This document shows, one piece after another, positions 1-64,000 of a DNA stretch of 64,000 nt. The translations under genes were made by a program, and so were the position numbers. Within the stretch, counting starts at the first letter, position 1; every line of letters begins with the position of its first letter. The stretch covers positions 9,229 to 73,228 of the forward strand of contig DASRGB010000021.1 of assembly GCA_035651255.1 (NCBI GenBank), given 5' to 3'. Source of the stretch: Pseudolabrys sp. (GTDB lineage: Bacteria; Pseudomonadota; Alphaproteobacteria; Rhizobiales; Xanthobacteraceae). The notes beneath the pieces are model-generated. The model saw only the letters and a list, made by a program, of their open reading frames with translations, did not search any database and was not told where the DNA came from.

Positions 1-208
1 CGCCGATCTTTTCGTCTGCGAGTGCTACGGCTTCGCAGGCAAGATGACGGGGCATCTGACTTGGGAAATCCTCAAGCCGAGAATCTCCGGTCTGCGCGCC
101 AAGCGGTTGATGCTGACGCATATGGGTCCGTCCGCGCTCGCCAAGATCGACGAGTTCAAGCCGGCCGGGCTGCTGATCGCAGAGGACGGGCTGGTTTTCG
201 AGTTCTAG
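1..208 (+). CDS. MBL-fold metallo-hydrolase (RNase BN/Z-like), C-terminal part, truncated by window edge
   Basis: Frame from nt 2 reads ADLFVCECYGFAGKMTGHLTWEILKPRISGLRAKRLMLTHMGP...AEDGLVFEF* with the typical C-terminal 'LTH' and 'AEDG' motifs; not in the ORF track. Confidence 0.7.
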   Translation, partial: ADLFVCECYGFAGKMTGHLTWEILKPRISGLRAKRLMLTHMGPSALAKIDEFKPAGLLIAEDGLVFEF

Positions 209-212
209 CCGC

Positions 213-1082
213 TCACTTGTCGAGCAGCGCGATCAGGCTCGACGTGTCCCAGCGATTGCCGCCGCGCGCCTGGATTTGCGCGTAGAACTGATCGATCAGG
301 CCCGTGATCGGCAAGGTGGCGCCGTTCTTGCGCGCCTCGCCGAGACAAATCCCCAAGTCCTTCCTCATCCAATCCACGGCAAACCCGAAATCGAACTTGC
401 CGGCGGTCATGGTCTTGTAGCGGTTCTCCATCTGCCAGGACTGCGCCGCGCCCTTCGAGATCGTGGCAATCAGCTTCTCGATGTCGAGGCCGGATTTCTT
501 GGCAAAGTGCAGGCCTTCCGCCAGGCCCTGCACCAGGCCGGCGATGCAAATCTGGTTCACCATCTTGGCGAGCTGCCCCGAGCCCGGCGAGCCCATCAGG
601 TTGCAGGCGCGGGCATAGGCGGCGATCACCTTCTCGGCGCGGCCGAACGGTTCGGCGTCGCCGCCGCACATCACGGTGAGAACTCCGTTCTCGGCGCCCG
701 CCTGTCCGCCCGAGACCGGAGCGTCGACGAAATCGAAGCCGCCCTTTTTCGCTGCGGCGAAGAGTTCGCGGGCGATCTCCGCCGAGGCTGTCGTGTGGTC
801 GACGAATACGGTGCCCTTGCCCATGCCGGCAAAAGCGCCGTCATGACCGAGGGTCACGTCTCGGAGGTCGTTGTCGTTGCCGACGCAGCACATGACGAAA
901 TCCTGGCCCGCCGCCGCGGCCTTGGGGGTAGAGGCCGACTTGCCGCCGAACTGCTTGACCCACTTCTCGGCCTTGGCGGCGGTGCGGTTATAGACGGTCA
1001 CCTCGTGCCCGCCTTTGGTCTTGAGATGCCCGGCCATCGGGTACCCCATGACGCCCAAGCCCAAAAACGCCACCTTCGCCAT
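213..1082 (-). CDS. NAD(P)-dependent oxidoreductase, 3-hydroxyisobutyrate dehydrogenase/tartronate semialdehyde reductase family
   Basis: GLGVMGYPMA Rossmann motif, DAPVSGG motif; start at MAKVAF after a GGAG RBS. Confidence 0.9.
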   Translation of the reverse strand: MAKVAFLGLGVMGYPMAGHLKTKGGHEVTVYNRTAAKAEKWVKQFGGKSASTPKAAAAGQDFVMCCVGNDNDLRDVTLGHDGAFAGMGKGTVFVDHTTASAEIARELFAAAKKGGFDFVDAPVSGGQAGAENGVLTVMCGGDAEPFGRAEKVIAAYARACNLMGSPGSGQLAKMVNQICIAGLVQGLAEGLHFAKKSGLDIEKLIATISKGAAQSWQMENRYKTMTAGKFDFGFAVDWMRKDLGICLGEARKNGATLPITGLIDQFYAQIQARGGNRWDTSSLIALLDK

Positions 1083-1210
1083 TTGTCTCCTCCCTGAACG
1101 TCGCGCGCGGACCGCCGATCTGCCCCAATAGGTCATTGTGCGGGCGCCGGCGTCAACCCGCCCGCCGCCCGCATTGACCGTGCAACCGCCACGGGGCAGA
1201 ACGGGCCGTC

Positions 1211-2341
1211 ATGACAGCGACCAAGGACCAGGTTCTGACCGCCTTAGCCAAGGTGCCCGCACCCGGCGGCGTTGCGCTCACCGATGCCCGCGTGTTGTCC
1301 GATATTGTCGTCAGCGACGGCAAGGTGTTCTTCTCGATCACGGTCGATGCCGCCGCGGTCAAAGCCTGGGAACCGGTGCGCAAGGCGGCGGAGGAGGCGG
1401 TGCGCGCTGTGCCGGGCGTGCAGACCGCGCTGGTGGCGCTGACCGCGGAACGCAAAGGCGGCGCTCCGGCGCCGCGGCCAGGCGCCGCAACGCCCGCCGC
1501 GCGGCCGGCGCATCCCACCGATCAGGTCCAGCCCGGCATCCCCGGTGTCGATGCCGTCATCGCCGTTGCCTCCGGCAAAGGCGGCGTCGGCAAGTCGACC
1601 ACCGCCGTCAACCTCGCACTCGGTCTGCGCGACCTCGGCCTCAAGGTCGGCATGCTCGATGCCGATATTTACGGCCCGTCGCTCCCGAAGCTGCTCGCCA
1701 TCAAGGAAAAGCCGCAGACGGTCGGCGGCAACCGCCTCAGGCCGATCGAGCGCTACGGCCTCACGGTGATGTCGATCGGCTTCCTGATCGACGAAGAAAC
1801 GCCGATGATCTGGCGCGGGCCGATGGTGATGTCGGCGATCACGCAGATGCTGCGCGAGGTGGAGTGGGGCAAGCTCGACGTCATGGTGGTCGATATGCCG
1901 CCCGGCACCGGCGACGCGCAGCTGACGATGGCGCAGCAGGTGCCGCTCAAGGGCGCGGTGATCGTGTCGACGCCGCAGGATCTCGCGCTCATCGATGCGC
2001 GGCGCGGCGTCGCCATGTTCAAGCGCGTCAACGTGCCGGTGCTCGGCGTGGTCGAGAATATGAGCTATTTTCTGTGCCCGAGCTGCGGCACGCGGTCCGA
2101 TATTTTCGGCTATGGCGGGGCGCATAAGGAGGCCGATCGGCTGGGCGTGCCCTTCCTCGGCGAGGTGCCTCTGCACATGACCATTCGCGAAAAATCGGAT
2201 GCCGGCCTGCCGGTCGTGGCGACCGAGCCGGATGGCCCGCACGCCAAGATCTATCGTGAAATCGCCGCCAAAGTTCGCGATCAGATGACGGGCGGTGTGG
2301 CCGCCGGACGCGCCGCGCCCAAGATCGTCATCGAGGCCTAG
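1211..2341 (+). CDS. mrp: Mrp/ApbC/NBP35 iron-sulfur cluster carrier ATPase
   Basis: ASGKGGVGKST Walker A, DADIYGPS, WRGPM, DMPPGTGD, CPSC motif; N-terminal DUF59-like domain. Confidence 0.95.
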   Translation: MTATKDQVLTALAKVPAPGGVALTDARVLSDIVVSDGKVFFSITVDAAAVKAWEPVRKAAEEAVRAVPGVQTALVALTAERKGGAPAPRPGAATPAARPAHPTDQVQPGIPGVDAVIAVASGKGGVGKSTTAVNLALGLRDLGLKVGMLDADIYGPSLPKLLAIKEKPQTVGGNRLRPIERYGLTVMSIGFLIDEETPMIWRGPMVMSAITQMLREVEWGKLDVMVVDMPPGTGDAQLTMAQQVPLKGAVIVSTPQDLALIDARRGVAMFKRVNVPVLGVVENMSYFLCPSCGTRSDIFGYGGAHKEADRLGVPFLGEVPLHMTIREKSDAGLPVVATEPDGPHAKIYREIAAKVRDQMTGGVAAGRAAPKIVIEA

Positions 2342-2432
2342 CCGCTCCGCGTGTCTTGCGCTTTTTTGCGCACGGACGCATGGTGGCCGAAAATCCGGAA
2401 GCGGCTCGACCCGCTTCGCAGGGGGGAAGTAA

Positions 2433-3542
<1,110 letters not shown>

Positions 3543-3561
3543 CCAGCGAAATCACCCGTTG

Positions 3562-3596
3562 ACGGGGCCGGCGACGAGCCGGCCCCGTTGTTTTTT
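3562..3596 (+). terminator. Rho-independent terminator after TRAP SBP copy 1
   Basis: 11-bp stem ACGGGGCCGGC/GCCGGCCCCGT followed by TGTTTTTT. Confidence 0.8.
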
Positions 3597-3623
3597 CGGC
3601 GAAGATTCCGGACTTTTTTCTCT

Positions 3624-3640
3624 TACAACTTTTGTATAAT
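3624..3640 (+). promoter_or_regulatory. Possible operator overlapping a -10 box upstream of TRAP SBP copy 2
   Basis: Inverted repeat TACAA-ctt-TTGTA overlapping a perfect TATAAT at 3635-3640. Confidence 0.35.
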
Positions 3641-3760
3641 GGGTGCAGACTGGTACGAGGGGGCGGGCTCCGTCATGATTTCCGCAAGACCTCGATAAAG
3701 GGATTGAGTCTGGCGGAGAGGTCGACCACTCAAATCAAGTCATAAAGATCAGAGGGAGGA

Positions 3761-4852
3761 ATGGGAATGAAACGTCGTCAATTTCTGAAGTCGGCCGGTA
3801 TTGGCCTTGCCGCCAGCGCCGTCGCCGCGCCGGCCATCGCGCAGTCGATGCCGGAAGTGAAATGGCGCATGACCTGCAGCTGGCCGAAGTCGCTCGACAC
3901 GCTCTTCGGCGCAGCCGAGCAGATGGGTAAGGCGGTCGCGGAAGCGACCGACAACAAGTTCCAAATCCAGGTATTCGCCGGCGGCGAGATTGTGCCGGCC
4001 CTGCAAGCGCTCGATGCCGTGCAGAACGGCACTGTCGAAATTTGCCACACCGCCTCGTACTATTATTTCGGCAAGGACCCGACTTTCGCCTTCGGCACCT
4101 CGGTCGCGTTTGGGCCGAACGCGCGGCTCAACCAAGGCTGGTTCACCCTGGGCGGCGGCAAGGAAGTGCTCAACGAATTCTACAAGAAGTACAACGCGAC
4201 GGCGCTGCTTGCCGGCAATACTGGCTGCCAGATGGGCGGCTGGTTCCGCAAGGAAATCAACAGCCTTGACGACCTGAAGGGCCTGAAGATGCGCATCGGC
4301 GGCTTCCCCGGCAGCGTGCTGCAGAAGCTCGGCGCCGTGCCGCAACAGATCGCCGGCGGCGACATCTATCCGGCGCTGGAGAAGGGCACCATCGACGCGG
4401 CCGAGTGGGTCGGCCCCTATGACGACTTCAAGCTCGGCCTGTACAAGATCGCGCCGCATTACTACTACCCGGGCTGGTGGGAAGGCGGCTCGATGCTGTT
4501 CGCCTTCGTCAATCTCGAAAAGTGGAATGCGCTGCCGAAGAGCTACCAAGCTGTGTTGGAGCAGGCCGCGGCCTACGCCAACCAGTGGTGCCTCGCGAAA
4601 TACGATCAGCTCAATCCGGAGTATCTGCGACGGCTGCTTGCCAGCGGCGCCAAGCTCCACCCCTTCACGCCGGCGATCATGGAGGCTTGCTACAAGGCCG
4701 CCATGGAGCTTCATGACAGCATCGCGAAGACCAATCCGAGCTTTAAGAAAGTCAACGATTCAATGGTGGACTACACCAGGAACGGCTACCAGTGGTTCCA
4801 GGTGGCTGAGCTCGGCTACGATTCCTTCATGGTCCGCCACAATCGGGCCTGA
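3761..4852 (+). CDS. TRAP transporter substrate-binding protein (DctP, TakP-like), Tat-exported, copy 2
   Basis: Paralogue of 2454..3542 with the same motifs; RRQFL Tat signal. Confidence 0.92.
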   Translation: MGMKRRQFLKSAGIGLAASAVAAPAIAQSMPEVKWRMTCSWPKSLDTLFGAAEQMGKAVAEATDNKFQIQVFAGGEIVPALQALDAVQNGTVEICHTASYYYFGKDPTFAFGTSVAFGPNARLNQGWFTLGGGKEVLNEFYKKYNATALLAGNTGCQMGGWFRKEINSLDDLKGLKMRIGGFPGSVLQKLGAVPQQIAGGDIYPALEKGTIDAAEWVGPYDDFKLGLYKIAPHYYYPGWWEGGSMLFAFVNLEKWNALPKSYQAVLEQAAAYANQWCLAKYDQLNPEYLRRLLASGAKLHPFTPAIMEACYKAAMELHDSIAKTNPSFKKVNDSMVDYTRNGYQWFQVAELGYDSFMVRHNRA

Positions 4853-4873
4853 CGATCGCGCCAAGACAAGCGC

Positions 4874-4909
4874 AAGGCCCCGGAGGTCTCCTCCGGGGCC
4901 TTTTATTTT
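4874..4909. terminator. Terminator between convergent TRAP SBP and DctM genes
   Basis: 12-bp stem AAGGCCCCGGAG/CTCCGGGGCCTT followed by TTATTTT. Confidence 0.8.
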
Positions 4910-4914
4910 CCGCG

Positions 4915-6519
4915 CTACCTCTTTGGCTCGCTGAAGTCGAGCGGCGGCGGCGCCTCGATTTGCGGGATTTCGATTTTGATCTTGTTGAGATCGACCTTTG
5001 ACGGCCCCTCGAGCAGGGCGGTCACCGTCAACGGGAACGCGATCACCAGCGCCACCATGATGAGCTGCAGCCCCACCCACGGCAACGCACCCCAGTAGAT
5101 GTCCGCGCTCTTCACGCTCTTGGGCGCGACGCCGCGCAGGTAGAACAGTGCGAATCCGAACGGTGGATGCATGAACGATGTCTGCATGTTGACGCACAGC
5201 ATCACGCCGAACCAGATCAGCGCCGCATCGGGTCCCACGACCGGCGCCAGGACCTTCTGCGCCGTCGGCGCGATCATCGGCAGAATAATGAAGGCGATCT
5301 CGAAGAAATCGAGGAAGAACGCCAGAAAGAAGATGAACAGGTTTATGAAGATAAGGAAGCCCCAAACACCGCCCGGCAGCGATGTCAGCATGTTTTCAAT
5401 CCATACGCCGCCGGAAACGCCGAGAAAAACGATCGAGAAGCAGGTCGAACCGATCAGGATGAAAACAACCATGGCGGTGATGCGCATGGTCGTCTCGTAA
5501 CCTTGTTTGATGAGATTACGGAGTTCGGGAATGTGGACCGCCTCGATGCAGATCCAGGCGATCGCAAAGTAGGTCAATGCGAAGGCGACCTTGAAGATGA
5601 GGCCTTCCGACAGGAAGATTCCGACCAGCGTGCCGATGCCGGCGGCGATAATGCCGATGATGAAGATCTTCCGTCCCGGGGCGCTGAACGCCTTATGGTG
5701 CGTGACGGCCAGAACGATGGCGCCGACCGCTCCCATGGCGCCGGCTTCCGTCGGCGTGGCGAGGCCGAGCATCATGGTGCCAAGCACGACAAAGATCAGC
5801 ACCGCGGACGGAATGATGCCAAGGAGGCACTTTCGCCATAGCGGCCAGCCGGTCAATGTCCGCGCATCCTTCGGCACCGGCGGCACGTGGTCGGGCTTGA
5901 AAATGCCGAGCAGGAACGTGTAGCCGGCAAACAGCGCGATCTGGAACAGCGACGGCCCCCAGGCGCCGAGGTACATGTCGCCGACCGATTTGCCGAGTTG
6001 ATCTGCCAGGACGATGAGCACCAGCGAGGGCGGCACGAGCTGAGTAATGGTTCCGGACGCCGCCAGCACGCCGGTGGTGTAGCGGATGTTATAGCCGTAG
6101 CGGATCATCACCGGCATCGAGATCAGCGCCATGGCGATGACTTGTGCGGCGACGGTGCCGGTGATCGCGCCAAGAATGAAGCCGACGATGATGACCGAGT
6201 AGCCGAGGCCGCCGCGGATCGGGCCGAACAATTGACCCATCGAGTCGAGCATGTCTTCGGCGAGGCCGCAGCGCTCGAGCACAGCGCCCATGAAGGTGAA
6301 GAACGGGATCGCCAGCAGCAGGTCGTTGGACAGAACCTGGCCGAAGATTCGCAGAGGAATAGCTTGCAGGAAGCTCAGATCGAAAAAGCCGTGCTGAATG
6401 GCAATGAAACCGAACGTGATCCCCAACGCGGCGAGAGTGAACGCCACCGGGTATCCAAGCAGCATGAAGACCACAAGGCCGCCGAACATCAGCGGCGGCA
6501 TCGTTTGCAAGGTGATCAT
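4915..6519 (-). CDS. dctM: TRAP transporter large permease
   Basis: LLAIPFF, ASGTITQLVPPS, TPTEAGAMG, PPFGFALFYL; start MITLQT overlaps the dctQ stop (TAATG). Confidence 0.92.
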   Translation of the reverse strand: MITLQTMPPLMFGGLVVFMLLGYPVAFTLAALGITFGFIAIQHGFFDLSFLQAIPLRIFGQVLSNDLLLAIPFFTFMGAVLERCGLAEDMLDSMGQLFGPIRGGLGYSVIIVGFILGAITGTVAAQVIAMALISMPVMIRYGYNIRYTTGVLAASGTITQLVPPSLVLIVLADQLGKSVGDMYLGAWGPSLFQIALFAGYTFLLGIFKPDHVPPVPKDARTLTGWPLWRKCLLGIIPSAVLIFVVLGTMMLGLATPTEAGAMGAVGAIVLAVTHHKAFSAPGRKIFIIGIIAAGIGTLVGIFLSEGLIFKVAFALTYFAIAWICIEAVHIPELRNLIKQGYETTMRITAMVVFILIGSTCFSIVFLGVSGGVWIENMLTSLPGGVWGFLIFINLFIFFLAFFLDFFEIAFIILPMIAPTAQKVLAPVVGPDAALIWFGVMLCVNMQTSFMHPPFGFALFYLRGVAPKSVKSADIYWGALPWVGLQLIMVALVIAFPLTVTALLEGPSKVDLNKIKIEIPQIEAPPPLDFSEPKR

Positions 6520-7058
6520 TACTGGGTTGGCCTCTCGTAGTGGGTGTCGATGTGAACGACGCCCACGAGGGCGGCGGCGCGTTTGATGGCTTCTGAAATG
6601 CCTTGCAGGGCCAGCATGAAAAAGCCGGCCGGTATCACAAACTTGATTGGCCAACGCAGCAGACCGCCGGCGTTGCTCGACCACTCGTTGGTCTCATAGG
6701 CCTCCACAAAGAAGGGCCAGGACAGATAGATCAGCAGCAGGCTGATCGGAATCAGAAACACGATGGTGCCGATCAGGTCGAGCCAGAGCTGTCCGCGTTC
6801 GGAAAGGAACAGATAGAAGATCTCGACCCGAACGTGTTCGTTGCGCCTGAGCGTGTAGGCCGCCCCGAACATCACGAGGATGGCGAACATGTACCACTGC
6901 ATCTCGAGATAGGCGTTCGAGCTGATGCTGAACGCATAGCGCGACATCGCATTGGCGGCGCTCACCACGCAGGCGATGAGCACCAGAAGGTTGCAGACAT
7001 AGCCGATTTTTTCGTTCAGCCAGTCGATGGCTCTGCTGACCGCCAGCAGTTGTTTCAC
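6519..7058 (-). CDS. dctQ: TRAP transporter small permease
   Basis: Four hydrophobic segments, HVRVEIFY motif; GTG start after a GA-rich RBS. Confidence 0.88.
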   Translation of the reverse strand: MKQLLAVSRAIDWLNEKIGYVCNLLVLIACVVSAANAMSRYAFSISSNAYLEMQWYMFAILVMFGAAYTLRRNEHVRVEIFYLFLSERGQLWLDLIGTIVFLIPISLLLIYLSWPFFVEAYETNEWSSNAGGLLRWPIKFVIPAGFFMLALQGISEAIKRAAALVGVVHIDTHYERPTQ

Positions 7059-7267
7059 CTGGCTTCTCCCCTCTCGACCTGCCGGCTCGCCCCCACCGGC
7101 GGTCAATTTTGTTGTTTTGTGCCCCCGCAGCTTGGCCCTAGGCGCAAGCCTCGCAACCTTAAGCCGATGGCGGCATAGGCCGTCAATGAGGAAATTGGTC
7201 GAAAAACACTGGAAATGGCCGGTTCCCCGGCGCTCCAGCCGCGCCGGGGGCCCACGAAAACCCATGG

Positions 7268-7294
7268 TTAATGAAATCTAAACCGTCGGTTAAC
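7268..7294 (+). promoter_or_regulatory. Tandem CtrA-like boxes upstream of chemoreceptor gene
   Basis: TTAA-N7-TAAAC-N6-TTAAC, each pairing one mismatch from TTAA-N7-TTAAC. Confidence 0.5.
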
Positions 7295-7365
7295 CAGCGG
7301 GACGCTACAAAAGCTGCCTAGCCCGCCTTCGGGGGCGAGCGCTGTTTCGCTACGCGGGGAGGCCC

Positions 7366-8898
7366 ATGCGGCAGTTCACAATCGCCGAGCGGGTGATTGC
7401 GGCCGCGTTGTTGCCGGTGGCGGCCTTGCTCGCGCTTGAGTTGCTGGCGGGCGTGCTAACATCCGTTCTCAACCCAGCCGTCGCAGGTTACGCCAATTGT
7501 GCCGCCGCACTCGGCGTCATTGGCCTTGTTAGCGCTGCGGTCTGGTCGATTGCGCGCACCATCGCGCGGCCGCTGGCAACCGCGGCCGACAGCCTGGACG
7601 CGATGGCCTGCGCCGAGCTCGGCAATGCGCCGCCGTTGCAGCCAAGCCGCGGCGAACTCGCCAATCTCGGCGCCGCCATCGATCGCCTGGCCGAAGTTCT
7701 CGGCGAGCGGCAGCGCCGGGAAATTGTGCACAGCGACCTCGATCGGACCTGGCAAGCCTCGCGCCGCGTCAATCTATCCAACCTCGTCAGTCAAGTGGAG
7801 ACTGCGACCGAAGTCGGGGTCCAACCGGTGGTCGACGGCGCGGCGAGCCTGCTGCTCAAGGCCAGGGATATGTCCGACGCGCTTGCGGCGATGCGGGCGA
7901 TGTTCGACGCGAACGTGCGCGCCGCCGAGGGCTCGAGCGCAACCACCGAAGCCGCCCGCGTCATGGCCGAACAGGTCATCAGCGCCGTCACCGACGTGTC
8001 GGAGCAGATGCGCATCGGCAGCGGGCTTGGCCGCGACGCCGTCGAGCGCGCCAACGCGTCGCGTGCGACGATCGATGCGCTTGCCAAGGCCGCCGAGCAG
8101 ATCGGCGACGTGGTCTCCGTCATCCAAGAGATCGCCGAACAAACCAATCTGCTCGCGCTCAACGCCACCATCGAAGCCGCGCGCGCGGGCGAGGCCGGGC
8201 GCGGCTTTTCGGTGGTCGCCGCGGAGGTGAAATCGCTGGCGACGCAGACCGCCAAGTCGACCGAGCAGATCGGCGCCAAAGTCGCCGAGATCCAGTCGGT
8301 GACGCGGGACGCCATCGTGTCGCTGAGTGGCGTCGCCGAGGCGATCGAGCGGCTGTCGGGCGTGACGGCATCCGTTTCGGACACGATCGAACAGCAACGC
8401 GCGGCGAGCGAGAACTTCGCATCGAGCGCCAACGACAGCAGCGTCGTCGTCGCCGATTTTGCCGGACGCATGGTCGAGATCACCGAGATGGTCGAGCGCT
8501 CGCGCGCCGCCGCCGGCGAGGTCGCGGCGGTGGCGGCCGCCATGCAGTCGGCGTCGCAGTTGCTGTTCCGCGAGGTTCCCGAGATCGTCCGCATGGCGAT
8601 CAAGGCGGATCTGCGCGAATTCCCGCGCTACGAAGTGCTGATGTCGGCGCGCATCGAGATCGGCGAACGGGCCGCCGATGTCGTGGTGCGCGACGTCAGC
8701 CAGGGCGGCGCGCGCATCGAGACCGACGCGGCGCTTGCAGTCGGAGATGCGATCGCGCTGACGTTCCCCGGCATGCACCCGATCGCCGGGCTGGTCGTGC
8801 GGCAGGGCGAGGACCATTTCGGCGTCTGCTTCACGCCGTCGCAGCTGCGGCCGGAAGAATTGCGCGATCTGGTGACGAAGCCGTCGCAGGCCGCCTAA
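7366..8898 (+). CDS. Methyl-accepting chemotaxis protein with HAMP and C-terminal PilZ domain
   Basis: [30 protein letters not shown] signature; REFPRY...DVSQGG PilZ motifs; two N-terminal TM helices. Confidence 0.9.
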
Positions 8899-9954
8899 TC
8901 AGCCGCCAGTGACGCTCATATGGCGCGACAGTGCCGGACGCCGGTGGCGGCGGTCGATGACGAAATCATGGCCCTTGGGCTTGCGCGCGATGGCCTCGTC
9001 GATCGCGGCGTAGAGGAGTTCGTTGCCCTCGGAGGCGCGCAGCGGCGCGCGTAGATCGGCGGCGTCGTCGTGGCCGAGACACATGAACAGCGTGCCGGTG
9101 CAGGTGATGCGCACGCGGTTGCACGACTCGCAGAAATTATGCGTCAGCGGCGTGATGAAGCCGAGCCGTCCGCCGGTCTCCTTAACGCGCACATAGCGGG
9201 CCGGGCCGCCGGTGCGGTAATCGATATCGTCGAGCGTGTAGCGCTCGGAGAGCCGCGCTCGCACCATCGACAGCGGCAGATATTGATCGAGCCGGGCCTC
9301 GCCGACGTCGCCAAGCGGCATGACTTCGATGACGGTGAGATCCATGCCGCGGCCGTGCGCCCAGGCGAGCAGGTCGCCAAGCTCGCCTTCATTGACGTCC
9401 TTGAGCGCGACGGCGTTGATCTTGACGTGCAGGCCGGCGGCCTGCGCCGCGTCGATGCCGGCGAGCACCTTATCGAGTTCGCCCCACCGCGTGATGGCGC
9501 GGAATTTTTCGGCATCGAGGGTGTCGAGCGAGACGTTGATGCGTTCGACGCCGAGGGCCTTGAGCTCGGCGGCATATTTGGTCAATTGCGAGCCGTTGGT
9601 GGTCAGTGTGAGCTCTTTGAGCGCGCCGGTTTGCAGGTGGCGCGACAACGACGTCACCAGGGTCATGATGCCGCGGCGCACCAGCGGCTCGCCGCCGGTC
9701 AGACGCAGCTTGGTCACGCCTTTGGCGATGAAGGCGCCGCAGAGACGATCGAGTTCCTCGAGGCTCAGAACATCGGCCTTGGGCAGGAACGTCATGTTTT
9801 CTGACATGCAATAGACGCAGCGGAAATCGCAGCGGTCGGTCACGGAGACGCGCAAATAGGTAATGGCCCGCCGATAGGGGTCGATCAGCGACCGCGGGCT
9901 GCTCGCGGCACGCTCGAGATCAAGCGTCGATGGTGCGTTGTTCCCTGCCATCAT
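8899..9954 (-). CDS. moaA: GTP 3',8-cyclase (molybdenum cofactor biosynthesis)
   Basis: [18 protein letters not shown] radical SAM motif, [10 protein letters not shown]-terminal MSVTGG. Confidence 0.97.
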
Positions 9955-10074
9955 CCATCCCGCGGTTGCGGATTCTGTCGTCCGCTGCCGTCATATAGGC
10001 ATAGTGGCGGATTATGGCCAATGCGTCCATCCGGCGCCGGGCGCCGCCGCTCGACGTTCTTGGCAGATTGCTGG

Positions 10075-10578
10075 TCAGCGTGTGGGGGCGGTCGGCCAGG
10101 GCGAGGCGGCCTGCTGCGGTTGCGCCGCCATCGGCGCCGGTGCGGCCGGCGCGGGCTTGGCCGCGGTCGTCTTTTTCTTCGGGGGCGCTTTTTTTGGCTT
10201 GGGCGGCGGCGGCGCCGGCGTCAGCTCGACCAGAAGTGGATTGGGACGCAGCTGCGACGTGCCGTCGCCCATGGAGACGAGTTCGAGCTTTTCGGAGTCG
10301 GGTTGATAGCCGGCGAGCGTGAAGGTGACGGTGGACGCGGCGTTGCCTGGCAAGGACAGCGTGCAGGGCGTGCGGCAGGTTTGACCATTCGAGGCTTTGG
10401 CTTCGGCGCCGGGCGGCTCGGATTCAACGCGAATTGATTCCGGCGCCGCTTCCATTTTGAAGGAGGCTTTCGACCAGTCCGGAGCCTTGAACCAATCCGG
10501 AGTCTTCATCCAGTCGGTATTCGACTCGCAGCCGCCCAGAGCTAGTCCCGCGCACACGATCGCGATTACTCGGTACAT
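10075..10578 (-). CDS. Lipoprotein with PEGA-like domain and Pro/Lys-rich tail
   Basis: Lipobox LGGC, ESEPPGA...CRTPC motif. Confidence 0.7.
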   Translation of the reverse strand: MYRVIAIVCAGLALGGCESNTDWMKTPDWFKAPDWSKASFKMEAAPESIRVESEPPGAEAKASNGQTCRTPCTLSLPGNAASTVTFTLAGYQPDSEKLELVSMGDGTSQLRPNPLLVELTPAPPPPKPKKAPPKKKTTAAKPAPAAPAPMAAQPQQAASPWPTAPTR

Positions 10579-10711
10579 GATCGCAAACCCGTCCGATCGG
10601 GCGGCAAACGCTGCCTGCCCATCGGCAAAGGATAGGGGCGGCCTCCCGATGGTGCAACAGGGAGCGCGCCAAAAAGGTTAACGCGATTAACCATATGGGG
10701 CGGCAGAACCG

Positions 10712-11386
10712 TTAATTTGGCGTATAAAATTCGGCGACCGCGCCCTGCAGCTGCTCAAATGCACTGATAACGCGGTCGGGGCCGAATTCGGCAACGGGCC
10801 GGTCGGTGTAGCCGAAGTCGACGGCGATGACGGGAACTCCGGCCGCGCGCGCGGTGCGGATGTCGGTGAGTGAATCGCCGATCATGATTGCGCGATGCAG
10901 AGCGCCACCGGCCGCCGCGACCGTGCGACGCAGGATTTCCGGGTCCGGCTTCTGCACGCCGAACGTATCTTGACCGCAAATTGCGGCGAAGCGGCCGGCA
11001 AGGCCCAACTGCTTGAGAAGAAGCACCGAGAGCGCCTCGAGTTTGTTGGTGCAGACGGCAAAGCGCCAGCCGTCTGCCGTGAGCGCATCGAGCGCCTCGA
11101 CCAGCCCGGGAAAAGGTCGCGAGCGATCCGCAATATGATCGGAGTAGTGGGCGATGAAATCGCGAAACAGGCGCTCGAGTTCGGCGGGCGTAGCGGCTCG
11201 GCCCTCCGCTTCGAGGCCGCGGGCAATCATCATGCGCGCGCCACCGCCGATAAGATTGCGCGCCGTATCGTAGGGCACCGGCGGCAAGCCTTCGCGCGCA
11301 AAGACGACGTTGAGCGTGCCGATGAGATCGGGCGCCGTATCGATCAGCGTTCCGTCGAGGTCAAAAACGACGAGTGGGGCGGCCAT
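10712..11386 (-). CDS. gph: HAD-family phosphoglycolate phosphatase
   Basis: FDLDGTLIDT, KPDP, MIGDS motifs. Confidence 0.85.
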   Translation of the reverse strand: MAAPLVVFDLDGTLIDTAPDLIGTLNVVFAREGLPPVPYDTARNLIGGGARMMIARGLEAEGRAATPAELERLFRDFIAHYSDHIADRSRPFPGLVEALDALTADGWRFAVCTNKLEALSVLLLKQLGLAGRFAAICGQDTFGVQKPDPEILRRTVAAAGGALHRAIMIGDSLTDIRTARAAGVPVIAVDFGYTDRPVAEFGPDRVISAFEQLQGAVAEFYTPN

Positions 11387-11498
11387 GTCAGAGCGTTAAT
11401 GCCCGCCGTTGGCCAAGGCAAGGTCAGGGGCTATTCACGGCCGGTGATCGCGGTTAGATAGGCGCGACAACAACTTCGAGCAAGCCGGACGGCTTACG

Positions 11499-12197
11499 AT
11501 GGATGCCGAAGCCCAGAAACGCGTCGCCGCCGCGCGCGCCGTCGAATTCGTGCGCCCCGGCATGCGGCTCGGTCTCGGCACCGGATCGACGGCGCGGCAC
11601 TTTGTCGAGCTTCTCGGTGAGCGCGTCCGCGCCGGGCTCGATGTCGTCGCGGTACCGACCTCGCAAGCGACCAAATCGGACGCCGAACGCTGCGGCATCA
11701 GCTTGACCACGCTCGACGAAACGCCGGAACTCGATCTCACGGTGGACGGCGCCGACGAAATCGCGCCCGATCTAAGCCTGATCAAGGGCGGTGGCGGTGC
11801 CCTGCTGCGGGAGAAGATCGTCGCCGCCGCCTCGGCGAGAATGATCGTGATCGCCGATCAAAGCAAAATGGTCGCCCGGCTTGGGCGTTTTCCGCTGCCC
11901 ATCGAGGTCGCCCCCTTCGGGCTTCTCGCCACGCAGCGAGCGATCGAACGGGCATTTGCCGCAATCCGGGCGCCCGGGCCGCTGAAACTGCGGCTGGGCC
12001 GCGACGGCCATGCTTTCGTCACGGATGGCGGCCACTGGATTATCGATGCCGCCCTTGGGCAGATTGACGATCCGACGGCGGTGGCGCATGCGCTGGCGGG
12101 GATTCCTGGGGTTATGGAGCACGGACTGTTTATCGGCCTCGCCGAGATGGCCCTTGTGGCGGGTCCCGACGGTGTCAAAATCGTCGAGCGGCCCTGA
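11499..12197 (+). CDS. rpiA: Ribose-5-phosphate isomerase A
   Basis: [27 protein letters not shown]. Confidence 0.97.
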
Positions 12198-12223
12198 ATT
12201 GTCATGACAAATGGAGCTACGAA

Positions 12224-12736
12224 ATGAGCGTAATCGAGGCCATTCAACGCGCCGCCCGCCTTGTTGCGGCCGCAGCCGCGCTGACCGTGTTCGTTCCCGT
12301 TGTTCAGGCCCAGCAGCCGTCGGCGGCATCCATGGCGGTGGCAAAGCAACTGATTGCGACCACCGGCGCGACCACCGTGTTCAATCCTCTCATTGCCGGT
12401 GTCGTCGAGCAGGCCAAGCTGCTTTATTTGCAGCAGAACCCCGGGCTGGCCAAGGATCTCAACGAGGTCGCCGCCAAGCTCCGCACCGATTTGCAGCCGC
12501 GCTTCGGCGAAATCAACGATGAAGTGGCCAAGCTCTACGCCACGAATTTCAGCGAGCAGGAGCTCAAGGACATCCTCGCTTTCTACCAGTCGCCGGCCGG
12601 CAAGAAGTTGCTGACCGAGCAGCCCAAAGTCATCGACTCCAGCATGGTGTTTGCCCAGACCTGGGCGAACAATTTGTCGGAGCAGGTGGTCAGGATGATC
12701 CGCGACGAGATGAAGAAGCGGGGCCACGAATTGTGA
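12224..12736 (+). CDS. DUF2059 family exported protein
   Basis: Signal peptide; FSEQELKDILAFYQSPAGKK motif; usual position between rpiA and gor. Confidence 0.8.
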   Translation: MSVIEAIQRAARLVAAAAALTVFVPVVQAQQPSAASMAVAKQLIATTGATTVFNPLIAGVVEQAKLLYLQQNPGLAKDLNEVAAKLRTDLQPRFGEINDEVAKLYATNFSEQELKDILAFYQSPAGKKLLTEQPKVIDSSMVFAQTWANNLSEQVVRMIRDEMKKRGHEL

Positions 12737-12763
12737 CCGGCCGTCGAAACAAGGCGGCGGCGG

Positions 12764-14149
12764 ATGGCTGAGCGCGACGTCGACCTCTTTGTCATCGGCG
12801 CCGGGTCAGGCGGCGTGAGGGCGGCGCGCATTGCCGCCTCCTACGGCGCCCGGGTGATGGTCGCCGAGGAATACCGGGTCGGCGGAACCTGCGTGATCCG
12901 CGGCTGCGTGCCGAAGAAGCTGCTGGTCTACGCTTCGCGCTTTGCCGACGAATTCGAAGACGCGGCGGGCTACGGCTGGACCGTGCCTGAACCGACGTTC
13001 CACTGGGCCGCGCTGATCGCCAACAAGGATCGCGAAATCGCTCGGCTGGAAGCGGCCTATACCAACACCCTTGACCGCAACAACGTGGCCTTGGTCAAGA
13101 GCCGCGCCGTGGTCGAGGACGCGCACACCGTGCGTCTTGTTTCGAGCGGCGAGCGCGTGCGCGCCGAAACGATCCTCGTCGCCACCGGCGCCTGGCCGCA
13201 CATGGGCCCGCATATTCCCGGCCTCGATCACGTCATATCGTCGAACGAAGCCTTTCATCTCGCCGAGCTGCCCAGGCGCATCGTGATCCAGGGCGGCGGC
13301 TACATCGCCGTGGAATTTGCCTCCATCTTCGCCGGCCTCGGCAGCGAAGTGACGCTCGTCTATCGCGGCGAAAACATCCTGCGCGGCTTTGACGACGACG
13401 TGCGCGAGCACCTGCGCAACGAGATGCGCAACCGCGGCATAACGATCATCTGCGGCCACACCATCGCGGCGGTCGAGAAATCGGGCGATGAATTTGTCAC
13501 GCGGCTGTCCGACCGCAGCACCATCGCCAGCGACAAGGTGATGTTCGCCATCGGCCGCCGTCCCAACGTCATGGGCCTCGGCCTCGACAAAGTTCACGTC
13601 AAGATTCACGCCCACGGCGGCATCGACGTGGACGAGTATTCGCGCTCCTCGGTGCCGAGCATCTATGCGGTCGGCGACGTCACCAACCGCGTCAACCTCA
13701 CGCCGGTCGCAATCCGCGAAGGCCATGCCTTCGCCGACACCGTCTACGGCAACAAGCCGACGCCGGTCGATCACGCCAATGTGCCGACCGCGGTGTTCTC
13801 CGAGCCCGAAGTCGGCGTGATCGGGCTGACCGAGACGCAGGCGCGCGAGCGCTGCGCCCGGCTCGACGTCTACAAGACGACATTCCGGCCGATGAAAGCG
13901 ACGCTGTCCGGCCGCGACACGCGCACCTTCATGAAGCTCCTGGTCGACGGCGTCAGCGACCGCGTGATTGGCTGCCATATCGTGGGGCCGGATGCCGGCG
14001 AGCTCATCCAGGTCATCGGCATTGCGGTGAAGATGGGCGCGACCAAGGCCGACTTCGACGCCACCATGGCGGTGCACCCGACCGCGGCCGAGGAACTGGT
14101 GACGCTGCGCGAAAAGGCCGTGAGCTACGAGCGCGCGGCGGCGGAATAG
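12764..14149 (+). CDS. gor: Glutathione-disulfide reductase
   Basis: GAGSGG, GGTCVIRGCVPKK redox pair, HPTAAEE. Confidence 0.97.
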   Translation: MAERDVDLFVIGAGSGGVRAARIAASYGARVMVAEEYRVGGTCVIRGCVPKKLLVYASRFADEFEDAAGYGWTVPEPTFHWAALIANKDREIARLEAAYTNTLDRNNVALVKSRAVVEDAHTVRLVSSGERVRAETILVATGAWPHMGPHIPGLDHVISSNEAFHLAELPRRIVIQGGGYIAVEFASIFAGLGSEVTLVYRGENILRGFDDDVREHLRNEMRNRGITIICGHTIAAVEKSGDEFVTRLSDRSTIASDKVMFAIGRRPNVMGLGLDKVHVKIHAHGGIDVDEYSRSSVPSIYAVGDVTNRVNLTPVAIREGHAFADTVYGNKPTPVDHANVPTAVFSEPEVGVIGLTETQARERCARLDVYKTTFRPMKATLSGRDTRTFMKLLVDGVSDRVIGCHIVGPDAGELIQVIGIAVKMGATKADFDATMAVHPTAAEELVTLREKAVSYERAAAE

Positions 14150-14159
14150 TGCCGGCCTG

Positions 14160-15599
14160 TCAGCTCCCGCTCGGCGGCGGAATGATGTTGCGGTCCACCA
14201 TGCGCCGGAGCAGCACCGCAGCCCCCGCCTGCTTGGAAATCGCACCCGGGTCGTAGACATGGTCGCTGGTGTATTTCCCGCTGACGTAGTGGTTCGCGTA
14301 GCTCCATAGATAGGGCGTGGCACGGCCGAAACGCGTGCGCGTGCCCATTCCATTGAAGCGCTCAAAGCGGAACAGCATGCCGGCCAGCGACCAGTCGTGC
14401 CAGGCGTCGAGCCCGTCGTAAGTGATCGCGTCCTTCGCGCTCGCTTCCCACGGCATACCCGCCTGCCAGCCGGGCGGACGGCCGGGCGGCCAATTCACCG
14501 TCGGCGCGGAAATGGGATCGCCATTGTGCAGGTGGGTGTTGAAGCTGGCATTGCCCTCCATGGCGTGCAGCACCGCGATTTCCGCCCACGGCAGGCCGGG
14601 GAAATCGGCGGCGACATGCTCATAGCGAGGCCGCCCGATCAGGATGCGATTAACGAGGCCGTCGATTTCAGCGATCTTGTTGTCGCGGATCGCCATGGTG
14701 CGCCACAACGCCACGTATTCGTCGCGGATTTGCGAAAACTTTGCCGATGCGATGACGGATCGCGTTTCTTCGGGCCAATCGACGACGGGCGGATCCGGCG
14801 TGTGCGTCGGCTGCGGCTGTTCTGAAGGCGGGATGGGGACGTTGGCGGGCCAGAACGGCAGGCCGAGCGAACGGCCGGTCTGCGGTCCGACCTCGCCGTC
14901 GACTTCGAGCGTCTTGGCTTCCTGATAGGCGATCACCGCCGTCTCGGTTCGCGGTCCGAACAGACCGTCGATCGGGCCGGGATCAAAGCCAAGCTGCTTG
15001 AGCTTTGTCTGCAAGGCGCGCACGCGGTCGTCGGCATGCATCGGCGAGCGGCGGCGCAGGATCAGCGTCGAGGGTGGAAGCGGCGGCGGCGGGGGAGGCG
15101 GCTGGCCGGGGCCCGGATGCGGCCCGGGCACGCCGCTGTCGTCGTAGTCGACGCCGGGAAGCAGCACGCCGACGTCCCATTCGCGATGCGCCACGCGACC
15201 GCGCGTGACGCCATAGGCCTGGCCCATGGCCTCGACCGTGCCGCCGCTGCCGTCGGACACCACGATATGCCCCATAGCGCCCGGTTGCGGCGGGAACCGC
15301 AACAGGAACGCGCCGGGAATGCGCGCCGCCGTCGCGAACGGAATGATGCGGCCTTTGCTGCGGGCATCGCGCTCCCAGCCGCCGGTGTAGGCGTCGGCGG
15401 TGTGCGGGTTCATGTTGTTGTCGGCGATGCCGTAGAGGAATCCGTAGCACTGGTAGGTCAGCCACGACGCGAATTCGGCGCAGTCCCAGGGACCGTTCCA
15501 GTTCGGGTCGTCCTTCGGCACCAGCACGTTGCGATAGATCTGATTGAGACGCGTGACCGCCAGGTCGAGAACGGCTTTGCCTTTGCCCGGATTTGGCAT
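14160..15599 (-). CDS. Modular peptidoglycan hydrolase: NlpC/P60-like N-domain, PG-binding domain, lysozyme-like C-domain
   Basis: WDCAEF...MGHI Cys/His dyad; LQTKLKQLGF..GPIDGLFGPRTETAV.AYQ PG_binding_1 motif; HAMEG..FNTHLHNGDP..PYLWS resembles COG5526 lysozyme family; Pro-rich linkers. Confidence 0.72.
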   Translation of the reverse strand: MPNPGKGKAVLDLAVTRLNQIYRNVLVPKDDPNWNGPWDCAEFASWLTYQCYGFLYGIADNNMNPHTADAYTGGWERDARSKGRIIPFATAARIPGAFLLRFPPQPGAMGHIVVSDGSGGTVEAMGQAYGVTRGRVAHREWDVGVLLPGVDYDDSGVPGPHPGPGQPPPPPPPLPPSTLILRRRSPMHADDRVRALQTKLKQLGFDPGPIDGLFGPRTETAVIAYQEAKTLEVDGEVGPQTGRSLGLPFWPANVPIPPSEQPQPTHTPDPPVVDWPEETRSVIASAKFSQIRDEYVALWRTMAIRDNKIAEIDGLVNRILIGRPRYEHVAADFPGLPWAEIAVLHAMEGNASFNTHLHNGDPISAPTVNWPPGRPPGWQAGMPWEASAKDAITYDGLDAWHDWSLAGMLFRFERFNGMGTRTRFGRATPYLWSYANHYVSGKYTSDHVYDPGAISKQAGAAVLLRRMVDRNIIPPPSGS

Positions 15600-15765
15600 C
15601 TTGGTCCCCCCGCATCCCGATTTTTGCAATTCTCGCAGAACAACCATGCGTTGCAAGCGGGGTCCGGCTCGCCATCAGCCGCGGCGCGAATAACCTCATT
15701 CTTTCAATTATCTGGCCTGAGGTTGGGACGCGGTGTATAACCGCCGCCTTCGGAGAGCGATGGTC

Positions 15766-17154
15766 ATGCCCGAGCGGTGGACGCCCGACAGCTGGCGAGC
15801 AAAGCCTATTCAGCAGGTCCCGGATTATCCGGACCGGCAGGCGCTCGACGACGTCGAAAAGCAGCTTGCCAGCTTCCCGCCGCTGGTGTTCGCCGGCGAG
15901 GCGCGCAACCTGAAAAAGGCGCTGGCGCGGGTCGCCAACCGGCAGGCTTTCCTGCTGCAAGGCGGCGACTGTGCGGAAAGCTTCGCCGAGCATGGACCAA
16001 ACAACATCCGCGACTTCTTCCGCATGTTCCTGCAAATGGCGGTGGTGCTGACCTATGCCGCTGCCTCCCCGGTGGTGAAGGTCGGCCGCATCGCCGGCCA
16101 GTTCGCCAAGCCGCGCTCGGCGCCCACCGAGAAGCGCGACGGCAAGGAGCTGCCGAGCTACCGCGGCGACATCATCAACGACATTGCCTTTACCGAAACC
16201 GCGCGCCGTCCCGATCCGCGCCGCCAGATCGAGGCCTACCGGCAATCGGCAGCGACGCTCAATCTGCTGCGCGCTTTCGCACAAGGCGGCTACGCCAACT
16301 TGGCCAGCGTGCGGCAGTGGATGCTCGGCTTCGTCAAGGACAGCCCGCAGTCGCGCCGCTATGTCGAGTTGTCCGACCGCATTTCAGAAGCGCTCGGTTT
16401 CATGCAGGCCTGCGGTCTCGATCTCGAGAGCCATCCCGAACTGCGCACCACCGACTTCTACACCAGCCATGAGGCGCTGCTGCTCGGCTACGAGCAGGCC
16501 TTCACCCGCATCGATTCCACGACCGGCGACTGGTACGCCACCTCCGGCCATATGCTGTGGATCGGCGATCGCACGCGCCAGCACGATCATGCGCATATCG
16601 AATATGCACGTGGCATCAAGAACCCGATCGGGCTGAAATGCGGGCCGTCGCTCAAGGCCGACGACCTGCTGCGGCTGATCGACATTCTCAACCCGGACAA
16701 CGAGGCCGGCCGTCTCACCCTGATCGGCCGGTTCGGCGCCGACAAGGTGGGCGACCTCCTGCCCGGGCTCGCGCGCGCGGTGCAGCGCGAAGGCAAGGTC
16801 GTGGTGTGGTCGTGCGATCCGATGCACGGCAACACCATTACCTCGGCGACCGGCTACAAGACGCGGCCGTTCGATCTGATCCTGAAGGAGGTGCGCCACT
16901 TCTTCGAGGTGCATCAGGCCGAGGGTTCTTACGCCGGCGGCGTGCACCTGGAAATGACCGGGCAGAACGTGACCGAGTGCACCGGCGGCGCCCGCGCCAT
17001 CACCGAGGCCGATCTCAACGATCGCTATCACACGGTTTGCGACCCGCGGCTCAATGCCGAGCAGGCGATCGACCTCGCCTTCCTGCTCGCCGAATTGCTC
17101 AAGAAAGAGCGCTCGGGGCGCGCCGTGCCGATGCCGGCCGTTGCCGGCCTCTAG
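15766..17154 (+). CDS. 3-deoxy-7-phosphoheptulonate (DAHP) synthase, class II
   Basis: [36 protein letters not shown]. Confidence 0.96.
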
Positions 17155-17158
17155 TGGC

Positions 17159-18898
17159 GTGAACGCCCGCCCCGCCGATACCCTGGCGATCGCCGTCGCG
17201 CAGCTCAATTGCACGGTCGGCGATATCGCCGGCAATGCCGAGAGGGTGCGCCGCGCACGTGCCGAGGCGGCCGGGCAGGGCGCGGATCTCGTCATCTTCC
17301 CCGAGCTGTTCATGTCCGGCTATCCGCCGGAAGACCTCGTGCTCAAGCCGGCCTTCCAGGCCGCCTGCCGCGCCGCGATCGAAGCGCTGGCCCGCGAAAC
17401 CGCAGACGGCGGCCCGGCGCTGGTGGTCGGCACACCGTGGCTCGACGACGGCAAGCTGTACAATGCGGCGGCGTTGCTCGACGGCGGTGCCATTACGCTC
17501 CGCTACAAGGTCGACCTGCCGAATTACGGCGTGTTCGACGAAAAGCGCGTGTTCGTGCCCGGACCGCTGCCGGGGCCGGTGAGCTTCCGCGGCGTGCGGC
17601 TCGGCATTCCGGTCTGCGAAGACATCTGGGGTCCGGAACCGGTCGAATGCATCGCCGATACCGGCGGGGAAATCCTGCTGGTGCTCAACGCCTCGCCGTA
17701 TCGTCACGGCGTCATCGACCAGCGCCTCAACGTCGCCGTACCGCGCGTGGTCGAGGCCGGGCTGCCGCTGATCTACGCCAACATGATCGGCGGCCAGGAT
17801 GAACTGGTGTTCGAAGGCGCGTCCTTCGCGCTCAATGCCGACCGCAGTCTGGCCTTCCAGCTTCCCGCCTTTCGGGAAGCCGTCGTCACGACGCGATGGA
17901 CGCGCAGCGGCGGGACCTGGCATTGCGAGGGCGGCCCGAAAGCTCAGGCGCCCGATTCCGACCGTGCCGACTACGCCGCCTGCATGCTTGGCTTGCGCGA
18001 TTATGTCAACAAGAACGGCTTTCCCGGCGTGGTGCTCGGCCTTTCCGGCGGCATCGATTCCGCGTTGTGCGCGACGATCGCGGTCGATGCGCTCGGCGCC
18101 GATCGCGTGCGCTGCGTGATGATGCCCTACAAGTTCACGGCGCAGGAGTCGCTTGATGACGCCGCGGCTTGCGCCAAGGCGCTTGGCGTGCGGTACGAAA
18201 TCTTGCCGATCGCGCCTGCGGTTGAAGGCTTCGAACACGTGCTCAAGCCCGCCTTCTCCGGTCTGCCGCGCGACGTCAGCGAGGAAAATCTGCAGGCGCG
18301 TACGCGCGGCACCACGCTGATGGCGATTTCAAACAAGTTCAATCTGATGGTTGTGACGACCGGCAACAAATCGGAAATGTCGGTCGGCTACGCCACGCTC
18401 TATGGCGACATGAACGGCGGCTTCAATCCAATCAAGGATCTGTACAAGACGGAGGTTTTCCGTCTGGCGCGGCTGCGCAACGGCTGGAGGCCGGACGACG
18501 CGATGGGGCCTGCGGGACACGTCATCCCCGACAACATCATCACGCGGCCGCCCACCGCCGAATTGCGCGAGAACCAGAAGGACGAAGATTCGCTGCCGCC
18601 TTACGCGGTGCTCGATCCGATCCTCGAACGGCTGATCGAGCGCGAAGAGCCGATTTCGGCGATCGTGGCGGCCGGCTTCGACCGTGAAGTCGTCATGAAG
18701 GTCGAGCGCATGGTCAACCTCGCCGAATACAAGCGCCGTCAGGCGGCGCCGGGCGTTAAGGTGACGCAGAAGAATTTCGGCCGCGACCGGCGATATCCGA
18801 TCACCAACCGCTTCCGCGATCCGGGTACGCCGCTGCCGCCGCCCGACATGACGCTGGTCAAGGCCAAGGCCGTCAAGAGCGACGCCTTCGATTTCTGA
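17159..18898 (+). CDS. nadE: Glutamine-dependent NAD+ synthetase
   Basis: Nitrilase domain (FPEL, K, CEDIW) plus GLSGGIDS, TTGNKSE, GYATLYGD; GTG start 5 nt after the DAHP synthase stop. Confidence 0.96.
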   Translation: MNARPADTLAIAVAQLNCTVGDIAGNAERVRRARAEAAGQGADLVIFPELFMSGYPPEDLVLKPAFQAACRAAIEALARETADGGPALVVGTPWLDDGKLYNAAALLDGGAITLRYKVDLPNYGVFDEKRVFVPGPLPGPVSFRGVRLGIPVCEDIWGPEPVECIADTGGEILLVLNASPYRHGVIDQRLNVAVPRVVEAGLPLIYANMIGGQDELVFEGASFALNADRSLAFQLPAFREAVVTTRWTRSGGTWHCEGGPKAQAPDSDRADYAACMLGLRDYVNKNGFPGVVLGLSGGIDSALCATIAVDALGADRVRCVMMPYKFTAQESLDDAAACAKALGVRYEILPIAPAVEGFEHVLKPAFSGLPRDVSEENLQARTRGTTLMAISNKFNLMVVTTGNKSEMSVGYATLYGDMNGGFNPIKDLYKTEVFRLARLRNGWRPDDAMGPAGHVIPDNIITRPPTAELRENQKDEDSLPPYAVLDPILERLIEREEPISAIVAAGFDREVVMKVERMVNLAEYKRRQAAPGVKVTQKNFGRDRRYPITNRFRDPGTPLPPPDMTLVKAKAVKSDAFDF

Positions 18899-18901
18899 TC
18901 G

Positions 18902-19963
18902 TCAGTGCTGCGGCAGGAACGTGGGGCCGACCGCGCGCACCTTGCGCTTGGCGGGATCGGGCTCGCCGGGGGCGTCGGCCAGTGCGTCGCCGGTGTTGGG
19001 CTGAGGCTTCACGGCGGCAGGAGCGGCCGGTTTGAGCCCGGCTTGTCCTTGGGAAATGCGGTCGGCGTTCTGCTCGGTGACGACAACGTCGCCGGGCGCG
19101 AGCGTGGTATCGCCGCCGTTGAAGCGCAGCGCCTCGGCCCAGCTCTCGCCCGGGCGCCGGCAACTGCAGGACGGGCTCAACGCCTTGCGATATTGAAACG
19201 CCGCCGGCAATTCGGTGTAGAGACGCCCGTTCAGCGAGACCGCCTGCGTCATCTCCTCGCCGGGATTGTGGTAGGTGTAAAGCTGCACCTCCGCGGCGGG
19301 GCACATGCGCTGACAGGTTTGCTCGTCCTCGCGGAAATGATCGGGCGAGGTCTCGAACGAGATCGGGAAATAATAACCGTCGCAGGTGCGCACGCAGACG
19401 GTGCGGTAGGTGCCGCCCATCGGGCCGTTCGGCTGCGGCGAGAAGATCGAGCCGCCGCCGAACAGCCGGTCGAAGAAGCCGCCTTGCTCGCCGGCGCGTG
19501 CCGCCGCGCGGTATTGCGGGCCGCAATTGTTGTCGGCGAGCGCGATCAGGATCGACTGGCGTTGCGCGGCGCGTTCGGCGGTGCCGCCTTGCAGCCGCTC
19601 GAGCTGGTTCTGCATGCGCTCGAGGGCGTCGCGCTGGTCCTCGATGCGCCGGTTGAGCGGCCCGCATTGCGGCGACGTCGGCGTGAAGATCGAGAAGAAC
19701 CCGGTATTGTTGCAGCCCATGCGGCGGGCCTGGGCGACCAGCTTGTCGACCTCGAACTGCTGGCGCTGCACCGCATCGTCGGCCTGGCGTATCTGGTCGG
19801 CGCGGGCCGGGTCGGTATTGCCGCGCTCGAGCGCGGTCAACTGACCCTCGAGCCGCTGGCAGGCCGGATTGGCCGACGGCGTTTGCGCCAGGGCCGTGAC
19901 CGTGGCGGATGCGACGATGGCGGCAGCGAGCGATGTGCGGACGGCTCCCCTCATGGCGGGCAC
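18902..19963 (-). CDS. DUF2865 domain exported protein
   Basis: Signal peptide, coiled coil, YRTVCVRTCDGYYFPIS motif. Confidence 0.8.
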   Translation of the reverse strand: MPAMRGAVRTSLAAAIVASATVTALAQTPSANPACQRLEGQLTALERGNTDPARADQIRQADDAVQRQQFEVDKLVAQARRMGCNNTGFFSIFTPTSPQCGPLNRRIEDQRDALERMQNQLERLQGGTAERAAQRQSILIALADNNCGPQYRAAARAGEQGGFFDRLFGGGSIFSPQPNGPMGGTYRTVCVRTCDGYYFPISFETSPDHFREDEQTCQRMCPAAEVQLYTYHNPGEEMTQAVSLNGRLYTELPAAFQYRKALSPSCSCRRPGESWAEALRFNGGDTTLAPGDVVVTEQNADRISQGQAGLKPAAPAAVKPQPNTGDALADAPGEPDPAKRKVRAVGPTFLPQH

Positions 19964-19999
19964 TCTAGCCCCTAAATTGTGGCGCTGCGAGGGTCGCCG

Positions 20000-20872
20000 T
20001 CACGCATGTTTTGCGGCTTCCGCGCGCAGGTTCCAGAGCACGCCTGCCACAATGATGAGCGCGCCGAGTAGGACGAAAATGTCGAGCGATTCGCCGTAGA
20101 AGGCCCAGCCGACCACCGCGATCAGCGGAATGCGCATGAAGTCGAGCGGCACCACCAACGTGGCGTCGCCGGCGCGGAACGCGTTGCTGAGACAATAATG
20201 CGAGCTCGTTCCCGCGATCGCCACGCCCAGGACGGGTAAGATGTCCTTGGGTTGCAGTTGCAGGAAGACGTGCGGATCGCTGCCCAACAGCGACAGTGGG
20301 AATTGCATCACCGCCATCCAGAAGATGATGCCGAAAGTCGTCTCGGTCATGGTCAGCTTCTTGGTGGTGATCATGGTGACGGCATAGCCGACCGCGGCCG
20401 CCAGCACGAGCAGGGCCGCCGGATTGAAACCGGCAAGGCCCGGCCGCAGGATCACCAGCACGCCGATCAGGCCGAACACCACGACGCCGAGGCGGCTCAC
20501 GGTCATGCGCTCGTGCAGCAGCCAGACTGCGAGCAGCGCCGTCCAGGCCGGCATGGTGAATTCCAGCGCGAAGACCGTGGCGAGCGGCAGCATCGTCAGG
20601 CTGAGCGCCCAGGCATATTGCGAGGCGTAGTGCACGGTATTGCGCAGGGTGTTCAGCGCCATGCGCCGGGGCAGCGCATGCACCCGCAGCCCCGGCCGCA
20701 CCGCCAACAGCGTCAACAGGATCACCAGCGAACCGCCGCTGCGGACCGCCAGGATCCCGAAAATGTTGAACCCGGCGTGCGCCAGCTCGCGGATCGACAC
20801 CGCCATGGCCGAGAAGGACAGCAAGGCGCCGATCATCCAGAGGACGACACGAGGAAGATTGGTTTTGGTCAC
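20000..20872 (-). CDS. DMT/EamA family transporter
   Basis: About ten TM helices in two EamA-like repeats. Confidence 0.85.
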   Translation of the reverse strand: MTKTNLPRVVLWMIGALLSFSAMAVSIRELAHAGFNIFGILAVRSGGSLVILLTLLAVRPGLRVHALPRRMALNTLRNTVHYASQYAWALSLTMLPLATVFALEFTMPAWTALLAVWLLHERMTVSRLGVVVFGLIGVLVILRPGLAGFNPAALLVLAAAVGYAVTMITTKKLTMTETTFGIIFWMAVMQFPLSLLGSDPHVFLQLQPKDILPVLGVAIAGTSSHYCLSNAFRAGDATLVVPLDFMRIPLIAVVGWAFYGESLDIFVLLGALIIVAGVLWNLRAEAAKHA

Positions 20873-20932
20873 GATGAGTGCAGTCTTGCCACGGCGGCGG
20901 GTGGGGCGGTCTAGCAGGCCGCCGGCCGGCCG

Positions 20933-21568
20933 TCACTCGGCATCCGGCTGGTTTTCCGGCCGCGCCTTGTCGAAGGCTTCGAGCTTGAGGCAGGCCGCGT
21001 CGGCCGCGACGATCTTGGGGAAGGCGTCGAGCGGCACCTTGAACCGCCGCGCATTATATACCTGCGGCACCAGGCAGCAGTCGGCGATCGTCACCTGCGC
21101 TCCGCAGACGTAAGGGGCGGGCGAAATCGTCGCCTCGATCGCTTTGAAGCCCTGGATCACCCAATGGCGATACCAGGCGTCGATCTCGGCCTGCTGATGC
21201 TTGAGCTCATTCTTGAGGTATTGCAGCGCGCTGGTGTTGTTGAGCGGATGGATGTCGCAGGCGATGATCTGCGCGATCGCCCGCGCCTTGGCGCGGGTCA
21301 GTGCATCGGCCGGCAACAGCGGCGGCTTGGGATGCGTTTCGTCGAGATATTCCATGATGGCGAGCGATTGGTTGAGAATATCGCCGCCATCGAGCGTCAG
21401 CGCCGGCACCCGCATCTGCGGATTGATCGCGACATAGTCCGCCTTGTGCTGCTCGCCGCCGTCCCTGCTCAGATGGATTGGCACCATGTCGTAGCGCAGG
21501 CCCTTGAGGTTGAGCGCGATGCGCACGCGGTAGGCGGCGGAGGAGCGGAAGAACGTGTAGAGCTTCAC
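20933..21568 (-). CDS. maiA: Maleylacetoacetate isomerase (GST zeta class)
   Basis: FFRSSAAYRVRIALNLKG, IACDIHPLNN. Confidence 0.92.
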   Translation of the reverse strand: MKLYTFFRSSAAYRVRIALNLKGLRYDMVPIHLSRDGGEQHKADYVAINPQMRVPALTLDGGDILNQSLAIMEYLDETHPKPPLLPADALTRAKARAIAQIIACDIHPLNNTSALQYLKNELKHQQAEIDAWYRHWVIQGFKAIEATISPAPYVCGAQVTIADCCLVPQVYNARRFKVPLDAFPKIVAADAACLKLEAFDKARPENQPDAE

Positions 21569-21595
21569 GGCGGATGTCCCGGGCTATGACGCAGG

Positions 21596-22117
21596 CTAGC
21601 GCAGCGCCGAGGCGGTGGCGACGCCGACGGTGAGCTGCGCCGAGCGCTCGATCAGCTTGGTGATGGCGCGGTTGAGCGCGGCGCGGTCGGCGGCGTCGAC
21701 CGTATCCATGAGCTGACGCACGAAATCCAGAGCCGCCGGCGCAAGCTCGTCGTAGACCTCGCGGCCGGCCGGCGTCAGCGACAGAAAGGCCTCGCGCAGA
21801 TCGTCGCGGTTGGCCTTGCGCGCCACCAGTTTGCGCCGCTCGAGCAGGGCGACGGCGCGCGACACCTTGGTCTTGTGCATGTGGCTGTGGGTGCCGATCG
21901 CCTTGGCGGTCATCACGCCGAACTCGCCGAGGGTCACCAGCACCCGCCATTCCGGCACGCCGATCTTGTAGCGCCCGGCATAAATGCGCGACAGCGCCTG
22001 GGTGACCAAGGCCGAGCAGACGTTGAGCCGGTAGGGCAGGAAGTCGTCGAGTTTGAGGGGGGGCGCGCTCGACACCGTCGACACCTTCGACACCGGTTGC
22101 ACATTGTGGTCGGTCAT
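21596..22117 (-). CDS. MarR family transcriptional regulator
   Basis: FLPYRL, EWRVL, KTKVSRAV wHTH, DLREAFLSLT. Confidence 0.9.
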   Translation of the reverse strand: MTDHNVQPVSKVSTVSSAPPLKLDDFLPYRLNVCSALVTQALSRIYAGRYKIGVPEWRVLVTLGEFGVMTAKAIGTHSHMHKTKVSRAVALLERRKLVARKANRDDLREAFLSLTPAGREVYDELAPAALDFVRQLMDTVDAADRAALNRAITKLIERSAQLTVGVATASALR

Positions 22118-22197
22118 GGCGAACGGCCCTGCATCGCAGCCGCGAGCACAGTGGCCGAACTCCGGACCGGGTGCAACCGCTTTGTAACTTTGTAAGC

Positions 22198-22239
22198 TAC
22201 TGGCGGATCGGGCGATTTTACTGGCGGATCGGGCGGTTT
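22198..22239. repeat. 21-bp tandem duplication
   Basis: TACTGGCGGATCGGGCGATTT followed by TACTGGCGGATCGGGCGGTTT (one mismatch). Confidence 0.85.
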
Positions 22240-22349
22240 TTCTGCGCCGGCCAGCCGCGCAGGGCGGCGAGCCGGCGCGTCAGCGGGCCCGGACCGCGCA
22301 CCACCACGACAAGGAGCGAACCGAACAGGCTGATCAGGACGATGGTCAT
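22218..22349 (-). CDS. Putative small membrane protein (43 aa)
   Basis: MTIVLISLFGSLLVVVVRGPG...RPIRQ*, hydrophobic N-terminus, weak GGGA RBS. Confidence 0.35.
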   Translation of the reverse strand: MTIVLISLFGSLLVVVVRGPGPLTRRLAALRGWPAQKNRPIRQ

Positions 22350-22463
22350 TGCGGCATCCCTTGCCCGGCCGTCAACGCCCGCGGCGCCAATGCGTTCCGA
22401 CATCGCGGCCGACGGCGCCGCGACGTGCTAGGCTCGCCGCGCAAACGCTTTCGGGGGGCGGTC

Positions 22464-22907
22464 ATGGCAGACCAGCGGCTCATCGTCCCGATTTTCGGCG
22501 GCATCTACCGCACCTTTGCACCCGTCACCGAGCCGCTCATCAGGCTCATGGCCGGCGGCTCGCTCGCCATCCATGGTTATCCGATTCTGTTCGGCGACAA
22601 GGCGGCGGCGGCAAAATTTCTTGAAAGCGTCGGCTTCGAGGACGGCCTGTTCTGGTCCTCCATCGTCGGCACGGTCGAATTCGTCTGCGGCGCCTGCCTC
22701 GCGCTCGGCTTTCTCACCCGCCTCGTCGCCGGGCCCATCATCGGCTTCCTGGTCATCGCCATCGTCACCTATCACTGGCAATTCGGCTTTGCCTGGGAGA
22801 ACCGCGGCATCGAATACCCGCTGTTCTGGGCGATCGTGGTGCTGCACTTCATGGTGCGCGGCGGCGGCGCCTGGTCGCTCGACCGCCTGATCGGCTGGGA
22901 AGTCTGA
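22464..22907 (+). CDS. DoxX family membrane protein
   Basis: Four TM segments, EFVCGACLALGFLTR, GIEYPLFW, GGGAWSLD. Confidence 0.88.
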   Translation: MADQRLIVPIFGGIYRTFAPVTEPLIRLMAGGSLAIHGYPILFGDKAAAAKFLESVGFEDGLFWSSIVGTVEFVCGACLALGFLTRLVAGPIIGFLVIAIVTYHWQFGFAWENRGIEYPLFWAIVVLHFMVRGGGAWSLDRLIGWEV

Positions 22908-22940
22908 AAAAGCAAACGCCCGGCCTTTCGGGCCGGGCGT
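22907..22940. terminator. Terminator between DoxX and convergent secreted-protein gene
   Basis: 10-bp stem ACGCCCGGCC/GGCCGGGCGT with an A-run on the left (U-tail on the minus strand). Confidence 0.7.
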
Positions 22941-22961
22941 CATGCAAAACGTTTGGCGTTG

Positions 22962-23267
22962 TCAGCGCGTGCAGACGATGGCGACGAGGTCGTCGCATTT
23001 GGCGCCGCTGCAGCCGCCGCCCGCCGGGATCGCGCCGGTGATCTCGTCGCGGTCGACCTTGCGGTAGGACATCGCGGTCTCGTACTGGTGGCTCTTGCAA
23101 TAGGCGTTGGCCGCGGCCGCGCCGCACTTGGCGCCGGACTCGAGGCAGCGGTCGACGCCGTAGCCGCCGGCGTCCGCGCCGATGATGAACATGCGCCGCT
23201 CGGCCTGCGCCGCGCCGGCAAGGCAGAGGCAGAGAACGGCCGCTAGACTGACCACAAGTGTCCGCAT
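22962..23267 (-). CDS. Small secreted Cys-rich hypothetical protein
   Basis: Signal peptide ending AQA; six Cys in the mature part. Confidence 0.75.
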   Translation of the reverse strand: MRTLVVSLAAVLCLCLAGAAQAERRMFIIGADAGGYGVDRCLESGAKCGAAAANAYCKSHQYETAMSYRKVDRDEITGAIPAGGGCSGAKCDDLVAIVCTR

Positions 23268-23331
23268 GGGGTTCGCCCGCTTTCTATGGAGGCGCGCAGA
23301 GGCGCCGATGCCGAGAATGCCGCCAAAACCG

Positions 23332-23347
23332 TTAAGGCGCGATTAAC
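23332..23347 (+). promoter_or_regulatory. CtrA binding site
   Basis: Exact TTAA-GGCGCGA-TTAAC, between the secreted-protein gene and cysS. Confidence 0.65.
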
Positions 23348-23555
23348 CGAGGTTTTCCGCCCGTTCCGCGCCGGTTGGCGGGCCTTGACGGGCCGCGCCC
23401 AAGTCGAGCATTGTGCGCCGTGATGAACGGCCTTAACCAAACTCACGGCATTTGCCGCGAGATTATTCGCTAGCGCACAACGCTGGCTGCGGCCGTCTTT
23501 TCTCAAAGTTGAGAGCGTAGGACGCCCGGCCAGCGGGGCCGATAGGTATCCGTCT

Positions 23556-24920
23556 ATGGAGCTCAGGCTCTACGATACGCTGACGCGGGACAAGCGGCCC
23601 TTCGTGCCGATCGATCGCTCGCGCGTGCGCATGTATGTCTGCGGGCCGACGGTCTACGACTTCGCCCATATCGGCAATGCCCGGCCGGTGATCGTGTTCG
23701 ACGTGCTGTTCCGCCTGCTGCGCCACATCTACGGGCCGGACCACGTCAGCTATGTGCGCAACGTCACCGACGTCGACGACAAGATCAACGCCCGCGCCGC
23801 CGAGCGCGGCATTTCCATCCGCGAGCTGACGGAGGAGACCTACAGAAACTTCAAGGCCGACGTCGCGGCGCTCGGCTGCCTTGAGCCGACGGTGGAGCCG
23901 CGCGCCACCGAGCACATCGAGCAGATGAAGGAGATCATCGAGCGCTTGGTGAAGAACGGCTGCGCCTACGTGGCGCAGGACCACGTGCTGTTCCACGTCG
24001 CGGCGATGAAAGACTACGGCAGGCTGTCAAATCGCTCGCTCGACGAAATGATCGCCGGGGCGCGCGTCGAGGTGGCGCCGTTCAAGAAGGACCCGATGGA
24101 CTTCGTGCTGTGGAAGCCGTCGAAGCCGGGCGAGCCGTCCTGGCCGTCGCCCGCCGGCATCGCGGCGCCGGGCCGTCCGGGCTGGCACATCGAGTGCTCG
24201 GCCATGGCCTGGAAGCACCTCGGCGAGACCTTCGACATCCACGGCGGCGGCATCGATCTCGTCTTTCCGCACCACGAGAACGAGATCGCGCAGTCGCGCT
24301 GCGCCTTTCATACCAAGGTGATGGCGAATTATTGGATGCACAACGGCTTCTTGCAGGTCGAAGGCGAGAAGATGGCGAAGTCGGCCGGCAATTTCGTCAC
24401 CATCCATGAGTTGCTGCGGGATTGGCCGGGCGAGGTGCTGCGCCTCAATATGCTGCGCACGCATTACCGCCAGCCGATCGACTGGACGGTGAAGGGGCTG
24501 GAGGAGAGCACCAAAGTTCTCGACGGCTGGTACGATCTGACCGCCGATGCCGCGCCCGGCTATCTTTGCGCCGACGCGCTCGATGCCTTGGCGGACGATC
24601 TCAACACACCGAAGGCGCTGGCCGCGCTGCACGAGTTGCGCGCCGAGGCACTCAAGGGCGCAAAGCCGGCGGCGGCCTGTCTCAAAGCCAGCGCGCAATT
24701 GATCGGCGTATTGCAGGGCACCGCCGCCGACTGGAAGGCGCGGCGCCGCGCTTCGGCCGCGATCGACGAAAGTAAGGTGGCCGGCTTGATCGACGCGCGC
24801 AATGCCGCGCGCAAGGCCAAGAACTTCAAGGAGTCCGATCGCATCCGCGACGAACTCGCCGCTATGGGGGTCGTGCTGAAGGATTCCAAGGATGGCACCA
24901 CCTGGGAGATCGCGCGATGA
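23556..24920 (+). CDS. cysS: Cysteine--tRNA ligase
   Basis: [39 protein letters not shown]. Confidence 0.98.
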
Positions 24921-25096
24921 TCGGGGTGACGTGCCGCGCGCTCTTGCCTGCTTCTTTCCCCGCAAGCTGGGGAGCGTTGGGGATGGGGCGCATTGTTCGC
25001 GCGGGAAGCGATAGATGCCCCCTCCCGACGCGCTACACGCGTCGACCTCCCTCGCAAGCGGGGGAGGTGACGGAGAGATGGGAGATCGCGCGATGA
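24903..25096 (+). repeat. 18-bp direct repeat of the cysS 3' end flanking palindromic element 1
   Basis: TGGGAGATCGCGCGATGA at 24903-24920 and 25079-25096. Confidence 0.95.
24951..25070. repeat. Palindromic intergenic element 1 (CIR/RIME-like), degenerate
   Basis: Terminal hairpins CCCCGCAAGCTGGGGAG and CTCCCTCGCAAGCGGGGGAG; about 50 bp near-identical to the element at 26025-26154. Confidence 0.8.
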
Positions 25097-25115
25097 CGGC
25101 GAGGCGCACTCTGAA

Positions 25116-25245
25116 ACCCTCTCCCCTTGTGGGAGAGGGTGCCGAGCGGCGAAGCCGCGAGGCGGGTGAGGGGGCTTTTATCGGCTCCCCCTCACCCGGC
25201 CGTTCGCTGCGCTCGCGTCCACCCTCTCCCACAAGGGGAGAGGGT
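25116..25245. repeat. Palindromic intergenic element 2 (CIR/RIME-like)
   Basis: Perfect 25-bp terminal inverted repeat ACCCTCTCCCCTTGTGGGAGAGGGT, each arm itself a hairpin; internal GGGTGAGGGGG/CCCCCTCACCC repeat. Confidence 0.9.
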
Positions 25246-25262
25246 AAGAAGAGGCTTGCCCG

Positions 25263-25763
25263 ATGAGTGCGCAGGCGCATCCCAAATTGGCGCTGCGGCC
25301 GTTCCTGTCGGCCGACGCGCCGATTCTGGCCGAAATCTTCCGCGCCGCGATCGCGCAACTGACCGGCGACGACTACAGCGAGGCGCAGCAGGAGGCCTGG
25401 GCCTCCGCCGCCGAGGATATCGACGAATTCGGCAGGGACCTCGCCTCGCAACTGACGTTGATCGCGACGCTCGACGGCTCGGCCGTGGGCTTTGCCTCGC
25501 TCGAAGGCAAGGACAAAATTGGAATGCTCTATGTGCACCCGGCGGTGGCCGGGCAGGGGGTCGGCGCCATGCTCATCGACGCGCTGGAGAAGCTCGCCGG
25601 CTCCCGCGGCGTCGCCAGGCTCAGCGTCGATGCCAGCGACAGTGCGCGCGGCTTCTTCGAGAAGCGCGGCTATGTCGCGCAGCAGCGCAACTCGATTTCG
25701 CTTGCCGGCGAATGGCTCGCCAACACCACGCTGCACAAGCAGCTCGCCAAAGGGAGCGCCTGA
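25263..25763 (+). CDS. GNAT family N-acetyltransferase
   Basis: LYVHPAVAGQGVGAML, ARGFFEKRGY. Confidence 0.9.
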   Translation: MSAQAHPKLALRPFLSADAPILAEIFRAAIAQLTGDDYSEAQQEAWASAAEDIDEFGRDLASQLTLIATLDGSAVGFASLEGKDKIGMLYVHPAVAGQGVGAMLIDALEKLAGSRGVARLSVDASDSARGFFEKRGYVAQQRNSISLAGEWLANTTLHKQLAKGSA

Positions 25764-25879
25764 TGGACAAGCCCGACACCCCGTTCCCGCGCCACTGGCT
25801 CTATTACATCGTGCTGAAATACGGCGTGCTCATCGCCGCTCTGCTGCTCGCGTTCTATGTCGTCTACCGGCTGACCTGA
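25763..25879 (+). CDS. Small single-TM protein (38 aa)
   Basis: MDKPDTPFPRHWLYYIVLKYGVLIAALLLAFYVVYRLT; TGATG overlap with GNAT, GGGAG RBS. Confidence 0.6.
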   Translation: MDKPDTPFPRHWLYYIVLKYGVLIAALLLAFYVVYRLT

Positions 25880-25965
25880 TGGAAATCCGGCGTCACCATA
25901 TCGTGCTGGCTGTCGTCGCGCTCATCGTCGCGATCGCGGTGGCCGCGAACTATTACCTGTGGTGA
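25879..25965 (+). CDS. Small single-TM protein (28 aa)
   Basis: MEIRRHHIVLAVVALIVAIAVAANYYLW; TGATG overlap with the previous ORF. Confidence 0.5.
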   Translation: MEIRRHHIVLAVVALIVAIAVAANYYLW

Positions 25966-25970
25966 GAACA

Positions 25971-26022
25971 ATGGCGCGGGAGCGGCTTTATCTCTGCGAC
26001 ACCACGCTGCGCGACGGCGCGC
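25971..26022 (+). pseudogene. Displaced duplicate 5' end of cimA
   Basis: Encodes MARERLYLCDTTLRDGA versus cimA MKERLYLFDTTLRDGA, then runs into palindromic element 3. Confidence 0.85.
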
Positions 26023-26024
26023 CC

Positions 26025-26154
26025 TTCTTCTCCCTCCCCCGCTTGCGGGGGGAGGGTTGGGGAGGGTGCTCTTTGCACTTGGGCGTCCCGAAAAGCGCCC
26101 CCTTCCGACGCGCTACGCGCGTCGACCTCCCCCGCAAGCGGGGGAGATGAAGAA
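26025..26154. repeat. Palindromic intergenic element 3 (same family as element 1)
   Basis: Inverted arms CTCCCCCGCTTGCGGGGGGAG and CTCCCCCGCAAGCGGGGGAG, with outer TTCTTC/GAAGAA. Confidence 0.9.
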
Positions 26155-26168
26155 AAGAGAGGCCGCCG

Positions 26169-27761
26169 ATGAAAGAACGCCTCTACCTGTTCGACACGAC
26201 GTTGCGGGATGGCGCGCAGACCAACGGCGTCGACTTCACGCTCGCCGACAAGCTGGCGATCGCCCAAATGCTCGACGAGCTAGGCATCGACTATGTCGAA
26301 GGCGGCTATCCCGGCGCCAACCAGACCGACAGCGAATTGTTCGCCAGGGACCGCGAGCTGAAGACGACGTTCACCGCTTTCGGCATGACGCGGCGGCCGG
26401 GGCGCTCCGCTTCGAACGATCCGGGCCTTGCCGCCTTGCTCGAAGCGAAAGCCGACGCCATCTGCTTCGTCGCCAAGTCGTGGGACTATCACGTCAAGGT
26501 CGCGCTCGAGACCACCGAGGCGGAAAACCTCGCCTCGATCCGCGACAGCGTGCGTGCCGCCAAGGCGAAGGGCCGCGAAGTGCTGCTCGACTGCGAGCAT
26601 TTCTTCGACGGCTACAAGGCCAACCCCAGCTACGCGCTGGCCTGCGCCAAGGCGGCCTACGACGAGGGCGCGCGCTGGGTCGTGCTGTGCGACACCAATG
26701 GCGGCACGCTGCCGCACGAGGTGGAAGCGATCGTCGCCGCGGTCTGCAAGGTCATCCCCGGCGATCGCGTCGGCATCCACGCCCACAACGACACCGAGCA
26801 GGCGGTGGCCAATTCGTTCGCCGCCGTGCGCGCCGGCGCCCGCCAGATCCAGGGCACGCTCAACGGTCTCGGCGAGCGCTGCGGCAACGCCAACCTGGTC
26901 TCGCTCATTCCGACGCTCAAGCTCAAGCGGGAATTCGCCGACCGCTTCGACATCGGCGTCAGCGACGCCGCGTTGAAGAAGCTCGCGCAGGTCAGCCACG
27001 CCCTCGACGAGCGGCTCAACCGCGCCCCCGACCGCCACGCGCCCTATGTCGGCGACAGCGCCTTTGCCACCAAGGCCGGTATTCACGCCTCCGCCATCAA
27101 GAAAGACCCGGCGACCTACGAGCACGTCGCGCCGGAGCGCGTCGGCAACAAGCGCAAGGTGCTGGTGTCGGAGCAGGCGGGACGCTCGAACGTGCTGGCC
27201 GAGCTCGACCGCATCGGCCTCAAGGTCGACAAAAACGACAGCCGCATCGGCCGCCTCCTGGAGATCGTCAAGGAGCGCGAGGCCATCGGCTATGCCTACG
27301 AGGCGGCGGACGCCTCCTTCGAGCTGCTGGCGCGGCGCACGCTCGGCACGGTGCCGAATTTCTTCGACGTCACCCAGTTCGACGTCAATGTCGAGCAGCG
27401 CAACAATGCCAAGGGCGAGCGCGTCACCGTCACGCTGGCCGTGGTCAAGGTGAAGATCGGCGACGACAACATGATCTCGGCGGCCGAGGGCAACGGCCCG
27501 GTCAACGCGCTCGACCTGGCGCTGCGCAAGGACCTCGGCAAGTACCAGAAATACATCGACGACCTCAAGCTCACCGACTACCGCGTCCGTATTCTCAACG
27601 GCGGCACCGAGGCGGTGACGCGCGTTTTGATCGAGAGCGAGGACGGACAGGGCGAGCGCTGGACCACCATCGGCGTGTCGGCCAATATCATCGACGCCTC
27701 GTTCCAGGCGCTGATGGATTCGATTATCTACAAGCTGGTGAAGTCGGGCGCGCCGGGTTAA
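26169..27761 (+). CDS. cimA: Citramalate synthase (LeuA-like)
   Basis: DTTLRDGAQ, EGGYPGAN, CDTNGG, HAHND, GERCGNANL, C-terminal regulatory domain. Confidence 0.93.
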   Translation: MKERLYLFDTTLRDGAQTNGVDFTLADKLAIAQMLDELGIDYVEGGYPGANQTDSELFARDRELKTTFTAFGMTRRPGRSASNDPGLAALLEAKADAICFVAKSWDYHVKVALETTEAENLASIRDSVRAAKAKGREVLLDCEHFFDGYKANPSYALACAKAAYDEGARWVVLCDTNGGTLPHEVEAIVAAVCKVIPGDRVGIHAHNDTEQAVANSFAAVRAGARQIQGTLNGLGERCGNANLVSLIPTLKLKREFADRFDIGVSDAALKKLAQVSHALDERLNRAPDRHAPYVGDSAFATKAGIHASAIKKDPATYEHVAPERVGNKRKVLVSEQAGRSNVLAELDRIGLKVDKNDSRIGRLLEIVKEREAIGYAYEAADASFELLARRTLGTVPNFFDVTQFDVNVEQRNNAKGERVTVTLAVVKVKIGDDNMISAAEGNGPVNALDLALRKDLGKYQKYIDDLKLTDYRVRILNGGTEAVTRVLIESEDGQGERWTTIGVSANIIDASFQALMDSIIYKLVKSGAPG

Positions 27762-27763
27762 GT

Positions 27764-27869
27764 CCGTCACCCTGAGGTGGCCGCGCGGAGCGCGGCCCTT
27801 GAAGGGCGACGGCCCGGACAGTGCCCGTCATCCTTCGAGGCTCGCGTCGCTCGCACCTCAGGATGACGG
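27764..27869. repeat. Palindromic element 4 (CGTC-tagged type)
   Basis: CCGTCACCCTGAGGTG ... CACCTCAGGATGACGG terminal inverted repeat with internal hairpins. Confidence 0.85.
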
Positions 27870-27884
27870 CGATAGTTGAGGCGA

Positions 27885-28256
27885 ATGATGATCGATCACG
27901 TTTCCATATCGGTCCGCGATCTCGCCGCAGCCACACGCTTCTACGAGGCGGTGCTCGGCAGCCTCGGCATGATGCGGCTGGAGACGCGGCCGGCGACCGT
28001 CGGCTTCGGCAAGAGCTATCCGGAATTCTGGCTCAACCTGCGCGGCGCCATGGCGGCGCCGGGTGACGGCGCGCATGTCTGTTTGCGCGCGCTCTCGACC
28101 GACATGGTCGACGCCTTCCATGCCGCGGCGCTCGCCGCCGGCGGCGGCAGCGACGGCGCGCCGGGCTTGCGGCCGCGGCACGGCGAGGGCTATTACGCCG
28201 CCTTCATCCGCGATCCGGACGGCAACCGCATCGAGGCGGTGACGTTCGTGAAATGA
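27885..28256 (+). CDS. VOC/glyoxalase family protein
   Basis: IDHVSISV, HVCLRA, YYAAFIRDPDGNRIEAV. Confidence 0.9.
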   Translation: MMIDHVSISVRDLAAATRFYEAVLGSLGMMRLETRPATVGFGKSYPEFWLNLRGAMAAPGDGAHVCLRALSTDMVDAFHAAALAAGGGSDGAPGLRPRHGEGYYAAFIRDPDGNRIEAVTFVK

Positions 28257-28299
28257 AGCGCATGCGCGTCATTGCGGGGGCGCGCGCGGCAATCGCGCT

Positions 28300-28326
28300 T
28301 CACCCTCCCCTGGAGGGGGAGGGTGA
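28300..28326. repeat. Single hairpin (half of an element-2-type repeat)
   Basis: TCACCCTCCCC-TGGAG-GGGGAGGGTGA between convergent genes. Confidence 0.75.
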
Positions 28327-28329
28327 GAC

Positions 28330-28953
28330 CTACAGCCGCTCGGGCTCGGCGGTCTTCATCCGCTTGGCCTCGTCCGGCGTCGCCGCGGCCGCCTGCTGCA
28401 GCATCGGCAGGATGTCGCCGACCGCGTTCGCCACCAGCAGATCGAAATTCAGATCGCCGCGGATGAATTGCAGCGCCTTCATGTGATCGAGCAAGGCGCA
28501 GAGCGGCTCCCAGAAGCCGGCGATATTGGCGAGCAGGATCGGCTTCTTGTGGCGGCCGAGCTGGGCCCAGGTCATTTGCTCGACGATTTCCTCGAGCGTG
28601 CCGACGCCGCCCGGCAGCGCCACGAAGGCGTCGGCCAGCTCGAACATCTTGCGCTTGCGCTCGTGCATGTCGCGGGTGACGGTCAGGCCGTGCGCGGTGC
28701 GCAGCGCGTGCTCGCGCTCGACCAGGAATTCGGGGATGATGCCGTTGACCGCGCCGCCGTGCGCCAGCACCGCTCGCGCGAGCTCGCCCATCATGCCGAC
28801 ATTGCCGCCGCCGAAGACCAGGCCGATGCGGTTTTCGGCGAGGATTTTGCCGAAGTCGCGGGCGGCCTGGACGAAAGCCGGATCGGTGCCGGGTCCGGAG
28901 CCGCAGTAGACGCAAATTTTGCGGATTTTGCTGAGATTCTCGATTTTGTTCAT
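28330..28953 (-). CDS. LOG family (TIGR00730) nucleotide phosphoribohydrolase; start uncertain
   Basis: ICVYCGS, GGGNVGMMG, MHERK, ALPGGVGTLEE. Confidence 0.92.
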   Translation of the reverse strand: MNKIENLSKIRKICVYCGSGPGTDPAFVQAARDFGKILAENRIGLVFGGGNVGMMGELARAVLAHGGAVNGIIPEFLVEREHALRTAHGLTVTRDMHERKRKMFELADAFVALPGGVGTLEEIVEQMTWAQLGRHKKPILLANIAGFWEPLCALLDHMKALQFIRGDLNFDLLVANAVGDILPMLQQAAAATPDEAKRMKTAEPERL

Positions 28954-29075
28954 GGCCTGCATGTGCGCTGCGGTTGTGGCGGCGTCAAGACAACGGCGGA
29001 AAACCATTGTGGTTGCGGAGGTTTATCGCGCCCACGGGATGATTACGGCGGAGAATCCGCCTATATGAAGGGCCC

Positions 29076-31055
29076 ATGACCGCCCCCCACGGCCACCCGG
29101 CGTCCTCCGGCGACAAACCTGCCGTTTCCGCAAGCCGCGGCGCGCTGCTGCGCACGCTGGTGCATTTGTGGCCCTATATCTGGCCCGCCGACCGGCGCGA
29201 CCTGAAGCTGCGCGTGCTCGGCGCCATGGTGCTGTTGCTCGCGGCCAAGCTTGCCACCATCGCCGTGCCCTTCACCTTCAAATGGGCGACCGATGCGCTC
29301 GCCGGCCACGGCACCGCGCCGGTGGGCGCCTCGGACTGGTTCGCCTGGGCGCTCGCCGCGCCGCTCGCCATGACCATCGCCTATGGCGGCATGCGCATCC
29401 TGATGGGCGCGCTGACGCAGCTGCGCGACGGCGTGTTCGCCAAGGTCGCCATGCACGCGGTGCGGCGGCTCGCCACCCGCACCTTCATCCACATGCACGA
29501 GCTGTCGCTGCGCTTCCACCTCGAGCGCAAGACCGGCGGCCTGACGCGCGTTCTGGAGCGCGGCCGCAACGGCATCGAGACCATCGTGCGCATGGTCATC
29601 CTGCAGCTGGCGCCGACCATCATCGAGCTCGCGCTGATCCTGGCCGTGCTGATGTGGCATTTCGACTGGCGCTACGTGCTGGCGATCCTGGTCACCGTCG
29701 CGGTCTACATGACCTACACCTACCACGCCACCGAATGGCGCATCGGCATCCGCCGCAAGATGAACGACAGCGACACCGACGCCAACGTCAAGGCGATCGA
29801 CTCGCTGCTCAATTACGAGACGGTGAAGTACTTCAGCGCCGAACAGCGCGAGGCCGCCCGCTACGACCGCTCGATGGCGCGCTACGAGGATGCCAGCGTC
29901 AAGGCCTACACCTCGCTCGCCGTGCTCAATGCCGGGCAGGCGGTGATCTTCACCATCGGGCTCGCCAGCGCCATGGTGCTGTGCGCCACCGAGATCGAGG
30001 CCGGCAGCAAGACGGTCGGCGATTTCGTGCTGATCAACGCCATGATGATCCAGCTCTACCAGCCGCTCAATTTCATGGGCATGGTGTACCGCGAGATCAA
30101 GCAGGCGATCACCGACATCGAGATCATGTTCTCGATCCTTGGCCGCGAGCCGGAGGTCAAGGACGCGCCGGACGCCCGGCCGCTCAAGGTCGGCAAAGGC
30201 GACATCCGCTTCGACAACGTCGTCTTCTCCTACGAGCCCGGCCGCCGCATCCTCAAGGGCATCAGCTTCGCGGTGCCGGCGGGCAAGACGGTGGCCGTGG
30301 TCGGCCCCTCCGGCGCCGGCAAGTCGACGATTTCGCGGCTCATCTACCGCTTCTACGACCTGTCCGGCGGGCGCATCACCATCGACGGCCAGGACATCGC
30401 CAGGGTGACGCAGAAATCGCTGCGCGAGGCCATCGGCATGGTGCCGCAGGACACCGTGCTGTTCAACGACACCATCCGCTACAACATCCGCTACGGGCGC
30501 TGGGACGCGAGCGACGCCGAGGTCGAGGAGGCGGCGCGGCTGGCGCAGATCGACGGCTTCATCCGCCTCGCGCCCAAGGGCTACGAGACCGAGGTCGGCG
30601 AGCGCGGCCTCAAGCTTTCCGGCGGCGAGAAGCAGCGCGTCGCCATCGCCCGCACCATCCTCAAGGCGCCGTCGATCCTGCTGCTCGACGAGGCGACCTC
30701 CGCCCTCGACAGCCACACCGAGAAGGAAATCCAGGACGCGCTCGAGCGCGTCTCGTCCGGCCGCACCACGCTCGTCATCGCGCACCGGCTGTCGACCATC
30801 GTCGGCGCCGACGAGATCGTCGTGCTCGACCAGGGCGAGATCGTCGAGCGCGGTACGCACTACGAACTGCTGGCCAAAAACGGCCTCTACGCCAGCATGT
30901 GGAACCGGCAGCGCGAGGCCGAGGAGGCGCGCGAGAAGCTCGCCCGCGCCGCCGAGGACGAGGCCGCGCCCAACCGCAACCCGCCGCCGCTGGCGGAGGA
31001 GGAGCTCGCCGCTCCCCAGGCGCCGGCCGATCTGCCGGCGGATGCCGCCGAATAA
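29076..31055 (+). CDS. ABCB family exporter, ATM1/HMT1-like
   Basis: FHLERKTGGL, NYETVKYF, GPSGAGKST, LSGGEKQRVAIAR. Confidence 0.93.
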   Translation: MTAPHGHPASSGDKPAVSASRGALLRTLVHLWPYIWPADRRDLKLRVLGAMVLLLAAKLATIAVPFTFKWATDALAGHGTAPVGASDWFAWALAAPLAMTIAYGGMRILMGALTQLRDGVFAKVAMHAVRRLATRTFIHMHELSLRFHLERKTGGLTRVLERGRNGIETIVRMVILQLAPTIIELALILAVLMWHFDWRYVLAILVTVAVYMTYTYHATEWRIGIRRKMNDSDTDANVKAIDSLLNYETVKYFSAEQREAARYDRSMARYEDASVKAYTSLAVLNAGQAVIFTIGLASAMVLCATEIEAGSKTVGDFVLINAMMIQLYQPLNFMGMVYREIKQAITDIEIMFSILGREPEVKDAPDARPLKVGKGDIRFDNVVFSYEPGRRILKGISFAVPAGKTVAVVGPSGAGKSTISRLIYRFYDLSGGRITIDGQDIARVTQKSLREAIGMVPQDTVLFNDTIRYNIRYGRWDASDAEVEEAARLAQIDGFIRLAPKGYETEVGERGLKLSGGEKQRVAIARTILKAPSILLLDEATSALDSHTEKEIQDALERVSSGRTTLVIAHRLSTIVGADEIVVLDQGEIVERGTHYELLAKNGLYASMWNRQREAEEAREKLARAAEDEAAPNRNPPPLAEEELAAPQAPADLPADAAE

Positions 31056-31058
31056 GCC

Positions 31059-31757
31059 ATGTCGATCGCCAACTCGATCCGTTCCCAGCTCGTCCCGATC
31101 ACGCCGGAGGGCTATCCCTTCATCGGCGCCTTCGCGCTGGCGAGCCTGATCCTGTTCTGGATCTGGACGCCGCTCGGCTGGATCGGAACAGGACTTACGT
31201 TGTGGTGCGCGTTATTCTTCCGCGACCCGCCGCGCGTGACGCCGGTGCGTGACGGGCTGGTGGTGGCGCCGGCCGATGGACGCATCAGCCAGATCACCGC
31301 CGCCGCGCCGCCTCACGAGCTCGGCCTCGGCGCTGCGCCGCTGCCGCGCATCTCGATCTTCATGAGCGTGTTCGACTGCCACATCAACCGCAGCCCGGTG
31401 GCAGGCCAGGTCGAGAAAATCGTCTATCAGCCCGGCAAGTTCTTCAACGCCGACCTTGACAAAGCGAGCCTCGACAACGAGCGCAATTCGCTGGTGATCG
31501 CGACGGGCGCGGCCCGCGTCGCCGTGGTGCAGATCGCCGGCCTCGTCGCCAGGCGCATCGTCTGCTTCGTCAAGGCCGGCCAGTCGATCGCTGCCGGCGA
31601 GCGCTTCGGCATGATCCGCTTCGGCTCGCGCCTCGACGTCTACCTGCCGGAAGGCGTGACGCCGCAGGTCGCGGTCGGGCAGACCGCGATTGCCGGCGAG
31701 ACCGTGCTCGCCGACCTGCGCCAATCCGACGCCGTCCGCGCCTTCCGGGCCGGCTGA
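31059..31757 (+). CDS. psd: Phosphatidylserine decarboxylase proenzyme
   Basis: [27 protein letters not shown] autocleavage motif. Confidence 0.95.
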
Positions 31758-31780
31758 GCGCCGGCCCGGCAATGCCGCGG

Positions 31781-33034
31781 TCAGGATTTCGCGTAGGCCT
31801 GGCGTAACGGCTTGAGCGCGACCAATGCCAGAATCCCCGTGATCGCATCCATTGCGATGATGATGGCGAACACCGGCAGCCAACTGCCGGCCATGTCGTG
31901 CAGCAGCGCGGCGAGCGGGCCGCCCAGCACCGAGCCGATGCCCTGCGCCATGTACAGCACGCCGTAATTGGTCGTGCCGTATTTGGTGCCGAATGTGTCG
32001 GTCAGCGTCGAGGGGAACAGCGAGAAGATCTCGCCCCAGCCGAAGAACACCACGCCCGACAGCAGCACGAAGGCGAGCGTGTTATCGCGCAGCAGCACCA
32101 TCGCGCCGACCGCCGCCGCCTCCATCAGGAAGGCGAGCGCCATGGTGTTCTCGCGGCCGATGCGGTCCGACACCCAGCCGAAGAACGGCCGCGTCAGGCC
32201 GTTGGTGATGCGGTCGAGCGTCAACGCGAACGGCAGAGCGGCCAGGCCGAGGACCATCATCTTGGTCACGCCGAAATCGGTCGAAAAGGCTGCGAATTGC
32301 GAGATGATCATCAGGCCGCCGGTCGACATCATGGTCATCATCGCAAACATCAGCCAAAAGACCGGTGTGCGGATCATCGCGGCCGGCGCCACGTTCTTTT
32401 TCGACGTCGTGATGGCGGCGGCCGGCAATTTTTCGTTGGATTGCGGCATGCGCATCGCCAAAGCCGCGAGCGCTCCGACAATGCCGAGAATGAAGCCGAA
32501 CACCACCAGCGTGTGCTGATAGCCGGCGGTTGCCAGCATGGTGTTGATCGGGAAGGTCGTGACGATGGCGCCGAAACCGTAGCCGGCCGCCACCATGCCG
32601 GTGGCGAAGCCGCGCCGGTCCGGGAACCAGCGCACCATCAAGCCGATAATGCCGATATAGACGATGCCGGTGCCGACCCCGCAGAGCAGGCCATAGGTCA
32701 GATAGAGGCCGGTCAGGCTCGTCGCATAGGCCGACGTGATCCAGCCGGCGCCCGACAGGGCGCAGCCGAAGGCGATCAGCAGGCGCGGGCCGAATTTGTC
32801 GATCAGGTACCCTTGCAATGGCGATAGCCAGGTCTGCAGCACGATCAGGATCGAAAAGGTGATCTGGATGGCGGGAAGCGTGGTGCCGATGGTCGTCTGA
32901 AATGATTTCGTAAACAGCGTCCAGACATATTGCGGGCTGGAGATCGACATCATTGCGATGACGCCAAGCACCAGCTGGACCCATCGCGCGGATGCGGTCG
33001 GCACCGCCAAAGGCTGGGTGATGGAGACGGACAT
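31781..33034 (-). CDS. Oxalate/formate antiporter family MFS transporter (OxlT/OFA)
   Basis: SSPQYVWTLF, WFPDRRGFATG, RPFFGWVSDRIGRE, GWGEIFSLFP; start MSVSIT after a GAGGAG RBS. Confidence 0.88.
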   Translation of the reverse strand: MSVSITQPLAVPTASARWVQLVLGVIAMMSISSPQYVWTLFTKSFQTTIGTTLPAIQITFSILIVLQTWLSPLQGYLIDKFGPRLLIAFGCALSGAGWITSAYATSLTGLYLTYGLLCGVGTGIVYIGIIGLMVRWFPDRRGFATGMVAAGYGFGAIVTTFPINTMLATAGYQHTLVVFGFILGIVGALAALAMRMPQSNEKLPAAAITTSKKNVAPAAMIRTPVFWLMFAMMTMMSTGGLMIISQFAAFSTDFGVTKMMVLGLAALPFALTLDRITNGLTRPFFGWVSDRIGRENTMALAFLMEAAAVGAMVLLRDNTLAFVLLSGVVFFGWGEIFSLFPSTLTDTFGTKYGTTNYGVLYMAQGIGSVLGGPLAALLHDMAGSWLPVFAIIIAMDAITGILALVALKPLRQAYAKS

Positions 33035-33273
33035 TACAGGCTCCTCATTTCCGTCCGGCCGCCTCAACCAAGCAAAATGCGGACCAGCCGGACGAAAGTC
33101 GAATGGGCCCGGTTTCCGGCGAAAACCTCCGCTGTTGGCGAAAACCGAGGCCACGGCCGATCGGTGCCGTGCTTCGATTTGCAGCGATTGCATAAGAATT
33201 CGGCGGTATTAGATATTCACCAACCGCTGCGACTGCGCTGCCAGGAAAATGCGCAATCTGCTATAGGGAACTC

Positions 33274-34170
33274 ATGGTCTTTCCGCCGTTCGATCCGACG
33301 CCGCCGTCGTCGCCGCACCGCCGCCGTTTCCGGCAGATTCCGGTGCGCGTGCTGCTGCCCAATCTGATCACGCTGCTGGCGCTCTGCGCCGGGCTCACCG
33401 CCATGCGCATGGCGGTCGAAGGCAATACCCAGCTGGCGCTCGCTGCCATCGTGTTCGCCGCGCTGCTCGACGGCGTCGACGGCCGGCTCGCGCGCATGCT
33501 CAAGGGCACCTCGCGCTTCGGCGCCGAGCTCGACAGCCTCGCCGACTTCGTCAATTTCGGCGTGGCGCCGGCGCTGATTCTGTATTTCTGGGGCCTGCAC
33601 GAGCTGAAGTCGGCGGGCTGGATCGCGGCTCTGGTGTTTGCGATCTGCGCCGCGTTGCGGCTGGCGCGTTTCAACGTGATGATCGACGAGCCCAACCAGC
33701 CGATCTGGGCCGGCAATTTCTTCACCGGGATTCCGGCGCCGGCCGGCGCCATCACCGTGCTGCTGCCGATCTACCTCGACCTGCTTGGCGCGCCGGCCGG
33801 GCTGGTCGTGATCTGGCTCGCCTTCTTCTACACGCTGGCGATTGCGATGCTGATGGTGTCGCGGCTGCCGGTGTTCTCCGGCAAGCGCGTCGGCAAGCGC
33901 GTGCCGCCGGAGATGGTGCTGCCGGTCTTTGTTGTCGTCGTGCTGTTCTTTGCCCTGCTGATCAGCTACCCGTGGGTGGTGCTGACGCTCGGCACGCTCG
34001 CCTACCTCGCCTGTCTGCCGCTCGGCTGGCTGTCCTACCGCAATTATCAGCGCAAGGACGCCGAGGCCGTCACCGCTGCGGCAGCGCCGGCGCAAGGCGA
34101 GGGGGCATCGGCTGCGCCCCAGCCGCCCGATCTCGGCGGCGACGACGAACGTCCGGCACGTCTGAACTGA
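33274..34170 (+). CDS. pssA: CDP-diacylglycerol--serine O-phosphatidyltransferase
   Basis: DGVDGRLAR...G.ELDSLAD CDP-alcohol phosphotransferase motif; FTGIPAPA. Confidence 0.94.
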   Translation: MVFPPFDPTPPSSPHRRRFRQIPVRVLLPNLITLLALCAGLTAMRMAVEGNTQLALAAIVFAALLDGVDGRLARMLKGTSRFGAELDSLADFVNFGVAPALILYFWGLHELKSAGWIAALVFAICAALRLARFNVMIDEPNQPIWAGNFFTGIPAPAGAITVLLPIYLDLLGAPAGLVVIWLAFFYTLAIAMLMVSRLPVFSGKRVGKRVPPEMVLPVFVVVVLFFALLISYPWVVLTLGTLAYLACLPLGWLSYRNYQRKDAEAVTAAAAPAQGEGASAAPQPPDLGGDDERPARLN

Positions 34171-34195
34171 GGCGGCAGCCCGCGCCCGTGGGGCG

Positions 34196-34858
34196 TCAGC
34201 GGTTGCGGTAGCCCTGGGTGCCGAACGGATAGCCGGGCATCAGATCGTAAGGGTGCTTCCAGCCGGGCAAAGCCTGCATGCGCTTGAGCCAAGCGCCGAT
34301 CGCCGGGTGATCCTTGGCGATATCGAAGCCGAATTCTTCCGCTGGGTAATACAGGTAAGCTGTCATCGAAACGTCGGCGATGGTCGGCCTGTCGCTCGCC
34401 AGAAAGTGCCGGCCGCTGAGCCGCTTGTTGACGATGGCGAGGCTGGCGTCGATGCGGCCTTTCAAGAACGCCATCACTGCGGGGTCGCCGGCAGGCTTGG
34501 CAAAGTTCTTCAGGAAGCGGAACGGCCCGAGAAAACCGTTGACCTTCTGATTGTCGAAGATGATCCAGCGCAGCGCCTCCAGCTCCTCGTCCTCGCCCTG
34601 CGGTTTGAACTTGCCGCTGTGGTTCGATAGGTAAGTCAGGATCACGCCAGACTGCGTGAGCTTCTTCTTGCCGTGCACCAGCACCGGCGCTTCGCCCATC
34701 TCGTTGATGGTCTCGCGAAACTGCGGTGTGCGCTGCGGCGCCGTGCCGAAGAAATCGACCCAGACCGGCTCCCAGTCGGCGCCGATCAAGTTGAGCATCA
34801 GCGCGGCGCGGTAGGCGTTGCCGGATTGCGCGAAGCAGTAGAGCTGGTATTCGGCCAT
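34196..34858 (-). CDS. Glutathione S-transferase family protein
   Basis: SGNAYR, NEMGEAPVL, LTQSGVIL, PTIAD. Confidence 0.9.
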   Translation of the reverse strand: MAEYQLYCFAQSGNAYRAALMLNLIGADWEPVWVDFFGTAPQRTPQFRETINEMGEAPVLVHGKKKLTQSGVILTYLSNHSGKFKPQGEDEELEALRWIIFDNQKVNGFLGPFRFLKNFAKPAGDPAVMAFLKGRIDASLAIVNKRLSGRHFLASDRPTIADVSMTAYLYYPAEEFGFDIAKDHPAIGAWLKRMQALPGWKHPYDLMPGYPFGTQGYRNR

Positions 34859-34870
34859 GGCGTTTTCCGT

Positions 34871-35257
34871 TCAGCGTTGCAGGGTCAGCGGCGTGCCGGC
34901 GGTCGACTTGCCGGTGAAACGGCCGTCGCCCAAGGCGAGCTGGCCGAGCGGCTGGTTGTCCTCGTCGGCGATGGTCAGCGTCAGCGTGTCCTGGGTGAAG
35001 GTCCAGCGCCGGCTCATGTAGAAATTGCCGGGGCAGCCGCCGTCGGGCGTGACCGTGCCCTGCGGCTGACCGGGAACGCCCTGGAAGTCCATGCCGCAAG
35101 GCGGCGCATTGGGCGCCGACAGCATCCAGCGTCCGGTCATGTCGCTCTGCGGCAGCGGCGTCGGCGGGGCCGGGCCCTGCTCGGTGGCGCAGGCGCCGAG
35201 CGCCAATGCCGCGGCGATGCTCCCGGCCATGCGCGCCGCCCCCATGCGGCCGCTCAT
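34871..35257 (-). CDS. Lipoprotein, AprI/Inh (Omp19-like) protease inhibitor domain
   Basis: Lipobox LGAC, MTGRWML, GGCPGNFY..RRW; ATGA overlap with the mmsA stop. Confidence 0.7.
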   Translation of the reverse strand: MSGRMGAARMAGSIAAALALGACATEQGPAPPTPLPQSDMTGRWMLSAPNAPPCGMDFQGVPGQPQGTVTPDGGCPGNFYMSRRWTFTQDTLTLTIADEDNQPLGQLALGDGRFTGKSTAGTPLTLQR

Positions 35258-36750
35258 TTCATCGTCGGGATCACGAATTCGGCGCCGGACTTGATGCCGG
35301 ACGGCCAGCGCGAGGTCACCGTCTTGGTCTTGGTGTAGAAGCGCACCGAATCCGGGCCGTGCTGGTTGAGGTCGCCGAAGCCGGAGCGCTTCCAGCCGCC
35401 GAAGGTGTAATACGACAGCGGCACCGGAATCGCGAAGTTGACGCCGACCATGCCGACATTGACGCGCTGGGCGAAATCGCGCGCGGCGTCGCCGTCGCGG
35501 GTGAAGATGGCGACGCCGTTGCCGTATTCGTGCTCGGAGGGCAGCCGCACCGCCTCCTCGTAGTCCTTGGCGCGCACCACCGACAGCACGGGGCCGAAGA
35601 TCTCTTCCTTGTAGATCGTCATGTTCGGCTTCACGTCGTCGAACAGACAGCCGCCGATGAAGTTGCCGTTCTCGTAGCCCTGCAGCTTGAAGCCGCGGCC
35701 GTCGACCACGAGCTTGGCGCCTTCCTTGACGCCGGTGTCGATATAGCCGCGCACCTTGTCGAGCAGCGCCCGCGTCACCATCGGCCCGTAGTCGGCCTTG
35801 TCGTCGGTCGAGGGACCGATCTTGAGGCCTTCGACGCGCGGGATGAGCTTGTCGAGCAGGATGTCGGCGGTCTTCTTGCCGACCGGCACGGCGACCGACA
35901 CCGCCATGCAGCGCTCGCCGGCCGAGCCGTAGCCGGCGCCGATCAGCGCATCGACCGCCTGATCCATGTCGGCGTCGGGCATCACGATCATGTGGTTCTT
36001 GGCGCCGCCGAAGCACTGCACGCGCTTGCCGTTGGCGCAGCCGGTCGCATAGATGTACTCGGCGATGGCCGAGGAGCCGACGAAGCCGATGGCCTTGACC
36101 CGCGGGTCGTTGAGCAGGGTGTCGACCGCCTCCTTGTCGCCGTTGACGACGTTGAGGATGCCCGGCGGCAGGCCGGCCTCAAGGAACAGTTCGGCGATGC
36201 GCATCGGCACCGAGGGATCGCGCTCCGACGGCTTGAGGATGAAGGCGTTGCCGCAGGCAATCGCCGGCGCGCACTTCCACAGCGGGATCATGGCGGGGAA
36301 ATTGAACGGCGTGATGCCGGCGACGACGCCGAGCGGCTGGCGCATCGAATAAAGGTCGATGCCGGGGCCGGCGCCTTCCGAGTACTCGCCCTTGAGCAGA
36401 TGCGGAATGCCGCAGGCAAATTCCACGACCTCGACGCCGCGCTGGATGTCGCCGCGCGCATCGGCGATCACCTTGCCGTGCTCGGACGACAAGAGCTTGG
36501 CGAGGTTCTCGAAATCCTTGGCGATCAGATCGAGAAACTTGAACATCACGCGGGCGCGGCGCTGCGGATTGGTCGCCGCCCAGGCGGGCTGCGCGGCCTC
36601 GGCATTGGCGATGGCGTGCTCGACCTCCGAATGCTTGGCGAGCGCCACCTTGGCCTGCACCTCGCCGGTATTCGGGTTGAAGACGTCGCCGAAGCGGCCG
36701 GAGGTCCCCTTGACGGTCTTGCCGCCGATGAAATGTCCGATCTCACGCAT
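35254..36750 (-). CDS. mmsA: CoA-acylating methylmalonate-semialdehyde dehydrogenase
   Basis: GITPFNFPAMIP, KPSERDP, GGAKNH, AGERCMA, EEIFGPV. Confidence 0.95.
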   Translation of the reverse strand: MREIGHFIGGKTVKGTSGRFGDVFNPNTGEVQAKVALAKHSEVEHAIANAEAAQPAWAATNPQRRARVMFKFLDLIAKDFENLAKLLSSEHGKVIADARGDIQRGVEVVEFACGIPHLLKGEYSEGAGPGIDLYSMRQPLGVVAGITPFNFPAMIPLWKCAPAIACGNAFILKPSERDPSVPMRIAELFLEAGLPPGILNVVNGDKEAVDTLLNDPRVKAIGFVGSSAIAEYIYATGCANGKRVQCFGGAKNHMIVMPDADMDQAVDALIGAGYGSAGERCMAVSVAVPVGKKTADILLDKLIPRVEGLKIGPSTDDKADYGPMVTRALLDKVRGYIDTGVKEGAKLVVDGRGFKLQGYENGNFIGGCLFDDVKPNMTIYKEEIFGPVLSVVRAKDYEEAVRLPSEHEYGNGVAIFTRDGDAARDFAQRVNVGMVGVNFAIPVPLSYYTFGGWKRSGFGDLNQHGPDSVRFYTKTKTVTSRWPSGIKSGAEFVIPTMK

Positions 36751-36884
36751 GGTCGTTCCTCCGTATTTTTAAGGGGTCGTTAACTGGCGGACCCTTGCTT
36801 TCGGCAAGTTTTGCAGCTTTTGCGCACCCGGTCACGCCGCGGGCGGCCGATCGCCGCCGGTTTTTCTTTCACCAAAGGTTAGGC

Positions 36885-36900
36885 TTTACCGCCCCTTAAC
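36885..36900 (+). promoter_or_regulatory. CtrA-like box upstream of motA
   Basis: TTTA-CCGCCCC-TTAAC, one mismatch. Confidence 0.45.
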
Positions 36901-36957
36901 GGGGCCCGTCTAGGGTCGGCCCGGCGCGGCGTTTCGCGCCAGTCGTTCCGCGTCGGG

Positions 36958-37761
36958 GTGGGTCAAGTCATGGATATTGCAACAGGTCTAGGCCTCGCAG
37001 CAGGGGCAGCCGTTCTTTGTACGCTGATCCTGCTCGGCGGCGACCTGCGGATGTTTGTCGATCTGCACGCCTTCATCGTCATCTTCGGCGGCTCCTTCTC
37101 CGCCACCTTGATCCGGTTTCCGCTCGCCTCGATCTTCCACGGCCTGCCGCTCGGCGCCAAATTCGCCTTCTCGCTGCGGCGCATGAGCCAGCGCGATCTG
37201 GTCGACGAGCTCGCCGGGCTTGCCGAGATCGCCCGCAAGCAGGGGCCGGTCGGCCTGGAGAAGGTCGAGATCGACGATCCGTTTTTGGCCAAGGGCATCC
37301 GCTATGTCGCCGACGGCTATGACGGCAATTTCATCCGCGACAACCTCGAGCGCGACCGCGACAATTTCCTCACCCATCTCGACGAGGGCCAGAAGATCTA
37401 CCGCGCGGTCGGCGACTGCGCGCCGGCCTTCGGCATGATCGGCACGCTGATCGGCATGGTGCAGATGTTCGCCAACATGACCGACCCGTCCAAGCTCGGC
37501 CCGTTCATGGCGGTGGCGCTGCTCGCCACCTTCTACGGCGCGGCCCTCGCCAACCTCTTGTGCCTGCCGATCGCCGACAAGCTGCATCTCAAGCTGGTCG
37601 ACGAGGAGATCAACCGCACGCTGATCATCGACGGCATCCTGATGATCCGCGAGGCCAAGAGTCCCACTCTGGTGCGCGAAATGCTGCTCGCCTACCTGCC
37701 GGAGAAGCACCGCCACAGCGAGGGCGAAGGCGAGGAAGTCGCCGAGCCCGCGGCCGCGTGA
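36958..37761 (+). CDS. motA: Flagellar stator protein MotA/PomA
   Basis: ARKQG..LE, APAFGMIGTLIGMV, ALLATFYG, EEI..LI.DG. Confidence 0.9.
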   Translation: MGQVMDIATGLGLAAGAAVLCTLILLGGDLRMFVDLHAFIVIFGGSFSATLIRFPLASIFHGLPLGAKFAFSLRRMSQRDLVDELAGLAEIARKQGPVGLEKVEIDDPFLAKGIRYVADGYDGNFIRDNLERDRDNFLTHLDEGQKIYRAVGDCAPAFGMIGTLIGMVQMFANMTDPSKLGPFMAVALLATFYGAALANLLCLPIADKLHLKLVDEEINRTLIIDGILMIREAKSPTLVREMLLAYLPEKHRHSEGEGEEVAEPAAA

Positions 37762-37778
37762 CCTGAAGGCGGCAAACC

Positions 37779-38603
37779 ATGGCGCGGCGCAGGGATGCAG
37801 CACACGGCGGTCACGGCTGGTTCGTCACCTTCGCCGACCTGATGGGCCTGCTGGTCAGCTTCTTCGTGATGCTGGTCGCTTTCTCGACGCAGGATCAGCA
37901 GAAGCTGCAGGTGGTCGCCGGCTCGATGCGGGAGGCCTTCGGCGTGCAGGACCGCGTGCGCTATTCCGGCATCATCGAGGTGCTCGGCCTGCCGACGCGG
38001 CCCAAGCTCAAGAACGCGGCGCACATCGACCCCAAAGATGCCTCGGCCACGCCCTCGCCCGACGAGCACGACAAGGAACGCACCTACGGCGCCCGCTTCA
38101 AGCAGGATCGCGACTTCGCGCTGGCCGCCGCCTCCTTGCGGCAGGCCTTGCAGGACATGCCGGAGATCGCCGAAGCCTCCAAGCACATCATGGTCGAGGA
38201 GACCAAAGAGGGGCTGAACATCGAGATCGTCGATCAGGACGGCCGCTCGATGTTCGCCGACGGCGCCAAGGAGCCCTACGAGCGCACGCGCAAGCTGATC
38301 CAGGCCATGGCGCCCTCGCTCAAGGGCATGCCCTACCGCATTTCGATCACCGGCCACACGGCGGCATCCAACGTGCCTGAGAAGCCGGGCTACGGCGCCT
38401 GGGAACTGTCGGCCGATCGCGCCAATGCGGTGCGCCAGATCCTCGCGGCGGAGGGCGTGCCGTCGAGCCATATCTTCATGGTGGCCGGCAAAGCCGACAC
38501 CGACCCGCTGTTTCCGGACAATCCCAACATGTCGCCGAACCGGCGGGTCACCATCACCTTGATGAAGGAAGCGCCGCCGCTCCCGGCCAATTTCACGCCG
38601 TAA
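37779..38603 (+). CDS. motB: Flagellar stator protein MotB/PomB
   Basis: WFVTFADLMGLLVSFFVML TM motif; OmpA-like WELSADRANAV, NRRV. Confidence 0.92.
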   Translation: MARRRDAAHGGHGWFVTFADLMGLLVSFFVMLVAFSTQDQQKLQVVAGSMREAFGVQDRVRYSGIIEVLGLPTRPKLKNAAHIDPKDASATPSPDEHDKERTYGARFKQDRDFALAAASLRQALQDMPEIAEASKHIMVEETKEGLNIEIVDQDGRSMFADGAKEPYERTRKLIQAMAPSLKGMPYRISITGHTAASNVPEKPGYGAWELSADRANAVRQILAAEGVPSSHIFMVAGKADTDPLFPDNPNMSPNRRVTITLMKEAPPLPANFTP

Positions 38604-38722
38604 CGCGCTGAAATCGCTTGGATTCGGCCGCGGTGGACGGCGCCCAAGCGCGGTATTGTACGGTACCGAGCGGGTGTTATAAGCCCGCGGCTTCACAGCC
38701 ACGGCGGACCGAAATAACGGCA

Positions 38723-40645
38723 ATGACCGAAGGCGTTAAGGAAACGGCCGCCGCTGCCGGCGGCGATCCCGCCGGCACCGGCAAAGTCGCTCATCCAAGT
38801 CTTCTGGCCTTGGCACTCGGCAGCGTCGGCGTCGTCTACGGCGACATCGGCACCAGCCCGCTTTACGCGTTTCGCGAGGCGGCGATTGCCGCCAGCAGCA
38901 ATCAACCGGTCACCCGCGCCACCGTGCTCGGCGTGCTGTCGCTGATCGTGTGGTCGCTGATCGTCACGGTCACCGCCAAATACGTCCTCATCCTGTTGCG
39001 CGCCGACAATAACGGGGAGGGCGGCACGCTGTCGCTGACGGCGCTCGCCAGCCGCGCGATCGGCCGCCGCACCGCCTATATTTTCATTATCGGCGTCATC
39101 GGCGCCTCGATGTTTCTCGGTGACAGCGTCATCACGCCGGCGATTTCCGTTTTGTCGGCGGTCGAGGGACTCAAGCTCGCCAATCCCGCCTTCAACGACT
39201 ACGTGGCGCCGATCGCGGTCGCCATCCTGATCGCGCTGTTTGCCGCCCAGCGCGGCGGCACCGCCAAGGTTGCCGCCATGTTCGGGCCGGTCATGGTGGT
39301 ATGGTTCATCTCCATCGCCATTGCCGGCGCCTTGCACATCCGGGACGATCCGTACGTTCTGGCCGCCATCAATCCGGTCTACGGCGTCGAATTCCTGCTC
39401 GAGCACGGCGGCATCGGCCTGATCACGCTCGGCGCGGTGTTTCTGGTGGTGACGGGCGGCGAAGCGCTTTACGCCGATCTCGGCCATTTCGGCCGCAAGC
39501 CGATCCAGACCGCGTGGCTGTGCCTGGTGCTGCCGGCGCTGCTGATCAATTATTTCGGGCAGGGCGCCAAGGTTCTTGCCGACCCGGCGGCAATCGAAAA
39601 TCCGTTCTACCGGCTGGTGCCGGAAACGTTCCTGCTGCCCATGATCGTGCTGGCCACCGCCGCCACCGTCATCGCCAGCCAAGCGGTGATAACGGGCGCC
39701 TATTCGCTGGTGCATCAGGCGATCCAGCTCGGCCTCCTGCCGCGGCTGGCGATCCTGCACACCTCGGCCTCGCATGTCGGGCAGATTTACATTCCGCGCG
39801 TCACGGCGGCGCTGCTGATCGGCGTATTGTTGCTGGTCGGCCTGTTCCGCACCTCGAGCGCGCTCGCTTCCGCCTATGGCATCGCGGTGGCGACGACGAT
39901 GGTGGTCGACGGATTGCTCGCCTTCATCGTCATATGGCGCCATTGGCAATGGCGCGCATGGCAGGCGGGATTGCTGATGCTGCCGTTTGTCGTCGTCGAC
40001 GTGACGTTTTTCTCCGCCAATCTCCTCAAGCTGTTCGAAGGCGCTTGGGCGCCGCTTCTGTTCGGCGCCACCATGGTGCTGCTGATCCTGACCTGGCGGC
40101 GCGGCACCGGCATCCTGCTCAACAAGACGCGCCGCTCCGAAGTGCCGCTCGACACCCTGTTCCGCAATCTCGAGAAAAAGCCGCCGCACTTCGTGCCGGG
40201 CACCGCGGTCTTTCTCACCAGCGATCCGGAATTTGCGCCGACCGCGCTGCTGCACAATCTCAAGCACAACAAGGTGCTGCACGAGAACAACGTGATCCTG
40301 ACCGTGGTCACCGCCGACACCCCGCGCGTCTCCGAGGAGGAGCGCGTCAAGATCACGCCGCTGTCGGAGCATTTTTCGCGCGTGTCGCTGAAGTTCGGCT
40401 ACATGGAGCAGCCCAACGTACCGAAGGCGCTGGCGATCGCGCGTAAGCACGGCTGGCAATTCGACATCATGTCGACGTCGTTTTTCCTGTCGCGGCGCGC
40501 GCTCAAGCCGTCGGCAAAGTCGGGCATGCCGGCCTGGCAGGATCACCTGTTTATCGGCCTGGCACGGTCGGCGAGCGACGCCACCGACTTCTTCCAGATT
40601 CCGACGGGGCGGGTCGTGGAAGTCGGCACCCAGGTGACGGTCTAG
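38723..40645 (+). CDS. kup: Potassium transporter Kup, copy 1
   Basis: [38 protein letters not shown]. Confidence 0.95.
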
Positions 40646-40810
40646 GTTCGCACCAGCCAACTTATTGAGACGACGGCGGAATCAGGGGCCTGCGCTGGAT
40701 GCATGGCTTAACAGGACGCGTTGCAGAAAACGCTCTGCTGGCACCTGACAGCCGGCGTTATATGCGCGGTCGCCTTTTGCATCGCACCAATTTTCAGGCA
40801 ATCTTCCAAT

Positions 40811-42721
40811 ATGGCCACAAGCGCCGTTGCTCAACCCGCCACTCACGGTGCCGGGCCTTCCGCCTCGACCAGTTTTTGGGCGCTGACGCTCGGCAGCATC
40901 GGCGTCGTCTACGGCGATATCGGCACCAGCCCGCTCTACGCGCTGCGTGAATCGGTTCTCGCCGCGGTCGGCCCCAATGCGCCGGCGAGCGAACCGGTGG
41001 TGCTCGGCATCCTGTCGCTGATCATCTGGACGCTGCTGCTGGTCGTCACCGCCAAATACGTGCTGATCCTCTTGCGCGCCGACAACAACGGCGAGGGCGG
41101 CACGCTAGCACTGATGGCGCTCGCCTCGCGCGCGCTGTCCCGACGCGGCGGCGTTGTCATCCTGCTCGGCATCATCAGCGGCGCCCTGTTCTACGGCGAT
41201 GCCCTGATCACGCCGGCGCTGTCGGTGTTGTCGGCCGTGGAAGGCCTCAAGGTCGCAACCCCGGCCTTTGACGATTTCATCGTGCCGATCACGGTGCTGA
41301 TCCTAATCGTGCTGTTTTCCGTGCAGTCGCGCGGCACCGCCAAGGTGGCGGCGTTTTTCGGGCCGGTGACGCTGCTGTGGTTTGCCGCCATCGCCGCCGG
41401 GGGACTCTGGCATATCGGGCAGAATCCGGCGGTGCTGTTCGCCTTCAACCCCTGGCACGGCGTCAATTTCCTCATCCATCACGGCATGATCGCGCTGTTC
41501 ACGTTGGGCGCCGTGTTCCTGGTGGTGACCGGCGCGGAAGCGCTTTATGCCGACCTCGGTCATTTCGGGCGGGGCCCGATCCGCTTTGCCTGGCTGACGG
41601 TGGTGCTGCCGGCGCTCCTGGTCAATTATCTGGGGCAGGGCGCGCTGGTGCTCGCCAATCCGAAATCGATCGAAAATCCGTTTTTCCTGCTCTACCCGCA
41701 ATGGGCGCTGCTGCCGATGGTGGTGCTGGCGACCGCCGCCACCGTGATCGCGAGCCAGGCCGTCATCACCGGCGCCTATTCGCTGACGCGCCAGGCGATC
41801 CAACTCGGCCTGCTGCCGCGGCTCGAGATCGTGCACACGTCGGAGGCGCTGTTCGGGCAGATCTACATGCCGCGCGTCAACACGCTGCTGCTGATCGGCG
41901 TGCTGCTCCTGGTGGCGCTGTTCCGCTCGTCGGGCGCGCTCGCCTCCGCCTACGGCATCGCCGTCACCGGCACCATGGTGGTCACCGCCATGATGGCCTT
42001 CATCGTCGTCTGGCGCGTCTGGCAATGGTCGATGTGGGCGGCGGCGGCGCTGATCGGGCCGTTCCTGTTCGTCGATCTGGTGTTCCTGTCGGCCAACATG
42101 CTCAAGGTGGTCGAGGGCGGCTGGGTGCCGCTCGCGCTCGGCGGCGTCGTCATGACGGTGATGTACACCTGGCGGCGCGGTACCCGCCTGCTGTTCGAGA
42201 AGACCCGTCGGCAGGAAATGCCGCTGAAGTCGCTGGTCGCCAATCTCGAGAAGAAATCGCCGCCGACGGTGCCCGGCACCGCGGTGTTCCTCACCAGCGA
42301 TCCGGAATTCGCGCCGACCGCGCTGCTGCACAGCCTCAAGCATTACAAGGTGCTGCACGAGAAGAACGTCATTCTCACCATCATCACCGCCGATATGCCG
42401 CGCGTGCCGGAAGAGGAGCGGGTCGAGATCACCCCGATTTCGTCGCGGTTCTCGCGCGTGGTTCTGCATTTCGGCTTCATGGAATCGCCGAACGTGCCGC
42501 GGGCCCTGGCGATCGCGCGCAAGCTTGGCTGGCAGTTCGACATCATGTCGACGTCGTTCTTTCTGTCGCGGCGCTCGCTCAAGCTCGCGGCCAAATCCGA
42601 CATGCCGCCCTGGCAGGATCGCCTGTTCATCGGGCTGTCGCGGCTGGCCAATGACGCGACCGACTACTTCCAGATCCCGACCGGGCGCGTGGTCGAGGTG
42701 GGAACCCAGGTCGCGTTGTGA
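40811..42721 (+). CDS. kup: Potassium transporter Kup, copy 2
   Basis: Same motifs as copy 1; diverged tandem paralogue. Confidence 0.95.
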
Positions 42722-42750
42722 GTTGCGCGAAATCAGGTTAAAAAACCGCC

Positions 42751-43089
42751 ATGGCCGATGACGTGGCGCGCGCCGACGAAGTGGAGAATCTGACCCCCGA
42801 GCAGGTGGCCGCCGGCTTGCGTGCCGGCGCCATGGTTCTGGTGGACGTGCGCGAGCCGAACGAGACGGCGGTCGAGCGCTACCCCGGCGCGGTGATCGTG
42901 CCGTTGTCGTCGTTCGACCCGGCCGCCATTCCCGACCCGCAGGGCAAGAAGGTGGTGTTTGCCTGCCGCTCCGGGCGCCGTTCGGTCACCGCTTCGCTGG
43001 CCGCCCAGGACCGCGGTTATCCCTACAAGTCGCATCTCGCCGGGGGTATTCTTGCCTGGAAGGCCGCCGGCCTGCCGACCGAGACCTGA
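42751..43089 (+). CDS. Single-domain rhodanese/sulfurtransferase
   Basis: LVDVREPNE, FACRSGRRS active-site loop, LAGGILAW. Confidence 0.9.
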   Translation: MADDVARADEVENLTPEQVAAGLRAGAMVLVDVREPNETAVERYPGAVIVPLSSFDPAAIPDPQGKKVVFACRSGRRSVTASLAAQDRGYPYKSHLAGGILAWKAAGLPTET

Positions 43090-43111
43090 CGCTCCAGCCC
43101 GAGGCTCCCTT

Positions 43112-44203
43112 ATGCGTCCTCTATCCGCCGCCGCCGCGGTGCTCGCTGCGGCCCTCAGCACCATGACCGCGGCGCAGGAGCGCGTGGTCAACGTCTACAA
43201 CTGGTCGGACTACATCGATCCGGGGGTGGTCGAGCAATTCACCAAGGAAACAGGGATCAAGGTCCGTTACGACACCTTCGACGCCAACGAGACGCTGGAA
43301 ACCAAGCTGCTCGCCGGCAAATCCGGCTACGACGTGGTGGTGCCGACCGGCTATTTCCTGCAACGGCAGATTCAAGCCGGCATCTTTCAGAAGCTCGACA
43401 AGAGCAAGTTGCCGAACCTCGTCAACGTCTGGCCCGACATCGCCCGCCGGCTCGCCGCCTACGATCCGGGCAACCAATACGCCGTCAACTACATGTGGGG
43501 CACGACCGGCATCGGCTACAACGTCAAGGCCATGCACGAGCACCTCGGCGCCACGGCCGTGATCGACAGCTGGGACGTGGTGTTCAAGCCGGAGCTGCTC
43601 GCCAAGTTCAAGGATTGCGGCGTCCACATGCTGGATTCGGCCGACGACATCCTGCCGGCGGCGCTGCACTACCTCGGGCTCGACCCCAACTCCACCAAGC
43701 CCGCCGATCTCGACCAGGCCGCGGCGCTAATGGCCAGGGTCAGGCCGCTGGTGCGCAAATTCCATTCCTCGGAATATCTCAATGCGCTGGCGAGCGGCGA
43801 AATCTGCCTCGTGGTCGGCTGGTCGGGCGACATCAAGCAGGCGCAGAAGCGCGCCGCCGAAGCCAAGAACGGCGTCGATATCGGCTATGCGATCCCCAAG
43901 GAAGGCGCGCAGATGTTCTTCGACAACCTCGCCATACCGAAGGATGCGCCGCATCCGGCCGAGGCGCTCACCTTCATCGATTACCTGCTCAAACCCGAAG
44001 TCGCCGCCCGGAACAGCAACATGGTGGCCTATGCCAACGGCAATCTGGCGAGCCAGAAATTCATCGACCGACACGTGCTCGACGATCCGGGCATCTATCC
44101 CAAGCCCGAAACCATGGCCAGGCTCTACACGGTGAATGCGCGGGCGCCGGAGGCGCAGCGGCTCATCAACCGCATCTGGACGCGGGTGAAGACCGGACGC
44201 TAG
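43112..44203 (+). CDS. potF: Polyamine ABC transporter substrate-binding protein (PotF-like)
   Basis: VYNWSDYI, SGYDVVVPT, YMWGTTGIGYN, KYHSSEY-like FHSSEY, IPKEG. Confidence 0.9.
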   Translation: MRPLSAAAAVLAAALSTMTAAQERVVNVYNWSDYIDPGVVEQFTKETGIKVRYDTFDANETLETKLLAGKSGYDVVVPTGYFLQRQIQAGIFQKLDKSKLPNLVNVWPDIARRLAAYDPGNQYAVNYMWGTTGIGYNVKAMHEHLGATAVIDSWDVVFKPELLAKFKDCGVHMLDSADDILPAALHYLGLDPNSTKPADLDQAAALMARVRPLVRKFHSSEYLNALASGEICLVVGWSGDIKQAQKRAAEAKNGVDIGYAIPKEGAQMFFDNLAIPKDAPHPAEALTFIDYLLKPEVAARNSNMVAYANGNLASQKFIDRHVLDDPGIYPKPETMARLYTVNARAPEAQRLINRIWTRVKTGR

Positions 44204-45102
44204 CGCCAGCGCCGGTGCAGCCAGAGCCACTGCTCGGGATATTCGCGCACCCAGCCCTCGATCACGCTGGTCACGATCTGCATGGTGCCGGCAATGTCGA
44301 TTTTGCCGTCGGCATCGCGCGCCGGCTTGATCTCCTCGGTCAGCTCCGGCCGCAATTGGTGACCGGGCAGCCGCACCACGCGCGTGCCGTAGATCGGGCA
44401 GTCGAAATGGCGCGCCAGGCGCGCCAGCAGCGGGTTGGCCATCGTCTTGCGGCCGAAGAACGTCACCTCGACGCCGCGCACGTAATATTGGTCGACCAGC
44501 ATGCCGACATGGGCGCCGCGCCGCAGCGCCTCGGAGATCTTCAGCGGCGCGTCGAGGCTGGTGTTGATCATCTCGCCCATGGTGGCGGCGCGGGTGTTCT
44601 GGAGCCAGCGGTCGATGGCGGCAATGTTGGGGCGGCGATAGAGCACCGCGCTGTCGAGCTTGTAGGTGGCCGCGCAGATCGCCGGCAGCTCCCAGTTGGC
44701 GAGATGGGCGGCAAACACCAGCGCCGGCTTGCCGTCATTCGCCATTGTCATCCAGCGCTCGATGTTGCCGCGCGTGATGACGATGCGGTTGATGCGGTCC
44801 GGTTCGGCCGGATCCCAGTCCCAGATGCGGTCGAGCTCGGCGAATTCCGCGCCGAGGCGGCCGAGATTGTCCCAGACCCCGCGCAGGATGCGGTCGAGTT
44901 CGGCCGGCGACTTCTCCGGAAAAGCGGCGGCGAGATTGGCCCGCCCCACCTTGTGCTCGGGCAGCCAGGGCCCGAGGTTGCGCAGCAGCCAGCCGCAGGC
45001 ATCGGCGAGCCGGTCGGGCGGAAACAGCCGCAGGAACTGCAGCAAGCCGACCGCGAGCGCGCCGAGAATCGCGTTGCCGGCGCTCTTGAGGGCGCGGCGC
45101 AT
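44200..45102 (-). CDS. lpxXL: Lipid A very-long-chain acyltransferase
   Basis: AHLANWE, LVDQ motifs of lipid A late acyltransferases; last gene of the acpXL cluster. Confidence 0.88.
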   Translation of the reverse strand: MRRALKSAGNAILGALAVGLLQFLRLFPPDRLADACGWLLRNLGPWLPEHKVGRANLAAAFPEKSPAELDRILRGVWDNLGRLGAEFAELDRIWDWDPAEPDRINRIVITRGNIERWMTMANDGKPALVFAAHLANWELPAICAATYKLDSAVLYRRPNIAAIDRWLQNTRAATMGEMINTSLDAPLKISEALRRGAHVGMLVDQYYVRGVEVTFFGRKTMANPLLARLARHFDCPIYGTRVVRLPGHQLRPELTEEIKPARDADGKIDIAGTMQIVTSVIEGWVREYPEQWLWLHRRWR

Positions 45103-45103
45103 G

Positions 45104-46126
45104 TCAGAAATTCACGATGACTTTGCCGAACACCTGCCGGCTCTCGAGCCGCGACAGCCCGCGCTCGAAATCGGCGAGCGGCACTTCCGTATCGATGATC
45201 GGCGCCATGCCGGCGGCCATCTTGGACAGGCTGTCGCGGATGTTGCGCATCGAGCAGCCGAACGAGCCGAAAATCTTGTACTGCTGCTGAAACAGCTGCA
45301 TCAAGTTGATGGTGACGGTCGGCCCCGCGGTCGAGCCGCAGGTCACCAGCCGCCCGCCGCGCTTGAGGCAGAGCAGCGAGCCGTTGAAGCCCTCGCCGCC
45401 GACGTGCTCGAACACGACGTCGACGCCTTTTTTGGCGGTGAGCTTGCGGGTGACACCCTCGAAGCGCTCGGTCTTGTAGTTGATGACGTGGTCGGCGCCG
45501 AGCGCCTTGGCCTTGGCCGCCTTGGCGTCGTCGCCGACGGTGGTGATGACGGTGCAGCCCAGCGCCTTGGCCATCTTGATTGCCACCGAGCCGATGCCGG
45601 AGCCGCCGGCATGGACCAGGATGGTTTCGCCGGGCCTGAGCTTGGCGTTGTCGAACAGCATGTGCTCGACGGTGCCGAAGGCGATCGGCGCGCAGGCGGC
45701 GTCGCGCAGCGACACGCCTTCGGGCACGGGGATCACCAGCCGCGCCGGCAGGTTGATGAGATCGCGGGCGAAACCGTCGATATGGAAGCCCATGATGCCG
45801 CCGACATTCTCGCACAGATTGTCGCGGCCCTCGCGGCAGGCGGCGCAGACGCCGCAGGTCATGGCGCCGTACATCACGACCTTGTCGCCGGCCTTGAAGC
45901 CGCCGGCGCCCGCGCCGGCGCGCGCGATCTCGCCGGAGGCCTCGACGCCGACGGTGAGCGGCAGGGTGCGCTTGGCGAAGGCCATGCCGCGGAAGCCCCA
46001 GACGTCGAGGTAATTGAGCGCGACAGCCCTGATGCGAATCTGCACCTCGCCGCTGCCAGGCGGCGGCGGATCGGCGACCTCCGCCAATTCGAGCTTGCGT
46101 TCGCCGATCAGCCGGAGGGCGCGCAT
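45104..46126 (-). CDS. adhA2XL: Zinc-binding dehydrogenase of VLCFA cluster
   Basis: CGVCAAC...C Zn motif, AGGSGIG; cluster position. Confidence 0.85.
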   Translation of the reverse strand: MRALRLIGERKLELAEVADPPPPGSGEVQIRIRAVALNYLDVWGFRGMAFAKRTLPLTVGVEASGEIARAGAGAGGFKAGDKVVMYGAMTCGVCAACREGRDNLCENVGGIMGFHIDGFARDLINLPARLVIPVPEGVSLRDAACAPIAFGTVEHMLFDNAKLRPGETILVHAGGSGIGSVAIKMAKALGCTVITTVGDDAKAAKAKALGADHVINYKTERFEGVTRKLTAKKGVDVVFEHVGGEGFNGSLLCLKRGGRLVTCGSTAGPTVTINLMQLFQQQYKIFGSFGCSMRNIRDSLSKMAAGMAPIIDTEVPLADFERGLSRLESRQVFGKVIVNF

Positions 46127-46145
46127 GGGGAAGGGAGCGGGCGGA

Positions 46146-47414
46146 CTAGGCCGGCTCGCGCGCCAACACCAGCGAAACGTTCTGCCCGCCGAAGCCGAAC
46201 GAATTGGAGATGGCGTGCGTCACCTTGGCGTCGCGCGCCTTGTTGGGCACGACGTCGAGCTGGATCGCCGGGTCCGGCACCAGATAATTGATGGTCGGCG
46301 GGATGCGCTGATGCTCCAGCGTGAGCAGCGAAAACACCGCTTCCACCGCGCCCGCCGCCGACAGCGTATGGCCGATCATCGACTTGTTGGAGGAAATCGG
46401 GATGCGCTTCATGCGCTCGCCGAACACCGCCGACAGTCCGAGATGCTCCATCTTGTCGTTTTCCGGCGTTCCGGTGCCGTGGGCGTTGACGTAGTCGATC
46501 TGATCGGGCTCAAGGCCAGCATCCTCGATCGCATTATGGATGCAGCCGATGATCGGCTTGCCGTCGGGACTCGACCGGGTGCGGTGGAAGGCGTCGGCCA
46601 TCTCGCCGCAGCCTTCCAGCACGCCGAAAATCTTGGCGCCGCGGGCCTTGGCCGCCGCATAGCTTTCCAGCACCAGGGCGCCGGCGCCTTCCGCCATAAC
46701 GAAGCCGTCGCGGTTCTTGGCGAAGGGGCGCGCCGCGCCTTGCGGGTTGTCGTTGCTGGTCGACAGCGCCGACAGCAGCGAGAAGCGGATCAGCGCTTCG
46801 GGGTTGATCGAGCCGTCGGCGCCGACGCACAGCGCGGCATCGGTCTCGCCGCGCCGGATCGCCTCGACGCCGAGCTGGATGGCGCTGGCGCCGGAGGCGC
46901 AGGCGGTCGACAGCGAAATCGGCGAGCCCTTGGTGCCGTATTTCTCGGCGATGGTGTCGGCGACGGAGCCGAACAGGAAACGGGGATGATAGTCGGGAAA
47001 CTGCGAACTGACGCGCAGGATGTCGCCGTAGGTCACTTTGTCGTTGGCGCCGGACTTGGCGGCGAGCGCCGCACGCTGCGGCCATTCGATCTCGATCGGC
47101 GGCACCGCGAGGAAAAGCGGGCCGGGAAAATCGCCTTTGCCGCCGAGGCCGGACTGGGCGATGGCCTCGCCGACCGCCAGATCCGCGAATTTTTCCGACA
47201 GCGCCGCGGACGACGACTGCTCGCCGAGAAAATCGATGGTGCCGGCGATGCGGGTCTTCAGCCCCTCGGTCGGGAAGCGCTTGATGGCGCGGATGCCGGA
47301 TTCGCCCGCCGTCAGCTTGGCCCAGTTATCGGTCTTGCCGGCGCCGAGCGAGGTGACGACGCCAAGCCCCGTCACCACGACGATCGGGCGGCCTTTGTTG
47401 TCCTGCATTGCCAT
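46146..47414 (-). CDS. fabF1XL: Beta-ketoacyl-ACP synthase II (VLCFA)
   Basis: TACASG, NAHGTGT, GHTL, NSFGFGG. Confidence 0.9.
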   Translation of the reverse strand: MAMQDNKGRPIVVVTGLGVVTSLGAGKTDNWAKLTAGESGIRAIKRFPTEGLKTRIAGTIDFLGEQSSSAALSEKFADLAVGEAIAQSGLGGKGDFPGPLFLAVPPIEIEWPQRAALAAKSGANDKVTYGDILRVSSQFPDYHPRFLFGSVADTIAEKYGTKGSPISLSTACASGASAIQLGVEAIRRGETDAALCVGADGSINPEALIRFSLLSALSTSNDNPQGAARPFAKNRDGFVMAEGAGALVLESYAAAKARGAKIFGVLEGCGEMADAFHRTRSSPDGKPIIGCIHNAIEDAGLEPDQIDYVNAHGTGTPENDKMEHLGLSAVFGERMKRIPISSNKSMIGHTLSAAGAVEAVFSLLTLEHQRIPPTINYLVPDPAIQLDVVPNKARDAKVTHAISNSFGFGGQNVSLVLAREPA

Positions 47415-47425
47415 CGCTTGCTCCG

Positions 47426-48616
47426 TTAGCCGGCCTTTTCGATCACGGCGAGGCCTTCGCCCCGCCAATGCCCGACGCCGGTCACCACCACCTGCTGCAG
47501 CGCCGCGCTCATCGGCCGCTCGAGGCCGGTCGAGTCACAGGGCGGAAACAGACTACCATGGCCGAGCGCAACCGTTGCCAGCGCTATGTTCATGGGAAAT
47601 TGTGGCTCCAGCCCATGCCCGAGATATGATCCGGTGGCGCGCACGGCAAGGTCGCTATGGGCCTCTAAAAACGCGCGTTCCTCGGCGGTGGCGGGCTCGG
47701 CGCCGGTCGCCCCGGACAGCACCGCGGCCTGCCCGGCCTTGACCTTGTCCTTGACCTTGTCCCAGAGCCGCGCCAGGCCGGCGGTGACGCTGCCCTGCTG
47801 ACGCTTGGTGCGGTCGGACAAGACCGTCAGAAGCCTGCCCAGCGGCTTGGCGCCGCGTCCCTCGGCGTGCGCGCGCGACTCCAGCACCAGGAAGGCCCCG
47901 AGCGAACCGAGGGCAAATCCGCCCGGCTTGCGCTCCCACACCGGGGCATAGCGCTCCTTCAGATTGAGGCCGCCGAATTCGTAGAGCATGAAAAGGTCGG
48001 GCCGCTCGCCGTTGTGCGCGCCGCCGACCAAGGCAATGTCGCTTTGTCCGGACTGGATGCGCGACAGCGCGACGCGCACGGCGTCGACGCCGGCGGCTTC
48101 CTCGCCCATGAAGGTGCGCGAGGAGCCGGTGACGCCGTGGACGATCGAAATGTTGCCGGCCAGCAGATTTGACAGCTGGGCGAGAAACAAGGTCGGCCGC
48201 AGCCCGCTCATCAATTGCTCGTTGAGAAAGGCCGCCGGATTGGCCGCCCGCGGCAGCCCCGACAGGATCGTGGAGTCGACATTGTAATCGCGCTCGCCGC
48301 CGCCGGCGGCGACGATCATGTCCATGTGCGAGAGGATGTCGGTCTTGCCTTTGACGCCGGCGCTGTCGAGCGCAAGGCCGGCCGCATAGGTGCCGATGCG
48401 CTGCCACGGCTCCATCTGGCGTTGATCGCCGCGCTTGGGAATCTGCGCGTCGAAATTGATGGCGGCGAGCGGATGCACGATGAAGGGCGCGAACGTGGTG
48501 GTGTCCGCGGCCGGATGCGCCTGCATCAGCTTCTGCCAATGGGCGTCAGGCCCCTCACCGAGGCAGGAGACGATGCCGATGCCGGTAATCCATGCCTCGC
48601 GCGCGCCGTCAGCCAT
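47426..48616 (-). CDS. fabF2XL: Degenerate ketosynthase, chain-length-factor-like (VLCFA)
   Basis: KS fold lacking the catalytic Cys (MGEEAAG); QIPKRGDQRQME; cluster position. Confidence 0.88.
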   Translation of the reverse strand: MADGAREAWITGIGIVSCLGEGPDAHWQKLMQAHPAADTTTFAPFIVHPLAAINFDAQIPKRGDQRQMEPWQRIGTYAAGLALDSAGVKGKTDILSHMDMIVAAGGGERDYNVDSTILSGLPRAANPAAFLNEQLMSGLRPTLFLAQLSNLLAGNISIVHGVTGSSRTFMGEEAAGVDAVRVALSRIQSGQSDIALVGGAHNGERPDLFMLYEFGGLNLKERYAPVWERKPGGFALGSLGAFLVLESRAHAEGRGAKPLGRLLTVLSDRTKRQQGSVTAGLARLWDKVKDKVKAGQAAVLSGATGAEPATAEERAFLEAHSDLAVRATGSYLGHGLEPQFPMNIALATVALGHGSLFPPCDSTGLERPMSAALQQVVVTGVGHWRGEGLAVIEKAG

Positions 48617-49082
48617 CGGCGAGCGCCCCCATCGGGAAGTCGATCCGCGCCGCGGTAGCGCGCATGCGCTTTGCCATCTCGGCGTTGGGGAAGGGGGTCA
48701 CGCTGAACGTTAACGTGGCGTCGCAGACCGTCTTGCCGTTGGCTTTGATGCCTGCCTTGGTCATGGCATAGCCCGAGCCGTCGTGTTGCAGATGCGCGGT
48801 GACCGACAGCACCTGTCCGGGCGTGACAAACGAGCGCAGCTTGGCGTCCTTCACCGCGGCGAGGAACGGCATGCGCTCGAAACGGTTGATGGCGACCACC
48901 AGCCAGCCGGAGGTCTGCGCCATGGTTTCGATCAGCAGCACGCCGGGCATCAGCGGATAGCCCGGGAAATGCCCTTCGAAGATGGTGCTCTCCGCCGGAA
49001 CGGAGGCTTCGGTTCGGATCGTCCGGCCTGGAAGATCGAGCTCGACGATCCGATCGATCAGCTGGAAATACTCGATGCGCAT
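48609..49082 (-). CDS. fabZXL: 3-hydroxyacyl-ACP dehydratase (VLCFA)
   Basis: FEGHFPGYPLMPGVLLIETMAQ. Confidence 0.92.
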   Translation of the reverse strand: MRIEYFQLIDRIVELDLPGRTIRTEASVPAESTIFEGHFPGYPLMPGVLLIETMAQTSGWLVVAINRFERMPFLAAVKDAKLRSFVTPGQVLSVTAHLQHDGSGYAMTKAGIKANGKTVCDATLTFSVTPFPNAEMAKRMRATAARIDFPMGALADG

Positions 49083-49097
49083 GGACGCCGCGCGGGG

Positions 49098-49379
49098 TTA
49101 GGCTCCCTTGGCAGCGACGAGCTCGTCGATGCGGGCGCTGAGGTTCTTGAGTACGAAGTATTGGTCGGTGGTCGCTTTGCCGTCATTGACTTCCTGCGTC
49201 CACTGCTCGAGCGGCAGCTTGATGCCGAAGGCCTTGTCGATGGCGAAGGCGATATCGAGGAAGTCCAGACTATCAATGCCGAGATCGTTGATAGCGTGGC
49301 TTTCCGGCTTGATCGACTCGCGCGGAATGTCGCAGGTCTCGGCGATAATATTGGCGATGGTATCGAACGTCGAAGACAT
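49098..49379 (-). CDS. acpXL: Specialised acyl carrier protein AcpXL
   Basis: [34 protein letters not shown]. Confidence 0.95.
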
Positions 49380-49552
49380 CGGTAACTCTCTGATTGCGTA
49401 GGAGATTTGGCAATCGTAGGTCCGCGCGAGGAACTCGTCTTGCCGAAGGAGGCCGCTGGCTGCCCGTATAGCGAAGCGGGGGGTCAAGTTCAATGGCAGC
49501 CGGGAAATGAGGGGGAAAACGGCTAACGGGCCGCCGGCATGTGTATTGACCC

Positions 49553-49870
49553 TCAAAAACGGTCCTTGCTGACCTCAACCGGCGCGCAATTGCGCCGACC
49601 CGACAGCACGCAGTCCTGGTTCCGCCGCAGCTCGGCCAGAGTGTCGGCGAGCCACAGCCCGACGCCGATTAATACGATGACAAAGGCGAAGGCCGCCGCG
49701 TTAACGATCATGCGGTGGCGGTAGTCGTCGACGTCGTCGCCGCGCGCAAACTTGGCGAGATCGTCGTCCTGCGGCGGCGCCGCGATCGGCCGCTGCCGGT
49801 ATGCGGGGCCGCGGCGGAATTTGAGCACGCGGTGCTCGTCGTCGGGCGAAGAGGAGGTCTGTCCGGCCAT
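49553..49870 (-). CDS. Hypothetical single-TM protein
   Basis: Charged N-terminus, one TM helix, C-terminal [10 protein letters not shown] Cys pair. Confidence 0.7.
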
Positions 49871-49950
49871 GTCCGATCCTAGCACGGCCGCAAGCCTTGT
49901 TCGACCGCCCGCCTCCGTGCCAAGAGTGCAGCGTCAGTCCGGAGTATCGC

Positions 49951-50445
49951 ATGACCCGTAGCACCATTGTGGCCGCAGCTTTGCTGGCGGTTTGGTCCGT
50001 CCTGGCGCAAGCCGCCGATGTCACCGCGGGCGCGCTGAAAATCTCGGCGCCCTGGGCGCGCGCCACACCCAAAGGCGCAAGCGTCGGCGGCGGCTACCTG
50101 ACGATTACAAATACCGGCGCGGCCGCCGACCGTCTGATCGGCGGCTCAAGCGCCGTCGCCGGCCGTTTCGAGCTTCATGAGATGAAGATGGACAACGGCA
50201 TCATGAAGATGCGTCCGGCCGCCGGCGGCATCGAGATCAAGCCGGGCCAGACCGTGCGGCTCGAGCCGTCGGGCTATCACGTGATGCTGGTCGGGCTTAA
50301 AGATCAGCTCAAGCAGGGCGACCACTTCAAGGCCACGCTCGAGTTCGAGAAGGCCGGCAAGGTCGACGTCGATTTCACCGTCGAGGGCATCGGCGCCATG
50401 CACGGCGACAGCGCGCCCGCGATGGGCGGCATGCACATGAAATGA
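49951..50445 (+). CDS. Periplasmic copper chaperone PCu(A)C
   Basis: PWARAT, ELHEM..M...M, GYHVML metal-binding motif; Met/His-rich tail. Confidence 0.92.
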   Translation: MTRSTIVAAALLAVWSVLAQAADVTAGALKISAPWARATPKGASVGGGYLTITNTGAAADRLIGGSSAVAGRFELHEMKMDNGIMKMRPAAGGIEIKPGQTVRLEPSGYHVMLVGLKDQLKQGDHFKATLEFEKAGKVDVDFTVEGIGAMHGDSAPAMGGMHMK

Positions 50446-51027
50446 CTACGGCTCGGCAAAGGCGAGCGTCGCGTCGGCCGGCGGCAGCATGCGAAACACG
50501 TTGAGCGTCATCGCGATCATGACGTAATAGCCGAGGATGCCGACCAGCTCGACCATGCCCTTGTCACCGAGCACGGCCTGCAGGCGCTTGTAGTTACGGT
50601 CGCCGACCCGGCGGGTCTTGTAGAGCTCCTGCACGAAGGCGTAGATCGCGCGCTCGTCCTTCGGCGCCTGCTTCGGCTCGCGCCCGGCGCGCAGATCGGT
50701 GATCGTCTTCGCTTTCACGCCGGCGCGCTCCGCCATCGGCGCGTGCGCGTACCATTCGTATTGCGCGCGCCACATCCGCGCCGTGCAGAGGATGGCGAAT
50801 TCCGACAGCCGCGGCGGCAGCGTCTTGTTGTAGCGGCAATGGGCGCCCAGGGCCTGCGCCAGATGGCCGAACTCCGGGGCGTGCATCCAGGCGGCAAAGG
50901 GACCCCGCGGCGTGATCGATTGGCCGCGCGGCCCGGCGCGCAAGGCCGCCAGCAAGGCGCGCTGCGCCTCGTTCATCTGGGGCTCGTCAATCACGGCAAG
51001 GCGGGGCGCGGGGCGCTTCTGGGGCAT
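50446..51027 (-). CDS. Carboxymuconolactone decarboxylase/AhpD-like family protein
   Basis: GPF.AWMHAP, RLSEFAIL, YEWYAH, VELVGILGYY. Confidence 0.85.
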   Translation of the reverse strand: MPQKRPAPRLAVIDEPQMNEAQRALLAALRAGPRGQSITPRGPFAAWMHAPEFGHLAQALGAHCRYNKTLPPRLSEFAILCTARMWRAQYEWYAHAPMAERAGVKAKTITDLRAGREPKQAPKDERAIYAFVQELYKTRRVGDRNYKRLQAVLGDKGMVELVGILGYYVMIAMTLNVFRMLPPADATLAFAEP

Positions 51028-51129
51028 GGAAATGTCCTGGCAGGGAGGAGGGGGGATGCCGAAACTCGCAGACGGCGTCTAATATAGCGAAAACCAACCG
51101 CCGCCTAGCGCGCCATAACGGGATCCGCC

Positions 51130-51489
51130 ATGCGCCAAAGCCTGCTCGTCGTTCTTGCCGTGCTCGCCTTCTTCGGCCTCGCCGGGGCGGCCTTCGCCGA
51201 CGCCATCGACGGCGACTGGTGCCACCAGCAGAGCGGCCGGCGCTTTTCCATCCGCGGTCCGCAGATCGTCACGCCGGGCGGCAAGCAGATGCTCGGCAAT
51301 TACAGCCGGCACTGGTTCGACTATGTCGTGCCGGCCCCCGAGCCCGGCGCCGGCCGCACGGTGTTCATGCGGCTGCTCGACGAGAACACCGTGCATCTGC
51401 GGGTCGGTGACGAGAACGCGGCCGAAGCGGAGACCTGGATCCGCTGCTCGCCGACGACCAGCGCGTTGCGCGCGCCGCCGCAGAGCTGA
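51130..51489 (+). CDS. Secreted hypothetical protein
   Basis: Signal peptide ending AFA; DAIDGDWC...WIRC. Confidence 0.75.
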   Translation: MRQSLLVVLAVLAFFGLAGAAFADAIDGDWCHQQSGRRFSIRGPQIVTPGGKQMLGNYSRHWFDYVVPAPEPGAGRTVFMRLLDENTVHLRVGDENAAEAETWIRCSPTTSALRAPPQS

Positions 51490-51621
51490 CCTTCGTTGGC
51501 GCGGCCGGCGGCGGCTGCGACAGTTCAGGATCCGCGCCGCGAGCGGCGGCTTTGCGAGGCGGCACGGTGCGCGGCGGCGCGCCGGGCGGCGCCGGGCTTG
51601 CCCCGGTGATGCCGGCCGGCT

Positions 51622-52539
51622 TCACTTGAAGCGCGGCAGAGCCTGTTTGATGCGGGCCATGCTCGCCCAAGGGTCGTTGCGCAGCTTCGACAGCCGCTGC
51701 ATGGCATTTTGCACGGTGTATTGGCTGGCGCTCTTGAGCGAGCCGAGCTCGGACCAGTCCACCGGCAGCGCCACCGGCGCGCCGGGGCGCGCCCGCGAGG
51801 AGTAGGGCGCAATCGCCGTCGCCTCGCGGCTGTTGCGCAGGTAATCGACGAAAATGCGGTTGTGCCGCCGCGCCTTGGTCGCGGTGGCGAGATAGCGTGC
51901 GGGGTCGTCCTTCGCCATGCTCAGCGCCACCGTATGGCAGAACGCCTTGGCGACTTCCCAGGGCGCGGGCTTGATCGGCGCCACCACGTGTAGCCCCTTG
52001 CCGCCGGTGGTCTTGACGAAGCTCGTCAGCTTGACGCGCTTGAGCCGGGCCCGCACCTCGCGCGCCGCGGCGACGACGTCGGCGAAGTCCATGCCGGGCC
52101 CGGGATCGAGGTCGAACACCAGGCGGTCGGCGCTGCCGAGATCGCCGATGCTCGAGCCACGCACGTGGATTTCCAGCGCGCCGCCCTGCACCAGCGCGAT
52201 GATGCCGGCGAGGTCGTCGACGGCGATGACCTTGTCGCCCTTTTCCGGCACCAGATGCAGGAATTCAGTGGGGATGCCCAGGCGCGCGTGCTTCTGGAAG
52301 AAGCACTGGCCGTCGGCGCCTTCCGGGCAGCGCACCACGGCGATGACGCGGCCGACGACATGCGGCCGCATCCATTTCCAGACCTTTTCGTAATATTGGG
52401 CGAGGTCGCTCTTGCTGACGCCGGCATCGCTCCAATAGATGCGGTCGGGATGCGTGAGCTTGACGGCGCCGAACATGGCGGCCGCGCGCCCGCCGCGGGC
52501 GGCGCGCCGCTTTGCCAGGCTCGGCCGGGCCGCCCTCAT
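51622..52539 (-). CDS. NHEJ primase-polymerase (LigD Pol module) as a standalone gene
   Basis: LTHPDRIYW, FFQKH, DRLVFDLDP, KTTGGKGLHV, IFVDYLRN; ATG overlaps the ligase stop (ATGA), GGAG RBS. Confidence 0.9.
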   Translation of the reverse strand: MRAARPSLAKRRAARGGRAAAMFGAVKLTHPDRIYWSDAGVSKSDLAQYYEKVWKWMRPHVVGRVIAVVRCPEGADGQCFFQKHARLGIPTEFLHLVPEKGDKVIAVDDLAGIIALVQGGALEIHVRGSSIGDLGSADRLVFDLDPGPGMDFADVVAAAREVRARLKRVKLTSFVKTTGGKGLHVVAPIKPAPWEVAKAFCHTVALSMAKDDPARYLATATKARRHNRIFVDYLRNSREATAIAPYSSRARPGAPVALPVDWSELGSLKSASQYTVQNAMQRLSKLRNDPWASMARIKQALPRFK

Positions 52540-53597
52540 GCCGTCTTCTCCCGCACCACCTGTCTGGCCGGCTTGTCGTGGCGCACGCCCTGGAACGAGG
52601 CCTGTCGCACGCGGTCGCCGTGGGTCCAGCCGCGAAAATCGACCTCCACCACCATTTTCGGATCGACCCAGATCGGCCCGCGGCGGCCGCGCTCTTCCTT
52701 GGGCACGGAGTCGAGCGGCGAGTCCCGGCGCGCGCGCGCCTTGAGCGCGCGGTAGAGCTCGCGCGCGGTCTGATGCGTGAAGCCGGTGCCAGTCCGCCCG
52801 GCATAGTGCAGCTTGCCGCGCCGGTAGACGCCGAGGACGAGAGCGCCGACCGCATGCGCATCCGCGGTCGACGGCGTAAATCCGGCCACCACGAATTCCT
52901 GGCGGTTGGAACATTTGGATTTGAGCCAGTCGTGGCCGCGGCCGGAGCGATAGGGCGCGTCGGCGACTTTCGAGATGATGCCTTCCAGGCCCATCTTGCA
53001 GGCCTGCTTGAGCAGCACCGAGCCGCGTTCGGTCAGCGATTCACTGAAGCGCACCGCGCCGCGCGCCCTCGCCAGCAGCCGTCCGAGCGCGGCCTTGCGC
53101 GCGGTGAGCGGTAGCGGCTTGAGGTCGGCGCCGTCGCAATGCAGCAGATCGAAGGCATAGTAGACCATGCGGTCGTGACGGCCGTCCTTGAGGTCCTGCT
53201 GCAGCAGGGAAAAACGCGAGACGCCGTCTTTGTCTTCGGACACCAGTTCGCCGTCCATCAACGCCGTGTCTGCCGGCAATCCGGCGACCGCCTCGGCGAC
53301 GGTCGGGAACTTGTCGGTCCAGTCGAGCCCCTTTCGCGTCATCAGCTTGACCTTGCCGTGTTCGAGCCGGGCCTGGATGCGGTAGCCGTCGAACTTGATT
53401 TCGTGGATCCAGCGGGCGCTATCCGGCGCCTTGGCGATGAGCGTTGCCAGCTGCGGTTCGACGAAGCCGGGCAGGGCGGTTCGGCGCGGGCCCGTGGCCG
53501 TGCCGGGTTTTTTCGGCGTCAGCCGCCGCGGACGCCGCATCAATTGCGGGGCGGCGGGGCGCCTGCGCCGGGTCTTTCTGGCCGGCCGGGGCGTCAT
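52536..53597 (-). CDS. ligD: ATP-dependent DNA ligase (LigD ligase module) as a standalone gene
   Basis: EIKFDGYR, MDGE, FDLL, EGIISK, WLKSK, EVDF motifs I-VI; ATG overlaps the PE stop (ATGA). Confidence 0.9.
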   Translation of the reverse strand: MTPRPARKTRRRRPAAPQLMRRPRRLTPKKPGTATGPRRTALPGFVEPQLATLIAKAPDSARWIHEIKFDGYRIQARLEHGKVKLMTRKGLDWTDKFPTVAEAVAGLPADTALMDGELVSEDKDGVSRFSLLQQDLKDGRHDRMVYYAFDLLHCDGADLKPLPLTARKAALGRLLARARGAVRFSESLTERGSVLLKQACKMGLEGIISKVADAPYRSGRGHDWLKSKCSNRQEFVVAGFTPSTADAHAVGALVLGVYRRGKLHYAGRTGTGFTHQTARELYRALKARARRDSPLDSVPKEERGRRGPIWVDPKMVVEVDFRGWTHGDRVRQASFQGVRHDKPARQVVREKTA

Positions 53598-54244
53598 CGC
53601 CGCCGCGCCCGCGTCGGCTTGCGTGTCCTGCGCCTGGCCGCCGTGCGCCTGGCTTTGGTTTTTGCCTTGGCCTTGCGCTTGTGCTGCGCGATCTCCTCGA
53701 GCGTACGGCCGGTCTTCACCGACAACGGTTTTTCCTCGAGGATGTCCTTGTCGCGCTCGGTGCGCGCCGCCGCGTCGTGCTGCTTGATCAGCAGCCAGTT
53801 GTCGCGCTTCTCGCCGGGGCGGCGGCGCATGCGCACCAGATGCCAGCCGCCGTGCAGCTTCTGGCCGTCGAGCTGGAACGCCAGATGGCCTTTGGCGAGG
53901 CCCCGTTCCGGATCGCCCTCCGGCGTCCAGCGCCCGCGGTCCCACACCATGACGGTGCCGCCGCCATATTCGCCTTGCGGAATCGTGCCCTCGAATTTGT
54001 TGTATTCGATCGGGTGATCCTCGACCTGCACGGCGAGCCGCTTCTCGCCGGGTACAAGGCTCGGCCCCCGCGTCACGGCCCAGCTTTTCATGACGCCGTT
54101 GAGCTGGAGCCGCAGGTCGTAGTGCAAGCGCGTGGCGTCGTGCTTCTGGACGACGAAGGCGTTGCCGCGCTTTCCCGGGCGGCCGCGAGGTTCTTTGGTG
54201 ACTCCGAAATTGCGCTTGGCGTGGTATTTGGACAGCGCAGGCAT
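53594..54244 (-). CDS. LigD 3'-phosphoesterase module as a standalone gene
   Basis: YHAKRNF..T.EP, FVVQKHDATRLHYDLRL, KSWAV, VEDHP, LLIKQHD. Confidence 0.9.
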   Translation of the reverse strand: MPALSKYHAKRNFGVTKEPRGRPGKRGNAFVVQKHDATRLHYDLRLQLNGVMKSWAVTRGPSLVPGEKRLAVQVEDHPIEYNKFEGTIPQGEYGGGTVMVWDRGRWTPEGDPERGLAKGHLAFQLDGQKLHGGWHLVRMRRRPGEKRDNWLLIKQHDAAARTERDKDILEEKPLSVKTGRTLEEIAQHKRKAKAKTKARRTAARRRTRKPTRARRR

Positions 54245-54247
54245 TGC

Positions 54248-55108
54248 TTAGCTTGCTTTACGCACCTTTCGTTTCGGCGCGGCGCGCTTGCGTCCGTTGC
54301 TCTTGCGCGCGGCGCCCTGCCGGCTGTCCTTGCCGCCGCCTTTGGCGCTGCGCCGCAGCGCGTCCATGAGGTTGATCACATTGCTCGGCTTGGCCTCGGA
54401 GATGACCGGCGGCTTCTTGCCGGCGCGCTTGGCCTTGATCAGCTCCATCAGCGCATTCTCGTAGCGGTCCTCGAATTTGGCCGGATCGAAGTGGCCCTTC
54501 TTGCTGTCGAGGATCTGCACCGCGAGCTTGAGCATGTCGGGTGCGACCTTGATGTCCTTGATCTCGTCGAAATAGTCCTTTTCCGCGCGCACCTCGGTCT
54601 TGTAGCGCAGCGCCGTGCCCATCATGCCCTTGCCGCGCGGCGCCAGGAGCAGCAGATGCTCGCGCCGGTAGATCACCACGCGGGCCAGCCCGACAAGGTC
54701 GTCCTTTTTCATCGCCTCGCGGATGACGGCGAAGGCCTCCTGGCCCATCTCGTCCTGCGGCACCAGGTAATAGGATTCGTCGAGATAGATGCGATCGACT
54801 TCCGACATCGGCACGAACTGCTCGATGTCGATGGTGTGCGTGCTCTCCAGCGCGACGTTGTCGAGCTCGTCCTCCTCGACCAGGACGTATTCGCCCTTCT
54901 CGAACTGATAGCCTTTGACGCGGTCCTCTTGCGGCACCGGCTCGCCGGTCTCGGCGTCGACCACTTCATTGCGGATGCGGTTCCCGGTTTCCCGGTTGAG
55001 GATGTTGAAGCGGATGCGCTGGCTGGTCGAGGTGGCCGGGTAGAGCGCGACCGGACATGAGACGAGCGAGAGCTTGAGGTAACCCTTCCAATTCGGCCGC
55101 GGTGCCAT
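54248..55108 (-). CDS. ku: NHEJ Ku protein
   Basis: WKGYLKLSLVSCPV, YLDESYYLVP, FEDRYE, basic C-terminal tail. Confidence 0.95.
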   Translation of the reverse strand: MAPRPNWKGYLKLSLVSCPVALYPATSTSQRIRFNILNRETGNRIRNEVVDAETGEPVPQEDRVKGYQFEKGEYVLVEEDELDNVALESTHTIDIEQFVPMSEVDRIYLDESYYLVPQDEMGQEAFAVIREAMKKDDLVGLARVVIYRREHLLLLAPRGKGMMGTALRYKTEVRAEKDYFDEIKDIKVAPDMLKLAVQILDSKKGHFDPAKFEDRYENALMELIKAKRAGKKPPVISEAKPSNVINLMDALRRSAKGGGKDSRQGAARKSNGRKRAAPKRKVRKAS

Positions 55109-55137
55109 GGACGCAAACTCCTGAAACGCTACCGGTG

Positions 55138-55163
55138 AACGGCGCAGGGATTGAACATGTTCC
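55138..55163 (-). promoter_or_regulatory. EcfG-type promoter for ku-PE-lig-pol
   Basis: GGAAC-N17-CGTT on the minus strand, ending 30 nt upstream of the ku start. Confidence 0.8.
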
Positions 55164-55396
55164 CATGATAGCCGCTTTTGCCGCGCCGGCGGCGATTGAA
55201 ATTACTCATGTTTTCAAGACGCTTAACGCGCGGTGGCGGCGCGACCCGGAACCACGTCACGACGTTCGCGTTTTTCCCCCGTGCGGCGCCGGCGCGGTGC
55301 GAGGCTCGCGCGCCGTCCGTAAGCGTCAGCGTCATTGCCGCGTTTCGCACCACCGGCCCCGTGCGGTTTCACTCGCCGCGCGGGGCCTCCTGCTGT

Positions 55397-56314
55397 TCAG
55401 CCGAGCGAGGTGATCACCGAGAACAGCTCGGACGGCGTCAGCACCATCTCGAAGAACAGCCGCACGGCGATCGCGATGATCAGAAGCGCCAGCGCGCTGC
55501 GCAGCTCTTCGGCGCGCAACCGCGCCCCGGCGCGAATGCCGAATTGCGCGCCGACCACGCCGCCGATCACCAGAATCAGCGCCAGCACGATATCGACGGT
55601 ATGGTCGACGGCGCTGTGCAGCACGGTCGCCATGCAGGCGACGATGAACATCTGAAATTGCGAGGTGCCGATGGCGAGCGAGGTGCGCATGCGCAGCAGG
55701 TAGACCTTGGCCGGGATGAGAATGAAGGCGCCGCCGGTGCCGAGGATCGCCGTCATGATGCCGACCAGAAAGCCGAGCACGACCACCGGGATGACGCTGA
55801 TATAGAGTGCCGAGCGGTAGAACCGCATCTTGAACGGCAGCCGGTGAATCCAGGTGTGCTGGCCCGGCCGTCGTTCGATACGCACGCCTTTGCGCGCGGC
55901 GCGGATGGCGCGCACGCTCTCCACCAGCATCAGCGCGCCGATGGTGCCGAGCAGGATGAGATAGCTGAGCTTGATGACAAAATCGATTTGACCGATTGTC
56001 TGCAGCAGCCGGAAGATGGCAACGCCCAGCGCCGAGCCGACGAGACCGCCGAACAGCAGCCACAGCCCCATCTTGTAGTCGACGGACTTCTTGCCGCCCT
56101 GGCGAATGGCGCCGACCAGCGCGGCCGCCGCCACGGGGCTGGCCTGGCTCGCCACCGCGATGCCGGAGGGAATGCCGTAGAAGATCAGCAACGGCGTGGT
56201 GATGAAGCCGCCGCTGACGCCGAGCATGCCGGAGAGAAATCCGACGGCGAGGCCTATCCCCAGCAATGTGAAAGAGTTGACGGCGAGTTGCGCGACGGGG
56301 AGGTAGATTTCCAT
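55397..56314 (-). CDS. Sulfite exporter TauE/SafE family protein
   Basis: GFLSGMLGVSGGFITTPLL, GGAFILIP, multiple TM helices. Confidence 0.9.
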   Translation of the reverse strand: MEIYLPVAQLAVNSFTLLGIGLAVGFLSGMLGVSGGFITTPLLIFYGIPSGIAVASQASPVAAAALVGAIRQGGKKSVDYKMGLWLLFGGLVGSALGVAIFRLLQTIGQIDFVIKLSYLILLGTIGALMLVESVRAIRAARKGVRIERRPGQHTWIHRLPFKMRFYRSALYISVIPVVVLGFLVGIMTAILGTGGAFILIPAKVYLLRMRTSLAIGTSQFQMFIVACMATVLHSAVDHTVDIVLALILVIGGVVGAQFGIRAGARLRAEELRSALALLIIAIAVRLFFEMVLTPSELFSVITSLG

Positions 56315-56408
56315 GAAATTCCGGCCGGAGCGAACGCGCTCCGGGCCGCGCCTAGGTGAGGTACCCCCGCGCCGGACTCAGCATATATCCGGTGATGCGC
56401 GCAAGCGT

Positions 56409-57032
56409 TTAGGGGCCGTTGAGGACGCGGAGTCCACCGACGAAGTAGTAGGGCAAGAGCCACGAGGGCGGCGTGGTCATGTCCATGCCCTTGGCCACTG
56501 CGATGGCAAAATCGTTGCAGTTCTTGAACAGCAGATCCCACTCGCGCTCGCTGCGCTTGAGCGCGCCGACGACGCGGAGCAACTGCGCGTATTGCGCGGG
56601 GGTGAGACGCTTGCGGTAGATATTGGTCGGGCGCTCCCTGAAATCGTCGCCGACGCCGCGCACCGATGCCTGCACCGGGACGAGCGATCCCATGATCAGC
56701 CCGGCTTCGCCGTCGGTCGGGTAGATGCCGGCGAGATGCGTGTCGTAGGTGCGCCCGCGGGCGTCGAGCCGGCCATAGACGATGTAGGTATGTCCGAACA
56801 GGTAGCCGGGCCGGCTGCGAAATTCGACGAAATAGCCGTCGGTGGCGCGCGGTGCGGCCCCGGCCGGCGGCGCGGCGAGGGCGCAGGCCGCTGCGAGCAC
56901 CGTGCAGGCCAAAATCAAAGCGCGGCAGCGCCGTCCAACCGCATGGCGCGCTTTGCGCCTTGCGGTCGGTGGCGATAGGTCGGCGCTGTCGGTTGCACCC
57001 CAGCGCTGACGCGTGGCGACGCTGGGCGCCAT
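56409..57032 (-). CDS. Secreted protein with permuted papain-like (His-then-Cys) motif; start uncertain
   Basis: Signal-like segment; FGHTYIVYG ... WDLLFKNCNDFA. Confidence 0.6.
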   Translation of the reverse strand: MAPSVATRQRWGATDSADLSPPTARRKARHAVGRRCRALILACTVLAAACALAAPPAGAAPRATDGYFVEFRSRPGYLFGHTYIVYGRLDARGRTYDTHLAGIYPTDGEAGLIMGSLVPVQASVRGVGDDFRERPTNIYRKRLTPAQYAQLLRVVGALKRSEREWDLLFKNCNDFAIAVAKGMDMTTPPSWLLPYYFVGGLRVLNGP

Positions 57033-57043
57033 GATAAGGCCGA

Positions 57044-57169
57044 TTAGCCCCGGGTGTGGATCGGAGCTTTGCCCTTGCCCTTGCCGAACGGCACCTTGCC
57101 CTTGCCGGCGCAGCCGGCAACGCTGAGGGCCGTCAGAATCGCGAGCCCGAGAACCAGAATCTTACGCAT
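57044..57169 (-). CDS. Small lipoprotein (41 aa) with GKGK repeats
   Basis: MRKILVLGLAILTALSVAGC-AGKGKVPFGKGKGKAPIHTRG; lipobox VAGC; below the ORF-track cutoff. Confidence 0.75.
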   Translation of the reverse strand: MRKILVLGLAILTALSVAGCAGKGKVPFGKGKGKAPIHTRG

Positions 57170-57351
57170 GTTCGCACCCCTGTGTCCCTTGTTCTGCGCG
57201 TGCTTTGGCGCGGACCCCGTTTAGAGCGCTGCGTCCTTTGTGCACAGTTGATTCGAAAATTAAGCTAACCTTTTAACCGCTGCGCTTAACGCTTCGACCG
57301 CGCGCAATCGTTAACGCACGCCGGATGCGGCGATTGGCCGAAAAATTGCGG

Positions 57352-57555
57352 TCAGCTTGCGCCGATTTGCGGCGCGGTCTGCGCCGCGGCGATATCCGCA
57401 AGCAGACGTTCACGCAAAACGTCAACCTGGTGCAGGTCCTCGTCGAAGGCCTGAATTCGCGGCGCGCGCGGCGGCGCAACGGTCGTGACCGAGGTCCACG
57501 CCAGCCGGAGCAGGAGAAGCGGAATAGCGGCAATGACATAGGCAGCGTAGGGCAT
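57352..57555 (-). CDS. Small hypothetical membrane-anchored protein
   Basis: Hydrophobic N-terminus followed by an amphipathic helix. Confidence 0.45.
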   Translation of the reverse strand: MPYAAYVIAAIPLLLLRLAWTSVTTVAPPRAPRIQAFDEDLHQVDVLRERLLADIAAAQTAPQIGAS

Positions 57556-57729
57556 GCGGCACAGACAACCTGACAGAGCCGTGCTGGTTCCTACACCATG
57601 ACCGCGTTGCCGAAAATTTTAGGGAAATCCGCGGCGTAATCTGCCGCAAACTGTAGCGTGCAATGCAAGCTACTCTTAGCGCGGCTTCGGTATTAGCGTG
57701 CTGTCGGGGAGGCCAAAGCGGAGTTCGGT

Positions 57730-57891
57730 ATGCGCAAGCTTTCTGCATTTTTGAAAGACGAGACGGCCGCCACCGCCATCGAATACGGATTGATTGCCGC
57801 CGGCATTTCGATCGCGATCATCGGCGTGGTGAACGGTCTCGGCTCGACCCTGAGCACGACCTTCAGCAGCGTCTCGACGCAGTTGAAATAA
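57730..57891 (+). CDS. pilA: Flp family type IVb pilin (53 aa)
   Basis: FLKDETAATAIEYGLIAAGISIAIIGVVNGLG; below the ORF-track cutoff. Confidence 0.92.
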   Translation: MRKLSAFLKDETAATAIEYGLIAAGISIAIIGVVNGLGSTLSTTFSSVSTQLK

Positions 57892-57916
57892 ACGCCTCAC
57901 GTGTGGACTGCCTATC

Positions 57917-57950
57917 GAGCTGGCCGCCCATTGGCGGCCGCTCCTTTTTT
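57917..57950 (+). terminator. Terminator after pilin
   Basis: GGCCGCC/GGCGGCC stem with GAGC/GCTC extension followed by T6. Confidence 0.7.
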
Positions 57951-57966
57951 GAGCGTGGTCGCAGCG

Positions 57967-58506
57967 CTATTCGCCGCTTGCCAGAACGGCGCGGGTCTGC
58001 TGGTCGGGGCCGAATTCTTCGGCGCTCTCGATGCCCATCAGCTCGGCGAGCCGCGTGCGCGCGCGGTTGACGCGCGACTTGATGGTGCCGACCGCGCAAC
58101 CGCAGATATGCGCGGCCTCCTCATAGGAGAAGCCTGAGGCGCCGACCAGCACCAGCGCTTCGCGCTGGTCGGCCGGCAGCTGCGCCAGCGCCTCGCGAAA
58201 TTCGCGGAATTCCACCTGGCCGATCTGATCCGGTTGCGACTTCAGCGTCTCGGCGTAGTGGCCTTCGCCGTCCTCGACCTCGCGCCGGCGCTTGCGATAC
58301 TCCGAGCGGAAATGGTTGCGCAGGATGGTGAACAGCCATGCCGACATGTTGGTGCCGGGCTGAAACGAGTCGATGTTGGCGAGCGCGCGCAATAGCGTCT
58401 CCTGCACCAGATCGTCGGCGCGGTCGACATTGCCGCACAACGAAATGGCGAATGCGCGGAGACTGGGCACCGCGGCGAGGACGGCTTTGCGCACGGAGTC
58501 ATCCAT
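57967..58506 (-). CDS. ecfG: General stress response ECF sigma factor (EcfG/SigT/RpoE2)
   Basis: LRAFAISL, ADDLVQETL, AWLFTILRN, GTIKSRVNRAR; downstream of nepR. Confidence 0.93.
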   Translation of the reverse strand: MDDSVRKAVLAAVPSLRAFAISLCGNVDRADDLVQETLLRALANIDSFQPGTNMSAWLFTILRNHFRSEYRKRRREVEDGEGHYAETLKSQPDQIGQVEFREFREALAQLPADQREALVLVGASGFSYEEAAHICGCAVGTIKSRVNRARTRLAELMGIESAEEFGPDQQTRAVLASGE

Positions 58507-58509
58507 GGC

Positions 58510-58734
58510 TTACTGCTTGTCCTTGTTGCCGCCGTTGATGCGGTTGAGCAGGTCGCTGAACCGGTCCGGAACGCCCTGGTTCACCACTTCGTCGTACATG
58601 GCGCGCAGTTGCTGGCCGAGCCGGGCCTGCACGTCGCGGCTCAACTTCGCGGGCTTGGGATTGCCCTTTTTGTTGCGGTTGGGCGCTGCCGTTTCCATCG
58701 TTCTCTGTTGCCCCAAGGGCTTACGGTCGTTCAT
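58510..58734 (-). CDS. nepR: Anti-sigma factor NepR
   Basis: LGQQLRAMYDEVVNQGVPDRFSDLL. Confidence 0.92.
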   Translation of the reverse strand: MNDRKPLGQQRTMETAAPNRNKKGNPKPAKLSRDVQARLGQQLRAMYDEVVNQGVPDRFSDLLNRINGGNKDKQ

Positions 58735-58800
58735 CGTCGATCCCAGAATTCCTCAAACCCGGTTTGTCAGCCCCGGGTGCAGGTCCCCACTTCTTCATGA

Positions 58801-58825
58801 AACCCAAGCGGGGCCATATGGTTCC
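58801..58825 (-). promoter_or_regulatory. EcfG-type promoter for nepR-ecfG
   Basis: GGAAC-N16-GGTT on the minus strand. Confidence 0.7.
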
Positions 58826-58833
58826 GCCGCTCT

Positions 58834-58858
58834 GGAACTTTTTGCAAATGCCCACGTT
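58834..58858 (+). promoter_or_regulatory. EcfG-type promoter for phyR
   Basis: GGAAC-N16-CGTT. Confidence 0.85.
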
Positions 58859-58936
58859 AACTGGGCTAAGGTTGCAGGAATTTCTCGGGGGACCAACCTG
58901 GCCGAGCCAGGATTCGCTTCAATTTGGGAGGTATTT

Positions 58937-59740
58937 TTGTCGACATCTCAAGCGGTTGCCCAACATCTGCCGTACCTGCGGCGCTATGCGCGCGCGCTTG
59001 CAGGCAGCCAGCAGGCAGGCGATGCCTATGTTGCCGAGACGCTTGAAGCCGTCGTGCAGGATCCCAAGGTGCTCGAAACCGGCGCCTCGACGCGGATCGC
59101 ACTCTATCAGCTGTTCACCAAAGTCTGGAATTCGGTGCCGTTGAACGGCAAGCCGGCTGTGGCCGTCGATCTCAAGCAGCCGGTCGAGCGGCACCTCGCG
59201 CAGATCGCGCCGCTGCCGCGTCAGGCCTTCCTGCTGGTCGCGCTCGAGGGCCTGTCGGAAGACGATGCCGCCAAGGTGCTCGATGTCGACGTGCCGAAGC
59301 TGCGTGAGCTGGTCGAGGATTCCGGCCGCGAGCTCGCCGCCGAGATCGCCACCGACGTTCTGATCATCGAGGACGAGACCTTCATCGCGCTCGATCTCGA
59401 AAGCCTGGTCGAGAGCCTCGGCCATCGCGTGCTTGGCGTCGCGCGCACGCACAAGGAAGCGGTCGACCTCGCCAAGGTGAAGCGGCCGGGCGTCATCCTT
59501 GCCGACATTCAGCTCGCCGACGGCTCGTCGGGACTCGACGCGGTCAACGAGCTGCTCACCTCGTTCCAGGTGCCGGTGGTGTTCATCACCGCCTATCCGG
59601 AGCGCTTCCTGACCGGCGAACGGCCGGAGCCGGCCTTCCTGATTGCCAAGCCGTTCCAGCCGGCGACCGTGTCGGCCGTGCTCAGCCAGGCGCTGTTCTT
59701 CGAGCGCAACGCCAAGCGCCGCGAACGCCGCGCCAGCTAG
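58937..59740 (+). CDS. phyR: Anti-anti-sigma response regulator PhyR
   Basis: Sigma-like N-domain LPYLRRYARAL plus receiver domain IEDE, ADIQLADGSSG, FITAYPE, KPF; TTG start after GGAGG. Confidence 0.95.
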   Translation: MSTSQAVAQHLPYLRRYARALAGSQQAGDAYVAETLEAVVQDPKVLETGASTRIALYQLFTKVWNSVPLNGKPAVAVDLKQPVERHLAQIAPLPRQAFLLVALEGLSEDDAAKVLDVDVPKLRELVEDSGRELAAEIATDVLIIEDETFIALDLESLVESLGHRVLGVARTHKEAVDLAKVKRPGVILADIQLADGSSGLDAVNELLTSFQVPVVFITAYPERFLTGERPEPAFLIAKPFQPATVSAVLSQALFFERNAKRRERRAS

Positions 59741-59744
59741 GCCT

Positions 59745-60638
59745 TCATCTGTCGTTTTCGGAATAGCGGTCGTGCATGACCCGCCGCGGCAAGCGCGGCG
59801 GTGCATAGCGGTCGCGCTCCATGCGCAACGCCTCGAGTTCGCGCTCGAGCTCGCGCAGGCGCGCATCGTAACCGCGCCCCGCGCCCTCGCCCGGCGGGCC
59901 GTAACGGTCGTGCTGCCTGTCGGGCGGGCGCCGTTCGAGATCGCCGTACTGCATCGGCGGCGGGCGCTCGGCGCGGCGCGGCGGCATGTCGCGATCGGCA
60001 TAGCGGGAGGGCGGGAGATTGCGGTCCGCATAGCGCGGCGGCGGCAGGTCGCGCGCCGAGCGCTGCGGCGGCGGCATGTCGCGGTCGGCGTAGCGGGAGG
60101 GCGGGAGATTGCGGTCCGCATAGCGGGAGGGCGGCAGGTCGCGCGCCGAGCGCCGCTGCGGCGGCATGTCACGATCGCCATAGCGAGAGGGCGGGAGATT
60201 GCGGTCGGCGTAGCGCGGCGGCGGCGAATCGCGGTCGGCGTAGCGCGGCGGCGGCAGGTTATGGGCGGAGCGCCGCGGCGGCGGCAGATCGCGTTCCATC
60301 GGGCGCTGCCGCGGATCCTCGTGAGCGATCCGTCGCGGCGGCGGTCGATAGGCCTGTTTCGGCGGCGGCGCGCCGCGATGCACCTGCCGCGACGGCTGGT
60401 CGGGTGGCGGCAGGGCGGCACCGGGGGGCGGGAAGCCCGGCTGCGTCATGCCCGGCTGCCCAGGGCTCGGCGGCGGCTGGTCGAACGGATTGGCGGCGGG
60501 CTTTTCGCCGGTGGACGCGACCGGTCCGCAGACGATCGCGCCGTCCGCGCCGTGCACGCAAACGTTTTCGGCGGCTGCGACGCTCAGCGACCACGGCAAC
60601 AGAACCAGCGACGCAAGCACGCAACCGATGTGACGCAT
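59745..60638 (-). CDS. Secreted Pro/Arg-rich tandem-repeat protein with C-terminal coiled coil
   Basis: Signal peptide, small Cys-pair domain, 10-aa repeats, DARLRELERELEALRMERDR; CAGGAG RBS. Confidence 0.75.
   Translation of the reverse strand: MRHIGCVLASLVLLPWSLSVAAAENVCVHGADGAIVCGPVASTGEKPAANPFDQPPPSPGQPGMTQPGFPPPGAALPPPDQPSRQVHRGAPPPKQAYRPPPRRIAHEDPRQRPMERDLPPPRRSAHNLPPPRYADRDSPPPRYADRNLPPSRYGDRDMPPQRRSARDLPPSRYADRNLPPSRYADRDMPPPQRSARDLPPPRYADRNLPPSRYADRDMPPRRAERPPPMQYGDLERRPPDRQHDRYGPPGEGAGRGYDARLRELERELEALRMERDRYAPPRLPRRVMHDRYSENDR
59958..60287 (-). repeat. Coding tandem repeat, 11 x 30 bp with 90-bp super-period
   Basis: Units such as LPPPRYADRN / LPPSRYADRD / MPPPQRSARD. Confidence 0.9.
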
Positions 60639-60806
60639 GACCAACTCCTGTGAAGGCGGTCGACGCTGCGATTAACTATGTAAGGTTATGTTTTTCCGGA
60701 ATTTTTGTCCATGAGCCACGGCCGCGCAGCGTGACAATAAGCGAGCGCGAATGCCGACAATTTTAATTAAATGCAGCCTCTGCAAAGTGCGGCGCGCGGT
60801 GCCGAA

Positions 60807-61169
60807 CTAGCGTGTTCGCTGGCTTTTTCGCGCCAATGCATAGCCGAGCATTATCGCCTCGGCGAGCATCAAAAGCTCCATGGCGCGCGGATCATTGAGC
60901 GCCGGCATGGCCGCAGTCTGCGTCGTTCTGGCGCGCCTCGCCCAGGCGGCGGCAAGCGCGATCGCGGACAGCGCTCCGTAGATCGCGCCAATGATGAGGT
61001 GGGCGCCGACCTCGCCGTAGCGGCCGGCAAGCGTGACGCCGCCCGCGACGGTGAAATGATAAAGCGCGACCGCTGTCAGGACGGCGAACCCCAGCAGGGT
61101 CAGCAGCCGGCGCAGCAGCGGGCGGAGCAGATGCCCGGCTGCGTCGTCGATGATGCCGTCAAGGCGCAT
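60807..61169 (-). CDS. Small membrane protein, YqjE/holin-X-like, downstream of DUF883
   Basis: Two TM helices; position matches elaB-yqjE-type stress operons. Confidence 0.6.
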   Translation of the reverse strand: MRLDGIIDDAAGHLLRPLLRRLLTLLGFAVLTAVALYHFTVAGGVTLAGRYGEVGAHLIIGAIYGALSAIALAAAWARRARTTQTAAMPALNDPRAMELLMLAEAIMLGYALARKSQRTR

Positions 61170-61173
61170 GGCA

Positions 61174-61521
61174 CTAGCGCCGGTTGGCGAGGCCTGCAAG
61201 AAAACCGATGCCGGCGGCGACGGCGAGCATGACGAACGGGCGCTGCTCGACCTCGTCGGCGAGCCGCTTGAACGCGTCGCCGCTGAGCTGCGAGGCCTCG
61301 TCGGCGACCGCGGCGGCGACGTCGGAGGCGCGTTCGCGCACGCGGTTCGTGATGCGCTCGAGCGCCTCGCCGACGAAGTCGCGCACGTCGCCGGAGGCGC
61401 CCGATGTCTCGCGGCGGGCAGTCGTCGACAGCCGCCGCAGCCGTTTTTCGAGATCGCTCATGAGATCTTCGATGGCCGCGATGTCCTCGGCGGCTGCGGA
61501 TTTGGCTGCGCGCGTGGTCAT
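61174..61521 (-). CDS. DUF883 (ElaB/YqjD) tail-anchored protein
   Basis: Helical N-part, VEQRPFVMLAVAAGIGFLAG C-terminal anchor. Confidence 0.88.
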   Translation of the reverse strand: MTTRAAKSAAAEDIAAIEDLMSDLEKRLRRLSTTARRETSGASGDVRDFVGEALERITNRVRERASDVAAAVADEASQLSGDAFKRLADEVEQRPFVMLAVAAGIGFLAGLANRR

Positions 61522-61561
61522 GGTCTCCTCGCAAGCGGTTGGTTGTCCGTCGCCGGTGTCA

Positions 61562-61587
61562 AACGTGGCCGCACCGGGAAAAGTTCC
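61562..61587 (-). promoter_or_regulatory. EcfG-type promoter for DUF883 operon
   Basis: GGAAC-N17-CGTT on the minus strand. Confidence 0.8.
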
Positions 61588-61713
61588 GGCAAATTCGAGC
61601 GCGCTCCGGCTGGCATGCGTGAAACGGATCGTCGTCGGCCACGTTTGATCTGCTGCGTCAGCGGCGGATTTCATTGACATGGCGCATCGGAACCGTGTTC
61701 ATTCACGCATTCG

Positions 61714-62850
61714 GTGCGGAACTCGCCGGTGCTTCAAGAAGCGGGCGCGGGCGAGAACGATGCAATCGCCGAGGCGGGCGCGATGTCGGGCGATGAAAGA
61801 GCCGGCTCCGAAAAAGAGCGGCAGCGGCTTGAGGCGCAAATCGAGGCGCAGGCCCGGGAGCTGAAGCTGCTGCGGGCGCGCTTTGCGCGTTACGAAACGG
61901 CGCTGCGCGGCTCCGGCGTCACCGTGTTCACGCAGGACCGCGATCTGCGCTACACCTCGATCACCAATCCGATGCTCGGTCGTGCGGTGGGAGAGATCGT
62001 CGGCCGCAGCGACGAGGAGCTGCTGGGGCCGCTCGGCGGGAGCGAGATTATCGCATTCAAGCGCGAGGCCATGGCGCTCGGCCAGCCCAAGCGCGCGGAA
62101 TTCGCGCTGACCGAACCCTCCGGCGCGCGCTGGTACGACGTCCATATCGAGCCATTGCGCGACGATGCCGGCAGCGTCGTCGGCTTGACCGGCGCTTCCG
62201 TCGACGTCACCGCGCGCAAGGAGGGCGAGGCGCATTTGCGCCTGCTGTTGCGCGAATTGACCCATCGGTCCAAGAACCTTCTGGCGGTCATCCAGGCCAT
62301 GGCGCGCCAGACCGCACGGCACGCCGGTTCGATCGAGGGTTTTCTCACGCAATTTGCCGCCCGCCTTCAGGCCCTGGCGTCCTCGCACGATCTTCTGGTG
62401 CGGGAGAGCTGGTACGGCGCCTCGTTGCGCGAACTGGTGCGATCGCAGCTTGCGGCCTACATTGATCGCGAGCCGGGCCAGATCGCGATCGAGGGCCCCG
62501 AGGTCGCGCTCAAGCCGGAGGCCGCGCAGAATCTCGGGCTGGCGCTGCATGAGCTTGCCGTCAACGCCAGCACGTTCGGCGCCCTGTCGGTGCCGGAAGG
62601 GCGTGTTTCGGTGCGCTGGGCCCGCGGCGGCGTCAACAACACCAACAGTAATGCCAACACCATCGAGCTCATCTGGCTCGAGCAGTCCGGCCCAAAGGTG
62701 AAAACGCGGCGCAAGCGCGGATTTGGCAGCATGGTGATCGAACGCAATCTCGCGCGGTCACTCGATGCCGAGGTCACGCTGGACTTCGAGCCGGACGGCG
62801 TGCGGTGCCGGGTCGTCATCCCGGCGAACCAGATTCTCGACGCGCGCTAG
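61714..62850 (+). CDS. PAS-domain HWE sensor histidine kinase (start may be 61783)
   Basis: PAS (QDRDLRY, WYDVHIEPLRD), RELTHRSKNLL H-box, LALHELAVNA, WLEQSGP, RGFGS. Confidence 0.92.
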   Translation: MRNSPVLQEAGAGENDAIAEAGAMSGDERAGSEKERQRLEAQIEAQARELKLLRARFARYETALRGSGVTVFTQDRDLRYTSITNPMLGRAVGEIVGRSDEELLGPLGGSEIIAFKREAMALGQPKRAEFALTEPSGARWYDVHIEPLRDDAGSVVGLTGASVDVTARKEGEAHLRLLLRELTHRSKNLLAVIQAMARQTARHAGSIEGFLTQFAARLQALASSHDLLVRESWYGASLRELVRSQLAAYIDREPGQIAIEGPEVALKPEAAQNLGLALHELAVNASTFGALSVPEGRVSVRWARGGVNNTNSNANTIELIWLEQSGPKVKTRRKRGFGSMVIERNLARSLDAEVTLDFEPDGVRCRVVIPANQILDAR

Positions 62851-62856
62851 CAGCGC

Positions 62857-62881
62857 GGAACGTTTTTCTTTGCCCACGGTT
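62857..62881 (+). promoter_or_regulatory. EcfG-type promoter
   Basis: GGAAC-N16-GGTT, ending 13 nt upstream of ATG 62895. Confidence 0.7.
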
Positions 62882-62894
62882 AGGTCCAGCGATC

Positions 62895-63227
62895 ATGACA
62901 GCGCCAGTCGCGGCGATCGCGTGGCGCGGGACGGCGGCAATGCGTGCGCTGATGGGTTATATGCTGATCGGGATCGTGGCGGTGGCGGCCATGGGGCTGG
63001 TCACCGTTGCCGGGCTCGGTTTTGCCGTCGGCGCGCGGCCCATGCCCTCGGGCCGGATCATTCAGCACGTCGACCGCGCACACAAAGCCGACCGGCTCGA
63101 CACCGGCGCGACCGGGTTGCGGCCGGTACCGGAGCGTTCGATCGCCGTGCCGGCCGGCTGCGAGCCCATTTTCAGCCCGCTGGTCGCGGCCGGCCAGCTG
63201 GGCATTTCGGGCCGCTGCGTCTCGTAA
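62895..63227 (+). CDS. Hypothetical exported/membrane-anchored protein (start 62895 or 62940)
   Basis: Hydrophobic segment, HKADRL motif, C-terminal GCEP...GRC Cys pair. Confidence 0.65.
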   Translation: MTAPVAAIAWRGTAAMRALMGYMLIGIVAVAAMGLVTVAGLGFAVGARPMPSGRIIQHVDRAHKADRLDTGATGLRPVPERSIAVPAGCEPIFSPLVAAGQLGISGRCVS

Positions 63228-63270
63228 CATTCCGCTGTAATGGTCCGTTTGCCATGAGGCGGAACTTGGG

Positions 63271-63295
63271 GGAACTTTCTTCCCCTTGTCACGTT
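63271..63295 (+). promoter_or_regulatory. EcfG-type promoter for DUF992
   Basis: GGAAC-N16-CGTT. Confidence 0.8.
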
Positions 63296-63331
63296 TTATG
63301 GGCGGGTCTCACGACAACACAGGAGTTCGAT

Positions 63332-63811
63332 ATGCACAGGCGCATGATCGCTTTTGCCGCCATGGCGCTGGCTGCGGCGGTCGCCCAGCCGGCCCCGTCG
63401 GTGGCGCAGGAACGGACCAAAGTCGGTACCTTGAATTGCGACATTTCGGCCGGCATCGGCGTCATCATCGCTTCGAAGAAACGCGTAACCTGCATGTTCA
63501 CGCCCTCGGTGCGGGGGCCGCGTGAGGTCTATGTCGGCGAGATCAACAAGTTCGGGCTCGACGTCGGTGCGACCGCGGGCGGCGAGATGACCTGGGCCGT
63601 ATTTGCGCCCACCAGCCGCCGCTTCGGTGCGCTGGCCGGCACCTATGTCGGCGCCAGCGCCGAGGCAACGGTTGGCGCCGGGCTCGGCGCCAATGCCTTG
63701 GTCGGCGGTTCCAACCGCACCGTCACGTTGCAGCCGGTCTCGGTCCAAGGGCAGACCGGGCTCAACGTCGCCGGCGGCGTCGCCGAGTTGAACCTGCGTC
63801 CGGCGCGATAA
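63332..63811 (+). CDS. DUF992 family secreted protein
   Basis: Signal peptide; VGTLNC, GTYVGASAEATVGAGLGANALVGG, LQPVSV; CAGGAG RBS. Confidence 0.9.
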   Translation: MHRRMIAFAAMALAAAVAQPAPSVAQERTKVGTLNCDISAGIGVIIASKKRVTCMFTPSVRGPREVYVGEINKFGLDVGATAGGEMTWAVFAPTSRRFGALAGTYVGASAEATVGAGLGANALVGGSNRTVTLQPVSVQGQTGLNVAGGVAELNLRPAR

Positions 63812-63825
63812 CAAGCGGCGGTTTG

Positions 63826-63870
63826 AAAAACGATGCGGCCGCCCCAGAAGGGGCGGCCGCTCGTATTTTT
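63826..63870. terminator. Bidirectional terminator
   Basis: 11-bp stem GCGGCCGCCCC/GGGGCGGCCGC flanked by AAAAA and TATTTTT. Confidence 0.8.
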
Positions 63871-63917
63871 GCGTTGGCCGCGGCACACCGCGGCCAAAAA
63901 CTCTGGTCGACGGCGCG

Positions 63918-64000
63918 CTAACCGAAAGTGAAGGCGTCGTGGTAGGCGCCCTGCACTTGGCCGCCCGGCACCGGACCGCCGCCGGGCACGTGGACCATGT
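63918..64000 (-). CDS. C-terminal fragment of an unidentified protein, truncated by window edge
   Basis: ...MVHVPGGGPVPGGQVQGAYHDAFTFG* ending before the bidirectional terminator. Confidence 0.5.
   Translation of the reverse strand, partial: MVHVPGGGPVPGGQVQGAYHDAFTFG

Follow-up and report, generated by a model that had tools for sequence, protein, structure and literature searches.

The locus lies in a 64-kb window (the whole stretch of DNA that was analysed) and carries on the forward strand the genes cysS, a GNAT acetyltransferase gene and cimA, with hairpin repeats in the cysS-GNAT spacer and at the 5' end of cimA. The features, in window positions, are as follows:

23556-24920, forward strand: cysS (cysteinyl-tRNA synthetase), 454 aa, ending WEIAR*; orthologues of 60-87% identity in 77/80 related loci.
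24903-24920, forward strand: junction copy A, where cysS natively ends; it holds the Shine-Dalgarno (SD) sequence GGGAG (24904-24908), an ATG (24917) and the TGA of cysS (24918-24920).
24917-25096, forward strand: candidate relay ORF 1, 59 aa, from the ATG on the cysS stop through element 1 to its end in the duplicated WEIAR*.
24921-25078, no strand assigned: element 1, a 158-nt type C hairpin repeat with ~24 related copies in the genome.
25079-25096, forward strand: junction copy B, an exact 18-nt duplicate (18/18) with an SD, an ATG at 25093 and a TGA at 25094-25096.
25088-25108, forward strand: left copy of an older duplication flanking element 2, GCGCGATGACGGCG-AGGCGCA, 18/22 identical to 25258-25279.
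25093-25266, forward strand: candidate relay ORF 2, 57 aa, ending KRLAR*, from copy B through element 2 to a TGA on the GNAT ATG.
25110-25256, no strand assigned: element 2, a type B hairpin repeat of ~147 nt with the purine-rich right end TAAGAAGAGG.
25258-25279, forward strand: right copy of the older duplication, GCCCGATGAGTGCGCAGGCGCA, which is the present working GNAT start.
25263-25763, forward strand: GNAT acetyltransferase, 166 aa (Pfam Acetyltransf_10/1/7); orthologues in 80 loci.
25763-25965, forward strand: two micro-ORFs, of 38 aa (25763-25879) and 28 aa (25879-25965).
25971-26150, forward strand: relic cimA start MARERLYLCDTTLRDGA and a 59-aa ORF through element 3, whose stop lies 18 nt before the working cimA ATG.
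26023-26157, no strand assigned: element 3, another type C hairpin repeat, set in the 5' end of the cimA coding sequence, with its left module at 26032-26068.
26169-27761, forward strand: cimA/leuA-like citramalate or isopropylmalate synthase, 530 aa, with the present start MKERLYLFDTTLRDGAQ (Pfam HMGL-like, LeuA_dimer).

The 18-mer TGGGAGATCGCGCGATGA that ends cysS occurs exactly twice in the window, at 24903-24920 and, 176 nt away, at 25079-25096; with up to three mismatches it is expected 0.29 times per window, and no third match is present. Each copy holds GGGAG 8 nt 5' of its ATG, and three consecutive ATGA overlaps (24917-24920, 25093-25096 and 25263-25266) link cysS to GNAT. These features had been described in the first-pass annotation and are borne out here: the exact recurrence of the cysS end at 25079-25096 with its stop, GGGAG and ATG by a search of the 64-kb window, and both the 59-aa ORF that opens at 24917 and ends in WEIAR* and the 57-aa ORF that runs from 25093 to KRLAR*, with its stop on the GNAT ATG, by the ORF list. 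The frame of the second ORF is open over 25015-25266; it closes with a TGA (25264-25266) that overlaps the ATG of GNAT (25263). Beyond GNAT, the two micro-ORFs are tied to GNAT and to each other via TGATG overlaps and are kept in most relatives; in Bradyrhizobium the first micro-ORF sits between cysS and GNAT. A promoter and terminator scan of 23300-26400 found none between cysS and cimA, the sigma-70 consensus being a weak test for Alphaproteobacteria.

The 342-nt cysS-GNAT spacer is present at 99.9% identity in two other public assemblies, and the arrangement is thus not an assembly artefact. Both were retrieved by a look-up of the exact GNAT protein; they are filled alike, and no empty allele came to light. 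The public sequencing runs that contain this stretch are soil and mine metagenomes. Wider comparison covered 80 related loci out of ~315 relatives found, many of the comparator genomes being MAGs, some of them long-read, in which indel errors are possible (for example, in the locus L002). An uninterrupted cysS/GNAT ATGA junction is seen in ~50 of the 80, mostly with the same 18-mer, identical or nearly so. Judged from this alignment of relatives, the 18-mer is the ancestral overlapping cysS-stop/GNAT-start junction, duplicated on both sides of element 1. The flanks of element 2 can likewise be identified as an older 22-nt junction duplicate that reaches into the GNAT 5' end; its left copy corresponds to a decayed junction plus the first GNAT codons, and its match score lies at the 99th percentile of mismatched-flank controls. 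The flanking duplicates agree at 18/18 positions for element 1, 18/22 for element 2 and 35/52 at cimA. The first-pass annotation had proposed that the insertions duplicate the stop/RBS/start junction, of which the doubling of the ancestral junction around elements 1 and 2 stands, whereas the insertion process itself as the maker of the copies is what we infer. Among the type B and type C copies genome-wide, no flanking direct repeats rose above mismatched-flank controls, save those of the three locus copies and one or two marginal ones. The duplicate was also considered as an SD+ATGA cassette borne on the right end of the element, an idea rejected because the flanks of 175 modules lack the junction and because the 18-mer occurs only twice in the window; a purine-rich GAAG(A/C)GAG tail is all that is common to the right-end flanks of those modules.

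Elements 1 and 3 share 77% identity. The left module of element 1 is a degenerate BoxC/PIT-like one and its right module is CTCCCTCGCAAGCGGGGGAG, while both of its ends match the ends of elements that encode a DUF559 protein. Element 2 has outer arms of 26 nt (25116-25141 and 25220-25245) that are 100% complementary, and an inner hairpin at 25163-25198; its two halves, left and right, match the ends of the DUF559 element C77:17086-17579 with 83-86% identity. The genome holds ~22 full copies of type B, 12 of type C and 175 terminal modules, and the terminal inverted repeats, small size and many dispersed copies are traits of MITEs. The predicted RNA folds reach -84, -119 and -90 kcal/mol for elements 1, 2 and 3, respectively, and -240.7 kcal/mol (z=-8.6) for the whole cysS-GNAT spacer. 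An Rfam scan of 24000-27000 returned sub-threshold chance matches only, and BLAST of element 2 against E. coli genomes gave no match.

The same modules flank 5/6 of the DUF559 elements in this genome and 18/21 in the genus. On these matches the repeats are classed as BoxC/PIT-like hairpin modules and as ORF-less derivatives of DUF559-nuclease mini-elements. The mini-elements likewise sit at stop/start junctions, and a DUF559 gene with no other cargo lies at the same pheS-pheT site in about one-third of the sampled genera. The full-length DUF559 ORFs run through the right terminal hairpin in the PSPxRGEG frame, often ending on the start of the next gene. Type A repeats show the same behaviour without a DUF559 parent. 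A RAYT as mobiliser was rejected, as the lone weak Y1_Tnp gene (C49:13496-13786; 25.3 bits) has a different flanking palindrome, GGTGGGCAAAGGCGC. To our knowledge, DUF559 is not known as a transposase, and the literature searches found no paper that ties DUF559 to mobile repeats. In the PD-(D/E)XK classification, DUF559 falls into one group with Vsr and a homing endonuclease (PMC3424549). It is tentatively proposed, at a confidence somewhat short of probable, that the DUF559 mini-elements with their hairpin ends and derivatives may be undescribed 'translationally transparent' selfish elements. Such elements would settle in the stop/start overlaps of operons, essential ones among them (such as pheS-pheT, mraY-murD, murC-murB and aroA-cmk), duplicate 10-50 nt of the junction and lack promoters. 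Their nuclease gene, or in the derivatives a stop-free frame, would be expressed by coupling to the host gene upstream and would hand the ribosomes on to the one downstream, with DUF559 as the mobilising or homing nuclease.

The duplicates might also have another history, in which a filled allele (junction-element-junction) arose rarely and then spread from lineage to lineage by homologous recombination or nuclease-driven homing; the 18/18 match would reflect a recent import or conversion, and no target-site duplication would accompany each insertion. The distribution of the filled loci is consistent with such spread, the same site being filled in scattered lineages with empty sisters, and unrelated families share the boundaries of the 18-nt duplicate (type A in L068 and L027, which have near-exact junction duplicates, 17/18 each, after the type A element; type C in the window). 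However, the extents of the duplicates differ by insert (18 nt, 22 nt, ~15 nt in L002 and 37-52 nt at cimA), which fits independent events. At cimA, the relic copy is close to that of the closest relative and the working copy to those of the distant filled loci L010 and L057. Most genomic copies have no detectable flanking repeats, which would be expected under spread, but old duplicates in non-coding DNA would have decayed past detection. The homing endonuclease in the nuclease clade of DUF559 (PMC3424549) also points towards homing. Taken together, spread of a ready-made allele is possible but doubtful.

As for the function of the arrangement, the hairpin inserts in the cysS-GNAT junction are probably crossed by ribosomes via the relay ORFs, which would couple GNAT expression. 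The ancestral cysS and GNAT overlapped by ATGA (…TGG GAG ATC GCG CGA TGA, with the GNAT ATG within CGATGA), and the ancestral GNAT SD, GGGAG, was part of the 3' coding sequence of cysS. This junction would then have been entered by two non-autonomous hairpin repeats, element 2 earlier and element 1 after, each leaving a junction duplicate on both sides (~22 nt around element 2, 18 nt around element 1). In the parent mini-elements of the two repeats, BoxC/PIT-like hairpins form the ends and enclose a gene for a DUF559 (Vsr-fold) nuclease. Since the old initiation site is retained on the cysS stop, ribosomes ending cysS, or binding GGGAG, would start at 24917, cross element 1, stop at the duplicated TGA, restart at the ATG at 25093 and cross element 2. 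Translation of ORF 2 would end at the TGA lying on the GNAT ATG, and GNAT would be started through termination-reinitiation, a type of coupling that ATGA/TGATG overlaps mediate (PMC6728339, PMC12548453). The relay ORFs would thus be translated, the translation would unfold very stable hairpins that otherwise bury the GNAT ribosome-binding region, and the benefit would be the coupled expression of the downstream gene. The predicted unpaired probability is 0.98 for the ORF 2 ATG (25093) and 0.15 for the GNAT SD-like sequence AGAAGAGG, which is mostly paired.

The frame of the inserts has been kept across relatives. In 19 related loci the cysS-GNAT junction is filled by palindromic repeats, which belong to three families (A, B and C). 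All 19 keep a frame that opens at the ATG overlapping the cysS stop and closes on or beside the GNAT ATG, a count that includes L069, with a restart 3 nt past the preceding stop, and L002, with an apparent frameshift at the GNAT start, both outside the strict chain criteria. The hop ORFs in these loci (n=20) span 37-91 aa in ~19 different lengths, whereas the alternative two frames across the inserts are stop-free in just 15/40 cases. The filled loci are scattered among empty sisters, with at least 14 gains or losses on the cimA tree, and the probability for phase alone is (1/3)^14 ~ 2e-7. Similar bridges are found at other junctions. For example, 7/8 filled mraY-murD junctions are bridged, as are 12/17 filled pheS-pheT junctions; among the mraY-murD bridges are ORFs of 56, 62 and 140 aa that have an ATGA at either end. 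At the cimA start of L010 and L057, the ATGA that closes the relic ORF sits on the new ATG of cimA.

The genome-wide test covered 215 repeat-bearing co-directional spacers, with an in-silico deletion of 1 or 2 nt as the control. Strict ATG relays numbered 18 in the real phase against 1 and 4 after the 1- and 2-nt deletions (binomial p=1.3e-5), and with all start codons there were 38 relays against 12 and 15 after the shift (p=2.8e-5). A relay is present in just ~8-18% of the repeat-bearing co-directional spacers of this genome and hence is not a property of every copy. The conserved frame in 19/19 loci together with the genome-wide phase excess places the frame relation far beyond chance. The first-pass annotation had called for a comparison of orthologous loci to see if the frame is kept, which the in-phase relation in 19/19 answers in its favour; its caveat that open frames are common in GC-rich DNA is correct for openness alone (15/40). 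Its larger claim, that a ribosome relay is preserved so that strong hairpins do not silence the downstream genes, gains from the comparative tests at this junction (19/19), at the other junctions and genome-wide as far as the relay goes, whereas the protection from silencing is a suggested effect.

The conserved phase implies selection on translation across the insert, which is compatible with positive coupling or with a mere avoidance of out-of-frame ribosomes. The latter would make the ORFs a matter of damage limitation and not of delivery: the orphan site on the cysS stop would fire anyway, its ribosomes would have to stop at or before the GNAT start, and GNAT would initiate alone on the SD-like end of the element. 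The SD and ATG on the cysS stop are indeed intrinsic to the junction, element ends give the purine-rich SD-like sequences GAAGAAAG/GAAGAGAG just 5' of downstream starts, and GNAT has its own purine-rich SD-like sequence from the element end, by which independent initiation is possible. That SD-like sequence of GNAT is, however, predicted to be base-paired, and in nearly all cases the stops sit exactly on the downstream ATG (ATGA/TGATG). The relic ORF at the cimA of the window, which stops short of the ATG with AGAGAGG between, accords with damage limitation. Damage limitation as the explanation is thus unlikely, and it is not mutually exclusive with delivery.

It is far less probable that the small ORFs are kept as functional peptides or are simply remnants of the DUF559 reading frame. 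The passage of full-length DUF559 ORFs across the right hairpin, often to the next start, would suit a remnant, but the in-frame joining to the stop and start of the host genes is not inheritable from a parent element, and the type A repeats without such a parent behave alike. The coding-potential scores are negative (-0.71 bits/codon for ORF 1 and -0.93 for ORF 2, against +0.56 to +0.74 for real genes), neither ORF 1 nor ORF 2 has a match in Pfam, and the peptide sequences are wholly different among the families A, B and C at one junction. Chance open frames in stop-poor 66% G+C DNA, with accidental frame relations, are hardly credible, given that against the 15/40 stop-free alternative frames and the many long spurious ORFs of the region stand 19/19 filled junctions in phase and open despite ~19 lengths and at least 14 state changes, the genome-wide phase test (18 vs 1 and 4) and the replication at mraY-murD, pheS-pheT and cimA.

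The relay principle itself is already known for the MIRUs (mycobacterial interspersed repetitive units), and the relay proposed for the cysS-GNAT junction is a variant of it. As summarised in a review (Supply et al., 1997, via PMC12548453), MIRUs insert at start codons and have an internal ORF coupled at -4 nt. In that summary they are, like the present repeats, dispersed short repeats in the intercistronic regions of operons, their ORF overlaps the flanking stop and start (-4 nt), and little effect on downstream expression is presumed. The repeats described here similarly lie between co-directional operon genes at the downstream start, with an ORF that overlaps the stop and start by -4 nt. 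However, MIRUs are 40-100-bp units of Actinobacteria, often in tandem (VNTR), which do not form long nested hairpins and for which no associated nuclease gene is known. Here the elements are single, palindromic and MITE-like, of 130-170 nt and -84 to -119 kcal/mol, in an uncultured, Pseudolabrys-like member of the Alphaproteobacteria, with 18-22-nt junction duplicates and full-length relatives that encode DUF559. The precedent chosen in the first-pass annotation, the Rickettsia palindromic elements (RPEs), fits less well than MIRUs, as no fusion protein is made here. RPEs are also palindromic with an open frame through the element (PMC10969869), but they lie in genes and are translated within the host protein, whereas here cysS retains its stop and GNAT its start, the host proteins are unchanged, and the ORFs of the elements would form cistrons of their own, coupled at both ends.

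The terminal modules have the architecture of BoxC/PIT/TMECO repeats, CCCTCNCCC N3-6 GGGNGAGGG N3 GGGNGAGGG (Bachellier; Maher; Holder et al., 2015, PMC4666352). This genome holds 14 strict and 95 loose matches to that consensus; element 3 fits it with 2 substitutions (26032-26068), element 1 is degenerate, and element 2 has the hairpin with the third block 25 nt off. Both groups are intergenic, with loci that are unusually variable. The BoxC/PIT/TMECO publication reported no link to mobile elements and found no function (PMC4666352), whereas the modules here are the ends of DUF559 mini-elements or their derivatives, at stop/start junctions bridged by ORFs. Chunjie, a MITE from Geobacter uraniireducens (Chen et al., 2008, via PMC10969869, PMC3184786), is comparable in its terminal inverted repeats, direct repeats and stable RNA fold; it differs in that its direct repeats are of 9 bp and the element is A+T-rich, and these secondary accounts give no relay-ORF logic. 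REP/BIME and REPIN-RAYT systems likewise consist of extragenic palindromes, rich in G+C, that occupy the spacers of operons and affect mRNA and translation close to stop codons (PMC5082802), but the sole RAYT-like gene here is flanked by GGTGGGCAAAGGCGC… and not by type A, B or C modules. Br-REP1/2 of Bradyrhizobium (PMC5082802) were set aside, being different sequences. Free-standing homing endonuclease genes resemble the DUF559 elements in being small cargo-free nuclease genes at the same site, pheS-pheT, in many genomes and genera, but the hairpin ends and the abundant ORF-less derivatives at hundreds of unrelated sites are transposon-like and unlike site-specific homing, and cleavage and homing here are putative. 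For repeats of Alphaproteobacteria, the literature searches found no account of relay ORFs.

If the relay holds, it would explain how very stable hairpins pile up in closely coupled operons, essential ones among them, without harmful polar effects, and it would extend the MIRU principle, proposed once, to another phylum and another class of elements. For annotation, the short repeat-made 'hypothetical proteins' at operon junctions would then be coupling devices and not protein genes. If the proposal on the DUF559 mini-elements is true, both a large domain of unknown function and the BoxC/PIT repeats, orphans for 30 years, would gain a function. As the enzyme behind BoxC/PIT-type repeats, DUF559 is a candidate that can be tested, and this side result may outweigh the main one.

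The junction between cysS and the GNAT acetyltransferase gene harbors an 18-mer, TGGGAGATCGCGCGATGA, whose exact copies, searched for in the whole window, lie at 24903-24920 and 25079-25096 only and stand on either side of element 1, a hairpin repeat; no further copies with up to three mismatches are present in the window (0.29 expected). The features of this junction and of the region downstream are as follows.

24903-24920, + strand: first 18-mer copy, the last five codons of cysS and its stop
24917-25096, + strand: ORF1 of 59 aa, start ATG overlapping the cysS TGA, terminating in the duplicated WEIAR-stop
25093-25266, + strand: ORF2 of 57 aa, start ATG within the second 18-mer copy, TGA (25264-25266) overlapping the GNAT ATG at 25263
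25763-25965: micro-ORFs of 38 aa (MDKPDTPFPRHWLYYIVLKYG…) and 28 aa (MEIRRHHIVLAVVALIV…NYYLW), conserved family-wide and chained by TGATG
25971, + strand: relic cimA start, MARERLYLCDTTLRDGA
26023-26157: element 3, a hairpin repeat within the 5' coding end of cimA, between its relic and working starts
26169, + strand: working cimA start, MKERLYLFDTTLRDGAQ

The recurrence of the 18-mer, both ORFs and the stop/start overlaps had been described in the first-pass annotation and are correct to the base. The same spacer is found at 99.9% identity in two further public assemblies, which rules out an assembly artefact as the source of the arrangement. Element 2, the second hairpin repeat, is flanked by a longer, older duplicate reaching into the first GNAT codons (25088-25108 versus 25258-25279, 18/22 identical), and was likely inserted before element 1.

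A comparison was made with 80 orthologous cysS-GNAT-cimA loci, chiefly from MAGs labelled Pseudolabrys, Xanthobacteraceae or Bradyrhizobium. In about 50 of the 80, cysS and GNAT overlap directly in the form …ACCTGGGAGATCGCGCGATGATGGCC…, with the GNAT ATG within CGATGA and GGGAG 8 nt upstream, which shows the 18-mer to be the ancestral stop/RBS/start junction. Palindromic repeats directly follow the cysS TGA in 19 related loci (filled, as against empty junctions) and belong to three families, namely type A (CTCTCCTTCGTCATGGCCGGGC…GCGGGCATGACG), type B, which resembles element 2, and type C, which resembles elements 1 and 3. A 17/18 copy of the junction follows the type A element in L068 and L027. 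All 19 filled loci contain an ORF running from an ATG on the cysS stop to a stop overlapping the GNAT ATG or directly next to it. Most loci need one hop, and L027 and the window need two; in L069 a micro-gene intervenes first and the relay follows it, restarting 3 nt past the stop. The hop ORFs (n=20, 37-91 aa) come in about 19 lengths, each a multiple of three, and the alternative two frames over the same inserts are stop-free in only 15/40 cases. On the cimA tree, filled loci occur here and there next to empty sister loci, and the state changes at least 14 times in total (at least six for type A, five for type B and four for type C), and the chance of phase alone over 14 changes is about (1/3)^14 = 2e-7. 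Hence, the comparison of orthologous frames with controls that the first-pass annotation had suggested finds every filled locus in phase rather than random frames, and indicates selection for an unbroken frame from the cysS stop to the GNAT start.

The first version of the chain test failed at locus L002 owing to an apparent 1-nt frameshift in the first GNAT codons (about 2491-2501) of this long-read MAG, which is probably a sequencing error. The cysS/GNAT site also takes whole genes, since a 155-aa Cys-rich gene occupies it in eight or nine relatives (L005, L007, L026, L036, L063, L070, L071, L072), always with a gap of 466 or 469 nt and with ATGA or TGATG coupling at both ends. By eye, this gene looks GFA/CENP-V-like (CQCGAVRF…CHCRMCQKAFG).

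The end of cysS still contains the former GNAT initiation site (GGGAG-N8-ATG), which would therefore fire regardless of the sequence that comes next. After each insertion, the duplicate junction would provide a stop, an SD and a new ATG, giving a chain from cysS through ORF1 and ORF2 to GNAT via -4 overlaps, of the kind known for termination-reinitiation coupling (PMC6728339, PMC12548453). The predicted folds of elements 1, 2 and 3 reach -84, -119 and -90 kcal/mol, respectively, and that of the whole spacer -240.7 kcal/mol (z=-8.6); element 2 has perfectly complementary outer arms of 26 nt plus an inner hairpin. The SD-like AGAAGAGG of GNAT is paired in the predicted fold (P unpaired 0.15) and the ORF2 ATG is free (0.98), and a translating ribosome would unfold this structure. 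In the spacers, no site resembling a promoter or terminator was found. The idea, put forward in the first-pass annotation, that the duplicated junction would preserve a ribosome relay across the inserts is supported by strong comparative evidence at the sequence level.

At cimA, a duplicated 5' end (25971-26220) encloses element 3, its copies being identical at 35/52 nt with mostly synonymous differences. The relic start shares 93% DNA identity with the true start of the closest relative, and the working start is similar to the filled alleles of the distant loci L010 and L057. In these two loci the relic cimA ORF crosses the element and its stop overlaps the new ATG as ATGA; the window's relic ORF ends 18 nt upstream of the working ATG, before AGAGAGG. 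As for the micro-ORFs, the first (38-aa) one sits between cysS and GNAT instead in Bradyrhizobium, and in the GNAT-cimA interval of L066 a roughly 60-nt perfect palindrome (CAGGACCAATTGACCATTATC…GATAATGGTCAATTGGTCC) lies in frame in the 38-aa membrane micro-ORF, lengthening the micro-protein. The operon of L010 is conserved apart from a roughly 1.4-kb insert that separates GNAT from the micro-ORF, lies on the opposite strand and resembles an IS transposase gene.

Relays also occur elsewhere. In a rough gene call of the 4.0-Mb genome, 215-241 pairs of co-directional genes had a spacer holding repeat modules, and 38-40 of these pairs had a strict overlap relay, for example at mraY-murD, murC-murB, aroA-cmk, pheS-pheT and tsaD-gpsA. 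When 1 or 2 nt were deleted mid-spacer in silico, ATG-only relays numbered 1 and 4 versus 18 in the real phase (p=1.3e-5), and relays with all start codons 12 and 15 versus 38 (p=2.8e-5). Among 30 genomes of the family, 22 mraY-murD junctions are short or ATGA and eight are filled, seven of the latter being bridged, including by ATGA-to-ATGA ORFs of 56, 62 and 140 aa across repeat mosaics; at pheS-pheT, 12/29 junctions overlap and 17/29 are filled, with 12 of the 17 bridged. The phase null together with the mraY-murD, pheS-pheT and cimA cases argues that the relay is recurrent and phase-selected, and limited to a minority of repeat copies, those within coupled operons.

The duplicates would fit a long target duplication of variable length, as they measure 18, 22, about 15 and 37-52 nt. 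A spread of ready-made filled alleles, through recombination or through homing driven by a nuclease, would fit equally, as two unrelated repeat families have identical 18-nt duplicate boundaries and, at cimA, the relic copy is native-looking and the working copy like distant filled alleles. No flanking duplicates are detectable at most other repeat copies of the genome. The frames might also be kept as damage limitation, so that orphan ribosomes terminate before they translate across GNAT in the wrong frame; this is not exclusive of ribosome delivery, but the placement of the stops exactly on the downstream ATG favours coupling. An RPE-type in-frame fusion was rejected for the window elements.

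The terminal modules of the elements broadly resemble the published BoxC/PIT/TMECO pattern CCCTCNCCC N3-6 GGGNGAGGG N3 GGGNGAGGG, which has 14 strict and 95 loose matches in the genome; element 3 fits with two substitutions. The relay 'ORF' at pheS-pheT in this genome is a gene for a DUF559 protein (Pfam 7e-41; closest structure 3HRL); it crosses the same hairpins and has ATGA at both ends.

G000 (this genome) C77:257945-258446, locus L111/L145: DUF559 mini-element with hairpin ends at pheS-pheT
L115, L119, L122, L123, L127, L131, L135, L138, L150, L152, L160: pheS-pheT DUF559 elements in other loci

Such an element lies exactly at pheS-pheT in 9/29 genomes sampled across genera and in three further genomes of the genus, often ATGA-coupled to both neighbour genes, and about half of all DUF559 ORFs terminate on or beside the start codon of the following gene. 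Modules of type B or C stand on both sides of 5/6 DUF559 genes in this genome and of 18/21 element-type copies in the genus. The halves of element 2 match both ends of one DUF559 element (83-86%), other DUF559 elements match the ends of element 3 (92-100% over 21-41 nt), and these shared ends identify the window repeats as putative ORF-less derivatives of DUF559 mini-elements. A conserved gene of roughly 420 aa with a weak DUF559-like C-terminal domain (60-72 bits) and without hairpin modules (G000 C32:61724-62966; orthologues L155, L156, L165-L168) looks like a non-mobile relative, either domesticated or ancestral, of the nuclease carried by the elements. The genome has one RAYT-like (Y1 transposase) gene (G000 C49:13496-13786), and a different REP (GTAGGGTGGGCAAAGGCGCG…) flanks it in inverted copies; this REP also forms an extra hairpin inside the type A elements of L025 and L027.

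The mycobacterial MIRU is a dispersed repeat proposed to insert at start codons with an ORF coupled at -4 nt, leaving the host gene little disturbed (Supply et al., 1997, as summarised in PMC12548453). The window case would work by the same start-codon insertion and -4 coupling, but it differs in phylum, the lack of tandem units, the long nested hairpins, the junction duplicates and a nuclease-encoding parent. The modules resemble BoxC/PIT/TMECO repeats; the published study of those repeats saw neither a mobile-element link nor a function, and no literature linking DUF559 to such repeats was found. The start-codon repeat with a coupled ORF follows a principle already proposed for MIRUs, and the connection between DUF559 and BoxC would be the most novel possibility.

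Follow-up and report, generated by a model that had tools for sequence, protein, structure and literature searches.

The window analysed in this work, i.e., a 64,000-nt stretch of a Pseudolabrys sp. metagenome-assembled genome, contains cysS, the citramalate synthase gene cimA of the isoleucine pathway and several short frames and repeats between them (Table 1). This stretch is represented in seven metagenome runs.

Table 1. Features of the cysS-cimA region (positions are those of the window)
Feature	Position	Strand	Basis
Last 5 cysS codons and stop (TGGGAGATCGCGCGATGA), the first of two exact 18-nt direct repeats	24903-24920	+	Sequence comparison
Second copy of the cimA-type palindromic repeat, exactly at the junction of cysS and the next gene	24921-25078	+	BLAST, clustering
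Copy 2 of the 18-nt cysS-end repeat, giving back SD and ATG to the downstream frame	25079-25096	+	Sequence comparison
Two hydrophobic micro-ORFs (38 and 27 aa), chained by TGATG overlaps 3' of a GNAT gene	25763-25965	+	ORF reading
uORF, 59 codons: R and read-through of the palindromic repeat; stop TGA at 26148-26150	25971-26150	+	ORF reading
R, native-type cimA start that was kept, 17 codons, encodes MARERLYLCDTTLRDGA, ends after GGCGCGC	25971-26022	+	Sequence reading
Palindromic GC-rich repeat between R and D	26023-26158	.	Inverted arms, BLAST family, fold, pattern search
GAGAGG, putative Shine-Dalgarno-like sequence, 6 nt 5' of the live ATG, at the 3' foot of the hairpin	26157-26162	+	Sequence reading; inferred
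D, live cimA start, encodes MKERLYLFDTTLRDGAQ / MKERLYLFDTTLRDGA, silent-differing counterpart of R	26169-26217	+	Sequence reading
cimA, citramalate synthase, 530 aa	26169-27761	+	ORF reading and TIGR00977 match

Direct reading of the sequence revealed two starts of cimA, i.e., a native-type start (R, 25971-26022) and the start of the live gene (D, from the ATG at 26169). R consists of ATG (25971) followed by GCG CGG GAG CGG CTT TAT CTC TGC GAC ACC ACG CTG CGC GAC GGC GCG C, while D consists of ATG (26169) followed by AAA GAA CGC CTC TAC CTG TTC GAC ACG ACG TTG CGG GAT GGC GCG CAG, and the motif GGCGCGC closes both copies (at 26016-26022 and 26211-26217, respectively). A previous inspection of the sequence, made without database searches (hereafter the sequence-only reading), had counted nine synonymous differences, one non-synonymous difference (TGC/TTC) and four identical codons over the 14 aligned codons (from E to A), and this count was confirmed. 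In the window, the R/D pair comprises 43-52 nt, with 10 differences in 43 nt, to which a different UTR and a missing codon should be added.

The live gene encodes a genuine citramalate synthase, as its product scored 638.9 bits over residues 5-526 with the equivalog model TIGR00977 (cut-off, 450). The gene is intact and survives the insertion because the palindromic repeat is followed by a complete second start, with a Shine-Dalgarno sequence (SD), an ATG and the same codons. The upstream frame headed by R (uORF) stops 18 nt 5' of the live ATG, so that the two do not overlap in the window; as D lies in another frame than the uORF and is provided with an SD and ATG of its own, a fusion or bypass of the insert was ruled out. 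A paralogous origin of R was also ruled out, since in tblastn searches with both N-termini against the whole genome cimA itself was the best source, followed by leuA on contig C29 (KDRVVIFDTTLRDG). Further upstream, the second of the two micro-ORFs stops 5 nt 5' of R. This pair, for which no family match was found for either product (38 and 27 aa), constitutes an upstream context, referred to as type B, that occurs in only part of the genus.

The palindromic repeat and its family

The palindromic element that the sequence-only reading had placed between the two starts is indeed present, with a length of about 135 bp (about 26023-26158). Its perfect 18-nt inverted arms (26034-26051 and 26129-26146) are 100% complementary, its pyrimidine-rich left end pairs with its purine-rich right end, and the predicted RNA fold of 25960-26200 reaches -126.6 kcal/mol (z = -5.4 vs shuffles). 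The left unit (26032-26066) has the arrangement C9 - loop - G9 - TT - G8, i.e., a relaxed TMECO/PIT architecture, and it is accompanied by a central stem, a small GTCGAC-type hairpin and a right C9/G9 hairpin (26125-26146). The element belongs to a dispersed family with 48-71 BLAST matches and 12 near-full-length copies in the genome. What sits within the first 12-17 codons of cimA is one member of this family, which consists of C9/G9 hairpin units of TMECO/PIT type.

The strict TMECO/PIT pattern (CCCTC(N)CCC, loop 3-6, GGGNGAGGG, loop 3, GGGNGAGGG) had no matches in the window and 14 in the genome, while the relaxed one (loop 3-7, second loop 1-4, second block GGG(N)GAGGG) matched 26032-26066 and 28 sites genome-wide. 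By its sequence, the cimA element may therefore be said to resemble a TMECO unit without strict membership. A known RNA family was ruled out, as an Rfam search gave only sub-threshold chance matches to plant and animal miRNA models. With terminal inverted repeats and many dispersed copies, the family displays a trait of MITEs. The longest direct repeats flanking 28 family copies, whose ends had to be set without filled/empty pairs, were 5-10 nt long, at variable distances and at background level; except for the cimA loci, long flanking repeats were absent from all 28 other paired copies in the genome. At the peptide level, 75 family copies were tested for flanking copies of gene ends, and these were found at the cimA copies only. 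By both tests, long flanking repeats were rejected as a feature common to the family, and the family as such is no gene-end-replacing element, contrary to the proposal of the sequence-only reading.

The second copy of the repeat in the window, at the end of cysS, clusters with the cimA copy and is also enclosed by a duplication. The duplicated 18 nt include the SD and ATG that serve the next gene in the native ATGA overlap, and only a remnant start (ATGACGGCGAGG...) survives after the second copy. Unlike R and D, these two 18-nt repeats are identical. The exact duplication occurs in the window and in genome G017, while in G018 and G030 the cysS-end copies have decayed to SD and ATG only. A wobble-tolerant direct-repeat scan of the genome, which is noisy and whose seed missed even the cimA pair, indicated four further gene-end duplications, around other repeat families (contigs C32, C89, C66, and C41). 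Palindrome-linked duplication of gene ends, for which the sequence-only reading had suggested searching elsewhere, is therefore found at other loci, i.e., at the cysS end (the window and G017) and on these four contigs, so that the absence of such loci, named in that reading as a refuting outcome, did not materialize.

Filled and empty cimA alleles in related genomes

The same R-repeat-D layout (a filled allele) was found in eight further Pseudolabrys-like lineages, i.e., genomes G005, G006, G062, and G063 and metagenome contigs L177, L178, L179, and L181. Its distribution is patchy, amounting to about ten related soil species, as these lineages are interspersed with some 30 species that lack the insert; of the approximately 40 species examined, all except five have a single cimA start. 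The cimA bodies of the filled lineages are about 85% identical to one another, and these lineages are spread over at least four clades of the cimA tree, each with an empty sister species. An analogous arrangement with a different junction is present at the cimA start in Bradyrhizobium. The cassettes (the repeat with D) of different species are only 62-83% identical, which rules out a single recent spread and marks them as old lineages rather than an element that has spread recently. Sliding-window identities indicated no foreign segment in the cimA body, at a resolution that is poor with all species at least 10% apart.

Two positions of the junction between R and the repeat were distinguished in the nine lineages, i.e., after codon 12 (ACC ACG) and after codon 17 (GGC GCG C). 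Both show a CGC microhomology with the element's own left end and both occur in each of the two cassette groups, so that junction type does not track group. Within group II, cassette lengths differ by multiples of three (151 vs 160 nt). With two junction positions, the delivery at the DTTLRDG motif proposed in the sequence-only reading lacks a single site-specific core.

Over the eight filled loci, R and D differ by 44 synonymous and one non-synonymous codon changes in 87 aligned codons. Under a neutral model, in which a random substitution is synonymous with P = 0.25, a copy with at least 10 changes would carry at most one non-synonymous change with a probability of 3e-5. A local duplication with one drifting copy is excluded by this ratio, in agreement with the sequence-only reading, which had argued against a plain local duplication. 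The divergence between R and D is at least equal to that between the native starts of different species (4.6 vs 3.3 differences per 9 codons and 7 vs 4.4 per 14 codons); in G005 the two copies differ at only 3 of 9 codons.

The two starts have different affinities. R of G005 has 35 of 36 nt in common with the native start found in the empty sister genome G025, which bears out the expectation that empty alleles would carry one start resembling the upstream copy. Generally, R has the residues 2-3 of the host clade (MTR in G005 and its sister G025; MAK in G062, G063, and G035), and it is closer than D to the nearest empty relative in all five genomes compared by manual count. In turn, all D copies share an M/V-K-E start that lacks codon 2, and they have a type-A-like 5' UTR even in type B hosts. 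D differs from R by a codon deletion, an unrelated UTR and, in the window's genome and in G006, R-to-K residue changes that need 2-3 substitutions, the remaining differences being silent. The view that a start came in from elsewhere was partly supported, since D has its own lineage signature across host clades (MK, missing codon 2, type-A-like UTR). By contrast, R has decayed in some cases: Bradyrhizobium fragments read MSKQRL, MSKEHL, and MNKQRP against the native MSKERLYLF, and R of L178 carries a 14-nt deletion.

Across the loci, the uORF headed by R has about 60 codons and remains open through the repeat. Its stop codon overlaps the start codon of D (ATGA or TGATG) in 7/8 loci of the genus and 5/6 Bradyrhizobium loci. 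This geometry, with the uORF ending on or near the D start, suggests translational re-coupling. An attenuator-type leader was rejected, as the uORF shows no run of Ile, Leu or Val codons. Ribosomes initiating at R, coupled to the upstream micro-ORFs, would melt the hairpin, terminate on or just before the ATG of D (ATGA in most relatives, an 18-nt gap here) and then re-initiate, and cimA would thereby stay coupled to the operon despite the hairpin.

Origin and maintenance of the two starts

The explanation that we favour, and hold to be somewhat more probable than all others taken together, is that the filled allele represents an insertion/deletion polymorphism of long standing in the Pseudolabrys-like genus, whose alleles are exchanged by homologous recombination of the host, with the duplicated conserved start serving as homology arms. 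D and the repeat would have persisted together as a long-lived cassette, with D evolving as the working start, while R would have belonged to a working cimA until recently in every lineage; presumably this is why the two copies differ almost only synonymously. The simplest process would be homologous recombination between filled and empty alleles, with the duplicated start as the left arm and the cimA body as the right one. Through such exchanges, an empty allele would acquire the cassette, or a filled one would have its R renewed from an empty allele or lose the cassette. Filled alleles with identical copies would be deleted fastest, and those that persist would therefore have diverged copies. 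However, with a left arm of 36-50 nt and a divergence of 10-15%, recombination would be a rare event, and cassettes as diverged as their hosts (62-83%) equally fit vertical descent with many losses; under such descent, the conservation of R at the amino-acid level would call for a separate reason. Moreover, the exchange model explains two junctions in both cassette groups only by recurrent 15-nt CGC-CGC deletions or by recombination among cassettes. The exchange itself is deduced from a set of species at least 10% apart, with a duplicated segment too short for a tree.

Possible, though clearly more tentative, is that the palindrome and the spare start constitute a self-perpetuating unit without an enzyme of its own, which carries its homology arms with it. 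Host recombination could then install the unit in the cimA gene of any related genome, the stop-start overlap of the uORF may make the insertion harmless, and selection at the level of the element may favour silently differing arms, because these resist deletion.

We consider it rather unlikely that the arrangement was inherited vertically from one ancestral insertion, followed by many losses through R-D recombination, with R conserved at the amino-acid level because the N-terminal peptide or codons of the uORF would serve a separate purpose (e.g., as a leader tuning cimA translation). In favour of this view, the cassettes have diverged about as much as their hosts, and both the uORF frame and the stop-start overlap are conserved. 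Furthermore, G062 and G063 share a group II cassette, their R copies differ at three sites, all in third codon positions, and their cassettes are probably orthologous. On the other hand, no known role demands a leader that copies the enzyme's own N-terminus, R can decay without loss of the arrangement (Bradyrhizobium and L178), and junction types do not follow cassette groups. What is more, R is specific to the host clade at residues 2-3 and occurs in both type A and type B contexts, so left-side recombination would be needed anyway.

The homing-type miniature element of the sequence-only reading would be mobilized in trans by a nuclease cutting empty cimA at DTTLRDG, with repair copying the palindrome and spare start and thereby destroying the target. 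We regard it as improbable, although it would account for the host-like R and cassette-like D, the patchy distribution, the restriction of junctions to two positions within the most conserved codons in nine lineages, and the independent occupation of the same gene start in Bradyrhizobium. No ORF was found inside any cassette, nor any nuclease or integrase; a nuclease ORF in or beside the cassette was absent from all nine loci of the genus and seven Bradyrhizobium-type loci. Longer alleles with such a gene had been predicted, and the only longer allele, that of B. frederickii, holds nested repeats instead. In addition, the other 70-odd family copies lack gene-end copies, the cassettes are old and diverged rather than recently spread, and the CGC microhomology at both junctions is equally expected from illegitimate joining. 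An integrase-type element is likewise not indicated, with no recombinase gene in any cassette and no one fixed crossover core. The sole Y1 transposase homologue in the genome (PF01797, C49:13496-13786, 25.3 bits) has a GTAG-type repeat (GTAGGGTGGGCAAAGGC) at its flanks rather than the cimA repeat family, which rules out a RAYT as the mobilizer. These results do not show a dedicated mobile machine for the cimA cassette.

Strongly disfavoured, and in our opinion very improbable, is a purely local event, in which the repeat was inserted separately in each species, with a long target-site duplication or into a pre-existing tandem duplication, and the copies then diverged in place. Such duplications do arise, as exemplified by the exact 18-nt cysS-end copies, by the other long duplications flanking repeats in the genome and by G024 and Bradyrhizobium L171, in which the cimA start shows small tandem duplications but no element, and the G005 copies are still similar. 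The ratio of synonymous to non-synonymous changes is nevertheless incompatible with one drifting copy. A D that combines a codon deletion, multi-substitution R-to-K changes and an unrelated UTR with otherwise silent differences also speaks against a local event; moreover, the same derived D start occurs in different hosts, and R and D have diverged more than the native starts of separate species. Finally, an assembly or binning artefact joining the cimA starts of two strains across the repeat, a classic chimera point in a 98-contig metagenome-assembled genome such as this one, can practically be dismissed, as the same architecture, with conserved frame and stop-start overlap, is present in the complete genomes of the isolates B. 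centrosematis LMG 29515 and Bradyrhizobium sp. PUT101, in MAGs that were assembled from long reads and have contigs of megabase size, and in further metagenome contigs of independent origin.

The cimA locus indicates that the opening codons of a core biosynthetic gene can host a structured repeat without cost, by means of a duplicated start and a read-through uORF that finishes on the new start codon, and culturable Bradyrhizobium isolates offer a concrete, testable example. A nearly purely synonymous difference between copies may serve as a general diagnostic that the "dead" copy was recently alive, which points to frequent exchange of filled and empty alleles across species. If built-in homology arms are indeed used, small repeats would have a simple way of spreading that requires no enzyme, and a self-perpetuating unit, if confirmed, would add a further lifestyle of selfish DNA in essential genes to introns, inteins, and bypass elements. 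It should be stressed that gene callers and annotation pipelines would systematically overlook this layout, reporting a spurious small ORF and a "normal" gene.

Comparison with known systems

The closest relatives of the repeat itself are the intrastrand-triplex elements (BoxC/PIT/TMECO) of Proteobacteria, with which it shares the order of blocks within the unit (a C-rich 9-mer and then two G-rich blocks, the first of them a 9-mer, each preceded by a short loop), as well as inverted pairs and dispersed, mostly intergenic copies (PMC4666352). TMECO-type repeats have been documented to act as hot spots at which the flanking DNA varies and is lost, and stalling, slippage or illegitimate recombination has been invoked to explain the deletions (Holder et al. 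2015, PMC4666352). Unlike the TMECO consensus, the cimA copy is only of the relaxed type (a second loop of 2 nt and a second G block of 8 nt) and forms part of a composite palindrome of about 135-160 bp; its location within a coding start, between two versions of this start, is undescribed for TMECO.

Insertions with long target duplications are known for restriction-modification gene complexes, in which the repeats are near-identical (44/46 and 47/47) (Nobusato et al. 2000; Furuta et al. 2010, PMC2853133). Similarly to cimA, these inserts have no transposase of their own, their direct repeats of more than 30 bp are single-copy where the insert is absent, and they often overlap a gene end (PMC2853133). 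In contrast, the cimA insert is a non-coding palindromic repeat, and R and D are 77-89% identical and differ almost only silently, one of them having a different UTR and start.

Small palindromes tolerated in or at the ends of ORFs include Rickettsia palindromic elements (RPEs), GTAG/CGTC REPs (PMC3733652), Correia, and ERIC, which, like the cimA repeat, are translated in frame as part of the ORF and in some cases provide its stop or start codon. For REPs observed at the N-termini of ORFs, translation was considered likely to begin downstream of the repeat (Di Nocera et al. 2013, PMC3733652). Unlike these cases, which are in-frame insertions or simple re-starts, cimA keeps the native start together with a silently differing second one, and within the literature on intragenic REP/RPE/MITE insertions we found neither a retained native start with a synonymously different second start nor an overlap of a uORF stop and ATG conserved across species. 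RAYT-mobilized REPs also differ, since the only RAYT-like gene of this genome goes with a different REP.

In islands and phages that target tRNA or tmRNA genes, the gene is likewise kept intact by an element-borne end, and the host and element copies differ. However, these elements use an integrase, a fixed core and the 3' ends of RNA genes, while at cimA there is no recombinase, two junctions occur, the target is the 5' end of a protein-coding gene, and the insert has only about 190 bp.

The putative coupling at cimA resembles classical ATGA/TGATG coupling, as in most relatives the uORF ends on the downstream start codon, and it also resembles the unmasking of structured starts by uORFs, as the purine tract resembling an SD is located within a stable stem or at its foot, where a ribosome translating upstream could open the structure. 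What distinguishes it from the known coupling cases is the nature of the uORF, in which a mobile repeat is joined to a fossil of the very start that the downstream gene uses.

The cimA Start in the Window and in Related Genomes

The gene chain of the window was established by direct reading of positions 25500-26700 together with the ORF list, and its features are collected in the table. A TIGR00977 score of 638.9 bits identifies the cimA product as a genuine citramalate synthase. The live cimA start (D) is preceded by a palindromic element, with which it forms what we call the cassette, and, upstream of the element, by a further copy of the cimA start (R); alleles with and without the cassette are referred to as filled and empty. 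The sequence-only reading was right that the cimA start is split and duplicated, and its count of R and D codons was exact (4 identical codons, 9 that differ synonymously, and 1 non-synonymous difference, Cys/Phe). The last bases of both copies are GGCGCGC, and a search for another donor sequence of R across the window's own genome gave none. Neither micro-ORF had a family match, and the second is found in only part of the genus (the Pseudolabrys-like lineages).

Features of the cimA region in the window, and gene-end duplications on other contigs (C-numbers) of the same genome
Feature	Position	Strand	Basis or remark
cysS	23556-24920	+	ORF list
Palindromic repeat	between cysS and GNAT gene	+ (chain)	sequence reading
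GNAT acetyltransferase gene	25263-25763	+	ORF list
Micro-ORF 1, hydrophobic, 38 aa	25763-25880	+	TGATG overlap with GNAT gene
Micro-ORF 2, hydrophobic, 27 aa	25880-25965	+	TGATG overlap with micro-ORF 1; 5 nt before R
R	ATG 25971, to 26022	+	encodes MARERLYLCDTTLRDGA
Palindromic element, ~135 bp	about 26023-26158		sequence reading
GAGAGG and six bases before the cimA ATG	directly upstream of 26169	+	sequence reading
D, cimA start	ATG 26169	+	encodes MKERLYLFDTTLRDGAQ...
Gene 3'-end duplications	C32:45525-45767; C89:7203-7530; C66:46160-46370; C41:2954-3270		

Among the related genomes, cimA was present in 58 of 61, and the upstream regions of 40 of those carrying it were compared. Most relatives have one cimA start, located immediately after a micro-ORF, and the upstream context was termed type A (one micro-ORF, TGAGGnCGCC(n)ATG) or type B (two micro-ORFs, TGGTGAnnnnATG; the window is of this kind). 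The layout of the window recurs in two species (G005 and G006), with a native-type start fragment, the element, and then ATGAAAGAACG. Two MAGs, one of them from Pseudolabrys sp. (G063) and the other G062, were added when all species-representative genomes were scanned by pattern; the same scan found six Bradyrhizobium species and one Bradyrhizobium-like MAG (L145/G064), in which the arrangement is related but joined differently, and a metagenome scan added the filled loci L177, L178, L179, and L181. The window stretch itself is present in seven public metagenome runs. The cimA bodies of filled lineages are approximately 85% identical, and in the cimA tree these lineages fall into at least four clades, each adjoining species without the insert. 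In L176, the locus of the long-read MAG G062, the cimA frame ends after ~204 codons, which reflects either a frameshift or an error in sequencing.

Probable Separate Histories of the Two Start Copies

Of the 87 codons aligned between R and D across eight filled loci, 44 show synonymous differences and 1 a non-synonymous one. The probability that a random change in these codons is silent is 0.25; with as few as ten of the changes in a neutral copy, one non-synonymous difference or none would be expected with a probability of 3e-5. The difference between R and D is, moreover, at least that between native starts of two different species; judged from these codons, the two are evidently not a local duplicate that drifted. 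Residues 2-3 of R are those of the host clade (MTR both in G005 and in its sister G025, which match at 35/36 nt; MAK in G062 and G063 and likewise in G035), and in a manual count the closest empty relative was nearer to R than to D in all five genomes. Every D begins with M(V)-K-E, the second codon missing, and its K is also kept in hosts whose native start carries Arg (CGN) at this position, a change needing two or three substitutions; the UTR of D is type-A-like even in type-B hosts. Since R is host-like, D is cassette-like, and the differences are nearly all synonymous, R was probably part of a functional cimA in every lineage until not long ago, and D appears to have served as a functional start over a long history of its own. 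The claim of two starts of different histories is thus supported, now on eight loci.

Elsewhere, superseded copies decay. The native cimA start of Bradyrhizobium overlaps the GNAT stop through ATGA (ATGAGCAAGGAGCGCCTTTAT...); in filled Bradyrhizobium loci six native codons with non-synonymous variation (MSKQRL, MSKEHL, MNKQRP) are left before the element, which is followed by the new start MNSVKKERLYLF. In L178, R has lost 14 nt. The last 18 nt of the native cysS end contain the SD and ATG of the next gene, and at 24903-25096 of the window a repeat of the cimA-element family lies between two exact copies of them (TGGGAGATCGCGCGATGA). A duplication with identical boundaries surrounds a different repeat family in G017, both copies carrying the same two species-specific substitutions, and in G018 and G030 decay of the second copy has left hardly anything but SD and ATG. 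The duplications in the window and in G017 may have arisen separately at a single exact site or may reflect concerted evolution. Given this decay in Bradyrhizobium, in L178, and at the cysS end, the pristine R of the Pseudolabrys-like genus is a real contrast and would not have been the expected state.

Between cysS and the GNAT gene, a GFA/CENP-V-like Cys-rich gene is present in five relatives (G017, G024, G014, G009, and G035) and gone in the window, where 25093-25262 holds a remnant start resembling it (ATGACGGCGAGGCGC..., after the second 18-mer) and, in its place, at 25116-25245, repeats of a second family (CCCTCTCCCC..GGGAGAGGG units), which come close to the TMECO of E. coli.

The cassettes form group I (own genome and G005, 79% identical) and group II (all others, 72-83% identical), with 62-68% identity between the groups and saturated loops; on this divergence they are evidently old. 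The junction lies after codon 12 or (window, L179, L181) after codon 17, and the cassette groups are matched by neither junction type nor host clade. The two junction forms are 15 nt apart in length, between CGC repeats, and both have CGC(G) in common with the left end of the element itself. The R/D segment (36-50 nt) is too short for a meaningful tree. The reading needing the fewest assumptions is an old polymorphism of filled and empty alleles that still recombine. To the left of the element R is the only well-conserved sequence, the micro-ORF region being variable, and to the right the 5' part of cimA is very conserved (95% identity over the first 60 nt). A double crossover in R and the cimA body could have three outcomes: an empty allele gains the element and D, R is replaced by the sequence of an empty allele, or the cassette is lost. 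Palindromes between direct repeats are prone to precise deletion, and therefore cassettes with differing copies should persist longest. Small tandem duplications of the cimA start without any element, found in G024 and in the Bradyrhizobium locus L171, may represent forerunners of the cassette or traces left by it. Both are in frame: MAQERL-KERLYLF (12 nt) in L091 of G024, and tccacacATGACCCGT / tccgacATGACTCGC (15 nt) in L171 of G091.

The Reading Frame Opened by R

The frame opened by R (uORF) is open across the whole element (59-70 codons) and stops on the D start codon in seven of the eight genus loci; in Bradyrhizobium it runs through the whole element to a stop on the D start codon in five of six. 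The overlaps have the form ATGA, TGATG, or TAATG, and the length differences between cassettes preserve the frame (151 vs. 160 nt). D starts share "ATGA-AA" because the A after ATG supplies the uORF stop. The window has an additional G in the left hairpin, which shifts the reading frame; the uORF therefore stops 18 nt short of the ATG, at 26148-26150. In B. frederickii (L141), ~250 nt of other nested repeats replace or interrupt the left half of the element, and the upstream frame is still open to ATGA at the live start despite them. In the native state, cimA and the ORF before it are without exception tightly coupled; together with the uORF geometry, this suggests that ribosomes starting at R would open the hairpin and then be handed to D.

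The Palindromic Element and Known Systems

The arms of the element are perfect 18-nt inverted repeats, and its RNA fold (-126.6 kcal/mol) is far more stable than that of shuffled sequences (z = -5.4). The family is dispersed in the own genome (4.0 Mb, 98 contigs), where BLAST gave 48 matches, and 12 copies are close to full length. No such family was found in a search of Rfam with the element. The only Y1-transposase (RAYT-like) gene of this genome (C49:13496-13786, 178-aa frame) lies between inverted repeats of the GTAG type (GTAGGGTGGGCAAAGGC), which differ from the cimA element family. None of the cassettes contains an ORF, and nothing was found in support of the earlier proposal of a mobile element whose nuclease was lost or acts in trans. 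Among 75 family copies, flanking gene-end copies occur at the cimA copies only, so the family as such is not a "gene-end-replacing element". Outside the window, the own genome has gene 3' ends directly duplicated (45-97 nt) around other palindromic repeat families; the C32 copies differ at 3 synonymous and 1 non-synonymous codons, and the dead C89 copy has a 4-nt deletion.

The left unit (26032-26066) is built as C9, loop, G9, loop, and G-block, as in the intrastrand-triplex TMECO/PIT/BoxC repeats, although it matches only a relaxed form of the published TMECO consensus (Holder et al. 2015, PMC4666352). We file the arrangement as a combination of known kinds, i.e., an intragenic palindromic repeat and an insertion with long target duplication. 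Two of its features are unusual and without description in the literature compared: the synonymously different duplicate starts and the uORF ending on the new start codon.

Follow-up and report, generated by a model that had tools for sequence, protein, structure and literature searches.

The window analysed here, a 64,000-nt stretch of Pseudolabrys DNA, carries a ku gene followed by separate genes for the phosphoesterase (PE), ligase (Lig) and primase-polymerase (Pol) domains, which LigD usually joins in one chain. This raises the question of whether a PE-Lig-Pol LigD has genuinely been divided twice, as the original prediction held, or whether the breaks reflect errors in a draft genome, the onset of decay, or a locus at which ribosomal frameshifting still produces the fused protein.

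Gene layout and domain identity

Four co-oriented minus-strand open reading frames match the predicted ku, PE, lig and pol genes exactly, and they follow one another head to tail with spacers of 3, -4 and -4 nt (Table 1). The PE ATG lies 3 nt past the ku stop. At the first internal junction the Lig ATG (53597-53595) overlaps the PE stop TGA (53596-53594), and at the second the Pol ATG (52539-52537) overlaps the Lig stop TGA (52538-52536). These stop and start positions bear out the original reading of both junctions as ATGA, and the GGAG ribosome-binding site claimed for Pol is also present upstream of its ATG. The ku ATG is likewise preceded by GGAG (10-13 nt upstream), and no clear Shine-Dalgarno sequence was seen at the Lig start. 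By gene layout the locus has the composition of a discrete-subunit operon, namely separate Lig, Pol and PE genes together with Ku, and the gene overlaps suggest that ku-PE-lig-pol is co-transcribed.

Table 1. Features of the NHEJ locus, in window coordinates
Feature	Position	Strand	Description	Profile matches
ku	54248-55108	-	286 aa; first gene of the operon; basic C-terminal tail	PF02735 (1.8e-49); TIGR02772, full length (1-258/259), 301.1 bits (cut-off 150)
PE, stand-alone LigD 3'-phosphoesterase	53594-54244	-	216 aa; Lys/Arg-rich C-terminal tail	PF13298 (1-107/107); TIGR02777, 229.1 bits (cut-off 144)
Lig, stand-alone NHEJ ATP-dependent ligase	52536-53597	-	353 aa; nucleotidyltransferase and OB domains; basic N-terminal tail of ~45 aa	PF01068; PF04679; TIGR02779, 339.3 bits (cut-off 227.75)
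Pol, stand-alone LigD-type primase-polymerase	51622-52539	-	305 aa; basic N-terminal tail of ~25 aa; last gene of the operon	PF21686 (2-254/254); TIGR02778, 298.3 bits (cut-off 214.7)
PE/Lig stop/start overlap	53594-53597	-	ATGA; downstream frame -1	
Lig/Pol stop/start overlap	52536-52539	-	ATGA; downstream frame -1; GGAG 9-12 nt upstream	
EcfG-type promoter motif	55138-55163	-	GGAAC-N17-CGTT; begins 55 nt upstream of the ku ATG	

Each of the four products scores above the cut-off of its own family, and alignments to 2LJ6, 1VS0 and 2FAO confirm the original claim that the catalytic motifs of all three LigD pieces are intact. PE aligns with PaePE 2LJ6 (2e-59) and keeps the QKHD, LHYDLR and VEDHPxxY motifs; the active-site residues of this phosphoesterase are His/Asp/Arg/His/Tyr. 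Lig has the nucleotidyltransferase and OB domains, the motif I lysine (KxDG) and motifs III-VI by which we recognized an NHEJ ligase, with KFDGYR, DGE, FDLL, EGIISK, WLKSK and RQASFQGVR aligned to the Mtb LigD ligase 1VS0 (1.5e-43). Pol, for which we looked for a match to the AEP fold with DxD and downstream Asp/His catalytic motifs, aligns with PaePol 2FAO (1.5e-51) and keeps FFQKHA, DLDP, GGKGLH and FVDYLRNSR. Matches were also obtained between Pol and the NHEJ polymerase of Methanocella paludicola (5DMU; 1.5e-48) and between PE and the M. paludicola structure 5DMP (1.5e-40).

The three pieces are collinear along the 870 positions of the LigD model NF004628 (PRK05972), with PE at 5-211, Lig at 230-550 and Pol at 569-858. 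None of them reaches the whole-LigD cut-off of 895 bits (304.5, 384.2 and 325.3 bits, respectively), and pieces scoring 324 and 322 bits against TIGR02776 stay below its cut-off of 373.2. We found no second LigD or LigD-type ligase in the source assembly, which is 95% complete.

Conservation of the split in Pseudolabrys

The arrangement as three genes, with overlapping stop and start codons at each junction, occurs in 18 distinct species-level Pseudolabrys genomes that share 66-86% protein identity. The assemblies that bear it range from fragmented (300-680 contigs) to 2-20 contigs. At PE/Lig the identical ATGA is found in 17/17 cleanly read split genomes, and at Lig/Pol the relatives have ATGA, TGATG or TAATG in the corresponding position, with a constant frame relation. 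Phylogenetically, the split LigDs group in a single clade, with 100/100 support, that lies within the fused Pseudolabrys LigDs, which are also the closest matches to the window's pieces (60-76% identity).

Two sequencing or assembly indels could in principle have broken a normal fused ligD, given that the source genome is a 98-contig draft and that some related long-read MAGs (L100, L101 and L030) carry scattered frameshifts. Yet in 18 independent genomes, monophyletic and assembled to widely differing contiguity, both frame changes recur at identical sites in the linkers and each stop is overlapped by a start codon; random errors would not regenerate such an overlap each time. We give an artefact almost no credence. 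Judged from these genome comparisons, the split is confirmed as a real, conserved gene fission with a single origin in one Pseudolabrys branch.

The original prediction also allowed that programmed -1 ribosomal frameshifting near the junctions might still yield fused PE-Lig-Pol, PE-Lig or Lig-Pol beside the separate products. Each downstream gene does lie in the -1 frame of the preceding gene, a relation kept in all split genomes. The open frame ahead of the downstream genes measures 660 and 501 nt, stop to stop, in the window; counted from the first upstream start codon these stretches are 348 and 375 nt, in agreement with the earlier figure of about 350-380 nt. Across 17 genomes, however, the upstream open stretch varies between 12 and 1206 nt, and in one of them (L122) it is just 24 nt at PE/Lig and 12 nt at Lig/Pol. 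An X_XXY_YYZ heptamer is absent before PE/Lig in 13 of the 17 and before Lig/Pol in 15, and none keeps a constant position. The window's own two heptamers sit near the PE start; a slip there would therefore skip the PE domain. In addition, the variation of the junction between ATGA, TGATG and TAATG fits translational coupling better than slippage. The hallmark of programmed -1 frameshifting of the dnaX/IS type, a conserved heptamer in the overlap together with an open frame, is not seen in these genomes, and with such variable open stretches the suggested fusion finds no support; we regard it as highly improbable.

On whether the split is already common and described in this family, a point that the original prediction had raised against itself, the answer is mixed. 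It is present in ~10% of the 201 Pseudolabrys species sampled, and split operons have been described in general terms, but our literature search found no description of this particular Pseudolabrys lineage.

Selection on the split genes

In pairs matched for dS (0.4-1.1), dN/dS of the split PE, Lig and Pol genes is 0.19, 0.23 and 0.26, compared with 0.22, 0.28 and 0.23 in fused relatives, and that of ku is 0.18 in split and 0.17 in fused lineages. All three split genes are thus under purifying selection equal to that on their fused relatives. An initial comparison had given a 3-4-fold rise in the split clade, as if selection were relaxed; this arose because dS was saturated (~1.9) in the fused clade first chosen, and it disappeared with dS-matched pairs.

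These values bear on a further alternative, that the split marks the onset of decay and the pieces are heading for loss, as in relatives that retain PE-Pol or Pol alone. Here and there in the genus, PE-Pol fusions without a ligase and loci with Pol alone do occur, some of them accompanied by Ku remnants, and a few members of the split clade (L113, L117, L128 and L129) have additional frameshifts, which could be long-read errors or early decay. Against such a trajectory stand the unchanged dN/dS of the three genes and ku, the intact catalytic motifs, the persistence of the arrangement across a clade with a depth of dS ~0.6-0.75, and the fact that the split LigD is the sole LigD found in the source assembly. 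Decay is, in our judgement, improbable. A genuine double fission of a PE-Lig-Pol LigD is supported by the recurrence in 18 genomes, the fully supported clade and the dN/dS values, and because of this comparative evidence it stands on firmer ground than the argument first offered for it.

Proposed mutational route and linker tails

We propose that an ancestral one-chain PE-Lig-Pol LigD became three genes through two frame-shifting changes, one in each interdomain linker, and that this fission took place a single time, in the common ancestor of one Pseudolabrys subclade. At the Lig/Pol junction the nearest fused forms read VVREVKAMAA, and the split forms read VVREVKH-stop followed by MA. From these sequences the event can be reconstructed as a net change of +2 nt just upstream of a pre-existing linker Met. 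Such a change would have created a stop codon overlapping this in-frame Met, and the Shine-Dalgarno-like GGAG would already have been present in the Arg-Glu codons (CGG GAG) that end the ligase domain. Linker comparison gave no reconstruction of the ancestral PE/Lig junction because this linker is of low complexity and too variable.

One relative, L037, encodes PE and a Lig-Pol fusion and was considered as a fission intermediate. We rejected it because it has another kind of PE/Lig break (TAA, in a different frame), is represented by one long-read MAG, and falls in an unresolved polytomy. Among fused forms its Lig-Pol linker comes nearest to the split junction, and L037 was kept as a comparison sequence only, and not for the order of events.

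The freed linkers are basic tails, more basic than the linkers of fused LigDs and with 35-56% Lys+Arg at PE/Lig, although statistics on this basicity are not independent because they go back to a single evolutionary event. As strongly basic free ends, the former linkers may help to keep the parts on DNA or on Ku. A more specific scheme, in which they were remodelled after fission into poly-basic tails that tether PE, Lig and Pol to DNA or to the Ku C-terminus and so replace the covalent link, we put forward tentatively and think rather unlikely to be correct. If true, the clade with its fused sisters as controls would be a natural experiment on why LigD is usually one chain, and would further illustrate how modules can come to be lost, as in the ligase-less PE-Pol that recurs in the genus.

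Relation to known NHEJ systems

Discrete operonic Lig, Pol and PE were described by Bartlett et al. (PMC4797286) in M. paludicola (5DMU, 5DMP), where a single operon encodes the separate proteins and these work together with Ku. The genes of the window show the same organization, and by analogy their separate products would join DNA ends with Ku. In contrast to M. paludicola, the parts seen here come from a proteobacterial PE-Lig-Pol LigD that was split recently; they retain the ancestral domain order, overlap by 4 nt, and have ku as the first gene of the same operon. Fused LigD of the Pseudomonas aeruginosa class (NF004628/PRK05972) has the same domains, order and motifs with ku directly upstream, and by phylogeny it is the direct ancestor of these genes. 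The window differs from it in lacking a single polypeptide and in that the linkers are now free and more basic tails.

Nonconventional NHEJ, a category that includes Ku with LigD domains in different proteins, is enriched in Firmicutes and Actinobacteria, whereas conventional fused LigD is enriched in Proteobacteria (Sharda et al. 2020, PMC7719229). The present case departs from this pattern as a proteobacterial lineage with a fission that can be dated on a tree. Various LigD splits were also present in about one in five of the Alphaproteobacteria with LigD that we sampled. Split LigD operons are already known (PMC4797286, PMC7719229), and the locus reveals no new kind of system. Its value is as a cleanly documented gene fission, with a single origin, a well-supported tree, fused sisters, one reconstructable step and unchanged constraint. 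Matched fused and split versions of one NHEJ machine could be used to test what the covalent PE-Lig-Pol linkage contributes. Surveys that demand a three-domain LigD would class these Pseudolabrys as nonconventional or incomplete, though they are apparently fully equipped.

Putative promoter and proposed expression

Taken as a whole, the locus is very probably a stress-inducible NHEJ operon, ku-PE-lig-pol, that arose by a single fission of an ancestral fused LigD. A single mRNA would start from an EcfG-type promoter ahead of ku, and the downstream genes could be translated by coupled termination and reinitiation where stop and start codons overlap by 4 nt or 1 nt. Ku and the three separate enzymes would then act jointly at DNA ends, like the discrete-subunit system of M. 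paludicola, with PE trimming 3' ends, Pol filling gaps and Lig sealing.

Between 51200 and 55500 we detected no promoter-like site of the sigma-70 type, and terminator-like sites (intrinsic terminators) occur at chance level. Upstream of ku, the window has a motif of the form GGAAC-N16/17-CGTT that defines the EcfG regulon, at a fitting distance (Table 1), and we infer that it acts as a general-stress promoter. It resembles the GGAAC...CGTT upstream of ku in Sinorhizobium meliloti, in which ku and ligD are controlled by EcfG/RpoE2 (PMC6379672); for the window the likeness consists of the motif and its positional conservation. EcfG control of alphaproteobacterial ku genes has been reported, with putative sites before ku in ~90% of ku-bearing Alphaproteobacteria (Dupuy et al. 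2019, PMC6379672). The window contains 6 matches to the motif against 0.92 expected, a number reached by 0/100 shuffles. Among 45 related loci the exact motif lies at -48 to -68 of ku in 16 and at -83 in one more, and it is seen in both split and fused lineages.

Organization of the NHEJ genes

Four closely packed ORFs on the minus strand were assigned by Pfam and NCBIfam, all above the domain cut-offs, to Ku, LigD 3'-phosphoesterase (PE), NHEJ ligase (Lig; nucleotidyltransferase and OB) and LigD primase-polymerase (Pol). The last three are collinear with the PE-Lig-Pol LigD model NF004628 (870 positions), mapping to 5-211, 230-550 and 569-858; thus, both breaks fall in the two interdomain linkers. 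Active-site motifs are as expected from alignment to solved structures (PaePE, 2LJ6; Mtb LigD ligase, 1VS0; PaePol, 2FAO; M. paludicola Pol, 5DMU, and PE, 5DMP). At both internal junctions the sequence is ATGA; the ATG of the downstream gene precedes the TGA of the upstream gene by one base, so each downstream gene is in the -1 frame of the preceding gene. A GGAG lies 9-12 nt 5' of the Pol ATG. The original prediction had described these ORFs, junctions and motifs accurately, and the three-gene LigD is confirmed. No second LigD was found in this genome (4.0 Mb, 98 contigs).

Features of the window and ligD-type loci of relatives (L, locus; G, genome)
Feature	Location	Strand	Remark
NHEJ operon	51622-55108	-	four ORFs
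ku	54248-55108	-	286 aa
PE	53594-54244	-	216 aa; start 3 nt past ku stop
Lig	52536-53597	-	353 aa
Pol	51622-52539	-	305 aa
Lig N-terminal tail	53480-53545	-	contains PQLMRR
GGAAC-N17-CGTT	55138-55163	-	55 nt 5' of ku ATG
GGAAC-N16/17-CGTT	55248-55272	+	motif search
GGAAC-N16/17-CGTT	22374-22398	-	motif search
GGAAC-N16/17-CGTT	58834-58858	+	motif search
GGAAC-N16/17-CGTT	61562-61587	-	motif search
GGAAC-N16/17-CGTT	63271-63295	+	motif search
ECF sigma factor ORF	57967-58506		
L037	CAVXGN010000032.1, 2307-4992		PE separate
L035/L118 (G182)	2289-3686		PE stop absent
L029 (G013)	2786-4943		Ku-Lig deletion
PE-Pol fusion	L025 (G005), 2178-3710		
PE-Pol fusions	L132, L135, L137, L139, L140, L145		
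Pol only	L133, L134, L136, L138, L141, L143, L144		
Second LigD paralogue	L026 (G004), 2379-5113		
Second LigD paralogues	L130 (G179), L131 (G151), L004 (G014)		

The split in relatives and its origin

Among 201 species-level Pseudolabrys genomes, 101 encode a full-length fused LigD and about 20 have three adjacent, window-like pieces. Inspection of these loci placed PE, Lig and Pol in the window's three frames in 18 distinct genomes, at 66-86% identity to the window proteins. The PE-Lig junction is ATGA in all cleanly read split genomes, mostly inside cgccgATGAccgcc, and the Lig-Pol junction is ATGA, TGATG or TAATG; stop and start always overlap there, by 4 or 1 nt, and the frame relation is constant. 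Because this pattern is repeated across 18 genomes, in assemblies ranging from 300-680 contigs down to 2-20 contigs, random indels are ruled out as its source.

The PE, Lig and Pol cores were concatenated (94 rows, 740 columns) and analysed by maximum likelihood (IQ-TREE, ultrafast bootstrap and SH-aLRT). In the resulting tree, all 18 split loci form one clade (support 100/100) nested within the fused Pseudolabrys LigDs; quick trees agree. One origin suffices to account for the split, and the shared frames, overlaps and single clade support the predicted genuine fission. Between Lig and Pol, the closest fused sequences (L037 and L038) have VVREVKAMAA; the split genomes have VVREVKH followed by a stop, which MA overlaps. 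This junction is explained by a net +2 nt change immediately before a Met already present in the linker. The GGAG or GAGG 5' of Pol corresponds to the Arg-Glu codons closing the ligase domain. The PE-Lig event is not reconstructable because that linker is of low complexity.

In L037, PE is separate and ends at a TAA, and Lig-Pol, which is still fused, occupies a different frame; the Lig-Pol linker is the nearest counterpart of the split junction. The break in L037 could be an independent event or a long-read MAG error, and on the tree this locus falls in a polytomy. In one split-clade genome, G182, PE has no stop at the usual place; its frame continues for ~700 nt across lig, which is read in a different frame, and the PE-to-Lig frame relation is unlike that in all other split genomes, reflecting either stop-codon loss plus an indel or an assembly error. 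Additional frameshifts affect Pol, PE or Lig in L030 (G002) and in several split-clade long-read MAGs (L113, L117, L128, L129). In L029, Ku residues 1-123 are joined straight to Lig residue 82 onward, a deletion that took away PE along with the C-terminal part of Ku and the N-terminal part of Lig. Such degraded loci may represent either sequencing error or real decay.

Putative translational coupling

The original prediction allowed that -1 frameshifting could still yield a fused product, given the long open stretches 5' of each downstream start in the window. Across 17 split genomes, however, these stretches are not conserved, varying from 24 to 687 nt (PE-Lig) and from 12 to 1206 nt (Lig-Pol). 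An X_XXY_YYZ heptamer is absent from the permitted stretch in 13 and 15 of the 17, respectively, and none is kept in position at either junction. Frameshifting is thus not supported. The varying yet always overlapping stop/start signals would fit termination-reinitiation coupling.

Selective constraint and linker tails

Constraint on all four proteins is unchanged after the split. Pairwise Nei-Gojobori dN/dS (only pairs with dS 0.4-1.1) in split versus fused Pseudolabrys is 0.19 and 0.22 for PE, 0.23 and 0.28 for Lig, 0.26 and 0.23 for Pol, and 0.18 and 0.17 for Ku. A first comparison hinted at relaxed selection in the split clade and was withdrawn, since saturated dS confounded it.

The linker halves released by the split exceed fused linkers in basicity, with median Lys+Arg of 0.44 versus 0.31 at PE-Lig (median length 80 versus 54 aa) and 0.35 versus 0.23 at Lig-Pol (30 versus 38 aa). 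With only one origin of the split, this counts as one evolutionary observation, p-values notwithstanding. We hypothesize that the basic tails act as a tether to DNA or Ku. A short motif, A-A-x-L-[RQ]-L-M-R, is seen repeatedly in PE-Lig linkers of fused LigDs, where it is AAILRRTKK-like, and also, in about half of the split genomes, including the window, in the N-terminal tail of the ligase.

A putative EcfG-type promoter

The window holds six GGAAC/CGTT motifs versus 0.92 expected, one of them just upstream of ku. In Sinorhizobium meliloti, ku and ligD genes are under EcfG/RpoE2 control, and such sites reportedly precede ku in ~90% of ku-bearing Alphaproteobacteria (PMC6379672); the motif before ku agrees with this. 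Exact motifs occur at -48 to -68 of ku in 16/45 related loci, which include both split and fused forms, and another lies at -83. A search of the NHEJ operon region yielded neither a sigma-70-like promoter nor a convincing terminator. Three motifs are grouped near the ECF sigma factor ORF, which suggests a candidate autoregulated general-stress locus ~3 kb away from the NHEJ genes. The 55248 motif is directed away from ku, with no obvious gene ahead.

Other LigD layouts

The "nonconventional NHEJ" of Sharda et al. takes in LigD domains in different proteins and is enriched in Firmicutes and Actinobacteria; fused LigD is enriched in Proteobacteria (PMC7719229). Of 300 Alphaproteobacteria sampled, 56 have LigD-like matches, full-length in 39; the remainder include PE + Lig-Pol, PE-Lig + Pol and PE + Pol (5/56) layouts, and one further three-way split occurs in another family (G497). 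As to whether the split was already common or described, which the original prediction had left to be checked, split LigD is a known kind; the Pseudolabrys lineage and the clarity of its traceable fission are new.

Many Pseudolabrys genomes encode either Pol alone or PE and Pol fused in one ORF of ~510 aa that cleanly lacks the ligase domain. These forms are dispersed among fused LigDs on the Pol tree, so loss of the ligase occurred repeatedly, on at least three to four occasions. G005 (93% complete) has no LigD-type ligase anywhere. A short Ku remnant lies upstream in L138 and L139. The genus also has a distant second LigD paralogue lineage (~43-54% identical) with its own breaks: PE + Lig-Pol in G004, and, in G179, ATGA between PE and Lig and an in-frame TAA separating Lig from Pol.
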